A program made the translations under genes and the position numbers. DNA of 64,000 bases from the NCBI GenBank assembly GCA_963727715.1, contig CAVSGX010000007.1, positions 36,688 to 100,687 of the forward strand, written 5' to 3'. The notes beneath the pieces are model-generated. The model made no database searches. It was not told the origin of the DNA and worked only from the letters and a program-made list of their open reading frames with translations. Positions 1-64,000 of this stretch are shown here, piece by piece (positions within the stretch are counted from its first letter, which is position 1; the number at the start of each line of letters is the position of its first letter). The stretch is from an uncultured bacterium. Its GTDB lineage: Bacteria > Patescibacteriota > Minisyncoccia > Phycocordibacterales > DATDWN01.

Positions 1-9741: not shown

Positions 9742-9823
9742 ATATAATCTCCCCAGCTTTTCCACTTATTTTGCACTTTTTGGCAAGTGGCGGAGAAATT
9801 TTCCGATGTGATACAATCCTGAT

Positions 9824-11215
9824 ATGCCTCAATCCACCTCCTCACAATCAATCATCTCTCGCTTGCGTATGCCACCGCAAAATCTGGAAGCGGAGATGGC
9901 TTTCCTCGGCTCGGTTATGCTTCGGCCGGAAGCGCTTTATGATGTCATTGACACAGTTACGCCGGATTCTTTTTACTCGGACAAGCACCGCATCATTTTT
10001 GAAACAATGCTGGAACTTTGGAGCAAGCACCAGCCGATTGACCTTTTGTCCGTTTCCTCGCGTTTGTCTGAAAAAGGTTGGTTGGACCAAATCGGTGGCA
10101 ACATTTACCTGACCGAGCTGGTTAATGTCGTGCCATCGGCCGGCAACATCGCTCACTACGCCGGCATCATTCAAAAAAAACACATTATGCGTCGGCTGAT
10201 TGAGGCTTCGGACCACATCAATCAAATCGGTTACGACGAAATTTTGGAAATGGAAGAAGCTTTGGACTCGGCCGAGAAAAAACTTTTCGAAGTAACTTCC
10301 ACTCACGGCTCGCATAAATTCACTCCGCTCAAAGACGAACTCTCGGAAGCGTGGGAAAGGTTGGATCGCCTGCACAGCTCGGAATCAACTTTGCGTGGTG
10401 TGCCGACCGGTTTTGCCGAACTAGACAACAAACTTTCCGGTTTGCAAAAATCCGATTTGATAATTTTGGCCGGACGGCCCTCGACCGGCAAAACTTCGCT
10501 GGCATTAGACATCGCTCGTCAGACAGCTGTGGCTCACAACACTTCGGTTGGAATTTTCTCGCTGGAAATGTCATCGCAACAATTGGTTGATCGTATGCTT
10601 TCGGCTCAAGCCAATGTTGACGCTTGGAAAATGCGCACCGGCAAACTGTCGCGACAGGACGACTTTGAGGCCATCCGCGAAGCTCTGGACAAACTTTCCA
10701 AAGCGCCGATTTACATTGACGACCAGCCGGGCAACAACATTTTGAAAATGCGCTCTGTCGCCAGACGGCTGAAAAGCGAGCACGGACTCGGCCTGATTAT
10801 CGTGGACTACTTGCAACTGATGGTGCCGACCCAAACCAGAAACGACAATGTCGTCCAACAAGTGACCGAAATTTCCCACTCGCTGAAAAACTTGGCCCGC
10901 GAACTGGATGTGCCGGTTTTGGCTCTGTCGCAACTCTCCCGCGCTGTGGAGTCGCGTGGCGGTCGGCCACGTCTTTCCGACTTGCGCGATTCCGGTTCAA
11001 TTGAACAAGATGCCGACATTGTGATGTTTATTCATCGCGAAGACAAATACAAAGAAGCCAGCGAAAAAACAAATGTTGCTGAGATTTTGATTGAAAAGCA
11101 CCGAAATGGCGAGACCGGCAAAATTGAACTTTTCTTCAACGACAAAAAAGCCACATTCCAGAGTTTAGATAAATCAAACTTTAGTGGCGCCGAAAAGGAG
11201 TTTACAGATTTTTAA
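9824..11215 (+). CDS. dnaB: Replicative DNA helicase DnaB
   Basis: N-terminal DnaB domain (PPQNLEAEMAFLGSVM). Walker A (GRPSTGKTSLAL). RecA-like C-terminal domain. Confidence 0.9.
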   Translation: MPQSTSSQSIISRLRMPPQNLEAEMAFLGSVMLRPEALYDVIDTVTPDSFYSDKHRIIFETMLELWSKHQPIDLLSVSSRLSEKGWLDQIGGNIYLTELVNVVPSAGNIAHYAGIIQKKHIMRRLIEASDHINQIGYDEILEMEEALDSAEKKLFEVTSTHGSHKFTPLKDELSEAWERLDRLHSSESTLRGVPTGFAELDNKLSGLQKSDLIILAGRPSTGKTSLALDIARQTAVAHNTSVGIFSLEMSSQQLVDRMLSAQANVDAWKMRTGKLSRQDDFEAIREALDKLSKAPIYIDDQPGNNILKMRSVARRLKSEHGLGLIIVDYLQLMVPTQTRNDNVVQQVTEISHSLKNLARELDVPVLALSQLSRAVESRGGRPRLSDLRDSGSIEQDADIVMFIHREDKYKEASEKTNVAEILIEKHRNGETGKIELFFNDKKATFQSLDKSNFSGAEKEFTDF

Positions 11216-11248
11216 CGACGCAAATTTCATTTTGTAATGATTTTTTAC

Positions 11249-11254
11249 TATAAT
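11249..11254 (+). promoter_or_regulatory. TATAAT -10 box 6 nt upstream of the recR ATG (leaderless-type arrangement)
   Basis: tactataat-cacctt-ATG. No SD. Confidence 0.35.
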
Positions 11255-11260
11255 CACCTT

Positions 11261-11878
11261 ATGGACTCCACCGACAAACTTATCGAACTCTTTAAACAAT
11301 TCCCCGGCATCGGGCCACGACAAGCTAAACGCTTCGTTTATTTTTTGCTAACTCGGCCAAGCGGTTATACAGTAGAACTTTCCAAACTAATCAGCGAAAT
11401 AAAAACAAATGTTGTTTGTTGCGACGAATGTTTTAGATTTTTTGCAAAGAATGGCCACCCTTCCGACACCTGCCCGACATGCCTCGACAAAAATCGAGAC
11501 GGCAAATTGCTGATGATTGTTTCGCATGATGTTGATTTTGAAAATGTGGAGAGAACCGGAAGTTTCAACGGCCACTATTTTATTTTGGGAGGCGCAGTGC
11601 CTATTTTGGAAAAAAATCCGGAGAAAAAAATCCGCCAAAAAGAACTTTTGAAAACAGTTGAGAAAAAAATAAAAAACGGTTTGCAAGAAATCATTATCGC
11701 CTTAAATTACAACCCCGAAGGTGAAAACACTCTAACCTACGTTTCGCAAATTCTGCAACCATTGTCTGAAAAACACAAAATTAAAATTTCCACTCTCGGT
11801 CGTGGCCTTTCCACCGGCACTGAGCTGGAATATTCCGACTCCGACACCATCAAAAACGCCCTGAAAAACAGACAGTAA
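11261..11878 (+). CDS. recR: Recombination protein RecR
   Basis: HhH motif (FPGIGPRQAKRFVYFLL), C4 zinc finger (CCDEC...CPTC), Toprim domain. Confidence 0.9.
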   Translation: MDSTDKLIELFKQFPGIGPRQAKRFVYFLLTRPSGYTVELSKLISEIKTNVVCCDECFRFFAKNGHPSDTCPTCLDKNRDGKLLMIVSHDVDFENVERTGSFNGHYFILGGAVPILEKNPEKKIRQKELLKTVEKKIKNGLQEIIIALNYNPEGENTLTYVSQILQPLSEKHKIKISTLGRGLSTGTELEYSDSDTIKNALKNRQ

Positions 11879-11929
11879 ATTGATTTGCTTTTTGTTTTGG
11901 AATATGTAAACTTAATTGCGGAGAAGACA

Positions 11930-12166
11930 ATGCTGTTTCCAAAACCTTTAGATCCTCTTCAAAAAAAAGAGGTCTTGAGAAAAGTAAGAGAAGAAAAAAG
12001 AAATCTAAAAAGGAAAAAAGAACGGTTTGTTAAAAGAGGTACTGATGTTGGTTTCAGCGCAGAACAGGCAAATCTTTTATATGATCTTTTTGCGGCCAAG
12101 GCCAATAAAACTCACGGGCATGAGAATCTTCAACCCAGAGAAATCATATACGGTAATCAAATATAG
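11930..12166 (+). CDS. Small basic hypothetical protein (78 aa)
   Basis: ORF with a ggaga SD-like sequence upstream. No recognisable domain. Confidence 0.3.
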   Translation: MLFPKPLDPLQKKEVLRKVREEKRNLKRKKERFVKRGTDVGFSAEQANLLYDLFAAKANKTHGHENLQPREIIYGNQI

Positions 12167-12209
12167 TCTGTATCAAAAAGCGCTCCATGAGGAGTGCTTG
12201 TTTTTTTAT

Positions 12210-12527
12210 TTATTTGATGCTCTCTATCAAAACTTTAAACCATGGCTGTCTGTGACCGTTCTTTTTGTAGTAGCGGGATTTTTGTTTGTATTTAACAACT
12301 TCCACCGTTTTATTGCGACCGATCTCAGCCAATGCGCCGAAAACTTTGGCGCCGGAAATATATGGTGTGCCGATGGTGGTGTTTTTGCCGTCTTCCACCA
12401 GCATTACTTTGTCGAAAGTGACTTTATCCCCCACTTTCAAATCACCCTTGATTTTCTCAATTTTAACCGTGTCGCCCTTGGCCACTTTGTATTGCTTGCC
12501 TCCTGTAAATATTATTGCGAATTCCAT
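12210..12527 (-). CDS. rplU: 50S ribosomal protein L21
   Basis: MEFAIIFTGGKQYKVAKGDTVKIEK...KKNGHRQPWFKVLIESI is a canonical L21 sequence. Start reassigned to the internal Met. Confidence 0.9.
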   Translation of the reverse strand: MEFAIIFTGGKQYKVAKGDTVKIEKIKGDLKVGDKVTFDKVMLVEDGKNTTIGTPYISGAKVFGALAEIGRNKTVEVVKYKQKSRYYKKNGHRQPWFKVLIESIK

Positions 12528-12577
12528 AGTTTTGCCATCATACCAAAACCACCCAAAAATGCAAATGAAAACCGAGG

Positions 12578-12895
12578 TCATTGACCCCGGTTGCACGAAT
12601 GGATATTTTCAGGACATATAACGTCCACACCCAAAAATTTGACATAGTTCGGAAACATCGGCGAGCCATCACATTGATAGCAAATCAACATCCCAAACTT
12701 TTCGACTTCCAAAATCTTTTGTCCGATTAAATTCCAATCGTCAGATTTTACCGTCAGGGAATTGTCTTGTTCTACTGAAAAACGAAATCCATATTCTGAA
12801 ATGATGCCGATTATGTTTTGATTATCTAAAATAACTTTCCAATATTTCGATCTCTCATCATCCACCAATTCAAAACGAACCATGCGTACCTCCAC
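12578..12895 (-). CDS. Hypothetical protein (105 aa)
   Basis: ORF only. Weak WGR-domain-like N-terminus (MVRFELVDDERSKYWKVIL); not confident. Confidence 0.3.
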   Translation of the reverse strand: MEVRMVRFELVDDERSKYWKVILDNQNIIGIISEYGFRFSVEQDNSLTVKSDDWNLIGQKILEVEKFGMLICYQCDGSPMFPNYVKFLGVDVICPENIHSCNRGQ

Positions 12896-12931
12896 GACAT
12901 ATCATACCTAAAAAAATGCAAAGTCAAATAT

Positions 12932-13600
12932 TTACTGTACCGTCACTTTTTTCATGACAACCGGTGTCAAAGGTTTGTTATTCAGCGGATCGGTTTTGAC
13001 GACATCAATTTTATCAACCACATCTTGTCCGGAAATGACCTTGCCGAAAATAGTGTAATTGCTCGGCAACGAATAGTCGGCGGCCATAATAAAGAATTGC
13101 GAGCCGTTGGTGTTCGGACCAGAGTTGGCCATAGCCACCACGCCCTGTTTGTAACCAGCTTGATAACTTGGCGTAGCAGGATTGAGCTCATCAGCAAATG
13201 TGTAGCCCGGACCGCCAGTGCCATCGCCTTTCGGATCGCCACCTTGAATCATAAAACCGGAAATAACGCGGTGAAATGTCAGACCATCGTAAAATCCTTT
13301 GCCCGCCAAAGTGATGAAATTCTGCACAGTGTTCGGCGCGTCGGCGTCGTATGTTTCAAAAATGATCGTGCCGTAGTTTGTTTCGATCGTCACTTTGTGC
13401 GCGCCGTTTTTGACCGTAGATGTTGTTGTCGCCGTTGTTGCGGTAGAGGTTGTTGTTGCGTTTTGTCCTGTTGCGCTTGATCCGTTGGCTGGCACAATAC
13501 TGATCTGCGAAACATTTCCACTACCACCAAAAAGATAGTACCCGCCCAAAATCGCCACGATAATAACAAAAAGACTTAAAATAATATATTTTGTATCCAT
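12932..13600 (-). CDS. ppiB: Cyclophilin-type peptidyl-prolyl cis-trans isomerase, membrane-anchored with a Thr-rich linker
   Basis: [15 protein letters not shown]...[19 protein letters not shown] are cyclophilin signatures. N-terminal TM. Confidence 0.85.
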
Positions 13601-13771
13601 TTTATTTTTGAAAAATTATTAATTTTGCCAAATTTGAAACATCAAACTTTCAAATTTGGATGAAATTCTAGGCGGACGAGGAAAATAATTCGAGCCTTAC
13701 TGTGGTAAGGTGAGAATTATTTTGCCGAAGTCCAACAACGAATTTCGCCAAATTTGGAAGTTTTAACTATT

Positions 13772-14857
13772 CTACTCAATTTTGAGAGATTGTCCATTGA
13801 GCAGGATATCAAAACGAACATCACTATTTTTTGGGTGAGCCAGAATTTCTTTCAATACTTCAACCGGCTCATATTGCCCGTCCAGAGCCAAATGAAATGT
13901 GCCAAAGTGAATCGGCACGGCCCGCCTAACGGATAGATCTTTGTACAACCTGACAGCGTCCTCCGGACTCATGTGCATTTTACGCATCATTGATTTTGGT
14001 TTGAAAGCGCCGATTGGCAGAAAAGCCAATCTAAACCCGCCGGGATATTTTTTACGAATTTGGCTGGCAAAAGGTCCATAGCCAGTGTCTGCGGCAAAAT
14101 AAATGTCGCCATGCGGAGTGGAAATGACAAACCCAGCCCAAAGAGTTTTGTTTCTGTCGGTTACAGCTCGCGAGGAAAAATGTTGAGCCGGCACGCATTC
14201 AACCGAAACCGCGTCAGAAACTTTGCGCGACTCTCCCCAATCCATATCTTCGGCACCAGAAATTTTTTTAGCCTGTAAATTTTGACTGTTGCCGAGAGGA
14301 GTCAAAATAATCGGTCTGTCCCGTTTGGAAATTCTTCGCAGAGAAATGATATCCATATGGTCGTAATGGTTGTGGCTCAAAAGTATCAGATCAATCTTCG
14401 GCAAATCAGAAAAGACCACACCTGGAGGCATATAACGCTTCATCCCCAAAAATGGCATCGGGCTGATTCGTCCAGACCAAACCGGGTCGGTTAAAATATT
14501 CAACCCTTCGGTTTGTATTAAAACGGTCGAATGATTCACGAAGGTTACAACAACGGGCTTGCCCAAAACTCTCTCCGGAGGATAGACGGGACCGTCAGGC
14601 AATGGTCTTTTTCTCCAATGATCGGTAAAAATTTTAACAAGAGGAATTGTGCCGAGATCCCATTCCAAAATTTCTCTGAAAGATTTTTTGTCCACATTTC
14701 TGACCCAAAAATCAGGAGAAATGTTGTGAAATTTCCAACCATTAAAATGGTCGGAGATCGGCCCACGGTAACTTTTGGACCGCAAGCAATAATTTACAAT
14801 GACGCAAATTAAAATAAAACTTATGACAAATGTTATCATTTGAGACAATTGTAGCAT
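13772..14857 (-). CDS. MBL-fold metallo-hydrolase
   Basis: HNHYDHMD metal-binding motif. Beta-lactamase-fold layout. N-terminal TM. Confidence 0.7.
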   Translation of the reverse strand: MLQLSQMITFVISFILICVIVNYCLRSKSYRGPISDHFNGWKFHNISPDFWVRNVDKKSFREILEWDLGTIPLVKIFTDHWRKRPLPDGPVYPPERVLGKPVVVTFVNHSTVLIQTEGLNILTDPVWSGRISPMPFLGMKRYMPPGVVFSDLPKIDLILLSHNHYDHMDIISLRRISKRDRPIILTPLGNSQNLQAKKISGAEDMDWGESRKVSDAVSVECVPAQHFSSRAVTDRNKTLWAGFVISTPHGDIYFAADTGYGPFASQIRKKYPGGFRLAFLPIGAFKPKSMMRKMHMSPEDAVRLYKDLSVRRAVPIHFGTFHLALDGQYEPVEVLKEILAHPKNSDVRFDILLNGQSLKIE

Positions 14858-14914
14858 AAATTTTTATGTTACAATATTTTTCAGGCGCGGGTATGGTTTC
14901 CAGGGCAGTAAAAA

Positions 14915-14985
14915 AGCGAGTGTAATTTAGTGGTAGAATTTGTGCTTCCCAAGCACAGAGCGCGGGTTCGATTCCCGCCACTCGC
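14915..14985 (+). tRNA. tRNA-Gly(CCC)
   Basis: Cloverleaf folded by hand: acceptor gcgagtg/cactcgc, anticodon loop ttCCCaa, T-arm gcggg-ttcgatt-cccgc. Confidence 0.85.
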
Positions 14986-15000
14986 ACAAAAAATAAATCG

Positions 15001-15071
15001 GTGGACCTAGGCGGAGTTGAACCGCCGCTTCGGCAATGCGAATGCCGCGTAATACCACTTTACTATAGGCC
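15001..15071 (-). tRNA. tRNA-Ala(CGC)
   Basis: Acceptor gggccta with G3:U70 Ala identity pair. Anticodon loop ttCGCat. T-arm ggcgg/ccgcc. Confidence 0.85.
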
Positions 15072-15075
15072 CTCT

Positions 15076-15149
15076 GTGCATCCTACAAGATTCGAACTTG
15101 TGACCTTGCGAATGTGAATCGCACGCTCTAACCAACTGAGCTAAGGATG
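15076..15149 (-). tRNA. tRNA-Val(CAC)
   Basis: gcatcct acceptor. D-arm gctc/gagc. Anticodon loop ttCACat. T-loop ttcgaat. Confidence 0.85.
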
Positions 15150-15168
15150 CAAATTCCCAAAAGTTATT

Positions 15169-15483
15169 TTATCCGACCATTAGAGCTATCACGATTAACA
15201 AAACAAAAAGGACAAGCCAGCCGAGAGTGGCAAAAAGAAAAATAAAAGCTTCTTTTTTGAGATTGTCCAAGTACAACATAATCGGGCGACCAAAAACCAA
15301 AAGTCCTGTAACAGAAGCCGATATAATAAAAATAAGCAACAAAAATACCGGCACAATAAAATTATTCCCAGTTTGACCGAAAATATCTTGCACGTGTGAA
15401 AAGAACCAGGCCACAGCCGAAACATAGGCCAGAACCCCGCCGGCATTTATAAAACTTTTTAAAATATAATCTGATTTTTTCAT
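15169..15483 (-). CDS. Small integral membrane protein (3 TM), hypothetical
   Basis: Hydrophobic ORF between tRNA genes. Confidence 0.4.
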   Translation of the reverse strand: MKKSDYILKSFINAGGVLAYVSAVAWFFSHVQDIFGQTGNNFIVPVFLLLIFIISASVTGLLVFGRPIMLYLDNLKKEAFIFLFATLGWLVLFVLLIVIALMVG

Positions 15484-15484
15484 G

Positions 15485-15555
15485 TGGACCTGCGGGGAAT
15501 CGAACCCCGACTACTTGAATGCCATCCAAGTGTAATACCGTTTTACTACAGGCCC
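15485..15555 (-). tRNA. tRNA-Ala(GGC)
   Basis: Acceptor gggcctg with G3:U70. Anticodon loop atGGCat. T-arm cgggg-ttcgatt-ccccg. Confidence 0.8.
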
Positions 15556-16235
15556 TCTAATATTATTTTTGGAATCAATTCCAACTCCAATTGTATATCT
15601 GTGCGACCGGTCATTACAACACAAACCCCTTTGTATTTTTTTTGTTTTGTTGGTTTCCCGACGGTTCTTGGATCAGGAATTGTTTTGTAAAAATTTTTCA
15701 ATGGAATCAGGGTTATTCGAGACCAATATATTTCAAGTTTGTTAATATTTTGGTCTGCACGATAACTGATCCTGCATTTCAAATCTTTCGGCTTAATATT
15801 GTAGCATAAATGAAGTAATTGCAAGTATAAAGTAATTATTTCCGGGCTCGAGCTACCTAGTGACAAACCTTTATGAGAATGCCATTTTGATCCTTCACCA
15901 AGATACAAAATGGAGAGTAACATTTTCAATAAATCTCTATCTTTCAGTTTTTTTGCCAAATGCTTATTTTTATCATGCAAACTTGAAAACAATTTTTCAC
16001 GTTTCAACTTACAAGACACCATTGCTATTTTTTGAGCTTTTGAAAGATTTGACTTATTAAGTTTATCAATTTTTTCTTGATATTCAGCGGGCAAATAAAT
16101 ACCACTACACCAGTTTGAAATAGTGCTCTTAGGAACTTTAATTTTTAACTTTTTAGTTATTTCAGAATATGTTAGGCCGGCTGCTCGAAGTTTTTTTGCT
16201 TTATTTATTTTTAATTTATCATACCTGGCTTTCAT
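15546..16235 (-). CDS. HTH plus single LAGLIDADG-like motif protein (putative homing-endonuclease-like)
   Basis: N-terminal sigma-70-region-4-like HTH (KLRAAGLTYSEITKKLKIKVPKSTISNW). LLKMLLSILYLGEGSKWHS resembles a LAGLIDADG motif. The 3' end overlaps the 5' end of tRNA-Ala(GGC) by ~10 nt. Confidence 0.4.
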   Translation of the reverse strand: MKARYDKLKINKAKKLRAAGLTYSEITKKLKIKVPKSTISNWCSGIYLPAEYQEKIDKLNKSNLSKAQKIAMVSCKLKREKLFSSLHDKNKHLAKKLKDRDLLKMLLSILYLGEGSKWHSHKGLSLGSSSPEIITLYLQLLHLCYNIKPKDLKCRISYRADQNINKLEIYWSRITLIPLKNFYKTIPDPRTVGKPTKQKKYKGVCVVMTGRTDIQLELELIPKIILEGL

Positions 16236-16294
16236 ACTATAATTGTACTCCAGTGATTCACCATGTGTAAATACAAAAATGTGGACAAACTGGA

Positions 16295-16657
16295 CTAAAA
16301 ATTCATGTCAGCGTTAATGCCCGCGACTGTGGAGTTGATGTAGCTTTGTGTCCAGACAATTGCCGACCAAATCATGATGACAGTCGACAATATTAAAAGC
16401 ACCCAGGCCACTTCTCCTATCTGTTTGGTTTTTGGGTCGTTTGATTTGAAATATTTCATCCCAGACCAACGGGTGATAAAAAGAAAACAGATGAATGGTA
16501 AGATGGCACTGAAAGCGTAGAGTTTAATCTGCGCGCCAAGCGTCGTGGAAAGCGGAGCTGAATTCAATTTCGTTCCGCAGTTCGGACAGAAATAATAACT
16601 CGACAAAACCGGTTGGTGGCATGTCGGGCAGACATTGGTATTAGAATTTGGTTCCAT
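16295..16657 (-). CDS. Zinc-ribbon membrane protein, hypothetical
   Basis: CPTC...CPNC N-terminal ribbon plus two TM helices. Confidence 0.45.
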   Translation of the reverse strand: MEPNSNTNVCPTCHQPVLSSYYFCPNCGTKLNSAPLSTTLGAQIKLYAFSAILPFICFLFITRWSGMKYFKSNDPKTKQIGEVAWVLLILSTVIMIWSAIVWTQSYINSTVAGINADMNF

Positions 16658-16693
16658 AAATTAATTCTACCAGAGTCAACTGTTTTTGACGAG

Positions 16694-16777
16694 CGGAGGG
16701 TAAGGGATTTGAACCCTTGATGCCTTTCGGCATACGCGCTCTCCAAGCGCGCGCACTAGACCGCTATGCGAACCCTC
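16694..16777 (-). tRNA. tRNA-Ser(GGA)
   Basis: Long variable arm (tatgccgaaaggcatc). Anticodon loop ttGGAga. Acceptor ggagggt/accctcc. Confidence 0.8.
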
Positions 16778-16799
16778 CTAAAATAAAATTTTCGGCAAA

Positions 16800-17288
16800 T
16801 TATTTCCGCAATTTTAAAATTTTTTCCACATCGCGAATTTCGCCCCAGATGCCGTCTATCAAATCATATTTTTTGGCCTCTTTCAATGTGGGCCAAGCGA
16901 ATTCCACTGCGTCCTCGTCCAACTTCACTTTGCCGGAAATAAATTTGGCGAAGTAGCTGAAAACAATAACCGGTATACCGTCGGGACGAATGAATGTCAG
17001 TTCTAGCAAAAATTCCGGCTTGCCGATCTTCAGGCCGACTTCTTCTTTGATTTCGCGCAGGAGAGATTTTTGCAAAGCCCTGTACCACTGCGGAGCGCCT
17101 TTCGTGCTCGGCTTATCGTTTATGTAGTCGTCGGTAGTCAGTCCCCCGCCCGGCACTGTCCATTTGTTCGGATGCACTTTTTTGTGCGGAGCGCGCTTGG
17201 TCAAAAGGTAGCGGAAACTGGATTTGTCTTTTTTCCAGATAATCGTTGTCGTCACAATACGATGCAATTCTTTGTCTTTGATTTCCAT
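16800..17288 (-). CDS. NUDIX hydrolase
   Basis: Nudix box GGx5Ex7REUxEExGU (GGGLTTDDY...ALQKSLLREIKEEVGL). Confidence 0.8.
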   Translation of the reverse strand: MEIKDKELHRIVTTTIIWKKDKSSFRYLLTKRAPHKKVHPNKWTVPGGGLTTDDYINDKPSTKGAPQWYRALQKSLLREIKEEVGLKIGKPEFLLELTFIRPDGIPVIVFSYFAKFISGKVKLDEDAVEFAWPTLKEAKKYDLIDGIWGEIRDVEKILKLRK

Positions 17289-17332
17289 GGTTTTAGATTA
17301 AATTCTAATTGTTGAATTATATATCACAAAAC

Positions 17333-17360
17333 AAAAAACCACCAAGTGGTGGTTTTTTGT
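17333..17360. terminator. Hairpin terminator downstream of groEL
   Basis: aaaaaaccaccaagtggtggtttttt. Confidence 0.7.
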
Positions 17361-17363
17361 TTT

Positions 17364-19178
<1,815 letters not shown>

Positions 19179-19182
19179 AATT

Positions 19183-19578
19183 TTATTTCAGTATTGCCAG
19201 TATATTTTCTTCCTTTATTAAATAATATTCCTCACCACCGACCGTCACTTCGTCATAGCCGTATTTGGAAAAGGCCACCGTGTCGCCGATATTTACAGAG
19301 ACCGGCACGCGCTTGCCGTCCTTCCATTCACCTGCCCCAACGGCAACAACTTTGCCCTGCTCCGATTTTTCCTTGGAATCCGTGTCTGGCAAAATGATGC
19401 CAAAGTTGCTTTTCTTTTCCAATTCCTCTTTGGTGAAAGGTTTGATCAAAACCCGACTGCCCAAAGGCATAATTTTTGATTTGCCGGTCTGGGATTTTGC
19501 TGAAAGATTTTTAATGGCCTTTTTAGCCGGTTTTGACTTTGTTTTTTTTGTTGGCTTTTTCATCATTTTTTTCTTCAT
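19183..19578 (-). CDS. groES: Co-chaperonin GroES with a Lys-rich N-terminal extension
   Basis: PLGSRVLIKP...GIILPDT...GKVVAVGAG...IGDTVAFSKYG are GroES signatures. Confidence 0.9.
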   Translation of the reverse strand: MKKKMMKKPTKKTKSKPAKKAIKNLSAKSQTGKSKIMPLGSRVLIKPFTKEELEKKSNFGIILPDTDSKEKSEQGKVVAVGAGEWKDGKRVPVSVNIGDTVAFSKYGYDEVTVGGEEYYLIKEENILAILK

Positions 19579-19639
19579 TACAGTTTGTGTTAGCTATTAA
19601 GTGTTGAAAGTATATGTATTTTCCGGTCTGTCGTCAAAC

Positions 19640-19668
19640 TTGACAAAAAATATGAGATGTGATAGACT
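19640..19668 (+). promoter_or_regulatory. Sigma-70-type promoter TTGACA-N17-TAGACT driving the GC-rich orphan ORF
   Basis: Near-identical promoter at 24521-24549 (cttgacaaaaaat...gtgata.act). Confidence 0.55.
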
Positions 19669-19740
19669 ACGATAAGAATCGACCTGTGGAACGGACTGGG
19701 CGAGCAACCCTACCTAATTCCCGGCGATAGAAGGGGAAGT

Positions 19741-20301
19741 ATGTCAGTCAATGTGTACCTCAAAAACGAAGTTCGTAATCTCGATGGATTTGTCCTCGGG
19801 AGCACGGATAACATGGGTCGCTACACGAGCAGGACCAAATTCAAGGGTGTAATTCTCTCCGAGGAGGGTGATCGACTATACCTCGGCATCCACAGCGAAA
19901 ATCAAGAAGTCCCGGAATGCCTCGCAGACATGGTCGAGGAGATCAGTGTGTGTGACTTCTTTTGTCCGAATCGTGGAACTCGCGAAACGGGTATCTACCG
20001 GCATAACTCGGCTGAAGCCGAGCTGGAGGTCGGGTGTGATAGCCGACAGTTGCGATTCAACATTCACATTCGGAGCAAGAAAATGAGCGATGTTCGCGAA
20101 CTGCTCCGTCTGATCAAGATCGGCGCGATTCGACCAAACGAGAGTTATGAGGGAAGTCAGCAGGGCAAGTCCCACCGACAACTCGAAGACGAACTTGCTT
20201 CTGTGAGACAGTTCGTCAACGAACTGGTTCGGGGAAAGATATTCTTTGTCCGGGCAGCCTACATCGTCAGGCGACTCAACCAGATTTTCAACAGCAAGTG
20301 A
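19741..20301 (+). CDS. Hypothetical protein (186 aa), GC-rich (~52%) orphan gene
   Basis: Compositionally foreign ORF. Own promoter and strong GC hairpin terminator. No recognisable domain. Confidence 0.5.
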   Translation: MSVNVYLKNEVRNLDGFVLGSTDNMGRYTSRTKFKGVILSEEGDRLYLGIHSENQEVPECLADMVEEISVCDFFCPNRGTRETGIYRHNSAEAELEVGCDSRQLRFNIHIRSKKMSDVRELLRLIKIGAIRPNESYEGSQQGKSHRQLEDELASVRQFVNELVRGKIFFVRAAYIVRRLNQIFNSK

Positions 20302-20342
20302 CGGATACGTCCGTCGGGGCGCGACCTAGTCGCGCCCTTTTC
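20300..20342 (+). terminator. Tandem GC-rich hairpin terminator
   Basis: gacggatacgtccgtc followed by gggcgcgacctagtcgcgccc, then a T-run. Confidence 0.7.
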
Positions 20343-20383
20343 CATTTGCAAAAAATTTAAATTCAAGTATACTTATCCTCACT

Positions 20384-20614
20384 ATGACTCCGATTCATAT
20401 CGTTTCTGTCTTTCAAATCGTATTGGCAGTGCTCCTCATCTGCGGAGTGCTTTTGCAGCAATCCGAAGCGGGCCTCGGTGGAGCTTTTGGCGGTGGCGAC
20501 GGTTTTTCCTCGGGTCACCACACCAAACGTGGAGCGGAAAGAACAATATTTATTGCTACAATTGTTATTTCAGTATTATTTGCTGTCAGTTCCATAAGTC
20601 TACTATTATTGTAA
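20384..20614 (+). CDS. secG: Preprotein translocase subunit SecG
   Basis: 76 aa. Two TM helices separated by a Gly-rich loop (LLQQSEAGLGGAFGGGDGF). Confidence 0.75.
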   Translation: MTPIHIVSVFQIVLAVLLICGVLLQQSEAGLGGAFGGGDGFSSGHHTKRGAERTIFIATIVISVLFAVSSISLLLL

Positions 20615-20616
20615 AA

Positions 20617-20745
20617 GAATTAATCTAATTTCTAATTATTCTAATTTCTAAATAAATCCCAATACCCAAAAATCAAAATCTTGGTCATTGGGATTTGGTG
20701 CTTGTTTAGAAATTAGGTTAATTAGGTTAATTAGAAATTATTATT
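20617..20745. repeat. AT-rich palindromic intergenic repeat, family 1 copy C (upstream of the SBP gene)
   Basis: aattaatctaatttctaattattctaatttctaaataaatcccaatacccaa ... ttggtcattgggatttggtgcttgtttagaaattaggttaattaggttaattagaaatt. The arms are reverse complements of each other. Confidence 0.75.
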
Positions 20746-20757
20746 TCTATTATCTTC

Positions 20758-22512
20758 GTGAACATCGAATCTTTTCGCAAATTGTTTCAAAAAGAATGGC
20801 ATCTGCCATTTCACCACAAGATGACAAAAGTTGTCAGCTCTTTTTCCTTGACCGAAAAAATTATTTTTTATTTTTTTGTCGGCCTTTTTACGCTGTCCGC
20901 TTTGTTACTTCTTTGGCAAGTTAATAAATTTTTCCTAGTGCAAGTGCCGGATTATGGCGGAAGCTTCAGCGAGGGTGTGGTCGGCTCAGCCCGTTTTGTC
21001 AATCCGCTCCTTGCCGTTTCTGATCCGGATCGCGATTTGACTGAGCTGGTTTATTCTGGACTTTTACGAGCCACGGCGGATGGAGGGCTCACACCGGATT
21101 TGGCTGAAAGTTACAGCATTTCTCCGGACGGCTTAACTTACACATTTGTCATCAGAAAAAATGCCAAGTTCCAAGATGGCGCGCTCGTCACCGCCGATGA
21201 TGTTGTCTTTACCATCCAAAAAGCTCAAGACCCAACCCTGCAAAGCCCACGTAAAACAAACTGGGACGGCGTGACGGTCAAAAAGATTGGTGATCGAACG
21301 GTGCAATTTGTTTTAAAACAACCTTATTCCCCTTTCATTCAAAACGCCACTCTGGGAATTTTGCCGGAACATATTTGGAAATCGGCTTCCATTGATGAAT
21401 TTCCGTTCAGTGAGTGGAATATCAAAGCCGTCGGTTCCGGACCTTACAAAATAGATTCAGTTGTATACACTTCCGGTGGATTGCCATCAGAATATCACCT
21501 TTCCGCCTGGAGCGGTTTTGCTCTTGGTCGACCTTTCATTTCCAACATCATCATCAAGCTTTATCCTGATCAAAAAAGTTTGATTTCGGCTTACAATGAT
21601 GGTAGTATTGATAGTGTTCAAGGTTTGTCGGCTCAAGAACTGTCCGAATTAAAAATCTCCGATGGACAAAAGATTATTGCTCCTCTGCCGAGAGTTTTCG
21701 GAGTATTTTTTAACCAAAATCAAGCCCCCGTTCTGGTCAATCCGGAAGTCAGACAAGCTCTAGAGATGGCCACGGGCAAACAGATTATTGTTGATCAGGT
21801 GCTTGGCGGATATGGTCAAGTTGTAGATAGCCCCATCCCACCGAAAGAAATTTCAACAAAACCAAATGGCGGATTTGACCAGGTGGCAGCCGACGCCAAG
21901 GCTATTGCTCTTTTGACTTCTCACGGCTGGAAACAAAACACTGATGGAATTTTTCAAAAGAAAACCGGCAAAACAACCCAGACTTTAGCTTTCTCTATTT
22001 CCACATCAGACGCGCCTGATTTGAAAGCTGCGGCCAATCTTTTACAACAGCAATGGCAAAAAATCGGCGTAGCTGTGACAGTCAAGATATTTGAAATAAA
22101 CGATTTGAACCAAAATATCATCCGTCCTCGTAAATATGATGTATTGCTCTTCGGTGAAGTGGTCAGCGAAAATGCGGACTTGTATCCATTTTGGCATTCT
22201 TCAGAGCGACTCGACCCCGGACTCAATGTGGCAATGTATACTAACCTCAAAGTCGACAAAATATTGGAAAATTTGAGACAAACAATCAACCCGACCGATC
22301 AAGAAAATTTATATCAAAACTTCGAAACACAAATCGCTACCGACAGACCAGCCATTTTTCTTTACTCCCCTTATTTTATTTACATCACCCCGAAAAAAAT
22401 ACAAAACATAAAAACGGGAACACTCACCACTCCAGCCCAAAGATTTAGCGATGTCTACAGGTGGTATATTGAAACAAATGAAGTTTGGAAAATATTTACT
22501 AAAAACTATTAA
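20758..22512 (+). CDS. ABC transporter substrate-binding protein, family 5 (peptide/nickel, OppA/DppA-like)
   Basis: SBP_bac_5-type sequence (LAESYSISPDGLTYTFVIRKNAKFQDGALVTADDVVFT). N-terminal signal/TM. GTG start in the track; the true start may be the Met at ~20818. Confidence 0.8.
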   Translation: MNIESFRKLFQKEWHLPFHHKMTKVVSSFSLTEKIIFYFFVGLFTLSALLLLWQVNKFFLVQVPDYGGSFSEGVVGSARFVNPLLAVSDPDRDLTELVYSGLLRATADGGLTPDLAESYSISPDGLTYTFVIRKNAKFQDGALVTADDVVFTIQKAQDPTLQSPRKTNWDGVTVKKIGDRTVQFVLKQPYSPFIQNATLGILPEHIWKSASIDEFPFSEWNIKAVGSGPYKIDSVVYTSGGLPSEYHLSAWSGFALGRPFISNIIIKLYPDQKSLISAYNDGSIDSVQGLSAQELSELKISDGQKIIAPLPRVFGVFFNQNQAPVLVNPEVRQALEMATGKQIIVDQVLGGYGQVVDSPIPPKEISTKPNGGFDQVAADAKAIALLTSHGWKQNTDGIFQKKTGKTTQTLAFSISTSDAPDLKAAANLLQQQWQKIGVAVTVKIFEINDLNQNIIRPRKYDVLLFGEVVSENADLYPFWHSSERLDPGLNVAMYTNLKVDKILENLRQTINPTDQENLYQNFETQIATDRPAIFLYSPYFIYITPKKIQNIKTGTLTTPAQRFSDVYRWYIETNEVWKIFTKNY

Positions 22513-22516
22513 AAAC

Positions 22517-22657
22517 AATTAATCTAATTTCTAATTATTCTAATTAATCTAAATAATAACTAAACCCCAATGACCAATAAGTTTCTATTATCATTTTGGG
22601 AATTTAGACATTGGGATTTATTTAGAGATTAAAATAATTAGGTCAATTAGAAATTTT
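22517..22657. repeat. AT-rich palindromic intergenic repeat, family 1 copy D (upstream of rnj)
   Basis: Begins aattaatctaatttctaattattctaatt like copy C. Contains ccccaatgaccaa...cattgggatttatttagagattaaaataattaggtcaattagaaatt. Confidence 0.75.
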
Positions 22658-22660
22658 ATT

Positions 22661-24460
22661 ATGAATCCATTACAAACCAGAACCCCTTCAACAACCAGAA
22701 GTCATCGTGTGGTTAGGCACCGTTACAGACCAGAAATGGCTGCCATCAGAGCGGCCAAAAAAGACGATATTATTCCGGAATCCGGTGATAATATCCGCAT
22801 AGTCACACTTGGCGGTGTGGAAGAAATCGGTAAAAATATGACGGTTGTGGAATACAAAAATGACATTATCGTCATTGACTCCGGTTTTCAATTCAAAGAT
22901 GACGAAACACCTGGAGTAGATTACATTTTGCCGAATATAAAATATCTGGAAGACAAAAAAAACAAGATCCGAGGAGTAATAATCACTCACGGACATTTGG
23001 ACCACATTGGGGCTATCCCCTACATTATGGATCGCATCGGCAATCCGCCGATTTACACTCGCACTCTGACCGCCATTATGATAAAAAAACGGCAAGAGGA
23101 GTTTAAACATCTTCCAAATCTGGACATTCGGGCAGTTGAAAAGGAAGACACCATTAGACTTGGTTCTATGAGAGTGAAATTTTTCAATGTCACTCATACC
23201 ATTCCTGACGCCATGGGAATTATCATTGAAACACCTTACGGTGTCATTGTTACTCCGGGAGATATAAAACTTGATCATGATGACGGTGTGCCGACCGCGG
23301 CCGAGGAAAAAGAATACGCTCGTTTTGCCAAAGAAAAAGTTTTGCTTCTTATGATGGATTCGACCAATGTCGACAACCCGGGTTTTTCCACACCGGAAAA
23401 ATTAGTGCATAAAAATCTGGAAGAGATTATCAAGAACACCAAAACCAGAATGATAATCGGCACTTTTGCCTCCCAGCTTGAGCGTATCATGAAAATAATT
23501 ATGATTGCCGAAAAATACGGCAAGAAAGTGGTCATTGAGGGACGCAGTATGAAAAATAATATTGACATCGCCATAGCCATCGGAATGCTGAAAATTAAAA
23601 AAGAAACTATTATTTCCGGCGAACAGATGGAAAATTATCCGCCCGATCGCATTGTCGTCCTGGCCACCGGCGCTCAAGGCGATGAATTCGCCGCCCTGAT
23701 GCGAATGTCCAACAAAACACACAAATATTTTCGTATCACTCCGCGCGACACTGTTGTTCTTTCCAGCTCCATCATCCCCGGCAACGAAAAAGCGGTTCAA
23801 AAATTGAAAGACAATCTGGCCAGACAAGGCGCCAAAATAATTCACTACCGCACATCGGATGTTTACATTCACTCCACCGGCCACGGCAATCGTGGCGAGC
23901 TGGAATGGTTGCACAAAAAAATTCGTCCGAAATTTTTCATACCGATACACGGTTCGCACTATATGTTGCGAGTCCATGAAGACTTGGCCAAATCTCTCGG
24001 CATGCCGACAGAAAATATTATCGTGCCGGACAACGGGGCCATTATGGAAATTCAAAACCATGGACAAAAATTTGTCAGATTGAAAGAGTCGGCTCCTAGC
24101 GGAATGATGATGGTGGACGGTTTTGCCATCGGCGATGTTTCGGAGTTGGTTATTCGCGACCGCAAAATGCTGGCCCAAGACGGAATGTTTGTCATCATCG
24201 CTTCGGTCAACACCAAGACAGGCAAACTGAAAAAATCGCCGGATATTATTTCGCGCGGTTTTGTTTATTTGCGCGAGTCGCAAGATCTTTTGGCTCAGGC
24301 CAGATTGATTATCAAAAAAACCGTGGAAGAAACGACCAGTGGAATGAACCCAATCAATTTTGATTTCGTCAAAAATTCCGTCTCTGAACAGCTTAGTCGA
24401 TTCCTTTTCCAAAAGACCGCCAAACGCCCGATCGTCATTCCTGTCATTTTGGGAGTTTAG
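22661..24460 (+). CDS. rnj: Ribonuclease J
   Basis: MBL domain HxHxDH (ITHGHLDHIGA). Beta-CASP and C-terminal domain. 599 aa. Confidence 0.9.
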   Translation: MNPLQTRTPSTTRSHRVVRHRYRPEMAAIRAAKKDDIIPESGDNIRIVTLGGVEEIGKNMTVVEYKNDIIVIDSGFQFKDDETPGVDYILPNIKYLEDKKNKIRGVIITHGHLDHIGAIPYIMDRIGNPPIYTRTLTAIMIKKRQEEFKHLPNLDIRAVEKEDTIRLGSMRVKFFNVTHTIPDAMGIIIETPYGVIVTPGDIKLDHDDGVPTAAEEKEYARFAKEKVLLLMMDSTNVDNPGFSTPEKLVHKNLEEIIKNTKTRMIIGTFASQLERIMKIIMIAEKYGKKVVIEGRSMKNNIDIAIAIGMLKIKKETIISGEQMENYPPDRIVVLATGAQGDEFAALMRMSNKTHKYFRITPRDTVVLSSSIIPGNEKAVQKLKDNLARQGAKIIHYRTSDVYIHSTGHGNRGELEWLHKKIRPKFFIPIHGSHYMLRVHEDLAKSLGMPTENIIVPDNGAIMEIQNHGQKFVRLKESAPSGMMMVDGFAIGDVSELVIRDRKMLAQDGMFVIIASVNTKTGKLKKSPDIISRGFVYLRESQDLLAQARLIIKKTVEETTSGMNPINFDFVKNSVSEQLSRFLFQKTAKRPIVIPVILGV

Positions 24461-24520
24461 TTTTACAAAAAATAACAAAATAACGGCTCTGTTGAGCTGT
24501 TATTTTTTGTTACCAAAAAC

Positions 24521-24549
24521 TTGACAAAAAATTACAAAGGTGATATACT
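24521..24549 (+). promoter_or_regulatory. Sigma-70-type promoter TTGACA-N17-TATACT, paralogous to the one at 19640; now separated from its ORF by the IS30 insertion
   Basis: cttgacaaaaaattacaaaggtgatatact. Points into the IS30 left end. Confidence 0.5.
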
Positions 24550-24573
24550 TCTAGGCAGATTACCGACCTCCAA

Positions 24574-25530
24574 TTACCCCTCAAGTAGGACAGAACTAAT
24601 GTTTGAATAATAACTCATTGGCGCGCGGAAGCCAATCACTTCTCTCGGTCGGTTGTTTAGGAAGGAATGTATTTCTTGCAATTCTTCCTCAGTGACTGAC
24701 TCAATATCTCTTCGTTTAGGCACAAAACATCTGATCCATCTGTTGGTGTTTTCCACCAGACCTTTTTCCCAAGAATGGTATGGATGTGTAAAATAGATTG
24801 GCACTTGCAGGAGAGTTTCCAACTCTTTCCAACAGGTGAATGCAATATCGTTGTCTGTGGTGATGCTCTTCAATTCAACACCATGGAACAGACGGGAAAG
24901 CGCGGCACGAATAGTGTCGCGTTTTCTGTTGGGCAGTTTCCTGACCCATGTTCTTTTGGCTTGCCAATCCACAGCAACCAAAAGTACCCACGAACTGTCT
25001 TTGGAAACGATGAAATCGAGCTCAATGTGTCCTAGACCTTTTCTCTCCGGTCTGACATCAATATACTTCCTGCCATCCTGAATGTGCTTCCAATGATTTC
25101 GTTTTCTCCCACCCTTGTGATTGTTCCAACCCCAAAAAAGCAGGTGGTTTAGACCTCTCGACTCGGCAAATTTGTATATGGCTTTGGCCGAGCAGATGAT
25201 ACCCATTTCACATTCAAGATACCCGCTAATCTGCTTCGGCGACCAATGATACGGCTTGGTTAATCGTTCCACCACGAATCGACAGAGAAACGGGTCAAGC
25301 GCCACTTTCAGACACTGCTGTTTGGCTCGCCATCTTTTCATTGAAACTTTCTGCTTGGCTTTTTCCGCTTCATACACCCCATTAACACTGTGTTTTTGTA
25401 TTTCTCTGCTCACAGTGTTGACACTCCGACCGAGAAATTCGGCAATTTTGCGAATGGCCGAACCGGCGCAATACATCTTTTCAATACAAAACCTCTCTTC
25501 AAAAGACAAATGATGATATTTGTTTTTCAT
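24574..25530 (-). CDS. IS30 family transposase
   Basis: N-terminal HTH. DDE region with TDNDIAF and YFTHPYHSWEKGLVENTNRWIR (IS30 signature). The C-terminus is encoded through the IR. Confidence 0.85.
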   Translation of the reverse strand: MKNKYHHLSFEERFCIEKMYCAGSAIRKIAEFLGRSVNTVSREIQKHSVNGVYEAEKAKQKVSMKRWRAKQQCLKVALDPFLCRFVVERLTKPYHWSPKQISGYLECEMGIICSAKAIYKFAESRGLNHLLFWGWNNHKGGRKRNHWKHIQDGRKYIDVRPERKGLGHIELDFIVSKDSSWVLLVAVDWQAKRTWVRKLPNRKRDTIRAALSRLFHGVELKSITTDNDIAFTCWKELETLLQVPIYFTHPYHSWEKGLVENTNRWIRCFVPKRRDIESVTEEELQEIHSFLNNRPREVIGFRAPMSYYSNISSVLLEG

Positions 25531-25594
25531 ATGACAATTAAAATTAATTTTCGACTAATGCATTAATTCTAACTGTCCTACTTCAAAGGTGGCT
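24574..25594 (-). mobile_element. IS30-family insertion sequence (~1.0 kb)
   Basis: Single IS30 transposase gene. Imperfect terminal inverted repeats share the core aagtaggacag (24583-24593 and 25573-25583 as the reverse complement). Confidence 0.75.
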
Positions 25595-25665
25595 AGGGGC
25601 GATTTGCAGATTCCTCGGATAGGGACAGGCAAATTTGGTAGTACTTTGATTGATGGAGAAATGAG

Positions 25666-25986
25666 ATGTTGAATTTGGATGGTGTTCGTCCAGCCGCCAA
25701 GGCGGCTTTCGAGAAGTTTCTCACTGAGAAAGTGGTGTGGATTTCCACCAAATGCTGGGGGATAAACCTGAAATCAACCATCGATGAACTGAATGAAATC
25801 ATCGGTGCTGGCATGAAGCTGGGTGTCGCAGAAAACTGTCGGCGACTCACGGAACAGGAATTGGCCGAGGTTTTCGAGACCGTGCACCCGCTGAAGACTC
25901 TCAAGATGGAAGCGGAGATTCAGAGAGTCCTTCGATCGGTTCTCATCGAAGTTGGTGTGAACCCCGAGCTCTTCACCAGCAAGTAG
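25666..25986 (+). CDS. Hypothetical protein (106 aa), GC-rich orphan gene
   Basis: ~52% GC ORF with its own GC hairpin terminator. The leader sequence is related to that of the 19741 gene. Confidence 0.45.
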   Translation: MLNLDGVRPAAKAAFEKFLTEKVVWISTKCWGINLKSTIDELNEIIGAGMKLGVAENCRRLTEQELAEVFETVHPLKTLKMEAEIQRVLRSVLIEVGVNPELFTSK

Positions 25987-26003
25987 TTTCCGGCCTACCA
26001 TCA

Positions 26004-26033
26004 AGCCCGACCTCGAGAGGGGTCGGGCTTTTA
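26004..26033 (+). terminator. GC-rich hairpin terminator
   Basis: agcccgacctcgagaggggtcgggct followed by ttt. Confidence 0.7.
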
Positions 26034-26244
26034 CGTGGAAAATATTGCTAAACAAATTTCGTCGAGCCAATACTTTTCCGGCACATCGCGCAGGAGGTTA
26101 GAAAACAACGACGCGGGCCTGAGTATACAGGCCGAGGAAGATTGTTTTCTTGACCGACGAGCGGGAAGAAAATTTTCAGTAGAAAATTATTCTGGTGGCG
26201 GAAAAGTGTTGGCTCGTAAGAAATTTGTGTTGTATAATATCCCC

Positions 26245-27423
26245 ATGAACGGACTTATCTTGCCTTTCAAACAAAACAAAACCTTGAGGATGATTTTTTT
26301 GTCAAATATTTTGCTTTCTTTTCATTACTATCTCATTGTCTACATCAACTCCACATTTCTCTCCCAATATTTTTCCGAAACTCAAATCAGCACCCTTTAT
26401 GTTATCGGTTCAATTTTGAATATTTTTCTTTTCCTTAACGCAGCCAAGATTTTAAACAAAATCTCCAATTATAAAACCATCCTTTATGCCATCGCTTTTG
26501 AAATGCTGGCTGCTTTGGGTCTCTGCCTGGCCAACAATTCATTTTTGGTTGGACTTTATTTTGTCATTCATACGGTTATCGTCAATTTTATCGCTTTCAA
26601 TCTGGATGTTTTTTTGGAAGGCACAACAACGGATGAATCTCAAACCGGCGAAATCCGTAGTATGTACCTGACCATCGGCAACATCACTTGTGTTATCGCC
26701 CCGTCAATCGTGGCCGTATTCTTGGTTAAAAATATCTATTGGCATATCTATTTTCTGTCATTCTTGTTTCTGATCCCATTGTTTTATTTTGCTCGAAAAT
26801 ATTTGAAAAACACAAACGAAAAGCAGATAGAGCATATTAAAATACGCGAAACAATTAAAAAATATTTGGCTGAAAAAAATCTTTATAATATTTTCAGTGT
26901 TCAATTCTTGTTGCAAATTTTTTACACGTATATGATTATTTACACTCCTCTTTATTTGGAGAAATACATAGGCTTTTCTTGGACAGAAATCGGCATTATG
27001 TTTTCCATTATGCTTTTGCCTTTTATCATATTTGAGATACCCGTAGGCGAACTGGCAGACAAGAAATATGGCGAGAAAGAATTTATGTCCATTGGACTTT
27101 TGATTATGGGCATGGCTACATTGTTTATCAGTTTTGTCACCATGAGAAATTTCTGGGTTTGGACGATTATTCTTTTCATCACTCGCATTGGAGCGTCTTT
27201 TGTGGAAGTAACATCGGACAGTTATTTTTTCAAAAAAGTGGATCAAAACAAAGCTGATGTTATCAGCTTCTATCGTTTAACCCGCCCTCTGGCCGGAGTG
27301 GTTGCCCCTCTTATTGCCGCTTTATGTTTGCAGTTTATTCCCTTTGAATACACTTTTATCGTTATCGGCGCGATTTTGATTGTCGGGACGCGGTATAGCT
27401 TAGCGCTGGAAGATACGAGATAA
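26245..27423 (+). CDS. MFS-type transporter (12 TM)
   Basis: Hydropathy and size. TATAAT at 26234-26239 lies 6 nt before the ATG. The track ORF begins at 26035 but the N-terminal 70 aa are non-membrane and probably untranslated. Confidence 0.6.
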   Translation: MNGLILPFKQNKTLRMIFLSNILLSFHYYLIVYINSTFLSQYFSETQISTLYVIGSILNIFLFLNAAKILNKISNYKTILYAIAFEMLAALGLCLANNSFLVGLYFVIHTVIVNFIAFNLDVFLEGTTTDESQTGEIRSMYLTIGNITCVIAPSIVAVFLVKNIYWHIYFLSFLFLIPLFYFARKYLKNTNEKQIEHIKIRETIKKYLAEKNLYNIFSVQFLLQIFYTYMIIYTPLYLEKYIGFSWTEIGIMFSIMLLPFIIFEIPVGELADKKYGEKEFMSIGLLIMGMATLFISFVTMRNFWVWTIILFITRIGASFVEVTSDSYFFKKVDQNKADVISFYRLTRPLAGVVAPLIAALCLQFIPFEYTFIVIGAILIVGTRYSLALEDTR

Positions 27424-27456
27424 GAAACAAAATTTCGTCAGACAAAATTTCGTCTT

Positions 27457-29391
27457 TTACAACAAACCTTTCAAAATATCATCCAGTTTTGCGGCAGCTA
27501 CATCTATGACCATATCACCGGCGCCGTAATACATATAGATTGTTCCGTTTTTAACCGTCGCTCCGCAAGGAAAAACGACATTGCTGATTTGACCTTTCAG
27601 TTCGTATGATTCCATTGGCGAAAAAATATAATCAGCTACACGAGACAGAACAATCGTCGGGTCTTTCAGACTAAGTAAAGCCGAGCCGATGCGATAAACA
27701 GAATCGTCGGATACTCCATGATAAAGAAGAACCCATCCTTTTTCTGTTTTGATCGGCGGAGCTGAAATACCGACTTTCAAACTGTCCCACATCCCCGGCC
27801 TTGGCAACAAAATCGGAACATTTTTAAAATTGTTTCTTTCTTTGAATTGTGGAGTAGCCCCAAAGTCACCACAAATATAATTGTTCACTCGGTGAAAAAG
27901 AAAATATTTGCCATAGACTTTTTCCGGGTGAAGACAACCATCTTTGTCATCTACTCCATCAGCTGTGACCAAAACCGATCGTGACCAATTCCATTTACGC
28001 TTTTTGAAATCCTCCTCGGAAATATGCGTCTCAGCCACGGCCGGAGGAGTAACTCCGTTGTAAGCGGTATAATACATATATATGGTATTGCCAATTTTGG
28101 TTAGGCGAGGATCTTCGCAACCGGAATTGCCACCCAGTATACCTTTTCTCTCAAACGATTCGCGAGGAGAATAGATCGGCTTATCGGAAATGTAACTAAT
28201 ATCTTCACCAGTCTGGCTTTCCGCATAACCTATGACAGAAGTATTATCACTGGACATGGCCCGATATAAAATACAAATTTTATTGTCAATCAGAATTGAG
28301 GCTGGATTGAAAATGGCTTTGGCTTCCCAATCAACCCCGGGACGAGATGTTAAAAGGGGGCCTTTGGTCAGTCGTTTGAATCCGATTTCCACTCGTGGCA
28401 ATTTCATACTAACGAGAAGAGCTGGCAGGTTGATTTCAGCCACGGCGCAAGTGGTATCGGTGGCGCCGTAATAAATCAACAATTTATTTTTTTTGACAAT
28501 AGCCCCACTTGGGAAAATGGTGTTCTGGGCTTGGCCGTATCTTTCATACAATTCCTGTGGAGTCATAAGTGGTCCGCGAGTTCGGCCGATTATTCTACTA
28601 GGATTTTTTAAATCAAGCAAAATGGCTCTGACGCCAAAAATTTTGTCCCCACTAAAATAATTTTTTATATGGGAATAAACAAAAAGCCAACCATTTTTGG
28701 TTTCTATCGGTACGCCACCGACTTCCACTTGCTCTGAGTCAGCTTTTGGAATATTTAAAACGTGTTTAGGTAATTCGCTATACCACTTTTGCCAAAAACT
28801 TTCGTTCCAAATATCTTCTAATTTACTAAACTCAGCTAAGGCGATGCAAGACGGCGGTTGGTCAGTGTTGACGGAAAGCAAAGCCACATATTTCCCGCCG
28901 ATTTTTTTAGGGAAAAGAACCATGGCTTTGGAATTGAATGGGGTGACCAAGTGTTTTTCAGAAATAGTTTTCAGATCTTTGCTGATAGCCAAACCAACTT
29001 TAATACCAGACCCGGAAAAAGGAAATGTGGATAATGCCGTGTAGAAAATAAAGTAGCGATCGTCTATTTTTGTCACGCGTGGATCTTCCAAACCAAAACG
29101 CTCCCAAACTTCCGTCGGTTCAATGAATTGTTTCCTTTTTTTGAAATTAATTCCGTCCAAGGAAACCGTCTGACCGATGGTGGAAAGCGAAAATTGATTG
29201 TTTTCAAATCTTTCCGGCATGGATTGGGCTCGGTAAAGCAGGTGGATTTTTTTACCAATCATCACGGGATTGCCGTTGAAAGTGGCAAAGCTTTCAAAAG
29301 CATTGCCAGACTCTGGCGTCAGTATTGGGTTTTGTTTTGATCTTTTGACAACAAACATAAAAACGTTGATTTTGAAAACTTCTTTTTCCAC
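27457..29391 (-). CDS. Tandem GH130-family (DUF377 beta-propeller) glycoside phosphorylase/hydrolase-like protein
   Basis: Two repeated ~300-aa modules with GH130-like blocks (FNPxx...YRA...DPR..KI...Y..YTA). Confidence 0.6.
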   Translation of the reverse strand: MEKEVFKINVFMFVVKRSKQNPILTPESGNAFESFATFNGNPVMIGKKIHLLYRAQSMPERFENNQFSLSTIGQTVSLDGINFKKRKQFIEPTEVWERFGLEDPRVTKIDDRYFIFYTALSTFPFSGSGIKVGLAISKDLKTISEKHLVTPFNSKAMVLFPKKIGGKYVALLSVNTDQPPSCIALAEFSKLEDIWNESFWQKWYSELPKHVLNIPKADSEQVEVGGVPIETKNGWLFVYSHIKNYFSGDKIFGVRAILLDLKNPSRIIGRTRGPLMTPQELYERYGQAQNTIFPSGAIVKKNKLLIYYGATDTTCAVAEINLPALLVSMKLPRVEIGFKRLTKGPLLTSRPGVDWEAKAIFNPASILIDNKICILYRAMSSDNTSVIGYAESQTGEDISYISDKPIYSPRESFERKGILGGNSGCEDPRLTKIGNTIYMYYTAYNGVTPPAVAETHISEEDFKKRKWNWSRSVLVTADGVDDKDGCLHPEKVYGKYFLFHRVNNYICGDFGATPQFKERNNFKNVPILLPRPGMWDSLKVGISAPPIKTEKGWVLLYHGVSDDSVYRIGSALLSLKDPTIVLSRVADYIFSPMESYELKGQISNVVFPCGATVKNGTIYMYYGAGDMVIDVAAAKLDDILKGLL

Positions 29392-29424
29392 AAAATTTTA
29401 TGCCAACGAAGTTTTCAAAAATTG

Positions 29425-31329
29425 TTAAATAACCGGTACGAAAATCTTTGACAGCTCATAATTATCTGGCTTGCCAGAAACTAGATAATTCAAAAAATCT
29501 TTCAGAGGTGTTTCGGCCATACAAACCACTCTGTCGCCACCGCCATAATAGACAAACAGATTATCCCCTATCACCGTCGCGCCGGAAGCATAAACTATGC
29601 CGGGCTTGCCTTCGTTTTCATACCACATTTCCGGATACAAAATTGGGTGAGCCGAACGATACAAAATTTTTGTCGGATCTTTCAAATCCAAAATCATAGC
29701 GCCCAGTTTATATTTGCCGGTTTCTCTTTTGTCTATGGCATGGTAGAGCAAAAGCCAGCCGATGTCTGTTTTTATGGGCGGAGCGCCAGCGCCACGCAAA
29801 AGATTGTCCCAACTATTTTCACGGCCTGGTTGAGGGCCCTCCGCGCGCGGGCTGTCTATATATTTCTTGAAATTATCCAGATCATCAACATATTCAACCA
29901 TCACTTTGGGCACAATGCTGTGCAAAATAACAAACTTCCCATTAATTTTTTCTGGAAACAAGACCCAGTTTTTATTGACTTTACCCGGCGGAGAAATCAA
30001 AATTGGTTTTTTCCAATTCCACTTTCCCGCCCTGAAATCTTCCACACTGATGGAAGTCAAAGCGATGCGCACTGAACCCCAACCTTCAAAAGCCACGTAG
30101 AGCATATAAATTCGATCCCCTATTTTGACTACTTTCGGATCTTCGGAACCACCCCAGCCCCCGCCGGAAGTATAATACCCCGGATGATAATGCATCGGCT
30201 CCAAAGAAATTTTGCTGTGAGGTAAACCAAAACCAAAAGATGGTTCAAAAACCGGTTTGGTTAAAGTTCTGACAAAATGCAACCCATCTTTGCTACTGGC
30301 ATAACCGATGCGGGAAATGCCGTCGCCACCAATGGCTCTATAAAACATATGAACCATATTTTCGTCTTGGAAAACTCCGGGATTGAAAGTACCTTGGATT
30401 TCCCAATCCCGCCCCGGTCGTGGTTTGATGATTGGATTTTTTTCAAATTTTTTCAAAATTTTATATTGTTCGATTTCGACACTTTTGAACAATGACGGGA
30501 ATGTCCCCAAAATCAACTCGCCTTTGTCAGTTGTCCAATAAACGATAAACCTCTCTTTGAAATGAACAAAACCAACCGAATTTGCGCCACTGGATTTTTT
30601 CAGTTCGGCCACTCCTTGCCATAAAGGCGCCGGTGCTCGCCAAGTAATGTGTCGCGGATTGTTTTTATCAAACAAAACTCCCCCGACTTGAAACATTATT
30701 TCTAATTTCTTTTGAACTGAAACATCATACAAAAGCAATATCCCTTTTTCAGTAACAAGAGAGCCGATTATTGAAATTTTTTCCGAATCAAACATCCCCG
30801 GTCTAGATGTGAAGAGCAAAACCGATTCGTTTTTCCAATCGGCTGGCGTTTTGGATGATTGGTTTTTGACAAATAATCCGTCTCTATACAATTCAAATTG
30901 GTCGGATTGTTTGTCTTGGGCAACCACGGCCTGCTTGCAATCTCCAGCTGGCAGTTCAGAGATCACTTTCCATTCGTAAAAATCCTTGGAGTGAGCTAAA
31001 ACTATGATATTTCCGTTTGTTTTTTTTGATTTTGCCGAAACAGTTTTCTTGCCGACTCTGGTATAGGTCATAAGAAAACCATTATCAATGACCGAGATAG
31101 AAAAATTTTGACAATTTTTAATTTTTTCGTTTTTCTTTGGCGATATTTTCAGACTAACTTTTTTCTTGTCCGGTAAAAAATCAACTCCATTTTGGCTCCA
31201 TGAAAAATACAAAGACTGCGCGGTCAGAGTGTTGGTCCGATAAAGCATAGCCAAACGATCGGAAAGAGCCACCACGGCAAGCGGGATATCGGATTTTTTC
31301 TTTTTTTTGACAGATAACTTTTTGGGCAT
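29425..31329 (-). CDS. Tandem GH130-family protein, paralog of the upstream gene
   Basis: Same architecture (GTFNPGVFQDENMVHMFYRA...EDPKVVKIGDRIYMLY). Start moved to the internal Met to remove the overlap with the cupin gene. Confidence 0.6.
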   Translation of the reverse strand: MPKKLSVKKKKKSDIPLAVVALSDRLAMLYRTNTLTAQSLYFSWSQNGVDFLPDKKKVSLKISPKKNEKIKNCQNFSISVIDNGFLMTYTRVGKKTVSAKSKKTNGNIIVLAHSKDFYEWKVISELPAGDCKQAVVAQDKQSDQFELYRDGLFVKNQSSKTPADWKNESVLLFTSRPGMFDSEKISIIGSLVTEKGILLLYDVSVQKKLEIMFQVGGVLFDKNNPRHITWRAPAPLWQGVAELKKSSGANSVGFVHFKERFIVYWTTDKGELILGTFPSLFKSVEIEQYKILKKFEKNPIIKPRPGRDWEIQGTFNPGVFQDENMVHMFYRAIGGDGISRIGYASSKDGLHFVRTLTKPVFEPSFGFGLPHSKISLEPMHYHPGYYTSGGGWGGSEDPKVVKIGDRIYMLYVAFEGWGSVRIALTSISVEDFRAGKWNWKKPILISPPGKVNKNWVLFPEKINGKFVILHSIVPKVMVEYVDDLDNFKKYIDSPRAEGPQPGRENSWDNLLRGAGAPPIKTDIGWLLLYHAIDKRETGKYKLGAMILDLKDPTKILYRSAHPILYPEMWYENEGKPGIVYASGATVIGDNLFVYYGGGDRVVCMAETPLKDFLNYLVSGKPDNYELSKIFVPVI

Positions 31330-31333
31330 AATT

Positions 31334-31675
31334 TTAGACCCTATTATATTCATCTTCCAGCCGAACTTCGTCTTTTTCGTCAAAGTCGCCGGTTGATATT
31401 TCAAGAACAACCACATCATCTAGTGGCGCTGAAATGCGATGAGTTGTCTCCTTTTTTACAAGAATTTCATCTCCGACTTTATGATTATACGATTTTCCAT
31501 CCATAATAATTTCAGGATTACCGTTTATTATTTTCCAGAACTCATCGCGATGATGGTGTAATTGTAAACTCAAAGTCGCGCCTTTGTTTATATACAAAAG
31601 TTTGACAGTTGAAACTTCGCCACTCGTCAGCCATCTTTCCACTCCCCATGGCCTTTGATCGGTGAATAATTTCAT
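31334..31675 (-). CDS. Cupin-domain protein (mannose-6-phosphate isomerase type II C-terminal-like)
   Basis: WG.E......VK.L.I..G..LSLQ.HHHR.E.W cupin motif. Confidence 0.65.
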   Translation of the reverse strand: MKLFTDQRPWGVERWLTSGEVSTVKLLYINKGATLSLQLHHHRDEFWKIINGNPEIIMDGKSYNHKVGDEILVKKETTHRISAPLDDVVVLEISTGDFDEKDEVRLEDEYNRV

Positions 31676-31781
31676 CCATAAATTATATCATAAAGCGAAA
31701 AATGTGGTGCAACAAAATTGTTAATAAAAGCTTAAAACTTTATGACAAGCTCAAAAGGAGTGAAATCTTATAAATCCAGAA

Positions 31782-32525
31782 TTATAGTAAATTTAACAAG
31801 ACTTTTTCGGCTTCAATTGGACTTGAAACAGTGATGCATTGCACACCGGTTTCCTTGGCCGCCGAGTCGTTTCCACCCGGAAAAAGGGCATCACCAAGAA
31901 AAACAATGTCTTTTTTGTCGGCCGGCAGAAATTGTTCTATTTTTTTGATGGCATAGGCTTTGTCAATGCCTTTATGGGTTACATCAATGGAAGTGGCCCC
32001 GCCGATTTTTATCTCAAATTCCGGGATTTCTTTTTGCAAAACAGCCACGATCTTTCGACGTTTAGTTTGGTCTGGATCCCATTTTTCTTTGACCGTAAGT
32101 GGAGCATCCTGCCCTCGTCCGGAAAAAGTGATCTGCCCTCCGCGATCTTCCAGAAGTTCGCCATACGGACCGGAGACATCCACACCGGATTCGGCAATGG
32201 CTTTTTCAAAAGCTTCGGAAATTTTTTCTTTTTCTTCAGCCGTCATTTTTTCGTCGTAAATCTGCCAAGCGTTTTCCAAATTGTCATAGCGGTAGCAAGC
32301 CGTGCCGTTGGCCGGAAATAAAAAAAGATTTTGCAAAACTTTTCCCCCGCAAGAAAGATGCGACAAAAATTGATTTTGAAATTGCTTGTACGAGGCGCCG
32401 GAAATAACCGCCATTTTGTGTTTTTTCAAAACTTTGCACAACACCTCAGCCATTCTCGGTTCCAAATCCGACTTGCTTGGCGTCAGCGTGCCATCAAGAT
32501 CGCAAACGATTATTTTTGAATTCAT
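31782..32525 (-). CDS. HAD-IIB family hydrolase (eukaryotic-type phosphomannomutase-like)
   Basis: DLDGTL motif 1 at the N-terminus. HAD cap and core blocks. Confidence 0.65.
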   Translation of the reverse strand: MNSKIIVCDLDGTLTPSKSDLEPRMAEVLCKVLKKHKMAVISGASYKQFQNQFLSHLSCGGKVLQNLFLFPANGTACYRYDNLENAWQIYDEKMTAEEKEKISEAFEKAIAESGVDVSGPYGELLEDRGGQITFSGRGQDAPLTVKEKWDPDQTKRRKIVAVLQKEIPEFEIKIGGATSIDVTHKGIDKAYAIKKIEQFLPADKKDIVFLGDALFPGGNDSAAKETGVQCITVSSPIEAEKVLLNLL

Positions 32526-33040
32526 GGTTTTATTTTTATATCTTCCAAACACTTATTAATTTCTTTCATGGAATTTAATTCCATAACTTTGTTTTTGTGG
32601 GGTTGTAATAATTTATGTAATGGGATGTGATAACCGCCGTATCCTTTTTTATATCTCTTATTAGTAACATGTTTGAGTAGATCCCACCAGCCAATAATAC
32701 CCTCGTTTTTTCTGGTCAAGCTACGTTTTGTTAGAAAATAATATTGATGGATTATATTTTTAAATTGTAAAAAATAAATTATATCGGCTTTTTCCAACCC
32801 TTCAAGGATGAGCCGTCGTGTGGTACCTTCTATAATCCACTTGTCTTGCTGATATATTTCTGACACTTTCTTAACACTTTCTTCTCTGTTATTTGCCTCG
32901 GTGAATTTTACCTTCCAAAAAAAATCATCAGTTGAATGGTGTGGGATTCTGGTTTTTTGCGAAAGTTTTTCGGCAAATGTGCTTTTGCCACGGCCAGCGT
33001 CACCCAATATTAAAATTCTTTTGTAATTATAACCAATCAT
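32522..33040 (-). CDS. P-loop NTPase (adenylate-kinase-like / topology modulation protein-like)
   Basis: Walker A GDAGRGKST at the N-terminus. Confidence 0.55.
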   Translation of the reverse strand: MIGYNYKRILILGDAGRGKSTFAEKLSQKTRIPHHSTDDFFWKVKFTEANNREESVKKVSEIYQQDKWIIEGTTRRLILEGLEKADIIYFLQFKNIIHQYYFLTKRSLTRKNEGIIGWWDLLKHVTNKRYKKGYGGYHIPLHKLLQPHKNKVMELNSMKEINKCLEDIKIKP

Positions 33041-33042
33041 TT

Positions 33043-34269
33043 TTATTTATAATCCACACCAACAGCTTCGGATATGTTTCGAAAGCCGTCACGGCGCAGA
33101 AGTTTGGCGAGACCGAGGTTGATTTCGGAAATTAGTTGCGGGCCTTCAAAAATCATTCCAGTGATGAGTTCAACAAGTGTTGCGCCGGCCCGGATTTTTT
33201 TGTAAGCGTCCTTGGCGCTAAAAACTCCGCCACAACCAATGATGATAAATTTTTTGCCTTCCCTTTTGTAAATGTGCGAGATGAGTGCGTTGGATAGATT
33301 TTCAGTTGGTTTGCCGGAAACACCACCAACCGGCGGCAAAGGTTCGACAACTAATGGATTGTCTTTTTTCTTGGTCAGATTGCCACAAACAATACCATCC
33401 ACGCGGTGTCTTTTCAAAACATCCAAAACTACATCAACTTCGCTAAAACTAACATCCGGAGAAATTTTGACGAAAATCGGTTTGGTTGTGGCCAATTTAT
33501 CAAGCTCTGTCAAAAGCAGATCAAGTTTTTCCGGTTGCATAAAGGGTCTCTGACCCTTTGTTTCATCTTCGCTCGGACGATGTGAACAAGTATTCTTGTT
33601 CACCCGATCCTCGCTAGCTGAAATAAATGGCTGACCACCTTCGGCGTTCGGGCAACTGATATTTACAATAAAAAGTTGGCCGACATCCGAGAGTGTTGAA
33701 AAAGATTTGGCATAATCAGCCACAGCTGTTTTCGTATCCAAGTTGGCCGAACAGTTGGTCATGGCGATATTTGTGCCAAACGGCATTTTTATTTTTCCAC
33801 CGACGATTTGTTTGCGCAGTCGCGATGCGATTTCAGTTACGCCGTCGTTTTTCAAACCGTAATAAACAACAAGCCCGCGCGATTTTGGCAGACGCCAAAG
33901 CCGAGGCTTAGGATTGCCGAGGCAAGACTTTGCTGTGATTGAACCAACTTCACTGAAACCAAAACCGACCTCCGGCAAGATTTGCAGAAGCTTTGCATCC
34001 TTATCAAAACCGGCAGCTAGGCCAATTGGATTTTTGAAATAAACACCGGCCACATTTTGTTCCAGTATTTTGTCTGAAAAACCAAACCAAACTTGCGTTT
34101 TCCAACGTAAAAGTGAATAGTCGCCCAAAAATTTCCCGCAGGCGACGAACCAATCATGCACATCTTCCGGATCCATCAAAAACAAAATCGGCTTCAAAAA
34201 AAACTTGTACAAAAAACCGATAACGGCGTTGCGTCCATTAATAATAGAGTTTTTCAATCTGAAATTCAT
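33043..34269 (-). CDS. pyrD: Dihydroorotate dehydrogenase (quinone-type, class 2)
   Basis: GLAAGFDKDAKLL...GFGFSEVGSIT...NPKPRLWRL and NISCPN motifs. N-terminal membrane-association segment. Confidence 0.8.
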   Translation of the reverse strand: MNFRLKNSIINGRNAVIGFLYKFFLKPILFLMDPEDVHDWFVACGKFLGDYSLLRWKTQVWFGFSDKILEQNVAGVYFKNPIGLAAGFDKDAKLLQILPEVGFGFSEVGSITAKSCLGNPKPRLWRLPKSRGLVVYYGLKNDGVTEIASRLRKQIVGGKIKMPFGTNIAMTNCSANLDTKTAVADYAKSFSTLSDVGQLFIVNISCPNAEGGQPFISASEDRVNKNTCSHRPSEDETKGQRPFMQPEKLDLLLTELDKLATTKPIFVKISPDVSFSEVDVVLDVLKRHRVDGIVCGNLTKKKDNPLVVEPLPPVGGVSGKPTENLSNALISHIYKREGKKFIIIGCGGVFSAKDAYKKIRAGATLVELITGMIFEGPQLISEINLGLAKLLRRDGFRNISEAVGVDYK

Positions 34270-34346
34270 ACGAAAAATATAGCACAAAATAACGAAATTA
34301 AAAACCGCGATTGCTTGCAATTTTTAATTTTTGAATTAGTTGTGAA

Positions 34347-34760
34347 TTACTGTCCCACCATTGCCCTTGTCGTCGTGCCGAAGCCGGCTGGACGGATTTG
34401 GATGGAATTGGCGCTTTCGCTACCATCGGAATTGGCCGTGCCAGTAACCATAATATTAATTCCGGTTTTCAAATCGGAAACAGAACCGGAAACGGTTTTT
34501 GTAACCGGAGTTGACGGTGTGAAGAAAATAATTTGCGAACCGCCGGCTGGCAAACTGATGGTCAAACTGTTTGTGTCAACCGAAACCACTTGGCCTGTTA
34601 CTGCCCCACCGGCTCGAGTGCCTCCCACTCCACGAGCAAAGCTGGCTCTGGCCGCCGTAGCTGCGGCTGTGGCGCTACTTTTGCCGGCTTGCATACCGAA
34701 ATAATACGCTCCACCGGCAACAATTATTAAAACTATAACTGCAATGATTTTATTTTTCAT
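34347..34760 (-). CDS. Secreted/membrane-anchored beta-rich protein, paralog family also seen at 51678-52487
   Basis: N-terminal TM. Thr/Gly/Ser-rich repeats. Last gene of the efflux operon. Confidence 0.45.
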   Translation of the reverse strand: MKNKIIAVIVLIIVAGGAYYFGMQAGKSSATAAATAARASFARGVGGTRAGGAVTGQVVSVDTNSLTISLPAGGSQIIFFTPSTPVTKTVSGSVSDLKTGINIMVTGTANSDGSESANSIQIRPAGFGTTTRAMVGQ

Positions 34761-34837
34761 ATATTGATGATTAATGAGTAAGGTGTAAAAAGTAAAAACA
34801 CAAATTTTTTTACTTCTTACATCTTACTCTTTACTTA

Positions 34838-36119
34838 TTATTCGTATCTCAATGCTTCAATTGGATTCAATTTGGCTGCCCGCCGAGCCGGATAATATCC
34901 GAAAATAATGCCGATAGCTGCCGACACACCGAAAGCTAAAAAAACCGGTATAAGAGATATTTGAGTTTGCAAAATCCCGAAAATGGACATACCAAAAGCT
35001 ATGGCCCACCCGAGTATTACACCGATGACCCCGCCGATAAAAGTCAGCATAACCGACTCAACCAAAAATTGAATGGTGATGTCACGACTTTTGGCGCCGA
35101 TGGCTTTGCGCAAACCGATTTCTTTTGTTCTTTCAGTGACAGTGGTTAACATCATATTCATAATGCCGATACCTCCGACCAAAAGCGAAATGCCGGCTAC
35201 TGCCGCGAGAAGAATGGTGAATGTGTTTGCCACGCTGGATGCTGTAGCTACAATGTCAGCCTGATTTAACGTGCTGAAATCGGCCAAAGTTGGATTGCTG
35301 ATATTGTGTCGAGCTAAGAAGAAGCGAGGTGATTTGATTTTGAACGTCAGTCATATCGCCCGAATTGTCAGCCTCAACACTGATGGTCGTGACATATTGA
35401 TTACCGACCAAAAATCTCTGGGCGGAAGAAATCGGAATAAAAATCATATCATCTTGACTTCCAAAACCATTACCACCTTTGGCCACCGTTTCGCCAATAA
35501 TTTTGAATTGAATGCCTTTGATTACAATAATTTGTCCGACCGGATCGTTTGTGCTGAACAAATCAGTTGCTACGGTTGGACCGATGATTGCCACCTTGGA
35601 CATATCGGTTACATTTTCATCACTGACGAAAGATCCTTCACTGACAGCGACATTGCGCACTTGCGGATAAGACGATGTCACGCCGACGACCGAAACATTC
35701 GTATTCTGTCCTGAAGCGGTCACTTGGTAGCGACCAGAAACTTCCGGAGCAACAGCTTTGGCTGTGGTAACTTGTGTGGCAATAGCGTCGGCATCAGCTA
35801 AAGTTAGTGATTTGGCCGAACCACGACCGGCAGAAACGGCAGTGCCCGGTCCGCGTGCGGCTCCAGGCTCAACCAGAACCAAATTGGAACCGATTGATTG
35901 AATGCTGGATTGAATCGAACCCTGAGACCCTTCTCCGATAGCCACCATGGCAATAACCGAACCGACGCCGATAACAATACCAAGCATGGTTAGTCCGGAG
36001 CGAACCTTGTTGGCCGACAGGGCCACGTATGTTTCTTCAAAAATATCTTTGGTTTTCATTTTATTTTTCCATATGGTGTTTAATCTGCCTCTTTTTGTGA
36101 CTTTTGCTGTCACTGACAA
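34838..36119 (-). pseudogene. MacB-like ABC transporter permease (FtsX domain), split by one frameshift near 35290-35320
   Basis: ORF 35256-36119 is the N-terminal TM plus periplasmic domain. ORF 34838-35287 is the FtsX four-TM domain. The paralogs at 54953 and 56255 are intact and ~420 aa. Could be a sequencing indel. Confidence 0.7.
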
Positions 36120-36777
36120 TCAACCCATCGCGAATGTGGATGATGCGATCGGCATACTCGGCGATGTCCGCCTCGTGAGTAATCAAGATAATAGTGCGTC
36201 CAAGTTCGCGGTTCAGTTTCTGAAATGTACCGATAACAATTTCGCCGGTTTTGGTGTCTAAGTTTCCGGTCGGTTCGTCGGCCAGAATTAGTGTTGGGTT
36301 GTTGACTAATGCCCTGGCAATGGCCACACGCTGAATTTGTCCGCCGGAAAGCTGGTTGGATTTGTGAAAGAAATGACTCTCGTCAAATCCAGCTGAAGCC
36401 AGAGCTTCCCGAGCGCGTTTTTCTCTTTCCTTTTCTTCCACACCTTCATAAATCAACGGCAACATCACATTTCGCAAAACGGTTGTGCGTGGCAAAAGGT
36501 TGAACGACTGAAAAACGAAACCGATTTTGTCTTTGCGAATGTCGGCCAATTCATCGTCGGAAAATTTGGAAACATCTTTACCGTCCAAAAAATATTTTCC
36601 TGAAGTCGGCGTGTCCAGAGCGCCGAGAATGTGCATCAAGGTTGATTTGCCGGAGCCGGACGGGCCCATAATAGCTAAAAATTCACCGTCTTCAATGACA
36701 AAGCTAACGCCGGCCAAAGCTTTCAGGGAAACATCCCCAGTTTGATATACTTTTGTGACATTTTTGACTTCAATCAT
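36061..36777 (-). CDS. ABC transporter ATP-binding protein (MacB/LolD-type)
   Basis: Walker [10 protein letters not shown]. Signature LSGGQIQR. Walker [12 protein letters not shown]. Confidence 0.9.
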   Translation of the reverse strand: MIEVKNVTKVYQTGDVSLKALAGVSFVIEDGEFLAIMGPSGSGKSTLMHILGALDTPTSGKYFLDGKDVSKFSDDELADIRKDKIGFVFQSFNLLPRTTVLRNVMLPLIYEGVEEKEREKRAREALASAGFDESHFFHKSNQLSGGQIQRVAIARALVNNPTLILADEPTGNLDTKTGEIVIGTFQKLNRELGRTIILITHEADIAEYADRIIHIRDGLIVSDSKSHKKRQIKHHMEK

Positions 36778-36797
36778 GATTGATTTTATTTTTAGCT

Positions 36798-38567
36798 TTA
36801 TCTGCCCAATGCTCTGGCCCCGCCAAACCCGCCACCACCGCCAAGCAAAGATGGGGTGGCTGAAGTGGTGGTTGTCTTGGTCGTACCACTGATAGTGCGT
36901 GTCACAACTTGATCACCAGCTTTAAGTCCAGAAGTGATTTCAGTGTTCGTCCCGTCTGACAAGCCTGTTGTGACAATCTGACTTGTTGGAGGAATTTTAG
37001 AAATGGCACCGGTGGTTGAATTGCTGCTTACAAGTGGTGGATTGAAAACTTGAACGTAAGAAACATTGCCTTGGGTCTTGACTGCGCTGGAAGGAACAGT
37101 GACAACATTCTGATCAATAGCTGTAACGATAGCAGCATTGACGCTCATGCCAGATTTGATTCTTGAATCTTGGGTATCAAAACCGATTTTGACATTGTAT
37201 GTCACAACGCCTTGAGAAACTGTGCCGACAGTATCAACTTCGTCCACCACACCAGCAATGGTCAAATTTGGGATGGCATCAAAAGTCAGTGTCACCTTTT
37301 GACCATTTTGCACCTTTGCCGCGTCAACTTCATTTAGAGAAACCTCTGCAATTTTTTGTTGGGTGATAAAAGTGGCAACTGATGTACCAGAACTGGCAGA
37401 TTGTCCAATTTGAACATTAACTTTGGCCACCGTGCCGTCGTACGGAGCGTAAACATAGTAGTTGGCTAGATTATCCTTGGCATCGGTCAGAGCATTTTGA
37501 GCTTTGGTTATGGAAAGTTGACTGGACTCTACATCGATCGGATCGGCTCCAGATTGGAGTTTCGCCAAAGAATCAATTTGTTCTTGTAGAGCATATTTAG
37601 ATGAAGTAATTGCATTTTTGTCACTGAGCAATGTGACTACGTGCCCACTGGTTTGGCTGGTGTAAGTGGCTAAAGAGGTCAAATGAGTATTTAAAATGGT
37701 TGGAATATTTTGATCATTGATTGTTAATTGATTTTTAACAAAACTTAAAAAATCATTAGTGCTTTTAACCGCTTCGGCCACTGCTTTGCTAGTGTTATAA
37801 CTGTCGCCGACTAATTGTTCAATGGTTGAAGTGGAAGAAAACCTATTGGCTGATTGGAATTCCAAAAGATTCTGGTTGTAATTATTGAGCGCTGTTTGAT
37901 AAGCAGAGATAGCAGCGTTTTGAAAAACAGTTGTGGTTGTGCTGTACTTGAAAACCATATCAGTATAGGCCGAGTTGTTGGCTTGACCGCCGGAATGACT
38001 GACTTCGGTGCCATATAAAACATCATTGAGACCGGTCATAACAGATGGCAAATCCAAAAAAGTATTGGAAACATCATTAAACCCATCATCATAAGATTTG
38101 GAAAGATTGGTTTGAGCTGATGCCAGAGTATCTTCTGCTTGGGTCAATGAAAGAGTATCAGCTGGCTCGGTCAGTTTTTGGTAAGACAGTTGAGCCGACT
38201 GCAGATTGGCCTCGGCATCACGAACGGCTTTTTCGGCTGTGGTTGTGTCAAGCTCGGCGATTAGTGTGCCAGCTCTGACCACTTGACCATCCGTAACTCC
38301 AATATAAACAACTTTGCCGGAAGCCTGTGGAGAAAGGTCAAGTTGGTTGGAGGTGGAGACTTGGCCTGTGCCAGTGACCGATGAGATAACACTGCCCAGT
38401 GTTGCGGTAGCTGTCACATAACTCGGATCACCAGAAGTGGAAAATATGGCGGAAATTCCGAAGTAACCGGCAATAACGATAATTATAACAACCACACTGC
38501 TTATCCAGATATGCGATTTGGCGTAAGTTTTGACTTTTTGATAATTGATTGCAATTTTATTTTTCAT
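36798..38567 (-). CDS. HlyD/MacA-family periplasmic adaptor (membrane fusion protein)
   Basis: N-terminal TM, long coiled-coil, beta-barrel and lipoyl-like domains. Confidence 0.8.
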   Translation of the reverse strand: MKNKIAINYQKVKTYAKSHIWISSVVVIIIVIAGYFGISAIFSTSGDPSYVTATATLGSVISSVTGTGQVSTSNQLDLSPQASGKVVYIGVTDGQVVRAGTLIAELDTTTAEKAVRDAEANLQSAQLSYQKLTEPADTLSLTQAEDTLASAQTNLSKSYDDGFNDVSNTFLDLPSVMTGLNDVLYGTEVSHSGGQANNSAYTDMVFKYSTTTTVFQNAAISAYQTALNNYNQNLLEFQSANRFSSTSTIEQLVGDSYNTSKAVAEAVKSTNDFLSFVKNQLTINDQNIPTILNTHLTSLATYTSQTSGHVVTLLSDKNAITSSKYALQEQIDSLAKLQSGADPIDVESSQLSITKAQNALTDAKDNLANYYVYAPYDGTVAKVNVQIGQSASSGTSVATFITQQKIAEVSLNEVDAAKVQNGQKVTLTFDAIPNLTIAGVVDEVDTVGTVSQGVVTYNVKIGFDTQDSRIKSGMSVNAAIVTAIDQNVVTVPSSAVKTQGNVSYVQVFNPPLVSSNSTTGAISKIPPTSQIVTTGLSDGTNTEITSGLKAGDQVVTRTISGTTKTTTTSATPSLLGGGGGFGGARALGR

Positions 38568-38570
38568 ATT

Positions 38571-39074
38571 TTATTTTGTTATCATTTGCTCCGCAGCAGA
38601 TTCAGTTGGTGTATCGGAAGCTTCCTGGAAATTCGGTGGTGGTGGCATAATTCGCACCAATTTAGCTTCGATTTGGCCCTTGTTGTTCGGTTCTCCGATA
38701 ACTACCACAAAATCATCAGTTTTTAAATCTCCAGCTGAGATAGTATCTCGCATCTTTCTGAAAATAGTGCTGGTAGAAACAACTATGGTTTCTTCAACCG
38801 AATTCTGCCCTTCAATAATTATTTGAGGCAAATTAATTTTCAAAATATCACCCGAAGCTCCATAAGCGCCGGTAAATTCCGAGCCGGGTTGAATCGGTCC
38901 ACGTGCGCCAAAAATACTGTGATATTCATCACCCAGTCTGTAAGAAAACGAGGCTTTGTAGTAACCAACTTCCATACCGGCCTGAAAAATCAGTCCGGCT
39001 ATGATGACCGCGCTAAGGCCCCACAGAATTCGTTCAAATGTTTTGTTTTGGAGAAAATTTTTTTGTTGATCCAT
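38571..39074 (-). CDS. Hypothetical membrane-anchored protein
   Basis: ORF in the ECF operon. No recognisable domain. Confidence 0.4.
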   Translation of the reverse strand: MDQQKNFLQNKTFERILWGLSAVIIAGLIFQAGMEVGYYKASFSYRLGDEYHSIFGARGPIQPGSEFTGAYGASGDILKINLPQIIIEGQNSVEETIVVSTSTIFRKMRDTISAGDLKTDDFVVVIGEPNNKGQIEAKLVRIMPPPPNFQEASDTPTESAAEQMITK

Positions 39075-39083
39075 ATTAATTTA

Positions 39084-39500
39084 TTAGATAGTTTGTAATT
39101 GAGAAGATTGAAAAGAAAAAGCTGACTTGTTTTTCAACAAGAATTTTAGAGACAACATTACCGCCAAAACGCAAACAAGCGACACAATCATCTCTGGTAT
39201 TGAAAAAGATTCCAAAAGGGACAAACTGAACTGTTGCCAGTATGACAGAACAGTTCCACCATCGGAAAACATTAAAGAAACAAATTTCCAAAATCCGGAT
39301 TGGGCCAAATTGATCATAAGAATAGAAACAGCCGTTGCGGTCGCGCCGAAAGAAACCACAAACGAAAGTCCGGCCACAAAAAATCTTTTTCGAACAGCCT
39401 TTTTTTGTTCTGTGTTCAAACGCAAAAGTATGGCTCTGTGTAGCCCTTCTGGGGTGGGACGGTTTTCTAGATTGTTTAGAAGTTTTTGATAGTTATCCAT
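39084..39500 (-). CDS. Putative anti-sigma factor (single-TM protein immediately downstream of the ECF sigma)
   Basis: Position and topology only. Confidence 0.4.
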   Translation of the reverse strand: MDNYQKLLNNLENRPTPEGLHRAILLRLNTEQKKAVRKRFFVAGLSFVVSFGATATAVSILMINLAQSGFWKFVSLMFSDGGTVLSYWQQFSLSLLESFSIPEMIVSLVCVLAVMLSLKFLLKNKSAFSFQSSQLQTI

Positions 39501-39528
39501 ACGCTTTAATTACGAATTAATTTGTAAT

Positions 39529-40098
39529 TTAGGTGCTTTTTTCTGATAACAAAATTTGTCGCAAAGATGAAAGACCGCGACGATATTGACTTTTGACAGT
39601 GTTTGAGGGACGGCCGACCGTCTGACCAATCTCTTCAAATGTCATATTGCTACTGTGACGCAAGATGATGATTTCCCTTTGTTCCGGCGAAATTTGCGCC
39701 AGAACTTTTTCTATTTGTTCGGCCAATCCAACACGACTAAAAATCTCATCGGGCAACGGTTCTGGATCGGCCAGCCCGGCCTCCAAAAAATTACCACCGT
39801 CATCGTTATCAAATTGCGAAAAAACAAATTCTTTTTTCTTTTTCAAAAAATCCAAAGTGGTGTTTCTGGCAATGGACAAAAGCCATGGAGAAAAACGGGC
39901 ACCTCTTTTGTACGTGCCGGCCTTTTTCCAAACTTTGATGAAAGTTTCTTGAACGATATCCTCGGCGCTGTGATCGTTTTTGACCATTCGTCTGACAAAA
40001 TTGTAAACCAAATCCAGATTATTTTTTATCAAAACAGGCAAAGCGCTTTCGTCTCCATCAAGATAATCTTCCATCAGTTGTTCATTGGTTTTATTCAT
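39529..40098 (-). CDS. ECF-type RNA polymerase sigma-70 factor
   Basis: Region 2 (DIVQETFIKVWKK) and region 4 HTH (MTFEEIGQTVGRPSNTVKSQYRRG). Confidence 0.8.
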   Translation of the reverse strand: MNKTNEQLMEDYLDGDESALPVLIKNNLDLVYNFVRRMVKNDHSAEDIVQETFIKVWKKAGTYKRGARFSPWLLSIARNTTLDFLKKKKEFVFSQFDNDDGGNFLEAGLADPEPLPDEIFSRVGLAEQIEKVLAQISPEQREIIILRHSSNMTFEEIGQTVGRPSNTVKSQYRRGLSSLRQILLSEKST

Positions 40099-41077
40099 TT
40101 TCACCTTCAGTCTTTTCTTTTTCTTTTTTCTTTTTCGCCTCCAAAGCCTCCAAAGCTTGATCGACAACCATCGCGAATTTTTCCGGGTTAAGCAAATAGG
40201 AAGCATGCGCTCCTCTCAAAGAATAAAATCCATCAACATATTCAGATGTCAGTTCAGGGATTATTTTTTCGCGTCCAGTAACAGACATTGGTTCTGGTTC
40301 AACTTTCCCAGCCATTCTCTCAATCGGGAAAAGCTGATCGTCGGTTGTGGCGATAACTGCAATACCAATACCACTTTTTTTTATATCTTTGAGCATCTCC
40401 CGAACGTCCGTGGAAGTGATAGCCAAAACCGATTTGGCTCCGGCTGACATATTTCTATTAAGAATTTCAAACATATCAGCTTCTGTTTTTGGTGGGCTTG
40501 GGTTTTCTTCCTCATATTCTTTTCTGATATTTTGCTTCATATCTTTCAGCCAATGCAAGGCAAATTCTCCAGCATTCGTATCTCCGATAAGTCCGGCTGG
40601 ATTTTCCAATATCAAATTCCTGACAAGTTGCGGGTACAGATAGGCAAGTATAATGGAAAAAATCGCTCCCTCCGAACGTCCCATCATGTCAGCTTTTCCG
40701 GTTTCCACACCATCTTCTTTTATTTCTATGCCTCTTGCTCGCAAGGTTTCTATCAGAGCTTCCATTTTACGCAATTCAATTGCTTTATATTCTTCTCTCT
40801 CATTAGCCGAAATACCATGCGGAGTATCGGGACAAATAACTTCCCTACCCTTTTCTACCCACTGTCTGATGTGATTTTTATGAGATTCTGGTGATTCAGC
40901 CCAACCCATTCCAAGAACCAAAGGAACTTCTGTTTTGAATTTTCCTTCTTCAGGAGAAATATCATACACATCAAATGGTCTGTTTTCACCAAAAACTTTG
41001 ACTGTTTTCGGATGATTCCATTGTTTATCAAAAAAATTTTCTTCAGTATTTGTATTTTCAAATTTAAAACTTTCCAT
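40091..41077 (-). CDS. Alpha/beta hydrolase
   Basis: GxSxG nucleophile elbow (GRSEGA). Confidence 0.55.
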   Translation of the reverse strand: MESFKFENTNTEENFFDKQWNHPKTVKVFGENRPFDVYDISPEEGKFKTEVPLVLGMGWAESPESHKNHIRQWVEKGREVICPDTPHGISANEREEYKAIELRKMEALIETLRARGIEIKEDGVETGKADMMGRSEGAIFSIILAYLYPQLVRNLILENPAGLIGDTNAGEFALHWLKDMKQNIRKEYEEENPSPPKTEADMFEILNRNMSAGAKSVLAITSTDVREMLKDIKKSGIGIAVIATTDDQLFPIERMAGKVEPEPMSVTGREKIIPELTSEYVDGFYSLRGAHASYLLNPEKFAMVVDQALEALEAKKKKEKEKTEGENE

Positions 41078-41133
41078 ATTTTTGAATTAGTCGTCGATAT
41101 CAAATCTTAACATATTTTGGCCTTTAAAACTAT

Positions 41134-41736
41134 TTGATTTTATTATACAATTTAACTATGAGCATTTTCCATACTTTGCTACCCTGGTTGGAATCTTCCA
41201 AATATGTTTTGCTTTTTCTTGGCGCAGCTTTTGAAGGTCCGGCGGTAATGATGACTGGCGGTTTTTTATTTCGCCTTGGTCAGTTTAGTTTTTTGCCAAT
41301 GTATTTGGCTTTGGTTTTGGGCGATTTTACTTCCGATATGACCTACTACTGCGTAGGTCGGTTCGGCACCCGTTTGTTCATTTTAAGATTTAGACGGTTT
41401 TTGGGCGTCACTCCGGAAATTATAGAAAAAGTGGAAAGTCGCTTTTTGAAATACCATCAGAAAATTCTAATCATTTCCAAAATGACAATGGGTATGGGCT
41501 TCGCCACGGTTACTTTGATGGTCGCAGGGATGTTCAGGACGCCCACCAAGAATTTTGTTCTGATAAATCTTATTGGCGGATTTATCTGGACGGGCTTTGT
41601 GGTAGGTTTGGGATATTATTTTGGCAATATTTACTCGCAGATTTCCGGACCGCTGAAAATAATTTTTGTTTGTGCTATTGTGGCTGTTTTAGCTATTATT
41701 TTCACTTATGTCAATAAGAAACTGAAAGAATTATAA
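41134..41736 (+). CDS. DedA/VTT-family membrane protein
   Basis: F.G......G...G......L......GD.......Y..GR.G signature. Confidence 0.7.
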   Translation: MILLYNLTMSIFHTLLPWLESSKYVLLFLGAAFEGPAVMMTGGFLFRLGQFSFLPMYLALVLGDFTSDMTYYCVGRFGTRLFILRFRRFLGVTPEIIEKVESRFLKYHQKILIISKMTMGMGFATVTLMVAGMFRTPTKNFVLINLIGGFIWTGFVVGLGYYFGNIYSQISGPLKIIFVCAIVAVLAIIFTYVNKKLKEL

Positions 41737-41739
41737 GAT

Positions 41740-41917
41740 GAATTCCAAAATTACAACAAAAATATTTTTTGGAGACTCCGCAGGCGAGGAGCCGGTTTTG
41801 TCAACGACCCGAGCAAAGCGAGGGCTCTTGACAAATCCGAGCCGAGGACAGCCGAGAAAACTCGCTGGAGTTTTCGAGGTTGCTCCAAAAAATATTTTTT
41901 GTTGTAATTTTGGATTC
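41740..41917. repeat. MITE-like element with 33-bp near-perfect terminal inverted repeats and a GC-rich core (family 2, copy 1)
   Basis: gaattccaaaattacaacaaaaatattttttggag ... ctccaaaaaatattttttgttgtaattttggattc. Generates mirror-image 61/62-aa ORFs on both strands. Confidence 0.7.
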
Positions 41918-41927
41918 ATATAATAAT

Positions 41928-43073
41928 ATGAAAATCGCTTTATTCACCGACACATTCATACCGCAGATAAATGGCGTGGCCAACACCGTTTTTCGTTCAG
42001 CCACAGCTTTATCCAAGCTCGGCCATGAAGTTTCAGTTTTCACCATTTCCAAACACAATACTGAGGAGTTGTTGATTTTTTCCGGAAATGATTTTGAGGT
42101 TGTTACTTTGCCATCGACCGGCGCTCTGGTTTACAAAGGTGAAAGATTGTCCGCCCCTGTCGGTTTTGCCCTAAGAAAAATAAGAAAAAATCGGCCAGAC
42201 ATTATTCACACTCACACGCCGTTTTCTGTTGGTTGGGAAGCAGTCATTTCAGCCAAAAGACTCGGCATCCCTTTGGTTGGGACACATCATACTTTTTTTG
42301 ATCATTATTTGAAATATGTTTTTTTGGATTTTGATTGGGCCAAAAAATTTTCATGGAAAGCGACGGTTGGTTATTATAATCGTTGCGATATGGTTGTCAG
42401 TCCGACACATTCTCTAGCTGATGGTCTTAGGGAAAATGGTTTGAAAAAAAATATCGAGATTGTGGTTAATTCTTTGGATGTTGAAAAATTCAGTCCGGAC
42501 AAAAATAAAAAAAGAGGAACAAAAAATTTGGTTTATATGGGCCGGATCGGCTACGAAAAAAGCATTGATGATGTCATAAAGGCCACGGCCATAATCAAAC
42601 AAAAAATTCCGGACATCAGATTGGAAATTATCGGCGACGGCCCGGAAAAAGAAAACTTGCGTAAATTGGCCGAAGAACTCGGTCTTTCCAAAAATGTTTC
42701 TTTCAGCGGATTTCTGCACGGTCAAGAGCTTGTCAGAGCTTTGCAGAAGGCCGATGTTTTTCTTTTGGGTAGCAAAAGCGAAAATATGCCTCTGTCCGTT
42801 TTGGAAGCTATGGCTGTTGGCTTGCCTATTGTGGCTGTATCTTCCCTAGGTCTTTTGGAAATAGTGGCCGGTGGAGAAAACGGTTTTTTGATCTCGCCGG
42901 ACAATCCGAAAGAAATGGCTGAAAAGACTATTCTGCTTTTGAACGATCAGGAAAAACTGAAAAAGTTTTCAGAAAAATCCAGAGAAATGTCACTTCTCTA
43001 TTCCGACGAATCATCCGCCAAAAAACTTTTAGTTATTTATGAAAAACTTATTAAAAACCATCTAAAAAAATAA
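41928..43073 (+). CDS. Glycosyltransferase family 4
   Basis: GT4 C-terminal motif EAMAVGLPIVA. N-terminal Glyco_transf_4 domain. Confidence 0.8.
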   Translation: MKIALFTDTFIPQINGVANTVFRSATALSKLGHEVSVFTISKHNTEELLIFSGNDFEVVTLPSTGALVYKGERLSAPVGFALRKIRKNRPDIIHTHTPFSVGWEAVISAKRLGIPLVGTHHTFFDHYLKYVFLDFDWAKKFSWKATVGYYNRCDMVVSPTHSLADGLRENGLKKNIEIVVNSLDVEKFSPDKNKKRGTKNLVYMGRIGYEKSIDDVIKATAIIKQKIPDIRLEIIGDGPEKENLRKLAEELGLSKNVSFSGFLHGQELVRALQKADVFLLGSKSENMPLSVLEAMAVGLPIVAVSSLGLLEIVAGGENGFLISPDNPKEMAEKTILLLNDQEKLKKFSEKSREMSLLYSDESSAKKLLVIYEKLIKNHLKK

Positions 43074-43074
43074 A

Positions 43075-44088
43075 ATGAAAATTTGTTTATATTCCGAGTT
43101 TTATAAAATTTTCGGTGGCACGGAAAATATCGGCGGGGGACTCATATCGGCGCTGGAAAATCAAAAGAAAATGCTCAATTATTTGAATATTCCATTTACC
43201 GAAAAAATTGAAGAGGATTGGGATATTTTACAGGTCAACATCCCATGGCCAAAATCTCTGATGAAAGCAAAACGAGCCAAAAAAGACGGAAAGAAAGTTG
43301 TGATGTGGTCCCATGTGACGGTGGAGGATTTGCAAAAATCCATTGGTCTTTTCAAAATTATCCCCGGGCTTTCATGGTTGGTTAAAAAATATTTAACTTA
43401 CGCCTATTCCCTACCAGATATGGTTTTTTGCCCCACCCAATACACAAAAAACGTTTTGATTTCCTATGGTTTGCCAGCTGGAAAACTTTTCGTTCAATCA
43501 AACGCAGTTGACACAACAAAATTTTTCAAAAATTCTGACAAAAGAGATTCGTACCGCAAGAAATACAATTTGCAAGGTTTGGTCGTCGGCAACATAGCTT
43601 TGGTTATATACCGGAAAGGAACCGACACTTTTTTAAAAACGGCTTCAAAATTTCCGGAAAATAAATTTGTCTGGTTTGGAAAAATTTTCAGTAAAGTTTT
43701 TGTCCAAAAAACTTCAATGAAAACTCCGTCAAATGTTAGTTTTACTGGTTTTGTTGAAGATGCCAACTCGGCTTTGAATTCCATTGATATTTTTTTCTTC
43801 CCGTCATACGAAGAAAATCAGGGCATGGTTATTTTGGAAGCAGCTTGTCTTGGCTTGCCTATTTTGGTCCGCGATATCCCAGCCTATCAAGGGTGGCTTA
43901 AACACAATGAAAATTGTCTCAAAGCCGGAAACGATGAAGAATTTGAAAAATATTTGGGGCAACTTTTGACAGATGGGACTTTGCGTTTGCGTTTGAGCAG
44001 TGAAGCTCTGAAACTGGCCGAGAGAGAGAGCATCCCTGCCTTGGCCCAGAAATTGAAACTGGAATACGAAAGACTTTTAAAAATATGA
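43075..44088 (+). CDS. Glycosyltransferase family 4
   Basis: E...LEAACLGLPILVRD motif. Confidence 0.7.
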   Translation: MKICLYSEFYKIFGGTENIGGGLISALENQKKMLNYLNIPFTEKIEEDWDILQVNIPWPKSLMKAKRAKKDGKKVVMWSHVTVEDLQKSIGLFKIIPGLSWLVKKYLTYAYSLPDMVFCPTQYTKNVLISYGLPAGKLFVQSNAVDTTKFFKNSDKRDSYRKKYNLQGLVVGNIALVIYRKGTDTFLKTASKFPENKFVWFGKIFSKVFVQKTSMKTPSNVSFTGFVEDANSALNSIDIFFFPSYEENQGMVILEAACLGLPILVRDIPAYQGWLKHNENCLKAGNDEEFEKYLGQLLTDGTLRLRLSSEALKLAERESIPALAQKLKLEYERLLKI

Positions 44089-44882
44089 AAGAATATTTTT
44101 TTGAAGAAAGAGGAATATTTTACAGAAAAAACGATTTTGTCCAGGGTCGACCGACTTTGATTTTCATACATGGTGTTTCGGCCAGTTCTATTTATTGGGA
44201 GCCATACGAAAATAAATTCCAAAATCATTTCAATGTTTTGTCTCTGGACCTACGTGGCCATGGTAAATCAAAAAAATTTAAAAGATACGACGACTATAAA
44301 ATTAAAAATCTCGCCGATGACGTTTATGCGCTTTTATCGGAATTAAAAATAGAAAAACCGATTTTGATCTGCCATTCTTTCGCCACACTTGTAGCCTTGG
44401 AATTTATGTCCGAACAAGAAAATTTGCTTTCGGCCGCGGTTTTGCTCAGTCCTAATTATTCTGTCAAAAAAAATTGGTTTGGAAATTTTTTGAATTTTCT
44501 TTTTGAAAAAAATCTTATGCCACTTTTCTTTTGGCCTGAAATCAAGGGCCATGTTGACCATCAACGCTACCTCGGCACCGGCGATTGGAATTTTCGCCGT
44601 GTTTTTCAGGACATTTTGAAAACTGGTTTCCGAATTTATTTTTATTACATTGCTTCAATGTCCGGTTTTGATCGCCAAGATCTCCTGTCGAAAATAAAAA
44701 TTCCGACATTGATTATCCACGGCAAGAAAGACGGATATTTCCCAGTCCAAAACGCCATTTATATGGCTAGTATGACCCCCCATTCCGAGTTGCACCTTTT
44801 ATCAAAGGCTGACCATATTATTGTTCTAAACAATTTCCCAGAAATTTCCGAACTGATAGAGCGGTTTGTGCAAAAAATTTAA
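44085..44882 (+). CDS. Alpha/beta-fold hydrolase
   Basis: HGxxxS N-terminus (IFIHGVSASS). Nucleophile elbow CHSFA. Confidence 0.65.
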   Translation: MKEYFFEERGIFYRKNDFVQGRPTLIFIHGVSASSIYWEPYENKFQNHFNVLSLDLRGHGKSKKFKRYDDYKIKNLADDVYALLSELKIEKPILICHSFATLVALEFMSEQENLLSAAVLLSPNYSVKKNWFGNFLNFLFEKNLMPLFFWPEIKGHVDHQRYLGTGDWNFRRVFQDILKTGFRIYFYYIASMSGFDRQDLLSKIKIPTLIIHGKKDGYFPVQNAIYMASMTPHSELHLLSKADHIIVLNNFPEISELIERFVQKI

Positions 44883-44900
44883 ACTGATACTATATATTAT

Positions 44901-45551
44901 ATGAAAGAAACGCTGATTTCATACAAAACTCACTTTAAGGATAAGAAATTCATCTGGTCAGTTATTATAGCCCTTCTTTTTTTAGCTGTATCTTTGGTTA
45001 TAAACTTTTACGCTGGAACATACGCTACGGAAAGCGCCAGTAGTCCGGTTACCGATATTATTCTTTCCAACACCAAAGCTTTTGATTTGGATGGTTTGTT
45101 CGTTTACGGTTCTCTTATTTTTTTCTTTTTCAGTTGCTTTATTTGTCTCAGGGACCCGGAAAAAATTCCATTCGCCGGTAAAAGCATCGCTTTGTTTATT
45201 ATTACCAGATCTATTTTTATCAGTATGACCCATATTGGACCGTTTCCGTCGCAAATAGCTATTCATTCGGATATTCTTTCAAAATTGACGTTTGGGGGTG
45301 ACTTATTTTTTTCTGGTCATACCGGTCTACCTTTTCTCTTGGCTTTGATTTTTTGGCAGAATAAAACCATCCGGAATATTTTCATCGCCTTTTCCCTATT
45401 TTTCGCCGTGGTTGTCCTTCTAGCTCATTTGCACTACACTATCGATGTGATGTCGGCATTCTTTATCACCTACACCATATTTCATATCGCCGAGTTTCTT
45501 TTTGCAAAGGAAAGGAAATTATTTTTCTCCGGTATGATTGGACAGCCCTAG
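44901..45551 (+). CDS. PAP2-superfamily-like membrane protein
   Basis: SGH and HxxxD motifs (FFSGHTGLP; LAHLHYTIDV) within TM helices. Confidence 0.45.
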   Translation: MKETLISYKTHFKDKKFIWSVIIALLFLAVSLVINFYAGTYATESASSPVTDIILSNTKAFDLDGLFVYGSLIFFFFSCFICLRDPEKIPFAGKSIALFIITRSIFISMTHIGPFPSQIAIHSDILSKLTFGGDLFFSGHTGLPFLLALIFWQNKTIRNIFIAFSLFFAVVVLLAHLHYTIDVMSAFFITYTIFHIAEFLFAKERKLFFSGMIGQP

Positions 45552-45583
45552 ATTATTCCCGAGTAAAATTTCATTTTTAACAT

Positions 45584-46387
45584 ATGAAAACTCTTAAACG
45601 TCATACTAATTCAAGTTACCCTCACACTTTGTCTGAGAAATTGTATTCATTTTTTATCATGCCTCTTTTTCTTGTCGCTTTGATCTTCGTTGGCATCAAA
45701 ATTTTTCATCTACCATTTGTCAACTTATCCCCGTTATCTTTTTACGATATCGGCTTGGCGGCCTTTTTGACTTTGTCTCGCTTGCTTTTAGCTTATGCTA
45801 TGGCTATCATTGTGGCCATTCCTTTGGCTATTTTGGCCACACATTCCAAAACTGCTGAAAAAATTCTTTTGCCTTTATTTGATATTTTGGAATCAGTTCC
45901 AATCCTGGCCTTTTTCCCGGTTCTGATTTTTCTTTTCCTGAAATTCGGCGCGCTTAATATGGCTGCTGTTTTCATACTTTTTTTGAGCATGCTTTGGAAT
46001 ATTGTTTTCACCCTGGTTGGTGGCATAAAAATAATTCCGCAGGATATTATTTCGGCAGCCAAAGTTTTTAAAATAAACGGTTTTCAATATTTGCGTCGAG
46101 TTCTTTTGCCGGCCATTTTTCCGGAGATTGTCACTGGCTCCATTTTAGCTATGGCTCAAGGTTGGAACCTGATCATCGTGGCCGAAGTGATGCACACTTA
46201 TTTGCCCCACGGCACAGCAAGCCAAGACTTGTTCGGCCTCGGCAGTATTTTGGTGAACGCGGCGTCAAATGGCCAAAACAGTATTTTCCTGGTCACTTTG
46301 CTTGCGATGATTTTAATCATTGCTTTGTTTAATTTCTTTATCTGGCAAAAACTTTTGCATTACGCGCAGGAATTTAAATTTGAATAA
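45584..46387 (+). CDS. ABC transporter permease (NitT/TauT-type BPD_transp_1)
   Basis: 6-TM permease with EAA-like loop. Confidence 0.75.
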   Translation: MKTLKRHTNSSYPHTLSEKLYSFFIMPLFLVALIFVGIKIFHLPFVNLSPLSFYDIGLAAFLTLSRLLLAYAMAIIVAIPLAILATHSKTAEKILLPLFDILESVPILAFFPVLIFLFLKFGALNMAAVFILFLSMLWNIVFTLVGGIKIIPQDIISAAKVFKINGFQYLRRVLLPAIFPEIVTGSILAMAQGWNLIIVAEVMHTYLPHGTASQDLFGLGSILVNAASNGQNSIFLVTLLAMILIIALFNFFIWQKLLHYAQEFKFE

Positions 46388-46388
46388 A

Positions 46389-47099
46389 ATGGAAAAAATA
46401 ATTTCTTTTGAAAATGTCGGCAAAATTTATCCCTTGGTCAAGGAAACGGCTTTGGTTGATGTTAATTTTTCGGTGGAGACGGGCCAGTTTGTTTGTATGG
46501 TTGGCGCTTCGGGCGGAGGCAAAACAACCATTTTGAAAATCATCGCCGGTTTGGAGAAAGAAACTTCCGGCAAAGTTATAAAACCGGACAACGTTTCCAT
46601 GGTTTTTCAATCCGGAGCGGTTTTCCCTTGGCTCTCTGTTTTTGACAATATCGCTATGCCACTTCAAGTCAAAAATCTTTCATACAGAGAAATTAAAAAA
46701 ACAGTGGATCAGCAAATGGAAATAATGGGGCTTTCGGCTTTCATTCAAAAACGACCGTCCGAACTTTCCGGCGGGCAACGCCAACGGGTCGGCATCGCTC
46801 GCGCTTTGGTCGTCAACCCTGATGTTCTTCTTTTGGATGAACCTTTTTCCGCTTTGGACGCCAAAACCACATCGGAATTGCACCAGGACCTCATAAAAAT
46901 CTGGAAAGAAACCGGCAAGACTATTGTTATGGTTTCGCATCTTATTGAGGAAGCCGTTTCTTTGGCCAGTAGAGTTCTCTTGGTTAAAAATAAAACCGTG
47001 GTTCATGAATTTGAAATCAATTTCCCTTATCCGCGACGCGAACAGCAGGAAGCTTTTATGTCCGAAGTGACAAAAATCCGAAAAGAGTTTTTCCTTTGA
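46389..47099 (+). CDS. ABC transporter ATP-binding protein (NitT/TauT-type)
   Basis: Walker A GASGGGKTT. LSGGQRQRVGIARAL. Walker B LLLDEPFSALD. Confidence 0.9.
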   Translation: MEKIISFENVGKIYPLVKETALVDVNFSVETGQFVCMVGASGGGKTTILKIIAGLEKETSGKVIKPDNVSMVFQSGAVFPWLSVFDNIAMPLQVKNLSYREIKKTVDQQMEIMGLSAFIQKRPSELSGGQRQRVGIARALVVNPDVLLLDEPFSALDAKTTSELHQDLIKIWKETGKTIVMVSHLIEEAVSLASRVLLVKNKTVVHEFEINFPYPRREQQEAFMSEVTKIRKEFFL

Positions 47100-47234
47100 A
47101 TTCCAAAACTCTTGTCTCGGAAAATCCTTTGCGGAGCACGCGTCAAAAATCTGCTGATTTTTGCGCTCACTCTCGCATCGTCGTGCTCCGAGAGTCTCCG
47201 CAAACGATTTTCACTCGCCGTAGTTTTGGAATTC
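47098..47234. repeat. MITE-like palindromic element with gaattccaaaact termini and a GC-rich core (family 2, copy 2)
   Basis: tgaattccaaaactcttgtctcgg...gcggagcacg ... cgtgctccgagagtctccgc...agttttggaattc. Shares the gaattccaaaa ends and the gag(a/t)ctccgca core with the 41740 copy. Overlaps the ATPase stop codon. Confidence 0.65.
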
Positions 47235-47260
47235 AAAATTCATGTGACTGATAAGATGAC

Positions 47261-47749
47261 TTGACAACCCCAACAACAAGAGTAGACTTATGCCGGAGGT
47301 TCGAAACAATGCTACATCAATTTTACGCAGTTACATTGACTTCCATATATCTTGTGGGGGATAAAAAGGAAAATAGTCCTTACCCTTTCGCCCAAAAAAT
47401 CGCCCTAAAAGGAGAAAGTGGGATACCGGTTGGGAATGAACTAGAAAATGGCACAATGATTGCCATCGCCAAACAACTTCAGGCTTATATCCCCGAAGGA
47501 GGAGGTTTGACCTCTTTCGAGAGAAGACTTGAAATGGTTAATACAAGATATTGGGGGGGCCATTCATCCTACATAGTTGCTCTTTTCAAGACAGAAAAAG
47601 AAGCCGAGGAATGTCTTGGACAAGATAATCTCCAACCGTGTGATAATCGTTGGGTTGAGAAGACAAAAGAAATAATCGAAGAAATTGGAGAAAATCATCC
47701 GGCGTTTGAAGTTTGCAGATGGCATGATCTTGCTCTTTTAGAATCTTAA
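47261..47749 (+). CDS. Hypothetical protein
   Basis: ORF only. Confidence 0.35.
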   Translation: MTTPTTRVDLCRRFETMLHQFYAVTLTSIYLVGDKKENSPYPFAQKIALKGESGIPVGNELENGTMIAIAKQLQAYIPEGGGLTSFERRLEMVNTRYWGGHSSYIVALFKTEKEAEECLGQDNLQPCDNRWVEKTKEIIEEIGENHPAFEVCRWHDLALLES

Positions 47750-47800
47750 TTAATATAGATAAAATATTTGCGAGGCTTGAGAGCCCCGCAAATTTTTTAT

Positions 47801-48388
47801 TTAAATAATCCATTTGTACAAATTGAATCCCAAAATAGACCCGATGATTGGCGCCAAAAGATATGTCCAATTCATGGCGTGGAGTGAAAAGGCCACGGCT
47901 GGATTCAAAATACCAAACGAGCCGGCAAGCGAGGCAATAAGAATACCGAAAAGAAGTGAACTGCCGATAATGACGCCGGAAAAAGCGTGAGGAACTTTTT
48001 CATACGCCACCGCCGCTATGCCGAGAGTGAAGAACAATGTGCCCAAAGCTTCGGCGCAAAAAATAGCGACGGAAAAATGAGCCAGGGTTGGACTTGGTTG
48101 ATTCATATGGAAAAGAAGTGTGCCTGAGATTATAGCTAGCGAAGCACCAGCAAATTGAGAGACAATGTAACTGATAACATCCTGCCATTTAATTTTTCTA
48201 ACTGACCAAAGACCGATGGTAACAGCCGGATTTATGTGACAACCAGACAGTGGACCAATCAAATAAACAAAAAGACCGAAAGTCAGTCCGATTATTACCG
48301 GCACGGGAAGAGGCAAGTTTTGACTTGTCACCGCCGCAAAAACAATAAAAGAGAGAGCAAATGTGCCGATCAGTTCGGCCAGATACAT
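47801..48388 (-). CDS. Aquaporin / MIP-family channel
   Basis: Two NPA boxes (GCHINPAVTIG and GILNPAVAFS). Six TM helices. Start moved to MYLAELIGTF. Confidence 0.85.
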   Translation of the reverse strand: MYLAELIGTFALSFIVFAAVTSQNLPLPVPVIIGLTFGLFVYLIGPLSGCHINPAVTIGLWSVRKIKWQDVISYIVSQFAGASLAIISGTLLFHMNQPSPTLAHFSVAIFCAEALGTLFFTLGIAAVAYEKVPHAFSGVIIGSSLLFGILIASLAGSFGILNPAVAFSLHAMNWTYLLAPIIGSILGFNLYKWII

Positions 48389-48401
48389 ATTGTATTTTTT
48401 T

Positions 48402-48539
48402 ATCCGCACACTAACATTGTCATTATTTTTTTGTTCTATCATAAAATTGTAATTAAATATTTTATTAAAAATGATTAAATGATAAATTGCTAATGCCTTT
48501 TTTGAAAAATGGGATCATAACAATGTTAGTGTGCGGATG
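48402..48539. repeat. 19-bp perfect inverted repeat (atccgcacactaacattgt) bracketing ~100 bp of AT-rich DNA in the aquaporin 5' region
   Basis: Arms at 48402-48420 and 48521-48539. Confidence 0.6.
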
Positions 48540-48579
48540 AATTTAAAAAAATTATTTGATAATTTTATTCACGTGTTAA

Positions 48580-49161
48580 TTATATCATATTTTCTTTCAT
48601 TTTTCTTTTTTTGATAATTTTGACCAGCAAGTAAACAAGTGGCACAATCAAAATGACGGCTATGACATAATATTGCAGGTACGTTGGACCAAGACGCAGA
48701 GCCATTCGGCCAAAATAATAACCAATGGAAAGTAAAGCTAGTGATCGCAAAGCGTTTAGAATAAAAACAGACTCAAAAAAGCGACCAAGAGACATTTTTG
48801 AAACCCCCGCAGCTAACATAAAAACAGTGCCCAGACCATAAGAAACTTTGGCTACCAACATTGTTTTCCACGGTGACTTTTCATACCGCGCTTCCATTCT
48901 GTTTATCATTTCATCAGAAACTCTCAAAAATTTTAGTCTCTGTATCAAATTTCTGCCATTGCGGCCAATGATGTAAAAAATGGTGTCGGAAATGACATCC
49001 CCAAAATAAACCACCAAAAAAGCCGGCAAAAAAGCCAGAATGTGTCGCGAAACCAAAAAACCGGAAATGATAGTGATGATCGGCCCCTCCAAAACGGCTA
49101 TTGGAAAAATGGCAACATATTTGTAGTGAACAAAGAATCTGATGAGCACTCTGGTAGTCAT
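48580..49161 (-). CDS. DedA/VTT-family membrane protein (second paralog)
   Basis: VLEGPIITIISGFLVS...GDVISDTIFYIIGRNG signature. Confidence 0.65.
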   Translation of the reverse strand: MTTRVLIRFFVHYKYVAIFPIAVLEGPIITIISGFLVSRHILAFLPAFLVVYFGDVISDTIFYIIGRNGRNLIQRLKFLRVSDEMINRMEARYEKSPWKTMLVAKVSYGLGTVFMLAAGVSKMSLGRFFESVFILNALRSLALLSIGYYFGRMALRLGPTYLQYYVIAVILIVPLVYLLVKIIKKRKMKENMI

Positions 49162-49176
49162 TTGAATATTGTAACA

Positions 49177-50286
49177 TTATCTGATACTTTCATATCCGCC
49201 AAGAATTCCTTTTGGCGACAAAACCAACTGCCAAAGCTCAATGTCTCGCGCTCGAAAAGCGCCGGCGCATGACAGAAGATAATATTTCCACATTCTGTAA
49301 AATTTATCGCCGTAATTATTTTTTATTTTGTCCCAATTTTTGTTGAAATTTTCAAACCAAGCCATAAGTGTCAAATCATAATACGAACCAAAACTGTGAA
49401 AATCCTCCAAGACAAAAATCTTTTCTATTGATTTTCCTATTTGCGATATGGATGGTATAAGACCGTTTGGGAAAATATATTTGTCTATCCATGGTTCAGT
49501 GGCCGTGACGGATTTGTTACCACCGATGGTGTGCAAAAGAAAAAGTCCATCGTCTGCCAGACAGTTTTTGGCCATTTTCATAAAAGTCTTGTAATTTTTA
49601 CGGCCGACATGTTCAAACATACCGAGGGAAACCACTCGATCAAACTTGCCAGAGACATCGCGGTAATCCATAAATTTGAATTCCACCGGCAAACCTTTGC
49701 ATAATTCCCTGCCGAGTTTTATCTGTTCTCCAGAAACAGTAATGCCGACACAGCTAACTCCATATTTCTCTGCGGCAAATTTCATAAAACTACCCCAGCC
49801 ACAGCCGATGTCTAAAACTTTCATGCCGGGTTTGAGACCGACTTTGCGACAAACCAGATCCAATTTTTTTTCTTGAGCTTCATCCAAATTTTGCGCATCT
49901 TTCCAATACCCACAAGTGTAAACCATCCGTTTGTCCAACATAGCTTTGTACAAATCATTGCCAATATCGTAATGTTTTTTGCCGATTTCAGAAGCTTTGG
50001 ATTTTTTCTGTAAATTGAAAATTCTGGCCTTCAAGGAATGAAAAATTAAATCGGCCGTTATCACTTTATCGGCTAAATTGGCGCGAATAATTTTGAAAAA
50101 GAATTCGTCCAGATTCGGCACATCCCACCAACCCTCAACATAAGATTCTCCCAGACCGACAGAACCACTGGTCAAAACACGATCATAAAATTTCTCGTTG
50201 TGAACAACAATGTCCCATGGTTGTGTTCCACCGATTGTGATATCGGCTTCGGCTAAAATTTTTTCGGCAATTTGTTTTGATTTCAT
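49177..50286 (-). CDS. cfa: Cyclopropane-fatty-acyl-phospholipid synthase
   Basis: SAM motif VLDIGCGWG. CMAS-family length and blocks. Confidence 0.8.
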   Translation of the reverse strand: MKSKQIAEKILAEADITIGGTQPWDIVVHNEKFYDRVLTSGSVGLGESYVEGWWDVPNLDEFFFKIIRANLADKVITADLIFHSLKARIFNLQKKSKASEIGKKHYDIGNDLYKAMLDKRMVYTCGYWKDAQNLDEAQEKKLDLVCRKVGLKPGMKVLDIGCGWGSFMKFAAEKYGVSCVGITVSGEQIKLGRELCKGLPVEFKFMDYRDVSGKFDRVVSLGMFEHVGRKNYKTFMKMAKNCLADDGLFLLHTIGGNKSVTATEPWIDKYIFPNGLIPSISQIGKSIEKIFVLEDFHSFGSYYDLTLMAWFENFNKNWDKIKNNYGDKFYRMWKYYLLSCAGAFRARDIELWQLVLSPKGILGGYESIR

Positions 50287-50295
50287 TTTTTTGAT

Positions 50296-51603
50296 TTAAA
50301 AACGAATAGGAGGTTTGCTCACAGTTTGGACAACTGCATTAATTAGATTAGTTGATCTGATGTGATTTTGCAACTGGGCTTTCCAGTTTTTTTGACCAAT
50401 GTCCACATCAGGCAAAACACCGTTCTGTTCTATCGGCTGGTTGTCGTCACGTAAAGTCAAATCTTTAACAATCAACAAAGAATAGCTTTTGTCCGGGTCA
50501 ATGACTGTTTTGATTGGAAAAGTGTCTTCTATTGTCCCCCAACCTCGAGTCTTTTGGCCAACCACTGTGGCTAGACGGAATCTTTTAAACATAGCGGTCA
50601 TAACTTCAGCTGTGGATTGAGTCATGCCGTCAGCCAAAACAGCGATCTCCTTATATCTCGAAAGTTCATCAAATTTTCCCGACGTGGTTCTTTCCACATC
50701 ATAATTCCCTTGGTGGAAAATATCGAAAGCATATTGGTTTTGGCCGACAAAAAGCCCGAAAAAATAAGGAGCAAAATCAAAAGATCCACCGATGTTGCCG
50801 CGCAAATCTATGATCATAGAATCAAGCGGTGTGGTACTGGCATTATCCACCGCTCTGGCAAATTCTTGAATTGTTGTTGGTGAAATTTTTTCAAAATACA
50901 AATAAAGGGTTGTGCCAACATTTCGGCTAAATACGGTTGGTTCCACCTTGTCCTGATCATAGAGAAATTTACTATTTTGGTTTGTCAGAACTTCTTCGGC
51001 ATAAGTGATTTGATCCAGTTGTGTTTTGGCCGAAGGAGATGTGCTGGCTTCCAGATCTGTTTTTTCTTTTTGATAAGCTGATTTGACATCTTCAATACTT
51101 GCTCCGTCTTGCAGACCGAGATTTTGATACAAATCATTTGATGGGTTAATGTTACTGACTTCCTGGCGCAAAGTTTTTTCCTGTGATGACGAAAGCAGGC
51201 TACCACGACCAGTCGGAGTCAAATTATACAAAGCAACAATGAGTGTATTGATCGCCAGCTGTCTTTCGGCATTGGTTGAGGTAGCATTTTGAAAAGTTGA
51301 AAAAAACATTTGGGCCGTGCCGGATCTGGTTGAAGTGGCAAGATTAGGCAAATCGGATAGATTGTCAGCTTTTTGCAAAGACAGCTGAAAAAGTTTCGCC
51401 AGGTCAGCTTCCCCGGCCTTCTGCCAATAATTTTGCAAAATCAAATCATAAGCTTCCATATCAAAACGAACAAAAGTGTTCGCTTCTTGCGGGGTTTTAT
51501 AATAAACAGCAGGTTTTTGCCAAAAATAAATTCCGGCCGAGCCGAAGATAATAACCAACACAATGCCGACAAAAAAATTGCGAATAATTTTCATAAAATA
51601 CAT
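50296..51603 (-). CDS. S41-family peptidase-like protein
   Basis: MIIDLRGNIGGS Ser-Lys dyad region. N-terminal TM. Confidence 0.6.
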   Translation of the reverse strand: MYFMKIIRNFFVGIVLVIIFGSAGIYFWQKPAVYYKTPQEANTFVRFDMEAYDLILQNYWQKAGEADLAKLFQLSLQKADNLSDLPNLATSTRSGTAQMFFSTFQNATSTNAERQLAINTLIVALYNLTPTGRGSLLSSSQEKTLRQEVSNINPSNDLYQNLGLQDGASIEDVKSAYQKEKTDLEASTSPSAKTQLDQITYAEEVLTNQNSKFLYDQDKVEPTVFSRNVGTTLYLYFEKISPTTIQEFARAVDNASTTPLDSMIIDLRGNIGGSFDFAPYFFGLFVGQNQYAFDIFHQGNYDVERTTSGKFDELSRYKEIAVLADGMTQSTAEVMTAMFKRFRLATVVGQKTRGWGTIEDTFPIKTVIDPDKSYSLLIVKDLTLRDDNQPIEQNGVLPDVDIGQKNWKAQLQNHIRSTNLINAVVQTVSKPPIRF

Positions 51604-51677
51604 ATTTTATTCTACACCAAAAAAACAAAAAACAGAAGGTTTTATCCTCCTGTTTTTTGCCATAGTTTTGTTAATTT

Positions 51678-52487
51678 TTAAAAACCGAAAAGATGAGCAA
51701 AGAATTGACCAATACCGCCGAAGAAACTTTTATGCGGTGTGGTTGTCGAGCCTGTAGCTGGCTTGCTCTGATCAATAACAGTTGAGGCTGTTACAGAATT
51801 ACCGCTCACTGCGCCTTGTACCACCACTTGGTCGCCAACTTTCAAACCGGAGATGGTTATTGTTGTTGATCCTTGCAAGAATTTGGAATTTGTCACATCA
51901 ATGGTATATGTTACATTGCTTTTGTTCGTGATAGTTAATGTGTTGCCGGAAATGACTGTGATTGCCCCACCAATAACCGGCTGGCCATTCCCCGCAACCA
52001 AGTTCGCTACCCCACCACTGGCATTGCCAGAGTTTTGCGAACCTCCACTCTTATCTACACCAAAACCGCGTCCCATTACTCCATCATGAATGCTTGTGGC
52101 CGTGACATTTGTGCCACTTACCGTGCCCTGCACCGCGACACTATCTCCGATAGCAATAGCCGACACTGTGCTTGCGACACTGGCTTTAGTCACAGTGGCA
52201 TTTGTGGCGTCAACTGTGTATATCACAGTCGTGCTCGTCGGGGGTGTTCCTGTTATTGTTGATTTGACAAATTGTTTGCCCGTCACAGTCAAAATATCAC
52301 CATTTATGGCCGACACCGTGCCGACCACAGCTGGTCGTACCATCCCAGTTCCTCCATGCATACCCCCCCTAGGGCCCCAACCGGGCGATGCTCCTGTGGC
52401 TGTTTGGGCAAATGCCTGGCTGGCAAAACCAAGTCCAGTCATTGCAAATACCATTAAAACTCCTAAAATATATTTTTTCATATTCAT
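51678..52487 (-). CDS. Secreted repeat protein (DUF5666-like beta repeats)
   Basis: Signal peptide. Repeated GTVS..NG..LT.T blocks. Paralogous to 34347-34760. Confidence 0.45.
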   Translation of the reverse strand: MNMKKYILGVLMVFAMTGLGFASQAFAQTATGASPGWGPRGGMHGGTGMVRPAVVGTVSAINGDILTVTGKQFVKSTITGTPPTSTTVIYTVDATNATVTKASVASTVSAIAIGDSVAVQGTVSGTNVTATSIHDGVMGRGFGVDKSGGSQNSGNASGGVANLVAGNGQPVIGGAITVISGNTLTITNKSNVTYTIDVTNSKFLQGSTTITISGLKVGDQVVVQGAVSGNSVTASTVIDQSKPATGSTTTPHKSFFGGIGQFFAHLFGF

Positions 52488-52576
52488 TTTTTAAAATTAA
52501 ATTAGCTGTTAACATAAAGACTCTCGCCTTTATGTATTAGGTACGCCTTATTGATTTAAAAAGTTGCATATTAATA

Positions 52577-53374
52577 CTAGGAGTGATGTCTAATTACAAA
52601 TTTCAAAGTTTCCCAAAGTGTTTGAAAACCGTAGGTAACACTGCGTTTAAAATTGATGGAGGAAGCTTCTCTGAAATACCTGACCGGCACAGGAATATCT
52701 CCAATAATATAATTTCCCCTAACCAAAGCAAAAAGCATTTGAGTGTCAAAAACAAAATCATCGGAAAATTTTTCAAAATCAATGTTTTGCAAAACTTCTT
52801 TTTTGTAAGCCCTCATACCGGTGTGCCATTCCGACAAGTTTCTGCCACTGGCCAAATTTTCAATCAGAGACAAAATTCTGTTGGCAAAATATTTGTAACG
52901 AGGCATACCACCGGACACAGCCTCCCTGCGACTGCGGATACGCGAACCAAGCATCACATCAAAATATCCTTCTCTCAAAAATTCAACAAAGTATTTTATC
53001 AATTTTGGATCGTATTGGTAATCTGGATGAAGCATAACCACAATATCCGCTCCATGTTCAATGGCCAGACGGTAACATTTTTTTTGATTTCCTCCATATC
53101 CTTTATTTCTATCGTGGTGGACAATTGTAAATAAAATTTTATTTATATTATTTTTGTTTTCATCCAAAGAAGTGGTTAGTCTGGGGTGACTGGCCACACT
53201 CGATTTTGCTTTTTCAATGGTTTTATCAACCGATGCGTCGTCAACCAAAATTATTTCATCAATAAAATCAAATGGAATATCTGAAATTGTATTTTGCAAA
53301 GTTGCTTCGGCGTTGTAGGCCGGCATAACCACAATGATTTTTCCATGATGAAATTTTGATTTTAACTGAACCAT
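52577..53374 (-). CDS. Glycosyltransferase family 2 (dolichyl-phosphate sugar synthase-like)
   Basis: Conserved GT2 N-terminus (VVMPAYNAEATL...DDASVD), DxD and ED motifs. Confidence 0.75.
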   Translation of the reverse strand: MVQLKSKFHHGKIIVVMPAYNAEATLQNTISDIPFDFIDEIILVDDASVDKTIEKAKSSVASHPRLTTSLDENKNNINKILFTIVHHDRNKGYGGNQKKCYRLAIEHGADIVVMLHPDYQYDPKLIKYFVEFLREGYFDVMLGSRIRSRREAVSGGMPRYKYFANRILSLIENLASGRNLSEWHTGMRAYKKEVLQNIDFEKFSDDFVFDTQMLFALVRGNYIIGDIPVPVRYFREASSINFKRSVTYGFQTLWETLKFVIRHHS

Positions 53375-54492
53375 GGCAGTAAATGATGTGTATAATTAAT
53401 CCAAAGAGACCGGCCAAGAAAAGCCATTGGGGAACCGATTAAAATAACAATGATAAATATTTTTAAAAACTTTCTGGCTTTTTCTTGTTGTTGTGAAGTT
53501 TTCAGAAAACTGAAATTTATTTCTTTGATGAAAGAAAAAATAAAAGATGGTAAGAAAATTTCCCAGATAAATATAATCGGCATAAAATAACGCGTGGCTT
53601 TGAAACGGGCCGAAAGAAATATGATGTAGAGAACGCAAGTCATACCGATTAGAACCATAGTGAAAACCGGAGGGACAACAGATTTTATTTTCTTGCGCAT
53701 TAAAATCAAAATAATGGAAAGAAAAATGGATACAAAAGCAAAAGACGAAATACTTATAACAGACAGAGTGCTCATATATGTCTGAGCATACTCGGCATAA
53801 TGATATAAAATTTTTGAAATCAAATCGTGAATATGTTGAATCGGCATCCACCACATAAACGGATCAAACAACCAGAAAAAGCCGACTGAAATGATTAATG
53901 TATAGAATATTTCTTTCCAATTTGTGACTTTTTTCAAAAGCAAGGCAAAAACAAAAACAGACACCGTGCCTATGTCCGCTCTGGTAGCTACCGAAAGACC
54001 AGCCAATAACGACCAGACGGCAAGCGTTTTTGTGTTAACTTTCTCTTTATTTTTATACAAAAATAAAGTCAATAAACATAAAAGTACAATAAACAAAGAA
54101 ACAACTGCGGATGGCGGAGTCGAAAGTTCGTAAAGAACATCCAAACCAAGAACGCCTAAAATGGAAATCCACCAAAAGTGATCCTTGTCTATTAAATAAC
54201 AAAGCAAACAAATAAAAGCCGAGAGCAAGGCATTAAAAAAAGCTAGAAAAATAATTAATGAGTCATCATAAGATTTACTGAAAAAATTATGAACAAAAAC
54301 AGTACCGTCAATAATAGGACCGCCGGGGTGCCCGTACGCCCAAGCCATGTTGAATTCTTGGCTATCCCCTGTCTGCACATACTGCGCCTGATGCGACCAC
54401 ATACCAAGATCAACAATACCCAGTTCAGATAATGTTACCCACTGGAAAAACCAAACAAACAGAAAAGCTATTATAAAAATATATTTTTTCAT
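53362..54492 (-). CDS. Polytopic membrane protein, possibly the glycosyltransferase partner of the GT2
   Basis: ~10 TM helices. Overlaps the GT2 stop. No firm family. Confidence 0.4.
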   Translation of the reverse strand: MKKYIFIIAFLFVWFFQWVTLSELGIVDLGMWSHQAQYVQTGDSQEFNMAWAYGHPGGPIIDGTVFVHNFFSKSYDDSLIIFLAFFNALLSAFICLLCYLIDKDHFWWISILGVLGLDVLYELSTPPSAVVSLFIVLLCLLTLFLYKNKEKVNTKTLAVWSLLAGLSVATRADIGTVSVFVFALLLKKVTNWKEIFYTLIISVGFFWLFDPFMWWMPIQHIHDLISKILYHYAEYAQTYMSTLSVISISSFAFVSIFLSIILILMRKKIKSVVPPVFTMVLIGMTCVLYIIFLSARFKATRYFMPIIFIWEIFLPSFIFSFIKEINFSFLKTSQQQEKARKFLKIFIIVILIGSPMAFLGRSLWINYTHHLLPWFS

Positions 54493-54550
54493 TATTATTG
54501 TTTCTCTGCATTATACTAAAACAGGTTCAGAATTTACAGTGAGAAACTAT

Positions 54551-54580
54551 AAAAAACAGTGTTTTGTAACACTGTTTTTT
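54551..54580. terminator. Perfect hairpin terminator
   Basis: aaaaaacagtgtt-ttgt-aacactgtttttt. Confidence 0.75.
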
Positions 54581-54599
54581 AAAATTTTCAATATTGAAT

Positions 54600-54881
54600 C
54601 TACTTTGCTGCCGGTGCGCTCTGAGCAGTTACTGGCACTGTTTGACCATACATCATAACAGGTTGCTGGTAGCGCATCATTTCATGATGATAACCATAGC
54701 CACCCTCGAAGGCTGCTTTGAATTCGCCGATTTGTACGCCGAAACCAAAAACCATCAAGATGACGACGATGCCCAAAACCCAGCGCAAAACATGAAAGCC
54801 CATGTGGTGTCCGGTGCATCCGCACATGCCGTTGTGGCATTTGTGGCCGTACCAATTTTGTTGCTGTTCGTTTTCTTGCAT
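54600..54881 (-). CDS. His/Cys/Met-rich small membrane protein (putative metal-binding)
   Basis: HKCHNGMCGCTGHHMGFH segment, one TM, then GYGYHHEMMRYQQPVMMYG. Last gene of the second efflux locus. Confidence 0.45.
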   Translation of the reverse strand: MQENEQQQNWYGHKCHNGMCGCTGHHMGFHVLRWVLGIVVILMVFGFGVQIGEFKAAFEGGYGYHHEMMRYQQPVMMYGQTVPVTAQSAPAAK

Positions 54882-54952
54882 ATTTTAAAATTATTAATTG
54901 ATAATGTGCATTAATTGTATCATAAAAAATTAAAATGCAAATTTTTTATTCT

Positions 54953-56203
54953 TTATTCATATCTTAATGCCTCAATTGGATCAAGTTTAGCCGCTTCACG
55001 GGCCGGGAAAACACCGAAGAAAATGCCGATGGCCGCCGAAACGCCGAAAGCCAAGACGATAGCGTAAACGGGGACCGAAAAACTCCAAGCCAAATGAGTT
55101 GAAGTAGCGATAATCGATACCAACCAACCAAGAACAGCTCCTAAACAGATGCCGACCAATCCTCCGGCCACTGTGACCAAAATGGCTTCAATTAAAAATT
55201 CGTTTAAAATGTCCGACTCGGTCGCTCCAAGAGCTTTTTTCAAACCGATTTCGGAGGTGCGTTCGGTCACCACCACATACATAATGTTCATAATACCCAC
55301 TCCGCCAACTATGAGAGAAATGGTGGCAATGGCGATGAGCAAATAGGTAATGCCGTTGAAAATAGTGTTGAATGTATCCATAGCCTGGGCTTGTGATTGA
55401 ACTGAAAAATCGTCTTTGGCCGGATCAGTGATGTTGTGATTGTGTTCCATTAAAGATGTGATCTGCACAACAGTGGCATCGGCCGAGTTCATATCGGAAA
55501 TTTCCACAATGCCGACTGATATGTAATCTATACCGAGCATTTTTCTTTGGGCCGTAACAAGCGGTATAAAAACAATGTCATCAGATTCGGACAAAGCACC
55601 TTGCGGAGTGTAAACACCGACAACTTGAAAATTCAAATTGCCAAGTCTAAACAGTTTGCCAATTGGGTCATCTTGCCCAAAAAGATCCTTGGCCACCGTG
55701 GCTCCCAAAATAGCTACTTGTGACCCACCGTCATCCTCGCTTTGAGTATAAAATCGTCCCTCGGCTAAAGTAGTTTTATCAATGTTAAATCTTTCCGCTC
55801 CGGCACCGTAATAAATAAGGCTTTTTTTGTTGTCGCGATAGCTGGCAAAAGCTTGACCGGTGACAATTCCATAATCATCCACAACGCCGGATAATTTTTT
55901 AATGTCATCCAGATCGCGTTGTTTGAAACTGGAAATGGTCACACCGGAAAAGGCCGACGAGATGCCGGCTTGCGATGCTGAAGCGGCGCGGTTTTTAGTT
56001 GTCGGCGGAACGCGAATTTTGATAAACAGAGTGTTGCTGCCAAAAGTTTGCACCTGCGCGTTGATTAGTGACCGAAACCCTTCGCCGGCCGACAACACCA
56101 AAATGACAGTGGCGATACCGATGACAATACCAAGCATGGTCAGAGCTGTCCTGACTCGATTGGCCCGCAAGGCCTTGATGGATTGTTTGATGGCAGTTAG
56201 CAT
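54953..56203 (-). CDS. MacB-like ABC transporter permease (FtsX domain)
   Basis: N-terminal TM plus periplasmic domain plus FtsX four-TM (ERTSEIGLKKALGA). Confidence 0.85.
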   Translation of the reverse strand: MLTAIKQSIKALRANRVRTALTMLGIVIGIATVILVLSAGEGFRSLINAQVQTFGSNTLFIKIRVPPTTKNRAASASQAGISSAFSGVTISSFKQRDLDDIKKLSGVVDDYGIVTGQAFASYRDNKKSLIYYGAGAERFNIDKTTLAEGRFYTQSEDDGGSQVAILGATVAKDLFGQDDPIGKLFRLGNLNFQVVGVYTPQGALSESDDIVFIPLVTAQRKMLGIDYISVGIVEISDMNSADATVVQITSLMEHNHNITDPAKDDFSVQSQAQAMDTFNTIFNGITYLLIAIATISLIVGGVGIMNIMYVVVTERTSEIGLKKALGATESDILNEFLIEAILVTVAGGLVGICLGAVLGWLVSIIATSTHLAWSFSVPVYAIVLAFGVSAAIGIFFGVFPAREAAKLDPIEALRYE

Positions 56204-56254
56204 TTTGATTTTTGTATTTTTACTTATTACCTCTTACTCCTTACTTTTTGTTTT

Positions 56255-57526
56255 CTATTCATATCTCAACGCTTCAATCGGATCCAATTTGGCCGCTTTG
56301 AAAGATGGGTAAAGACCGAAAACCACGCCAGTCAAAATACTAACACTGACAGCTGAAATGATTGACCATGGCGAAATGACAAAGGCCCAGTCGTAGCCGA
56401 GATGTTGCATAAGAATAGCCATCAGAAATGAAATAATCACACCAACTATGATACCGATTGCCCCACCCAAAGAAGTCAAGGTGCCGGCTTCAAGCAAAAA
56501 TTGCTTCATTATGTTTCCACTTGTTGCCCCGACGGCTTTGCGTAAACCTATTTCGCGAGTGCGTTCAGCCACAGTCACCAACATAATGTTAAGAATGCCG
56601 ATACCACCGACGAGAAGAGCGATGGCAGCCATTGATGTCAGAAACAAACTCAAAGCATCAGTAATCGTTTTGAGGAGCGATACCGCCGTATCGGTGCTAC
56701 GCACGGTGAAATCAATGTTATCGGCACTTTGGATGTGGTGCATTTGGGTCATTACTCTGGTTACGTCATCTATTGTTTGACTGACATCGTCCGCTGAATC
56801 AACTTTCAGATTAATGGCTTGTAAATGGTGGACGCCAAGAAGTTGCTCCTGCCCAATAGTTAAAGGTAAAAACAACTGGTCATCCATATCTTGAAAAAAA
56901 ACCGTACCACGAGGAGAAACTACACCAACCACTCGCAGTGGCACACCACCGGGCTCTGTTTGCGAAGCGTTGCGCACTTTGATCACCTGCCCTATCGGAT
57001 CAACACCTGTGCCATCAAAAAGTTCGCTGGCCACCGTTGAACCAAGCACTACAACATTGGCTCCTCCGTCAGCATCATTGCCTGCCATAAATTGACCCTC
57101 TCTCATAGTGAAATTCATCACACCTGAATAGCCAGAATCGGTGCCGACAAAATTGGTGTCAACGCTTTTGTTTTGCCAAGCCACTGTGGCTGTGCCTCTG
57201 ACCATGGCATTGACTGCCACGGCATGTGGCACATTGGTGGGAGAACGCAAAGCCTCGGCGTCGGAGTTAACCAGTGTTGTGATGACAATGCCAAAAACCT
57301 GCGCCGGCGGGCCTTTCGGGTCGCTTTGCCCCGGTTGAATGGACAAAAGATTACTGCCGAGCTTGTTCACTTGACCCAAAACCAGAGATTGCGCTCCAGC
57401 GCCGAGTGAAATGATAATAATCACACCAGCCACACCGATAATAATGCCAAGCATCGTCAAAACAGACCGGCCCTTGCGGGCCAAAAGGTTGCGAATGGTC
57501 ATTTTGATGGTGGAGAGAAAATTCAT
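56255..57526 (-). CDS. MacB-like ABC transporter permease (FtsX domain), second copy
   Basis: Same architecture (ERTREIGLRKAVGA). Confidence 0.85.
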   Translation of the reverse strand: MNFLSTIKMTIRNLLARKGRSVLTMLGIIIGVAGVIIIISLGAGAQSLVLGQVNKLGSNLLSIQPGQSDPKGPPAQVFGIVITTLVNSDAEALRSPTNVPHAVAVNAMVRGTATVAWQNKSVDTNFVGTDSGYSGVMNFTMREGQFMAGNDADGGANVVVLGSTVASELFDGTGVDPIGQVIKVRNASQTEPGGVPLRVVGVVSPRGTVFFQDMDDQLFLPLTIGQEQLLGVHHLQAINLKVDSADDVSQTIDDVTRVMTQMHHIQSADNIDFTVRSTDTAVSLLKTITDALSLFLTSMAAIALLVGGIGILNIMLVTVAERTREIGLRKAVGATSGNIMKQFLLEAGTLTSLGGAIGIIVGVIISFLMAILMQHLGYDWAFVISPWSIISAVSVSILTGVVFGLYPSFKAAKLDPIEALRYE

Positions 57527-57591
57527 GATAAGTTATAAAATCAGAAAATTACGATCTTATTATTTTCTTTTTGAAAATATTTTTGTTATTT

Positions 57592-58308
57592 TTATTTCCG
57601 GAGTACCCCATCATCTGAAGCAATGGTGCGCTTTAGCACTTTTTCGTCACCGACGATCAGGCCGTCTTTGATGTGAATGATGCGTTTGGCGTGATTGGCT
57701 GTGTCCATTTCGTGGGTGACCAAAATAATAGTGCGACCGGAGTCGTTTAATTTTTGCAAAATTTCCAGCACAGCATTGCCGGACTTTGAGTCTAGGTTAC
57801 CCGTAGGCTCGTCGGCAAAAATAACCGCTGGATCGCAGACCAAAGCCCGAGCGATGGCTACGCGCTGTTTTTCTCCGCCGGAAATTTGGTTTGTAAAATA
57901 ATCCAGGCGATGCGAAAGCCCGACATCAGCCAGCGCCTTGCGCGCCAAGTCGTCCTGATTTTTTTTCTTGCTGTAAATCAGTGGCAATTTAACATTATCC
58001 AAAACGGTCGTACGCGGAAGAAGATTAAAAGATTGAAAAACGAAACCAATTTTTTCGTTGCGAAGTTTGGCCAGATAATTTTTGTCAAAATTTTTGGTAT
58101 CTTCTCCTTCAAACTCAAAAAACCCGCTAGTTGGTCTATCCAGAAAAGAAAGGATGTGCATCAAGGTTGATTTGCCGGAGCCGGACGGTCCCATGATGGC
58201 CACAAATTCGCCGAGCTCCATCCGAAAATCCACGCCGTGCAAAACCGGCGTCAGAACGCCGTCATTTTCGTAATCCTTTTTCAAATTTTCAACATTTATT
58301 AAAGACAT
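57592..58308 (-). CDS. ABC transporter ATP-binding protein (MacB/LolD-type)
   Basis: [34 protein letters not shown]. Confidence 0.9.
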
Positions 58309-58311
58309 TAA

Positions 58312-59907
58312 TTATTTCATATATGTCACGATTTTCTGCCCTTCCGAAAGCCCGCTTATAATTTCGGTCAGTCCACCGTCGGCTTCAAGGCCGGTTTTTA
58401 CTTCCACTAAATGATAGGTGTTTTTCTTCGAGTCATCTATTACTTTGACATATTGCCCATTGCTTTGATTGATAATGGCGCTGGACGGAACAGCCAAAAC
58501 ATTTGTCGTCGAAGCAACCAAAATGGTCATGTTGGCGGTCATGCCCGGTTTTACATCAGGGATGTTATTCAGTGACCCAGTCACTTTGTAATCAACCACA
58601 CCGGAAATGACGACAGACGCCGGATTTACGGTCAGCACTTTGCTTGTGAAATGTTGGTTTGGGCCAAGCGCGTCAAATGTGTTGTCGATGGATTGTCCCA
58701 CCGCCACCGAAGCAATATCCGCTTCACTGACATCGGCTTCTGTGTGAAGATTGCCTACATCCTGCAAAATCATAACTTCCTTTAGTGCTTGTGCTTGTTC
58801 TCCAAGCTTCACGTCTACTTGGGTGATCGTTCCGTTTGTTGGGGCGCGCAGAACGGTATTGTTTAAATTGGCCTGTGCCAAATCCACTTGACCTTGAGCG
58901 GACAAAACTTGAGCCTGAGCAATATCCAAATCCTCGGTGCGGGCTGGAGCTTGTTTTAGCGAAAGCACCGCATTGGCCGAGTCCAGTGAAGATTGGGCGC
59001 TACGCACAGCTTGGCTCTCGTTTATTAGCGTCGTGGAAAGGCTGTCAATGGTCGTTTTGGCCGATGTCACAGCTGTTTGATCCGCTGTCAAAATTGTTTG
59101 GCTACCGCTTGAGGTTAGTTGGGTATAACTGCTCAAAATGTTTATAACATCCGCAAGATAATTGCTAACATTGGAAAGATATGACAGTGAATCGGAGACA
59201 ACTTTATCAACATTGTCATTTGAAACACTAACCACTTCGGTCTGCCAAATCGGAAGAATTGAATTTATTGTCACACGTTCATTGTTTACATTGCTGACAA
59301 GTTGCTGATTGGTTTGGACTGTCCCGGCAATGCCGAATTGCGGGGATGAAGATTGTGGATTGGAAAATAAATTGTTAGTGGCGGACAAAACAGTTGTATT
59401 GGCGCTACTTTGAGCCAATGAAAGTTCGTTCAACAAATCTTGTTTGGCATTAAGAAGCGTTGTAGAGGCAACTTCAACCGCAGCTTGACTGACTGCTACG
59501 TCCTGCGGAGTGGCCGCCGCCAAAATCTTCTCGTAATTGGCCTTGGCGGAAGCCAGAGACCCCTGCGCGCTGTGAAGCGAAGCCAAAGCGTTGCTCTGAT
59601 CCAAAGTGGCCAAAACCTGCCCGGCATAGACTTTGTCACCCTCGGCCACATTGAGCGACTCAACCACCCCAGTAGTTTGAAAACTCAAATCCAAATCTGT
59701 TGAGCTGACCACTTGGCCGGTAGTTAAAACGGTTTTTTGCAAATCTTGCCTTTGGACCACACCTGTTTGAATGCCAGAAGCCAAACCACCACGACCAAAA
59801 AGCAAAAACCATCCGCCAAAAACAACAACGAGAATCACAATCGTCCAAATTACCCTTTTTTGCATCAGAAAAGTTTTTATTCTCATTATCATTGTTGCGG
59901 TTTGCAT
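58312..59907 (-). CDS. HlyD/MacA-family periplasmic adaptor
   Basis: N-terminal TM, coiled coil, beta-barrel. Confidence 0.8.
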   Translation of the reverse strand: MQTATMIMRIKTFLMQKRVIWTIVILVVVFGGWFLLFGRGGLASGIQTGVVQRQDLQKTVLTTGQVVSSTDLDLSFQTTGVVESLNVAEGDKVYAGQVLATLDQSNALASLHSAQGSLASAKANYEKILAAATPQDVAVSQAAVEVASTTLLNAKQDLLNELSLAQSSANTTVLSATNNLFSNPQSSSPQFGIAGTVQTNQQLVSNVNNERVTINSILPIWQTEVVSVSNDNVDKVVSDSLSYLSNVSNYLADVINILSSYTQLTSSGSQTILTADQTAVTSAKTTIDSLSTTLINESQAVRSAQSSLDSANAVLSLKQAPARTEDLDIAQAQVLSAQGQVDLAQANLNNTVLRAPTNGTITQVDVKLGEQAQALKEVMILQDVGNLHTEADVSEADIASVAVGQSIDNTFDALGPNQHFTSKVLTVNPASVVISGVVDYKVTGSLNNIPDVKPGMTANMTILVASTTNVLAVPSSAIINQSNGQYVKVIDDSKKNTYHLVEVKTGLEADGGLTEIISGLSEGQKIVTYMK

Positions 59908-59972
59908 TTTGTTTTTGATTTTAATTAGCGATTGATGATAAAAGTATAACCTAAAAGTAAACTGGATTCAAC

Positions 59973-61025
59973 CTACAAAAATCTCTTTATAAAAGTTTTT
60001 GTCTTTCTGGCACGACAATGAGATATTGTCCCCAAATATGAAGTCAAAACACTTTTCAGGTTTTCTTCTGATACTAAGCCTTTTTCAAACTGTTTTCTTA
60101 TTATTTTTATTTTCCTGACAATTCTCCTTTTTGTCCGTGTCCGCAAAACAACCATATGTGACAAAATAACATAACCCAAAAAATCAATTCCTCGTTGTAT
60201 TGGCCGAATTTCAACTTTTTTCGGGTGAAGATCCAATAATAAATTTTCGTGCAAAAAATTCCCGATTTTTTTCATAATTTCAAAAAGAAAATCTCTGTTT
60301 TTATGAATAATAATAAAATCGTCGCAATATCTGAAATAATATTTCAATTTCAGTTGGTGTTTTACAAACTGATCCAGCTTATCTAGATAAATATTTGCAA
60401 ACAGCTGGCTGGTCACATTGCCGAGTGGCAAACCCTTATCTTTTTCTTTCTCAAAACTTTTGAAAAGCATACTAACAAGCCACATTGTTTCTTGACATTG
60501 CACCTTTTTCTCAATTAAATTTCGTAAAATAGAATGATCAATGCAATCAAAAAATTTCCTGACATCGCATTTTAAAACATATGTTTTGATTTTCCAATTT
60601 TTGCTGACTTTGCGACAAGCTTTGTATGTTCTCTTTACACCAAGATGTGTCCCGCGCAATTTTCGAGATGAATACGAATCATAAATAAAATGTTTGTTAA
60701 AAATCGGATACAAAATCTGAAAAACTGCTTGATGGATAACTCTGTCGCGCACGGATGCTTTATGTATGTGCCGTCGTTTCGGGTCGGATATGTAAAAATC
60801 GACGTATTTGTCGTGCCGATATTTTTTTGAAATCAAATCTTCGTGCAATTGAAAAATATTTTCTTCCAAATGTAGTTCAAATTCACCAACACCTTTTTTA
60901 TTTTTCTTTCCTCTTTTAAATTCGTTCCAGGCTTTGAGCAAATTTGATATACTTGAAATATTATGAAACAGATTTTCAATAATGTGTCCCCCCCCCGCGC
61001 GCGGTAACAGTGATATTTCCATCAT
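59973..61025 (-). CDS. Diversity-generating retroelement (DGR) reverse transcriptase
   Basis: RT motifs 1-7 with catalytic YCDD (FRYCDDFII). Motif 4 reads LGNVTSQ, i.e. LGxxxSQ, the DGR-specific variant of QGxxxSP. By recollection, the N-terminal half aligns closely with Bordetella phage Brt (NLLKAWNEFKRGKK..., DRVIHQAVFQILYPIFNKHFIYDSYSSRKLRGTHLGV). No maturase or endonuclease domain. Confidence 0.9.
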   Translation of the reverse strand: MMEISLLPRAGGGHIIENLFHNISSISNLLKAWNEFKRGKKNKKGVGEFELHLEENIFQLHEDLISKKYRHDKYVDFYISDPKRRHIHKASVRDRVIHQAVFQILYPIFNKHFIYDSYSSRKLRGTHLGVKRTYKACRKVSKNWKIKTYVLKCDVRKFFDCIDHSILRNLIEKKVQCQETMWLVSMLFKSFEKEKDKGLPLGNVTSQLFANIYLDKLDQFVKHQLKLKYYFRYCDDFIIIHKNRDFLFEIMKKIGNFLHENLLLDLHPKKVEIRPIQRGIDFLGYVILSHMVVLRTRTKRRIVRKIKIIRKQFEKGLVSEENLKSVLTSYLGTISHCRARKTKTFIKRFL

Positions 61026-61371
61026 TCATAATATAAAACAAGTATACATTGTTATTTATCAGACTGGCAAAAAACTTTCCAAATCCGACAAACTCGGTAT
61101 CCACACCCACTGCGAACAAATCACACGAGACATATTGCAAAAATTTATCACAGCCAAATTTTCTCCAACGAATAAAAAGTTGGAAGTGTTGGAAGGTGCG
61201 CGTATATTACTTGAAGTCTTGAAACACTTTATTCGGACAGAATATGAATTGAAAATTATTGACGAAAAAACATATATCAAAATTGGGATGCTCGTGGTTG
61301 AGAATTCAAAAATGACAAATGGTTGGATAAAATATATTCAAAATCCACACCCACAAAAAACTCCGGCCTAA
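60982..61371 (+). CDS. Avd-like four-helix-bundle protein (DGR accessory variability determinant homolog)
   Basis: 129 aa. Matches the four-helix-bundle / 23S-rRNA-IVS-protein family pattern (KLSKSDKLGIHTHCEQITRDILQ...LEGARILLEVL...EYELKIIDEKTYIKIGMLVVENSKMTNGWIKY). Divergent from the RT and overlaps its first ~15 codons. Confidence 0.7.
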   Translation: MCPPPARGNSDISIIHNIKQVYIVIYQTGKKLSKSDKLGIHTHCEQITRDILQKFITAKFSPTNKKLEVLEGARILLEVLKHFIRTEYELKIIDEKTYIKIGMLVVENSKMTNGWIKYIQNPHPQKTPA

Positions 61372-61397
61372 ACCGGAATATTTTGAAAAACTTCTGA

Positions 61398-61510
61398 ACG
61401 AAGACCATTCGTCGGGTTGGAGTTGTCCAGACTGTACCGGTTCACCTTCACCTTACCAGTGTTCGGATTGAAGTACACGTTCGGGATGTCGCCGTCGGAA
61501 TTGCGAGAAC
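61398..61510 (-). repeat. DGR template repeat (TR)
   Basis: 113-bp near-identical copy of the target gene's 3' end. Relative to the VR, it has A (minus strand) at every one of ~11 mismatched positions. Confidence 0.85.
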
Positions 61511-61757
61511 AGTCTTTTTGTGAATATTCGTCCGTAAAATTTGAACTTGATTAATTTTCAAGCAAATTTTTTCACCGAGCTTCTGTTTCCAAAAACTCTG
61601 GGTTATCCATCACCGTCGGTGAGCATTGTGTTGCATCTTAACGCATAGAGTAATCTATGCATAAATATTCACAAGCAGTTTTTTATGTTGGCAAACTATC
61701 ATCAAACTTTTTGAAAAGTTAGACTAGCTTAACAGCCATTTTCAGTATACAAAAACA

Positions 61758-61787
61758 CCCCTCACCAATGCAAGCATTGGTGAGGGG
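61758..61787. promoter_or_regulatory. 14-bp-stem GC-rich hairpin ~40 nt downstream of the VR (DGR target-recognition hairpin and/or target-gene terminator)
   Basis: cccctcaccaatgc-aa-gcattggtgagggg. On the minus strand it is followed by tgttttt. Confidence 0.6.
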
Positions 61788-61825
61788 TAGAAGAGAAAAA
61801 GTAAAAAGGTTAAAGGGAAACTGCT

Positions 61826-62554
61826 TCACGAAGACCATTCGTCGGGATGGAGTAGTCCAGACTGTACCGGTTCACCTTCACCTCGACCAGCGCACGGATA
61901 GAAGTACACGAACGGGATGTCGCCGTCGGAATAGCGAGAACCGGCACAGAACGTGATACCCTTTTCATCGAGATGTTTTCCTGTCTCGACAAAATACTTG
62001 AGCCCAAGCACCATTCTTTCGAGCAAAGTCATGCCGACCTTGCCAGTCGGGTCGGCCTGACGGGTAGATTGACCGAGATACTTCTCGTCCGGTTCCACAC
62101 CGTCGCGAACCCAGATAGCGTAGCTCGTGGCCGAGGTCCGAGTGTTGACTGTCACACTCGCGTCCAAGTCCTCGACGTATGTCCAGACCTTGAACTTGGC
62201 CCGCATAACTGCGAGTGTTTGGTTCATTGTGAGCCCCGCCCAAATGAAAACGAGACGCCACGAACCCTCAGTTGGCTTTCCCGGGATCCTCACCGTCGAG
62301 AAGTCGGCATAGATCTTGAAGAGGTCAAGATAGAACTTCTCCCACTCGGCACGAGTATCGGCGAATTCGTCGATTGCGATTTCGAACACTTCCTGTAATT
62401 TGCGTCGCAGAACAGTGTCCTTGTGCGTGAGCAGGTTCTGTACCTGCTCGAACGAAAGTTTCGCCAACACGCCGGCGACGAAGCTGGCGAGAGCGAGAAG
62501 CATCTCCACTGTTGGCCTCTTGGCCATGGAGGTTTGTCCTGTCTTATGTGACAT
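61826..62554 (-). CDS. DGR target (variable) protein; C-terminal ~38 aa encoded by the variable repeat
   Basis: GC-rich ORF. Start reassigned to MSHKTGQT, preceded by the SD aagagga and a TTGACA-N17-TATAAT promoter. The C-terminus ...CAGSRYSDGDIPFVYFYPCAGRGEGEPVQSGLLHPDEWSS is encoded by the VR. TR codons AAT/AAC correspond to TAT/TTC/TGC/TAC/ATC in the VR. Confidence 0.8.
   Translation of the reverse strand: MSHKTGQTSMAKRPTVEMLLALASFVAGVLAKLSFEQVQNLLTHKDTVLRRKLQEVFEIAIDEFADTRAEWEKFYLDLFKIYADFSTVRIPGKPTEGSWRLVFIWAGLTMNQTLAVMRAKFKVWTYVEDLDASVTVNTRTSATSYAIWVRDGVEPDEKYLGQSTRQADPTGKVGMTLLERMVLGLKYFVETGKHLDEKGITFCAGSRYSDGDIPFVYFYPCAGRGEGEPVQSGLLHPDEWSS
61828..61941 (-). repeat. DGR variable repeat (VR) at the 3' end of the target gene
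   Basis: Aligned to the TR by eye: ~11 substitutions, all at TR adenines, plus a 1-nt indel. The shared 3' end cccgacgaatggtcttcg is IMH-like. Confidence 0.85.
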
Positions 62555-62659
62555 TTTGTTCCTCTTTTTTTGTTTGTATGCCGACCATCTCTGATTCAGG
62601 TCAGCAGATTGTGAAGAAACGAAAAATGACGCTATCAAACGCCATTTGAAATCTGGCTA

Positions 62660-62688
62660 CATTATACACCTAACTAAATTTCCTGTCA
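62660..62688 (-). promoter_or_regulatory. Promoter of the DGR target gene (TTGACA-N17-TATAAT on the minus strand)
   Basis: Reverse complement reads cttgacaggaaatttagttaggtgtataatg. Confidence 0.55.
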
Positions 62689-62709
62689 AGTAGTTAAAGA
62701 ATCTATATT

Positions 62710-64000
62710 TTAAGCCATTTTATACTTAACTTCCCCCTTCCTCTCGGCAATATCAATCGGATATTTGCCGGTAAAGCATGATGTGCAAAAAGATGATTCC
62801 GACAAACCGGTTGATTCAATCATTCCTTTGTAGGACAAAAAGTGAAGTGAAGTAGCCCCGAGATATTTTTTCATCTGGGCTACGGTCTTGCCATGCGCCA
62901 AAAGTTTCTTCTGGTCCGGCAAATCAATGCCGTAAAAATCCGGAAACTTCACGGGTGGTGAACTGACCAGAAAATGCACCTCGCGCGCTCCGGTTTCAAA
63001 AAGAATTTTGACGATTTGGCGCGATGTCGTTCCACGAACGATGGAGTCGTCGACGACAATCACCCTTTTACCTTTTATCACTTTATCCAGTGGTGCAAGT
63101 TTGAGCTTCACCCCCTGATCGCGAATATGCTGTTCCGGCTCGATGAATGTGCGATGAATGTAACGACTCTTGATAAGTCCCATTTCAAACGGAATGCCCG
63201 ACGCGTTAGCCAAACCTGTCGCTACAGGTATTGCCGTCTCCGGCACTGGTATTATTACATCAGCTTTGATTTTATTTTCTTGCGAGAGCCTCTGGCCGAA
63301 TTTTTTTCGCACATCATAGACAGACTGCCCGAGCAATATAGAATCCGGTCGCGAAAAATAAACAAATTCAAAAATGTCCAGTTTCTGCTCGCCCGGCGCA
63401 ATCTGCTCGCTATGCAAACCTTTCTCATCCACCACCACCATCTCGCCCGGTCGAACAGCGCGAATAAATTTGGCGCCGATCGGATGCAGAGCGCAGGTTT
63501 CGGAGGAAAAAATAAATCCACCATTGAGCTTGCCGATGGAAAGCGGACGAATGCCAAATGAATCGCGCAAGGCAATTAATTTTCTTCTGGTCATTATCAA
63601 AAGCGAGAAAGCGCCGGTGAAAAGCGGGAAAATTTCTCGCACCGTTTGTTCAATTTCCATCCCCTCTTTTAGCAAACAATGCAAAGCTTCGGTCATCAGT
63701 GTTGAATCGGACAAACCAGCGGTTTTCACTTTTTTCTTTTTTAAAAACTCCTCAAGTTTTTTGGTACTTGGCAAGTTGCCGTTGTGAGCCAAAACTATCG
63801 TGCCGTCAGAAACCTCGATAGGTTGAGCGTGTTCCACACCCGTGCCGGACGATGTCGAGTAACGATTATGCCCGATGGCAATGTGACCGGATAATGATTC
63901 AATTATTTTTTCGTTGAAAACTTGCGAAACCAATCCGGTATTTTTGTGACAAGAAATTTTCTTACCATCGCTTGTGGCAATGCCCGAACTCTCCTGCCCG
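62710..64000 (-). CDS. purF: Amidophosphoribosyltransferase, N-terminus beyond the window
   Basis: Gn-AT class II domain and PRTase domain (RVIVVDDSIVRGTTSRQIV). The reading frame continues open to position 64000. Confidence 0.85.
   Translation of the reverse strand, partial: GQESSGIATSDGKKISCHKNTGLVSQVFNEKIIESLSGHIAIGHNRYSTSSGTGVEHAQPIEVSDGTIVLAHNGNLPSTKKLEEFLKKKKVKTAGLSDSTLMTEALHCLLKEGMEIEQTVREIFPLFTGAFSLLIMTRRKLIALRDSFGIRPLSIGKLNGGFIFSSETCALHPIGAKFIRAVRPGEMVVVDEKGLHSEQIAPGEQKLDIFEFVYFSRPDSILLGQSVYDVRKKFGQRLSQENKIKADVIIPVPETAIPVATGLANASGIPFEMGLIKSRYIHRTFIEPEQHIRDQGVKLKLAPLDKVIKGKRVIVVDDSIVRGTTSRQIVKILFETGAREVHFLVSSPPVKFPDFYGIDLPDQKKLLAHGKTVAQMKKYLGATSLHFLSYKGMIESTGLSESSFCTSCFTGKYPIDIAERKGEVKYKMA

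Follow-up and report, generated by a model that had tools for sequence, protein, structure and literature searches.

The window (the whole stretch of DNA analysed, 64 kb in length) comes from a Paceibacterota genome, a CPR lineage, and contains three small units of a common build: a putative near-consensus sigma-70 extended -10 promoter, a 5'UTR of its own, one ORF of high GC3, and a strong intrinsic terminator. Cassette 1 lies in the groES|secG gap and cassette 2 in that of RNase J|MFS, each flanked by promoters and terminators belonging to conserved housekeeping genes; the third is elsewhere in the window. The components of cassette 1 are as follows.

19640..19668, forward strand: putative promoter (TTGACA, 17-nt spacer, TG-extended TAGACT; 10 of 12 consensus positions; activity predicted)
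19678..19728, forward strand: conserved 5'UTR RNA motif, a covariation-supported nested hairpin of ~50 nt
19730..19737, forward strand: Shine-Dalgarno sequence, read as GAAGGGGA, 1-2 nt past the 3' strand of the outer helix
19741..20301, forward strand: ORF186 (186 aa), a member of a family of ~200-aa proteins
20300..20344, forward strand: terminator, a pair of adjoining hairpins (20300-20315 and 20316-20338) leading into a T tract

The promoter diverges from the native groES promoter, which lies directly behind it on the minus strand (19637-19609), and the terminator abuts the secG promoter (20345-20373). The second terminator hairpin has 10 pairs, 8 of them G-C, and is followed by TTTCCATTT; this is the stable GC-rich hairpin and U tract, directly after a stop codon, of an intrinsic terminator. 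Folding energies of -28.3 kcal/mol (z -5.4) here and -27.4 kcal/mol (z -3.6) for cassette 2 bear out the strong GC hairpins described for both cassettes in an earlier interpretation made from the DNA letters (the sequence-only reading), and its estimate of ~52% GC for both ORFs was also close (ORF186, GC 0.511 and GC3 0.608; ORF106, the ORF of cassette 2, GC 0.513 and GC3 0.632). Together with two other ORFs, these have the highest GC3 among the real ORFs of the window. The GC-rich stretches were also considered as non-coding RNAs; this was ruled out, since both ORFs encode conserved proteins.

The cassette 1 leader is predicted to form a nested hairpin. Its outer helix (AUCG(A)CC/GGCGAU, with a bulged A) encloses three short nested helices (GGAA/UUCC, GG/CC, and GGG/CCC) with conserved internal loops between them (AAC, ACU, and UA), and a 7-nt apical loop of consensus CCAGUAA (CGAGCAA in the window). 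RNAalifold returned this shape, with 7 covarying pairs, for 16 distinct aligned leaders, and single-sequence folds agree with it. Double changes are found in 6 of 10 pairs; paired cells are at 96.9% vs. 84.6% in shuffles, with 20 double-change cells vs. 6.3, and the pairing signal collapses to 26-69% when partners are slid as a control. These figures are based on 16-17 related sequences. Shuffled sequences fold at least as stably (z about 0 to +1.6 overall, and +1.0 to +1.6 in the window), so it is covariation that argues for the structure. At the Shine-Dalgarno sequence, AGAAGGAG is conserved across the alignment. Conserved sequence upstream of ORF186 shifts reading frame among orthologues; the upstream part is therefore RNA or DNA, and the ORF itself protein. 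A conserved 5'UTR structure with compensatory changes makes this a candidate structured cis-regulatory leader, which, through a bound protein or small ligand, could control how the mRNA is translated or how stable it is. No clear expression platform was seen in it. None of the 4227 families of Rfam 15 matches the leader; hits that passed the gathering threshold were all to tRNAs, and relaxing the search to E ≤ 10 added nothing beyond noise.

At the protein level, ORF186 had been taken for an orphan with no detectable homology, yet searches at E ≤ 1e-3 recover 371 clusters, in which all taxon-named members are Patescibacteria. Six residues are invariant in an alignment of 55 family sequences (R81, G84, Y86, G128, P132, and S135). 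A start farther upstream was considered, P0002 being annotated from a GTG 32 codons upstream, and rejected because most listed members align their first residue at the profile ATG. Structure prediction with AF2 gave a pLDDT of 48.3 from a 2-sequence alignment and a confident model from a 25-sequence alignment, with a predicted N-terminal alpha/beta domain and C-terminal helices, and without a close structural relative. The N-terminal domain was considered against the TATA-binding protein fold by structural superposition; BFVD gave no fold match. Searches of Pfam, PHROGs, NCBIfam, PADLOC, and PDB sequences gave no significant profile match for the ORFs run, the set of ORFs differing by library. 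Profile matches to PDB entries were set aside as coiled-coil noise.

Genes of the ORF186 family are solitary, with neighbours that vary between genomes. All 13 of 13 members are GC-enriched, and their GC tracks that of the host flanks (r=0.85). The excess is therefore a family-wide property, which leaves recent capture of ORF186 from a higher-GC host unsupported; tracking of host GC fits long residence better than recent transfer. With GC following the host in this way, it may go too far to call ORF186 accessory and mobile.

Cassette 2 is divided by an insertion sequence, giving the following order.

24521..24549, forward strand: putative promoter (TTGACA, 17-nt spacer, TG-extended TATACT; 11 of 12 consensus positions; activity predicted)
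24550..24574, forward strand: 5' stub of the 5'UTR, which stays attached to the promoter after the insertion
24575..25589, reverse strand: IS30-family insertion sequence, with boundaries uncertain by ~2 nt
24574-25530, reverse strand: IS30 transposase ORF (HTH_38, E=1e-15; rve, E=3.5e-6)
25590..25665, forward strand: 3' part of the 5'UTR, including the Shine-Dalgarno sequence GGAG; aligns with the uninterrupted leader of the orthologous cassette at locus L002
25666..25986, forward strand: ORF106, a small GC3-rich protein of 106 aa
26003..26036, forward strand: terminator, a 12-bp GC hairpin followed by UUUU

The element is assigned to the IS30 family by its DDE (rve) transposase with an N-terminal HTH, the rve match being 27.6 bits, below the Pfam cut-off of 32.6 bits. 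Its terminal inverted repeats are imperfect, have the core AAGTAGGACAG, and are identical to those of a second IS30 copy at locus L036; a clear target duplication is visible neither at the window copy nor at that of L036. An IS30 element had been reported at about this place, as is the case, but between promoter and leader; it is in fact ~25 nt inside the 5'UTR, and splits a leader that L002 has intact. In the stub, ATTACC (24559-24564) could pair with GGTAGT (25637-25642), as could the L002 equivalents ATCACC and GGTGAT, a pairing suggested by these two sequences. Cassette 2 is thus cut from its promoter, and for this reason ORF106 is probably silenced or poorly expressed, if the element is polar as presumed. 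ORF106, earlier said to have no detectable homology, has one known relative (52% identity); viral contigs yielded no relative.

The extended -10 promoter was defined as a -35 TTGACA, a spacer of 17±1 nt, a -10 TAnnnT, and a TG one base upstream of the -10. On both strands of the 64 kb, the three best sites with TTGACA, a 17-nt spacer, and a TG-extended -10 are exactly those of the three cassettes; the joint pattern of the cassette 1 and 2 promoters has no third match. That these promoters are used is a prediction from their sequence. The sequence-only reading had suggested looking for further cassettes, and a third unit of the same build does occur.

61751..62689, reverse strand: cassette 3
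62689-62661, reverse strand: putative promoter (TTGACA-17-TATAAT with TG)
62554 to 61826, reverse strand: ORF of 242 aa, GC3 0.63
61787-61758, reverse strand: terminator, a GC hairpin followed by a T tract

Its leader is ~105 nt long, and its ORF had no family matches in the searches run on it. The same window contains a TIGR-Tas system, another GC-rich foreign island.

The slots occupied by cassettes 1 and 2 were compared among relatives. Gene order groEL-groES-secG-SBP-RNase J-MFS is conserved in ~80 of these. A length of at least 350 nt is reached by slot A (groES|secG) at 12 of 32 loci and by slot B (RNase J|MFS) at 25 of 76; otherwise, both are mostly shorter than 150 nt. About a third of the relatives thus have inserts there. 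Such an insert has the promoter TTGACA-N17-TATAAT and a short leader ahead of an unrelated ORF, which a GC hairpin follows. The composition of their ORFs departs from that of the host in either direction (0.55 vs. 0.35-0.39 in L018, 0.64 vs. 0.46-0.48 in L065, and 0.49 vs. 0.61 in L038), and there are only 2 related pairs among 68 insert ORFs. Strict consensus promoters are concentrated there: of 12 in 1.32 Mb of relatives' DNA, 5 are inside inserts, which make up ~3.2% of it (binomial p ~2e-5 by our own arithmetic). Both slots are insertion hotspots across Paceibacterota, with variable content.

The cassettes had been called mobile or rapidly exchanging, with cargo of foreign composition. The slot comparison with ~80 relatives bears this out as to self-contained, fast-exchanging units of atypical composition. 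Inspection of the cassette edges revealed neither target duplications nor flanking repeats, nor a recombinase next to them. Some 40-odd hotspot inserts were searched for other common chassis; only palindromic repeat elements were found, and none matching cassette 2 or 3.

For cassette 1, reuse of the non-coding frame can be followed in one lineage, within the Microgenomates. Cassettes L087a, L087b, and L102 have 5' frames that are 78-87% identical and terminators that are 87-90% identical around three unrelated, GC-rich ORFs, and at orthologous sites L087 and L102 differ in the ORF that this frame encloses. A common promoter, leader, and terminator around unrelated ORFs means that cargo has been swapped within one chassis, and the cassette 1 frame behaves as a reusable chassis. 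The terminator motif co-occurs with the leader in several lineages. Exchange of cargo would probably be by homologous recombination.

On this evidence, we think it rather probable that cassettes 1 and 2 are independent, moron-like cassettes at insertion hotspots, that the third, elsewhere in the window, is a moron-like cassette too, and that the cassette 1 leader is a new RNA motif. A more far-reaching version can be put forward tentatively, as a possibility we would not rate highly: a modular gene-cassette system of CPR bacteria that works without a recombinase. Its conserved chassis would be a consensus promoter, a 5'UTR with the GGAACGGACUGG nested hairpin, and a terminator. This would serve both as a common regulatory device (either a novel class of riboswitch or an operator for some trans-acting RNA-binding protein, for instance one of the ORF186 family) and as homology arms for swapping unrelated GC-rich cargo, with cassette 1 its founding and most common form.

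These could instead be ordinary vertically inherited, highly expressed native genes, with high GC3 due to codon bias and scattered positions due to rearrangement. The ORF186 family is widespread in CPR genomes and its GC correlates with that of the flanks, groEL in the window has a similar overall GC (0.492), and the promoters are strong by sequence. Family GC3 is nevertheless above that of chaperones in the same loci (e.g., 0.735 vs. 0.487 for dnaK in L087), and neither the cassette 1 motif nor its gene was found within 10 kb on either side of RNase J in ~80 relatives. Moreover, unrelated ORFs fill the slots in different genomes, and orthologous sites differ in ORF in L087 and L102. We regard native genes as an unlikely explanation.

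The sequence-only reading took cassettes 1 and 2 for paralogues with near-identical promoters and related leaders, which would mean a promoter-leader chassis duplicated within the genome and later given different cargo. Both promoters are indeed where it placed them. They share 24 of 30 positions, 2 SD above the mean of a control background of 276 pairs (17.4±3.3); this equals the identity between the cassette 2 promoter and its L002 orthologue, and slightly exceeds that of the chassis paralogues L087a and L087b (23). The sequence CGACC occurs in both leaders ~12-18 nt past the -10 box, and L087 and L102 provide a precedent for chassis reuse. Against this, unrelated promoters reach 23 of 30, and spacer identity (8 of 13) is unremarkable because 26 of the 276 control pairs attain it, so that the likeness may well be mostly common consensus. 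A covariance model of 16 orthologous cassette 1 leaders (R1) scores 75.2 bits on cassette 1 and has no match on 24550-25665 at E ≤ 10 with filters off; the words GGCGAT and CGACCT, common to the two leaders, are not kept in L002. The proteins give no alignment and the terminators are unrelated. The leaders are thus not demonstrably kin, and descent of both cassettes from one duplicated chassis seems to us somewhat less probable still than native genes.

As for function, a suggestion that the cargo encodes toxins, effectors, or immunity or defence factors would be compatible with the moron-like cassette model. Small, diverse, variable genes at hotspots are what might be expected of these, and the L087 and L102 cassettes adjoin a PemK toxin gene. 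PADLOC, Pfam, PHROGs, and NCBIfam were all negative, however; the units are single genes without a partner, inspection by eye shows no obvious signal peptide in ORF186 or ORF106, and the variable neighbours of the ORF186 family show no link to defence, so that the hint finds little to sustain it and is improbable. Phage morons in the strict sense, or prophage or plasmid remnants, are very improbable: the promoter-ORF-terminator build and atypical composition fit the moron definition, and the TIGR-Tas island is in the same window, but the flanks are housekeeping genes in conserved order, a tblastn search of 50,697 phage records matched none of the three ORFs, plasmids gave no match for ORF186 or ORF106, the leader and terminator motifs are absent from IMG/VR, and there were no PHROG or BFVD fold matches.

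CPR bacteria (Patescibacteria) have tiny genomes, in which most accessory genes are of uncharacterised function. To our knowledge, almost nothing is known of their gene regulation and gene acquisition. The moron-like cassettes would supply two concrete insertion hotspots between housekeeping genes that can be compared over dozens of related genomes, and a protein family of several hundred clusters, named so far only in Patescibacteria, with a confident predicted fold lacking a close structural relative. They would also provide a compact, covariation-supported RNA leader, absent from Rfam, which is open to direct ligand- and protein-binding tests. With one promoter-leader-terminator frame recurring around three unrelated ORFs, a reduced genome would seem to have an easy means of trialling new genes under ready-made control. 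As the promoters are near the E. coli consensus, surrogate hosts should lend themselves readily to tests of these modules.

A literature search found no description of such cassettes, or of the leader motif, in CPR bacteria; several known systems share some of their features. Phage morons, reportedly described by Hendrix and colleagues as autonomous promoter-gene-terminator units between phage genes, likewise have one gene with its own promoter and terminator, clean insertion between transcription units, deviant composition, and diverse cargo. In contrast, the CPR units are chromosomal, among housekeeping genes, without phage genes in the vicinity, and searches of phage and viral collections found no homologues. 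Integron cassettes are also small single-ORF units with diverse, mostly uncharacterised cargo and a hairpin-forming 3' end, exchanged in a conserved frame; they are promoterless, end in attC sites used by the IntI integrase, and lie in arrays next to its gene, whereas the CPR units have their own promoter and an ordinary intrinsic terminator and stand singly among housekeeping genes.

At the RNA level, the cassette 1 leader resembles riboswitches and ribosomal-protein-type leaders in being a compact, covariation-supported 5'UTR structure with conserved unpaired nucleotides directly upstream of a Shine-Dalgarno sequence; unlike them, it has no match in Rfam 15 and precedes three unrelated ORFs in one lineage. 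The insertion sequence in cassette 2 is typical of the IS30 family in its single HTH_38 and rve transposase ORF, length of ~1 kb, and imperfect terminal inverted repeats, except that the 2-3 bp target duplication is not recognisable at the window copy.

Finally, Oliveira, Touchon, and Rocha are said to have described in 2017 chromosomal hotspots at which horizontally transferred genes collect between core genes. As in these, a few slots between core genes gather different accessory genes here, and IS30 and a repeated hairpin element besides; the CPR inserts differ in being unusually small, mostly of one gene, with near-consensus promoters and in a very reduced host genome. The hairpin element is common to slots A and B.

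The predicted gene content of the window (AT-rich, ~42% GC) fits Paceibacterota (CPR/Patescibacteria), and the closest matches to its RNase J, at 66–82% identity, are in MAGs labelled Paceibacterota, Zambryskibacteria, and Parcubacteria. The features discussed are as follows:

17364-19578, minus strand: groEL and groES, upstream of cassette 1
19640-19668: cassette 1 promoter, TTGACA-17-TAGACT with TG, 10/12, joint rank 2 in a consensus scan
19678-19728, plus strand: leader motif of cassette 1
20384-20614: secG-like gene, after cassette 1
20758-22512: SBP_bac_5 protein, between the secG-like gene and RNase J
22661-24460: RNase J, before cassette 2 with its IS30 element
24521-24549: cassette 2 promoter, TTGACA-17-TATACT with TG, 11/12, rank 1 in the consensus scan
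~24575-25589 (±2 nt): IS30, bounds from ends matched to the copy in L036, a related locus from another genome
26063-26216, plus strand: hairpin element, between the cassette 2 terminator and the MFS start
26248-27423: MFS transporter, after cassette 2
62689-62661, minus strand: third-cassette promoter, ahead of a GC3-rich ORF (62554-61826) and a GC hairpin terminator

Both promoters are where the sequence-only reading had placed them, and their joint 30-nt pattern has just two matches in the window (zero expected). On both strands of the window, the three best sites with a perfect TTGACA, a 17-nt spacer, and a TG-extended -10 box are the promoters of cassettes 1 and 2 and the one at 62689-62661 (minus); since a GC3-rich ORF and a GC hairpin follow the last one too, the window has three or more units built in this way. 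GC3 is 0.61 for ORF186, 0.63 for ORF106, and 0.63 for the third ORF, compared to 0.40–0.49 in typical window genes, and both terminator hairpins greatly exceed shuffled sequence in stability (z -5.4 for cassette 1, -3.6 for cassette 2), so that the GC-rich cargo and strong terminal hairpins originally described are borne out. Each unit is a complete, insulated predicted expression module set between native transcription units.

The original observation was largely right overall; paralogy of cassettes 1 and 2, which it also proposed, is not demonstrated. BLASTP of ORF186 against ORF106 gave no alignment even at E = 100, and the two terminators are unrelated. The leaders had been thought related as well. 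A covariance model built on 16 distinct orthologous cassette 1 leaders scores 75 bits on cassette 1 (19674-19746) and reported nothing for the cassette 2 leader (filters off, E ≤ 10), and the apparently shared words CGACCT and GGCGAT are not kept in the cassette 2 orthologue. The promoters, called near-identical, agree at 24/30 positions, above the mean of 17.4 (SD 3.3) for 276 control pairs, drawn from unrelated cassettes with comparably strong promoters, but unrelated pairs attain up to 23/30, and the 8/13 identity of the 13-nt spacer is equaled or exceeded in 26 of the 276. The resemblance is mostly a shared class consensus, cTTGACAaaa...TGnTAnAnT.

In 80 loci around RNase J, fetched from species-representative genomes, the order groEL-groES-secG-SBP-RNase J-MFS-GH is conserved. 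The groES/secG gap (slot A) is <350 nt in 20 of 32 loci, and mostly <150 nt; the RNase J/MFS gap (slot B) is <350 nt in 51 of 76. Other loci carry inserts of 0.35–3.4 kb, with a recurrent build of TTGACA-N17-TATAAT, a short leader with SD, a single ORF, and a GC hairpin plus T tract (slot B of L018, L021, L054, and L040; slot A of L010, L029, L033, L049, and L059). Among 68 insert ORFs there are two related pairs, and a Pfam search of them recognized almost nothing. Their composition is off the host value, more often higher (L018, 0.55 vs. 0.35–0.39 GC; L049, 0.59 vs. 0.45–0.47; L065, 0.64 vs. 0.46–0.48) than lower (L038, 0.49 vs. 0.61; L085, 0.30 vs. 0.46–0.49). Of 12 strict consensus promoters in 1.32 Mb of relatives, five are within large slot A or slot B inserts, which make up ~3.2% of that sequence (binomial p ~2e-5, by our own arithmetic).

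Cassette 1 exactly spans the distance from the groES -35 box (19637-19632, minus) to that of secG (20345); in an empty slot A, such as that of L007, these boxes are just ~12 nt apart. No target duplication or flanking repeat was found at the cassette 1 edges. The groES promoter (TTGACG-17-TATACT, minus) and that of cassette 1 are back to back (19609-19645), their -35 boxes forming a near-palindrome, cgTCAAacTTGAca. In two slot B loci (L040, 11686; L054, 8028) the promoter -35 and the stop codon of RNase J overlap (ggggTTTGACA), and the insert thus starts just as the upstream gene finishes. At its N-terminus the L054 cargo (8110-8685) weakly matches a cold-shock domain, short of the Pfam cut-off (CSD, E = 8e-4); it also has a linker rich in proline, and its C-terminal segment includes an HPD tripeptide.

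Neither ORF is the orphan it was taken for: ORF106 has one relative, P0004 (52% identity; loci L002–L005), and ORF186, for which a word-indexed search found one relative only, matches 371 clusters at E ≤ 1e-3 and 245 at E ≤ 1e-10 in a profile search of 1.84 billion cluster representatives. Most matches listed align from residue 1 to the ATG taken as the ORF186 start. Family members are ~200 aa, with the N-terminus MSVNVYL, the motifs RE(T/S)GIYRHxSAEAE and IKxGxIRPxESYEGxQxG, a coiled-coil segment of varying length, and a C-terminal WPxC...RIxxIL; R81, G84, Y86, G128, P132, and S135 are invariant in 55 sequences. All named members are Patescibacteria (Microgenomates, Magasanikbacteria, “Patescibacteria group”), and the gene is always solitary, with varying neighbors (mreB, dnaJ/PemK/dnaK, PNPase, UvrD, PIF1, RNase HII, CofD).

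Foreign cargo from a higher-GC host had been suggested, but a single recent capture is a poor fit to this family: its ORF is richer in GC than the flanks in 13/13 members with enough flank, by 5–15 points (mean +10.4), and tracks flank GC (r = 0.85, p = 2e-4). In GC3 the family also surpasses chaperone genes that share its loci. The composition agrees with either long residence, ORF GC staying offset upward throughout, or ongoing exchange among CPR; selection on mRNA, a GC-richer reservoir, and biased conversion are possible causes of the offset.

Cassette 1 orthologues share just 30–45% protein identity, yet have long identical nucleotide runs 5′ of the ATG, in a stretch whose reading frame shifts between orthologues and which is therefore non-coding. 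The pattern GGAACGGACTGG..AG.AA..CCTA, found in no viral contig, occurs in 21 from metagenomes; where a start codon is adjacent, these encode ORF186-family members, with other ORFs also present in one lineage. The 16-leader consensus is AUCG(A)CUKG-GGAACGGACUGGNCCAGUAAN'CCUACCUAAUCC-CRRGCGAU-AGAAGGAG-N6-9-AUG, with the 3′ strand of the outer helix stopping 1–2 nt short of the SD. RNAalifold on the aligned leaders gives a nested hairpin with compensatory changes at seven pairs, and single-sequence MFE folds (window, L092, L116, L087b) agree in shape. By counts from 16–17 related sequences, 96.9% of cells in ten core pairs are standard-paired, compared to 84.6 ± 1.7% in shuffles (reached by 0/500), with both sides changed in 20 cells (6.3 ± 1.8 in shuffles); sliding the 3′ partners by 1–3 columns lowers pairing to 26–69%. 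Among the compensatory changes, GGAACGG...UACC becomes GGAACGC...UAGC in three sequences, L117 has U-A in place of G-C, the pair nearest the apex varies (G-C in eight, C-G in six, and A-U in one), and the outer helix AUCG.C/G.CGAU becomes AUGUU/AACAU in L116, a 31%-GC genome. The fold is not unusually stable, as is common in internal-loop-rich ligand- or protein-binding motifs. The leader matches no Rfam 15 family, and its model found no further copy in the window and none in the 80 related loci. By its covariation it is a new candidate cis-regulatory RNA family, which would modulate translation initiation or mRNA stability via a bound factor.

The model did match L087, a Microgenomates contig, a second time (48.8 bits), in sequence outside the model-building set; L087 thus carries two cassettes, both within a grpE-dnaK...dnaJ region, and the related contig L102 has one, orthologous in position to the first of these. 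Across the three cassettes, identity is 78–87% over ~116 nt of promoter and leader, and 87–90% over ~77–79 nt of terminator. Their cargo ORFs are unrelated (a 214-aa ORF186-family protein, a 112-aa one whose N-terminal part includes a hydrophobic segment, and an acidic one of 85 aa) and all GC-rich (0.54–0.60 vs. 0.43 in the flanks). A cassette type in which cargo is swapped within a shared non-coding frame is therefore real, and is seen in one lineage of the cassette 1 family. In several further lineages (L090, L092, L098, L099, and L118) the leader likewise comes with the terminator motif ..GYGCCUGUUUGGACGGGG; the cassette 1 terminator in the window differs from it. Since the leader precedes unrelated ORFs it is not tied to one protein, and a binding protein, if any, would be trans-acting, with a small regulon.

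In cassette 2, the predicted IS30 transposase is a 318-aa minus-strand ORF with HTH_38 and rve domains. The element, single-copy within the window, has ends sharing the core AAGTAGGACAG, identical to those of the 72%-identical L036 copy. It does split cassette 2, though not exactly between promoter and leader: it begins ~25 nt 3′ of the -10 box, and so is inside the 5′UTR. In the P0004 loci, promoter, 92-nt leader, and ORF run on unbroken and align to window sequence on both IS flanks, making IS30 a secondary insertion. It parts ORF106 from its promoter by ~1 kb of antisense-oriented DNA, and ORF106 would at present be silenced or weakly expressed. In L002, one 45-nt GC hairpin (562-606 and 1149-1193, 98% identical) lies on either side of the cassette 2 orthologue, and is thus a terminator common to cassette and upstream gene; two tandem slot A cassettes in L033 share the terminator stem ACCCGCGAC/GTCGCGGGT.

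The slots, then, are polymorphic, the cassette 1 5′UTR is conserved and structured, and cassette 2 is IS-interrupted. The idea of an exchangeable cassette stands in modified form, with polymorphic slots and, in another lineage, cargo swapped within one frame, and not as exchange between cassettes 1 and 2. Consensus promoters would let each unit be expressed wherever inserted, terminators would shield downstream genes (secG, MFS) from read-through, and acquisition and cargo exchange could proceed by homologous recombination in flanking core genes or in the conserved leader and terminator. Integron cassettes were considered and rejected: the units carry their own promoters, are not in an array, and adjoin no integrase. 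Phage morons work in the same way, but the units here are outside any prophage, and no relatives turned up in phage records for any of the three ORFs, in plasmids for ORF186 or ORF106, or in viral contigs for ORF106 or the leader and terminator motifs. Slots A and B resemble core-gene-flanked HGT hotspots.

The slots also gather other small elements, namely IS30 and a ~150-nt hairpin element. The latter (26063-26216) is long and imperfect, with 22-nt arms 91% complementary, and has no Rfam match; either a structured RNA or a MITE-like repeat is possible. Its 25-mer GAAAATTTTCAGTAGAAAATTATTC is found exactly in L010, where a 98-nt element occurs in slots A and B (copies 89% identical) with an outer stem wholly different from the window's. 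Another conserved structured element, ttctggagcaacc...gtcaagaa..gccttgac...ctgcgg.gtctccagaaa, is in slot A in one genome and slot B in another (L013, 6650-6800, and L037, 3100-3230, reverse; 73% identical over 118 nt). Three consecutive genes are each followed by an AT-rich intergenic palindrome of ~130 nt (taattaggttaattagaaatt...cccaatgaccaa...; families D1-D2, I1-I13), a repeat that forms a long hairpin (19036-19177, 20617-20745, and 22517-22661).

The most GC-rich ORF in the window (57.6% GC, GC3 0.67) encodes 434 aa at 5197-6501 (minus). In NCBIfam it scores 140.5 bits (E = 7e-41, cut-off 100) against NF052498, “TIGR-Tas system RNA-guided endonuclease”, a system described in PMC12045711, and there is an additional weak IS110/Transposase_20 match. 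Its ~300-nt leader (6502-6800) contains repeated “ttcgtaagaa” units, which may be its TIGR array.

Follow-up and report, generated by a model that had tools for sequence, protein, structure and literature searches.

Intergenic hairpin elements with a conserved three-way core and copy-specific arms: an apparently undescribed family restricted to Patescibacteria

A long palindrome fills the gap between dedA and the GT4 gene of an uncultured member of the Patescibacteria, and the question it raises is what kind of element stands there and how it is maintained. We studied a window of 64,000 nucleotides, i.e., the whole stretch of DNA that was analysed, in which the initial annotation had described this palindrome and a second one at the end of an ABC ATPase gene as copies of one MITE-like family. 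Both were confirmed as real and very stable palindromes, both are intergenic, and they belong to one family as proposed; the MITE classification was not supported, since several of its hallmarks fail (see below). The two palindromes, designated E1 and E2, and a third copy, E0, are members of a family of non-coding intergenic hairpin elements that is restricted to Patescibacteria and apparently undescribed.

Table 1 Positions of the hairpin elements and of their parts in the window
Feature	Position	Strand	Score
E1, full-length canonical member: outer stem P1 and three-way core	41738..41919	+	CM R1/R2 146-149 bits
E1 P1, 5' arm, AT-rich; outer part copy-specific; inner end TTTTTTGGAG conserved in the family	41738..41774	+	
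E1 P2, long irregular helix: UCC/GGA, GGC/GCC and GGA/UCC with GA-rich internal loops	41777..41848	+	
E1 P2, continued: UUUGUCAA/UUGACAAA, then a co-varying apical hairpin	within 41777..41848	+	
E1 P3 hairpin; co-variation in 9/10 stem pairs; loop context CGCTGG conserved	41849..41882	+	
E1 P1, 3' arm	41883..41919	+	
E2, degenerate 'mini' relative without distal P2; strand is the homologous orientation	47095..47237	-	CM 25.2 bits
E0, third, diverged full-length member	26052..26228	+	CM R2 35.3 bits, E = 8.5e-7

The inverted repeats of E1, previously described as near-perfect, were complementary along 35 nt apart from two 1-nt indels (41740-41774 and 41883-41917), and the palindrome extended outward to ATGAATTCC/GGATTCAT, which gives the full span in Table 1. 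E1 occupies the interval between the stop codon of dedA (VTT domain; 41734-41736) and the ATG of GT4 at 41928. Its core is GC-rich, as had been noted: the GC content was 58% in the core, 22% in the arms and 42% in the window. The RNA fold of E1 had an energy of -88.8 kcal/mol (z = -10.95).

E2 presented a perfect 16-nt inverted repeat, TTTGAATTCCAAAACT (47095-47110 and 47222-47237), and a 17-nt inner stem (fold z = -8.9). It does overlap the stop codon of the ABC ATPase gene: the TGA at 47097-47099 falls inside the left arm and is supplied by it. The termini shared with E1 were also found as described, the 12-mer TGAATTCCAAAA occurring three times in the window (left end of E1, both ends of E2) versus 0.11 expected; within the family, 12-16 terminal nt were common to E1 and E2 only. 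The 'related core' of the two elements was a weaker resemblance than claimed: the blastn match covered only 44 nt with 73% identity (E = 0.03) and paired the plus strand of E1 with the minus strand of E2. The structure-aware covariance model (CM) gave E2 25.2 bits on the minus strand vs 15.6 bits on the plus strand, and global alignment to the second copy in contig L001 gave z = 5.5 (minus) vs 2.5 (plus).

E0 was overlooked in the initial annotation and was absent from the original finding. Its score was obtained with the filters off, and the lack of a minus-strand entry among the model hits puts that strand below about 15 bits. The element is made up of an outer stem of 18+9 bp, a long P2 and an A/U-rich P3 hairpin (fold z = -10.7), without the terminal motif common to E1 and E2. 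It is located after a terminator at 26012-26035 and before TTGGCT-18-TATAAT, a promoter-like sequence belonging to the next gene; the copies in L005 and L010 are likewise sited between an upstream terminator and a downstream promoter. All three window copies have strongly diverged, E0 reaching 35 bits with a model dominated by E1-type copies.

Fourteen distinct homologous copies were found in Patescibacteria contigs (Parcubacteria, and one from Saccharibacteria), and the family ranges in size from about 140 to 200 bp. The common architecture is an outer stem of 30-36 bp, its sequence peculiar to each copy, around a conserved GC-rich three-way core, which is asymmetric, with GA-rich internal loops in P2 and a CGCTGG loop in P3. 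In the arms of the 14 copies the outer 15-20 bp were mutually unalignable and the inner TTTTYGGAG end alone was conserved; perfect stems of at least 33 bp were present in seven copies. The sequences of the P2 apex and of the P3 hairpin also differed between copies, and no ORF was conserved among them, the reading frame shifting from copy to copy because the P2 apex differs in length. Of 241 million metagenome records, only seven contigs matched an exact 20-mer of the core; a second core 20-mer had a match in one of 185,579 species genomes. A covariance model is now in hand for annotating the family.

The structure has been kept by many compensatory changes. In the covariation alignment A9 (15 rows, of which L023 and L024 were near-identical), standard pairs made up 96.6% of the pair cells vs 76.5% in shuffles, and double changes were found in 32 of 55 pairs, a level reached in none of 500 shuffles; slid controls of A9 gave 30-58%. 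Co-variation was located in P1, the P2 apex and P3, the nucleotides of the junction and loops being invariant, and the middle helix of P2 carried a double change from U-A to C-G in L023. Orthologous arms had changed on both strands in the comparisons L005/L018, L022/L023 and window/L001. In the initial annotation, covariation in favour of a structured RNA such as a terminator or riboswitch was to count against the MITE reading; covariation proved abundant, but the structure resembles neither a terminator nor a riboswitch. An intrinsic terminator was rejected, with no T-run after P1 in E1, E2, E0 or the homologs. A riboswitch or cis-regulatory leader was likewise rejected: orientation is not fixed, eight independent loci being co-directional with the neighbouring genes and four of the 12 opposite, and the element adjoins housekeeping genes that have no relation to one another (GT4, L25, HlyD, RNase HII, DsbA, TruB, GatB and PPDK). 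A search of the window with the 4227 families of Rfam 15 gave gathering-score passes for tRNAs only, and E1 and E2 gave only chance hits at E <= 10.

Comparison with relatives showed how these elements change and move. Contig L001 carries a homologous copy at the same dedA/GT4 junction as E1, where nucleotide identity between the window and L001 was 66% for dedA, 72% for GT4 and 45% at third codon positions. The core is under strong purifying selection: its identity was 94.7%, higher than that of the second codon positions of the neighbouring genes. The arms evolved at near neutral speed (58-65% identity; 58% for the 5' arm), yet they are fully paired in both copies and their complementarity is still perfect. 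The dedA/GT4 junction was empty in five relatives (L002, L004, L015, L016 and L017), and E2 was not present in the syntenic L001 and borders a 1.48-kb indel; E1 is an insertion, and in this respect the earlier view of an insertion origin stands. Among related genomes, copies have appeared, disappeared and changed place, and they lie in either orientation. Next to the L25 gene, in another lineage, the element lies upstream (+) in L005 and L018-21 and downstream (-) in L022 and L023-26, and L005 and L010 have the same, otherwise near-identical element in unrelated gene contexts, with an 11-bp arm block that is wholly different but perfectly paired. L001 holds a second, mini copy at another site, and mini and diverged derivatives occur side by side in one genome. 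The usual position is directly after a stop codon or terminator, and the family accounts for several gene-order and intergenic differences among related genomes of the candidate phyla radiation (CPR).

The reading that we tentatively prefer, as quite possible though far from assured, is that of a slowly mobile, non-autonomous palindromic hairpin element of the REP/REPIN/ERIC type that acts as DNA. The ungapped arms of the 14 copies contained 399 Watson-Crick, two GU, two AC and five other pairs (408 in total), and the 793 pair cells of the whole structure included 753 Watson-Crick, 13 GU (1.6%) and 10 AC (1.3%), with no excess of GU over AC on the model strand. The minimum free energy of the core differed between model and opposite strand by a mean of -0.3 kcal/mol, the model strand being the stabler in nine of 16. 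Because pairs are near-exclusively Watson-Crick without wobble excess, the strands are equally stable and orientation is mixed, the hairpin would be kept, and probably used, as DNA. It may form in single-stranded or cruciform DNA, and the conserved core may be a cis-acting module for a trans-acting, hairpin-specific protein. The complementarity of the arms would probably be kept by hairpin-templated correction, i.e., intrastrand template switching at quasi-palindromes, and the family offers a natural system for how long palindromes stay perfect by concerted evolution of their two arms. E1 lies in an operon, no promoter was predicted immediately before it, and it is thus probably transcribed; such a copy would also give a very stable RNA hairpin, as a side effect of which mRNA processing or stability may change. 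The purifying selection on the core argues against a DNA element, since the locus is orthologous and vertically inherited: such selection would be expected of a host-level functional RNA, whereas a selfish DNA element should decay there, unless turnover or re-insertion is fast.

Among known systems, REPINs and REP-BIMEs, which RAYT (Y1/HUH) transposases mobilise, are similar in that they are non-coding, extragenic, able to form a hairpin as ssDNA or mRNA, kept in that form by compensatory changes, non-autonomous and persistent in lineages, with no TIR/TSD logic, and adjoin stop codons and terminators (PMC3116915, PMC3337134). REPINs consist of two highly conserved inverted REP ends with a variable spacer (PMC3116915), whereas the present family has an asymmetric conserved centre and variable arms. 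Similar REPIN copies also number in the tens to hundreds, whereas those of the present family are few and strongly diverged, and RAYT genes are flanked by their REPs, a link not found here. The L022 copy has a RAYT-like Y1 transposase gene at a distance of 1.2 kb, which scored 63 bits with the NCBIfam model REP_Tyr_transpos, short of the cutoff of 80; this gene had no flanking hairpins and no homolog in the window, and in two other genomes no element lay within 10 kb on either side of it. No enzyme could be tied to the element, nor did a cognate TnpA (Y1) turn up of the kind that an IS200/IS605-derived PATE would match through its left and right subterminal hairpins and guide/cleavage tetranucleotides. 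In the ERIC, Correia, BOX and RUP families the terminal repeats are conserved, a duplication of TA or the like is present, and each genome harbours many similar copies. They resemble the present elements as intergenic palindromes of 100-200 bp, often co-transcribed in operons, with RNA hairpins able to alter mRNA processing and with modular and mini variants. We know of none with a conserved three-way core and copy-specific arms, nor of any from Patescibacteria.

The main rival, likewise possible though somewhat less likely, is a structured RNA, i.e., a functional module that would act either by itself as a small RNA or in cis within mRNAs. The long perfect duplex of P1 would then be a clamp or an RNase III-type processing stem, the three-way junction, tandem G·A loops and CGCUGG loop would bind a protein or make a tertiary fold, and mobility would amount to no more than a gene gained or lost now and then. 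With its co-varying helices and the invariant nucleotides of its junction and internal loops, the core looks like a classic functional RNA, and its conservation at a locus with saturated third codon positions, the co-directional majority of loci and the probable transcription of E1 fit such a role. The model strand far outscored the opposite strand (146-167 vs 18-31 bits), cUUCGg tetraloops were present on the model strand in two copies (L006 and L008), and the P3 pairs included four GU and no AC. However, the overall GU and AC fractions are far under those of typical RNA families and show no strand bias, both strands are equally stable, and at the four loci in opposite orientation a flanking transcript would carry the reverse complement. 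Moreover, the element had no conserved promoter or U-tract terminator of its own, though these organisms use canonical sigma-70 and SD signals, several copies sit after terminators, mini forms lack the most conserved helix, and the Rfam search gave no match. Orphan structured RNA motifs of Rfam, and the RNase III processing stalks or intervening sequences of rRNA, are comparable in their long closing helix, conserved multi-helix core, co-varying helices, invariant junctions and patchy presence; the present family differs from these in the missing Rfam 15 match, the near absence of wobble pairs, the mixed orientation and the lack of an own promoter or terminator.

In the tiny genomes of Patescibacteria, few mobile elements have been recognised and few non-coding RNAs are known. 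Core conservation, fast but complementary arms and hops between intergenic sites together point to an unrecognised functional RNA or to a new style of palindromic mobile DNA, the latter conserved at its centre and free at its ends. It is unlikely, though worth stating, that these hairpins are a new centre-conserved class, either an RNase III-released, protein-binding three-way-junction RNA or a hairpin-mobilised DNA, whose hypervariable, perfectly paired arm segment does not drift but is regenerated or programmed in each copy. Such arms would imply an unknown templated or guide-like mechanism, of which the 11-bp block of L005 and L010 would be an example. The TIGR arrays of CPR bacteria and phages also occur in Patescibacteria and have variable palindromic stems around conserved motifs, but TIGR units are short and tandem, with box C/D motifs and dual spacers, beside a Nop-domain Tas gene (PMC12045711); none of those features was present here, the copies being solitary and their neighbours housekeeping genes.

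A classic MITE, i.e., a deletion derivative of a TIR transposon whose transposase would recognise the gaattccaaaa TIRs and make target-site duplications (TSDs), is very improbable and already largely refuted. The outer ends of E1 and E2 have TGAATTCCAAAA(Y)TAC in common in this genome, L007, L023 and L001 likewise have outer ends resembling GAATTC, insertions are polymorphic at orthologous sites, and size and intergenic location fit. However, the arms are almost wholly different between copies, even orthologs, and co-vary, the terminal motif is missing in E0, near-identical copies are absent within the 64-kb window, and the conserved part is the centre, not the ends. ATAA/TATAA was found on both sides of E1 as a possible TSD, but the empty sites already read ATAA-ATAA, and none was seen at E2 or at copies 1 and 2 of L001. 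An IS with matching ends did not appear either: exact 20-mers from each half of the core, left and right, gave only complete short elements, never a longer one whose halves were separated by a transposase, and no real matches in viral contigs.

That these are ordinary hairpins, i.e., unrelated intrinsic terminators or chance palindromes of an AT-rich genome, is hardly credible and was already refuted for E1 and E0: long AT-rich hairpins are many in this genome (e.g., 34774-34831, 47754-47805 and 54544-54587) and, on the strength of P1 alone, score up to 20 bits in the model, and E2 taken alone might be one if its weak 25-bit similarity were due to chance, but a conserved core recurs in 14 copies, which come from independent assemblies, the stem is not followed by a U-tract, the L011 copy has a separate canonical terminator beside it, as do those of L005 and E0, and the fold z-scores are about -9 to -11.

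The two palindromes described in the initial annotation, E1 and E2, were present as described there, and both folded far more stably than shuffled sequences (z = -10.95 and -8.9, respectively). The arms of E1, 35 nt each, are complementary save two single-base indels, and the palindrome reaches out to ATGAATTCC/GGATTCAT, filling the gap from the stop of a VTT/DedA-domain gene (dedA) to the ATG of a GT4 glycosyltransferase gene. The GC content was 58% in the E1 core, 22% in its arms and 42% in the window. In E2, the 16-nt inverted repeat, TTTGAATTCCAAAACT, is perfect and is accompanied by a 17-nt inner stem; an ABC ATPase gene has its TGA stop codon within the left arm. The 12-mer TGAATTCCAAAA occurred three times against 0.11 expected, always at an element end. 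By sequence alone the resemblance of E1 (+) to E2 (-) was weak (44 nt at 73% identity, E = 0.03). A search of the window with the improved covariance model R2, filters off, gave three elements: these two and E0, a newly found, diverged full-length copy.

Features of the window, and of related contigs where named, with R2 scores
Feature	Position	Strand	R2 score
AT-rich palindromic repeats	8198-8286, 19046-19170, 20618-20740, 22520-22661		
tRNA gene cluster	14916-16778	both	
E0, scored part	26063-26216	+	35.3 bits, E = 8.5e-7
E0, full hairpin	26052-26228	+	
AT-rich hairpin after MacB/FtsX	34774-34831	-	
dedA stop codon	41734-41736		
E1, total span	41738-41919	+	149 bits
E1, arms	41740-41774 / 41883-41917		
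GT4 start region	41912-41930		
GT4 ATG	41928		
E2	47095-47237	-	25.2 bits, E about 3e-4
E2, opposite strand		+	15.6 bits
E2, 16-nt inverted repeat	47095-47110 / 47222-47237		
Insertion relative to L001, beside E2	47240-48580		
Promoter-like site	47261		
147-aa ORF	47310-47749		
Hairpin terminator	47754-47805		
28-nt inverted repeat	48399-48426 / 48514-48541		
MIP gene start	48442	-	
L005, differing stem block	2035-2051		
L010, differing stem block	2565-2581		
L022, Y1/HUH gene	1806-2480		
L027 and L030, RAYT-like gene	10001-10675		

A homologous element was found at the same dedA|GT4 gap in the syntenic JGI contig L001, whose GT4 protein is 73% identical to that of the window; GT4 homologs placed the host in the Patescibacteria/Parcubacteria. 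Nucleotide identity between the two contigs was 66% for dedA, 72% for GT4 (45% at its third codon positions), 94.7% for the 76-nt E1 core and 58-65% for the E1 arms. Despite this divergence, the arms of L001 form a perfect 36-bp stem, and those of the window still pair, save the two indels. In five more distant relatives (L002, L004, L015, L016 and L017; GT4 61-66% identity) dedA and GT4 abut or overlap, with empty junctions reading TAAATG, ATAATG, or TAA plus 4-8 nt and ATG. Judging from these empty junctions, E1 is an insertion in the lineage of the window and L001. The ATAA on either side of E1 is no evidence of a target-site duplication, because the empty site already reads ATAA-ATAA. The GT4 start codon lies 8 nt after E1; it lacks a Shine-Dalgarno sequence, and a perfect TATAAT stands 3 nt before it. 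Where relatives have no E1, dedA and GT4 are translationally coupled (TAAATG or ATAATG).

The public scans required exact 20-mer matches, so the family has at least the breadth and copy number given here: seven metagenome contigs matched an exact core 20-mer, and a different exact 20-mer had one match among 185,579 species representatives, in a Saccharibacteria MAG. A second, ‘mini’ copy in L001 (copy 2) was found by the covariance model, and those of L018-L026 by following the L25 neighbourhood of L005. All copies share a long outer stem, P1, whose inner end is conserved as TTTTYGGAG/CTCCRAAAA, and two core helices: P2, in which GA-rich loops separate UCC/GGA, GGC/GCC and GGA/UCC, followed by UUUGUCAA/UUGACAAA and an apical hairpin that varies; and P3, a hairpin whose CGCTGG loop context is conserved. 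Among 15 aligned copies, 96.6% of pair cells held standard pairs (76.5% in shuffles), and both-sided changes were seen in 32 of 55 pairs, a result reached by none of 500 shuffles; slid controls gave 30-58%. This covariation, which the initial annotation had set against its own reading of E1 and E2 as MITEs, supports the structure. One change, U-A to C-G in L023, fell mid-P2, where the pairs are otherwise invariant; this apparent invariance is partly an ascertainment effect of scanning for exact matches. No ORF was conserved across copies, since the frame shifts with the length of the P2 apex; two frames, one of 61 aa across E1 and one starting with UUG behind GAGGAG, were both rejected as not conserved.

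E0 showed the P1-P2-P3 layout of the family, and its opposite strand had no entry in the R2 search of the window. E2 aligned as a mini form without the distal P2, resembling copy 2 of L001, and its global alignments gave z = 5.5 and 4.3 on the minus strand versus 2.5 and 1.5 on the plus strand. E2 probably belongs to the family, short of certainty because plain hairpins score up to 20 bits. It is not present in L001 and borders, on the left, a window insertion of 1.48 kb that lies between the ABC ATPase gene and a convergent VTT gene. Next to E2, the insertion holds a 147-aa ORF with no assigned function, a promoter-like TTGACA-16-TAGACT, a hairpin terminator and a MIP channel gene. The first codons of this minus-strand gene pair with its 5' leader in a 28-nt inverted repeat (89% complementary), a stem that may control translation and is unrelated to the E family.

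Three comparisons, together with the insertion of E1, point to movement of the element. L005 and L010, unrelated in gene context, carry a nearly identical element plus ~25 nt on each side. Copies of the L25 lineage lie upstream of L25 in + orientation (L005, L018-21) or downstream in - orientation (L022, L023-26), with L25 identities of 87% (L025) and 76% (L023-26). Copy 2 of L001 follows the MacB/FtsX stop; an AT-rich hairpin of 23 bp is all that the window has right after that stop. In many copies the element starts 0-5 nt from a stop codon, and others have a terminator before them and the next promoter after them; the neighbours are unrelated housekeeping genes. Halfway along the outer stem, L005 (TTTCACTGAAC) and L010 (CCCTGATTGCA) differ wholly in an 11-bp block, each version being perfectly paired with its mirrored 3' arm in elements otherwise near-identical.

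A 224-aa Y1/HUH gene lies 1.2 kb from the element of L022, and its product scored 63 bits against NCBIfam REP_Tyr_transpos, below the cutoff of 80. RAYT-like proteins of this family abound in Patescibacteria (5,726 homologs at E < 1e-20) and are very widespread and conserved there (65-79% identity), with L027 and L030 as further carriers. A link to the element was not supported: in two other genomes the 10 kb to each side of the gene had no copy, no hairpins were found flanking the gene, and the window has no homolog. In L030 the gene sits between two Peptidase_M24 gene pieces, and in L022 a direct repeat of ~30 bp is found at its 3' end.

We tentatively regard the family as a DNA-level, REP/REPIN-like palindromic element; a structured RNA, the main rival, is only somewhat less likely. 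The core has the look of a functional RNA, with cUUCGg loops in L006 and L008, the model strand far outscores the opposite strand, and P3 includes four GU and no AC pairs. However, the whole structure comprised 753 WC, 13 GU, 10 AC and 17 other pairs, the ungapped arms of 14 copies 399, 2, 2 and 5, respectively, and seven P1 stems were perfect across 33-36 bp; core stability was equal on both strands (mean difference -0.3 kcal/mol). Eight of 12 independent loci had the element co-directional with its neighbours, but four had the opposite orientation, among them the L011, L009 and L022 types, and in L011 it separates the stop codon of a minus-strand gene from the canonical terminator belonging to that gene. 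No promoter or terminator of the element's own was conserved, though the hosts use canonical TTGACA-17-TATAAT and GGAGG. In orthologous pairs (window/L001, L005/L018 and L022/L023), 20-40% of arm positions differed, indels included, with the changes mirrored in the other arm. This is the pattern expected from hairpin-templated correction of quasi-palindromes, by which the two arms may stay complementary. From the pairing, strand stability, orientation and arm changes we therefore lean to the DNA-level element.

Like this family, REPINs form hairpins, show compensatory changes and are extragenic; they have conserved ends, a variable spacer, high copy number and a RAYT link (PMC3116915), whereas the layout here is reversed. 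Arrayed units, box C/D motifs and a link to Tas mark the TIGR stem-loop arrays of CPR (PMC12045711), and all of these are absent here. The initial annotation was right in proposing one family and a mobile one; as MITEs in the strict sense the elements did not hold up, since they showed insertion polymorphism but no conserved TIRs, no clear target-site duplication, no near-identical copies in the 64 kb covered and no parent IS. The family fits best among bacterial palindromic intergenic elements, as a new variant; the alternative is an orphan structured RNA motif, also new.

Other identities were rejected. By eye, the core lacked the diagnostic motifs of SRP, 6S, 5S and Y RNA, of hammerhead, HDV, twister and hairpin ribozymes, and of box C/D and TIGR RNAs; the R''/R' boxes of integron attC were likewise absent by eye. 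An 8-nt minus-strand resemblance to the HDV L3 loop, CUCCUCGC, had no matching fold. TTGACA in both P2 arms, considered as an inverton or internal promoter, has no -10 partner, and promoter-like arm sites (TTAACA-18-TATTTT in L005; one in L006, by eye) were not kept in L018, L007 and L008. Rfam 15, whether scanned at gathering score or with E <= 10, returned only tRNAs and chance hits, four pattern scans of viral contigs gave nothing or two chance hits in GC-rich coding sequence, motif search revealed no rnc gene within the sampled loci (too small a part of each genome to be informative), and a search of the literature on CPR MITEs or RNA motifs yielded nothing relevant.

A separate AT-rich palindromic family, present in the window at least four times, has arms TAATTTCTAATTA... 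and CCCAATGACCAA-like centres, and looks closer to a genuine multi-copy REP/MITE-type repeat than E1/E2. The window also contains five clustered tRNA genes (Gly-CCC, Ala-CGC, Val-CAC, Ala-GGC and Ser-GGA).

Follow-up and report, generated by a model that had tools for sequence, protein, structure and literature searches.

A poly(C) tract in the antisense overlap of avd and the reverse transcriptase gene as a candidate phase-variable switch of a Patescibacteria DGR

Results

A DGR with divergent, overlapping avd and reverse transcriptase genes

In this study, we analysed a DGR and the G/C tract at its centre within a 64-kb stretch of DNA (64,000 nucleotides, referred to as the window). The host of this DGR is an ultra-small bacterium. 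The features of the locus are as follows.

59973 to 61025, minus strand: DGR reverse transcriptase (RT), 350 aa; at tract lengths of 0 mod 3 it starts from the ATGs at 61025 and 61022
60982 to 61371, plus strand: avd, encoding a bAvd-like accessory protein of 129 aa; its ATG at 60982 is used at tract lengths of 0 mod 3
60982 to 61025, both strands: 44-nt antisense overlap of the 5′ coding ends of avd and RT, with the tract inside
60988 to 60996, both strands: C9, the conserved and putatively hypermutable repeat; a plus-strand poly(C) that reads as poly(G) in the RT sense
60997 to 61004, both strands: GCGCGCGG extension, lineage-specific and outside the conserved element
60963 to 60965, plus strand: alternative avd ATG, in frame at 2 mod 3 (C8, C11) and antisense of RT His-21
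61027 to 61029, minus strand: alternative (ancestral-type) RT ATG with the leader MNDGNIT..., in frame at 2 mod 3 and antisense of avd His-16
61041 to 61070, minus strand: promoter-like site TTGCCA-18-TATACT, antisense inside avd (consensus match only)
61360 to 61379, both strands: hairpin resembling a terminator, located between TR and the avd 3′ end, with a T-run on each strand (consensus match only)
61388 to 61510, minus strand: template repeat (TR)
61818 to 61941, minus strand: variable repeat (VR), at the 3′ end of the target gene
61826 to 62638, minus strand: DGR target ORF, 270 aa, with the VR as its C-terminus (last ~40 codons)

The RT matches RVT_1 (E = 3e-24), and its assignment to the DGR lineage is based on the conserved PLGNVTSQ motif together with the surrounding cassette. 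Against the bAvd family PF22296, the avd product scored 28.7 bits, under the curated cut-off of 40; the avd homolog of a locus related at 81% (L161) has PF22296 on record. The target ORF had no match in Pfam. Of the 19 mismatches between TR and VR, 15 fall at TR adenines. Judged by the RT, the A-mismatches between TR and VR, the placement of the VR at the target C-terminus and the presence of avd, the element is a genuine DGR. Read along the minus strand, the target with its VR comes first, followed by the TR, the inverted avd and RT; avd thereby lies on the reverse strand between TR and RT, which is architecture B3, TR-(avd)-RT, the form taken by 90% of CPR DGRs (Wu et al. 2018, PMC5758913). 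Likewise, with an HMM made from the window avd, an inverted avd was located directly upstream of RT in 147 of the 152 usable related loci among the matches listed. Contrary to the sequence-only reading of this DNA that preceded our analysis, which had called a divergent avd and RT atypical, this arrangement is therefore normal for the group.

Across the overlap (60982-61025), the window reads ATGTGTCCCCCCCCCGCGCGCGGTAACAGTGATATTTCCATCAT. Nine C followed by GCGCGCGG occupy 60988-61004, inside the overlapping starts of avd and RT, exactly as the earlier reading had described. On the plus strand avd begins M-C-P-P-P-A-R-G, while on the minus strand RT begins M-M-E-I-S-L-L-P-R-A-G-G-G-H, its ORF opening with MMEISLLPRAGGGH...; the C9 run encodes Pro-Pro-Pro as avd codons 3-5 and Gly-Gly-Gly as RT codons 11-13, and its length is above the G/C slippage threshold of 7-8. 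Where the run meets its extension, CCGCGCGCGG (60995-61004) forms a perfect 10-bp palindrome. The promoter-like site, running from 61070 to 61041, is directly upstream of the RT ATGs and, going by its consensus match, would produce a near-leaderless RT mRNA. No Shine-Dalgarno motif was evident by eye upstream of the RT or avd ATGs, and the starts were assigned by ORF logic and comparison.

The C9(GC)3G tract is the sole C/G run of at least 8 and the sole all-G/C stretch of at least 14 in the 64-kb window, which has a GC content of 41.9% (not the ~38% previously attributed to the genome), falling to 33% in the segment of RT and avd. A C9 run was nevertheless expected 0.16 times per window and was present in 14 of 100 dinucleotide shuffles. 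A single C9 on its own is only mildly unusual, less than the highly unusual feature it had been taken for, and its significance comes from comparative evidence. Two shorter runs in the window, G7 at 47553 and C7 at 52363, were checked for overlapping ORFs.

Reading frames as a function of tract length

Simulated changes of tract length in the window fall into three classes. At lengths of 0 mod 3 (C6, C9, C12), avd is read from the ATG at 60982 and RT from the ATG at 61025, and both are ON. At lengths of 2 mod 3 (C8, C11, C14), both are again ON, avd from the ATG at 60963 and RT from the ATG at 61029, a pair that is ancestral and codon-aligned and gives an overlap of 66 nt. At lengths of 1 mod 3 (C7, C10, C13), neither gene has an in-frame start, and the state is OFF/OFF. 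From these classes it follows that a +1 slip turns both genes OFF, whereas after a −1 slip both stay ON with other leader peptides. The sequence-only reading had any slip frameshift both genes and so switch them ON or OFF; this holds for C10, C7 and C13, and fails for C8 and C11, where both genes are re-phased onto the 60963 and 61029 ATGs. As for these alternative starts, the simulation from avd ATG 60963 yields MKQIFNNVSPPARGNSDIS..., the RT ATG at 61029 was deduced from an ORF at 60976 to 61140 that ends ...MNDGNITVTARGGGTHY*, and RT leaders of the MNDGNIT type are common among homologs. Translation starts lying downstream of the tract, which had been named as evidence against a switch, find no candidate in the window, as no ATG, GTG or TTG occurs between the tract and the conserved core of either gene.

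Distribution of the tract among related loci

At E < 1e-20 the RT has 6,811 homologs, and the few with organism names are Patescibacteria. Source names are available for only a minority and are generic (reverse transcriptase, retron-type RT, RNA-directed DNA polymerase), none of them identifying a DGR; exact-protein lookups with the window RT and with P0001 returned no match. Nearly all of these homologs carry Gly-Gly-Gly at the same N-terminal position, and it is preceded by either of two leader types that represent two reading frames of one DNA.

Among the matches listed, we collected 160 related loci, relatives at 45-60% rather than the nearest ones, and 152 of them were usable. A run of at least six G within 160 nt upstream of the RT core was found in 79 of these 152 listed loci, most often as G9 (28 loci) or G10 (26), followed by G8 and G11 (8 each), G7 (5), G12 (2), and G13 and G6 (1 each). 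Elsewhere in the same listed loci, only 10 G/C runs of at least 7 occur in 803 kb. Five of the listed loci (L043, L060, L062, L065 and L135) have (CT)n or (GT)n at the junction instead. In a neighbour-joining (NJ) tree of the RTs from the listed loci, the tract marks one clade of ~76 leaves, with a sister clade that lacks it; within the tract clade, pairwise RT identity extends down to 40%, with a median of 53%. GGG makes up 18% of the Gly codons in these RT bodies, and the pure run is therefore not an accident of codon usage.

The nearest relatives found (L161-L164, 81-83% RT identity) have G10, with the total length mod 3 preserved. Neither these four nor any other listed locus has the CCGCGCGCGG palindrome or (GC)3G, which is present in the same-strain contig L165. 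As far as these comparisons reach, only the C run is conserved and (GC)3G is lineage-specific. A function of the (GC)3 palindrome as such, or as Z-DNA or a hairpin, was rejected, the element being missing from every listed relative except the same strain. A sequencing artefact was likewise rejected, given that the tract sits at one internal position with conserved flanks in the 79 listed loci, which come from many studies.

Frame statistics across tract loci

The frame of both genes was evaluated at 74 tract loci among the matches listed. On the avd side, 65 of the 74 have no ATG, GTG or TTG between tract and core, and an ATG occurs there in none; on the RT side, 49 of the 74 have no canonical start in the corresponding interval. 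The avd core begins 6-25 nt past the tract in most of the listed loci, and 31-57 nt past it in a few (e.g. L012, L017, L018, L085). With canonical starts this scarce between the tract and the cores, each gene must have its start on the far side of the tract, within the other gene. With the tract as assembled, RT has an in-frame upstream start in 39 and avd in 29 of the 74 listed loci, and the assembled length does no better in this respect than simulated lengths of ±1. When one uniform criterion was applied to listed loci with and without a repeat, both genes had ATGs in frame at 15 of the 73 tract loci and at 60 of the 67 repeat-free loci (Fisher p = 2e-17). Four members of the tract clade (L010, L016, L091 and L051) have tracts decayed by substitution, and all four read ON/ON from the same ATGs, which identifies those ATGs as the true starts.

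The in-frame phases of RT and avd agree in 41 of 42 informative loci among the matches listed, with ~14 expected. This agreement arises because each ATG typically lies antisense to a His codon that the other gene reads in frame, and the avd His is itself clade-specific (54 of 73 tract loci versus 7 of 67 repeat-free loci, matches listed). We had considered the phase-lock as independent proof of selection and downgraded it, as it is a consequence of this ATG-antisense-His geometry; it is a coherent design without being independent proof that co-switching is selected. A frame-robust design, with starts in all three frames, was also rejected as a general rule, the mean number of ON frames out of three, counting every kind of start codon, being 1.7 for RT and 1.4 for avd, approximately as expected by chance.

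Loci assembled in the OFF state are well preserved. RT bodies are intact in 36 of 36 OFF/OFF loci among the matches listed, the stretch between N28 and the stop having a median length of 323 codons, and A-biased TR/VR pairs are found in 26 of 28 OFF/OFF and 10 of 11 ON/ON listed loci, with similar numbers of A-mismatches. By these sequence features, OFF-phase loci are not pseudogenes and are not decaying.

Tract lengths within lineages

Length variants in related genomes, which the sequence-only reading had proposed to look for, were found, and in place of an invariant C9, which it had held against a switch, lengths vary between assemblies; all such comparisons set consensus assemblies against one another. 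The 90% cluster of the window RT has a second member, P0121, with GGGG replacing GGG. In an alignment of 3,665 nt, its contig L165 (run ERR11594402) differs from the window by no substitution and by one gap, G12 versus G9, i.e. C12 in the same element. L165 and the window possibly derive from one sample. In a lineage of Nomurabacteria type, as inferred from a related cluster, the flanks are identical among ten contigs drawn from different samples, and the tract is G11, G12 or G13, the G11 state being that of eight contigs chosen for encoding the same protein. In a Zambryskibacteria lineage with 99.4-99.9% identity over 3.4 kb, the tract is G10, G3TG6 (10 nt) or G11A (12 nt), and both ATGs are in frame only in the 12-nt state.

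Among the multi-member 90%-identity RT clusters examined, members differ in the leader at the repeat in 6 of 7, and 5 contain frame-shifted leaders; one of these five owes its difference to (GA)n copy number (P0142 versus P0143). G10 is found in all three samples of L161-163 and in all three samples of L176-178, and this uniformity indicates that consensus lengths can be stable. Some of the ±1 differences between assemblies may stem from homopolymers miscalled at low coverage.

Discussion

In line with the idea of a phase-variable switch put forward in the sequence-only reading, which is supported by conservation, frame statistics and length variants, we consider it likely that a 5′ coding tract shared by RT and avd undergoes slipped-strand phase variation, co-gating RT and Avd and hence mutagenic retrohoming. 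The observations behind this reading are the conservation and geometry of the tract, the frame statistics, the intact OFF loci and the length polymorphism between assemblies; from them we infer slippage as the cause, its reversibility, and its effect on expression and DGR activity. In the mechanism we propose, the start codons of avd and RT flank the tract on opposite sides, and translation of each gene would pass through the tract to reach the conserved body. Slipped-strand mispairing during replication would gain or lose G:C pairs, and, as calculated in silico, one class of tract lengths would set both genes in frame while the others set both out of frame. Cells would in this way stochastically and reversibly toggle production of the RT-Avd complex, and the target gene would be subject to mutagenic retrohoming accordingly. 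The OFF state could be made less strict if transcription slips, or ribosomes shift frame, on the run.

Three other explanations were weighed, and each accounts for less of the data than phase variation does. According to the first, which we regard as unlikely, the tract plays no part in regulation and is a mutational hotspot that is tolerated, Gly-Gly-Gly and Pro-Pro-Pro being needed at the N-termini and out-of-frame loci reflecting assembly noise or decay. The near-universal GGG tripeptide in the N-termini of homologs is in its favour, as is the retention of Gly codons in some decayed-tract loci (e.g. GGA GGT GGC in L010). However, a requirement for these residues sits poorly with a sister clade that has neither the GGG nor the PPP motif, with the use of pure GGG codons where GGG is otherwise a minor Gly codon, and with dinucleotide repeats at the same site in other relatives. 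Moreover, lengths within a lineage differ by non-multiples of 3, and RT bodies and TR/VR pairs remain intact in the ~80% of listed tract loci that are not ON/ON.

A second explanation, to which we give slightly less credence still, is that RNA polymerase slippage or ribosomal frameshifting frees expression from DNA length, resulting in constitutive low-level expression and no ON/OFF switching. Most assembled loci are out of frame and evidently maintained, as this explanation would have it, and long A/T runs are an established site of homopolymer-dependent transcriptional slippage. By comparison, slippage on G/C runs of 8-13 is generally inefficient, and the dinucleotide replacements in relatives are left unexplained. 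Such slippage is also compatible with phase variation at the DNA level, and the two could coexist.

Least probable of the three is a non-coding leader or spacer, with starts downstream at non-canonical codons and the run acting through promoter spacing, as an SD-like element or as an RNA or DNA structure (GC palindrome, Z-DNA, a role in the DGR RNA): the lack of an evident Shine-Dalgarno motif, the nearby promoter-like hexamers and the palindromic CCGCGCGCGG speak for it, yet the palindrome is lineage-specific, decayed-tract loci are in frame from ATGs across the former tract, the avd core of most listed loci follows so closely after the tract with no ATG between, the RT promoter-like site lies wholly upstream of the tract, and the terminator-like hairpin separates the TR from the avd and tract region, so that the tract is probably not part of the TR RNA.

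Slipped-strand phase variation of this kind has well-known counterparts. Campylobacter jejuni, Neisseria and Haemophilus have contingency genes in which slipped-strand mispairing at poly-G/C in the 5′ coding region brings about translational phase variation, and the likeness to our locus is close: a G/C run of ~8-13 near the start of the ORF, length changes that shift the frame, and OFF genes that stay intact. In contrast to these genes, the window tract lies in an antisense overlap and would gate two divergent genes, and what it would control is a mutagenic retroelement and not a surface structure; its host, moreover, is an uncultured Patescibacterium. A single repeat that co-regulates two divergent genes is found at Haemophilus influenzae hifA/hifB, where (TA)n lies in overlapping divergent promoters. 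That switch is transcriptional, through -10/-35 spacing, whereas the window tract is inside both coding regions and would act via the reading frame; a promoter-spacer switch of the hif type does not fit the window, where the sole strong RT promoter-like site in a consensus-only scan does not span the tract. Phasevarions, in which repeats control mod methyltransferase genes, resemble the proposed switch in that a repeat toggles an enzyme that itself makes heterogeneity, giving two stochastic layers; they differ in that a single gene is gated and the regulation is epigenetic, as opposed to the targeted sequence hypermutation of the window DGR.

Among DGRs, the Bordetella phage BPP-1 element (avd-TR-brt) shares RT, Avd, TR/VR and adenine mutagenesis with the window element, but is co-linear on one strand, with non-overlapping starts and no repeat tract. 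The window element is instead a member of the CPR B3 DGRs, with its target-VR, TR, inverted avd, RT and A-specific TR/VR mismatches. In the accessible parts of the publications describing these elements (PMC5758913, PMC8144416), neither a repeat tract nor an overlap of starts is mentioned for the avd/RT junction. Likewise, no report of a repeat-gated DGR or of DGR phase variation was found in the full-text literature searched, a CPR DGR paper (Paul et al. 2017) and one 2026 preprint being outside its coverage.

Extending the proposal from this locus to its relatives, we lean, a little less firmly, towards the view that a large clade of Patescibacteria DGRs would have a built-in bidirectional translational phase switch, formed by a repeat in the avd/RT overlap. 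It would act as a "mutator of mutator", and most elements would be OFF in nature, which would explain the lower apparent activity of CPR DGRs and the many RT annotations that look truncated. The DGR clade specific to Patescibacteria (clade 2) has lower-than-average activity (Roux et al. 2021, PMC8144416), in keeping with an OFF state of many elements. An earlier survey (Wu et al. 2018, PMC5758913) discarded over half of its candidate DGRs on account of premature stops or truncations. If phase variation is as we propose, survey pipelines that drop truncated or frameshifted RTs will systematically lose OFF-phase elements and mis-call the starts of RT and avd.

As a control of DGR mutagenesis, a repeat-tract gate would be simple, heritable and reversible, with ON and OFF states. 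Such a gate would spread risk across the population, with diversification of the target protein confined to a minority of cells and a working allele retained in the others. Its design would be unusual, in that a single homopolymer, placed where two divergent genes overlap in antisense, would switch both together. Tract phase, as read from metagenomic data, should then predict VR diversity in uncultured bacteria.

Interrupted tracts and possible further reading-frame breaks

Within the Zambryskibacteria lineage, whose members are 99.4-99.9% identical, the tract at the avd/RT junction is broken by a single base in two loci, reading G3TG6 in L180 and G11A in L179. Such interruptions would lock the phase, as in four related loci (L010, L016, L091 and L051) in which the tract has decayed by substitution and both genes are in frame.

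There are hints of frame breaks away from the tract as well. Many Zambryskibacteria contigs encode RT products of only 246-256 aa, among them the cluster 2 proteins P0122 (25 contigs), P0125 (10 contigs), P0124, P0129 and P0131. Because the N-termini of these short products part ways at about residue 95 (MGYLSILYPVF... versus ...AIFRILYPVF...), a second recurrent frameshift site is suggested inside the RT body of this lineage. In the avd region of the related locus L002, the avd HMM is matched only from profile position 53 onward. The avd gene of this MAG may accordingly be interrupted by a frameshift or a stop.

A small group of relatives (L043, L060, L062, L065 and L135; RT proteins P0142/P0143) carries (CT)n, (GT)n or (GA)n at the same avd/RT junction. 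Copy number of (GA)n is unequal between P0142 and P0143, which belong to one 90% cluster, and their leaders read ERERE versus ERERERERE.

Candidate transcription signals

Two candidate signals lie within the window's DGR:

61360-61379, hairpin resembling a terminator, with T-runs on either strand, located between TR and avd 3′ end
61041-61070, minus strand, promoter-like TTGCCA-18-TATACT, directly upstream of the RT ATGs

The position of the hairpin between TR and avd implies that TR RNA and RT mRNA would be separate transcripts in this B3-type DGR, in which avd is inverted. From the promoter-like site, the RT mRNA could possibly be near-leaderless. GTATAA(T) is found at the same position in many relatives, and it coincides with conserved Leu-Tyr codons of avd.

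Remaining G/C runs, DGR target and a related neighbourhood

Only two other G/C runs of 7 occur in the window:

47553, G7, within ORF 47261..47749 (plus strand)
52363, C7, within ORF 51678..52487 (minus strand)

The protein targeted by the DGR (61826-62638, minus strand; 270 aa) had no Pfam match. In L161, an 81%-related locus, the DGR is flanked by prfA-like and ABC/FtsX genes, a neighbourhood unlike that of the window, and a small HicA-toxin-like ORF (584-814 of that locus) lies upstream of the DGR target.
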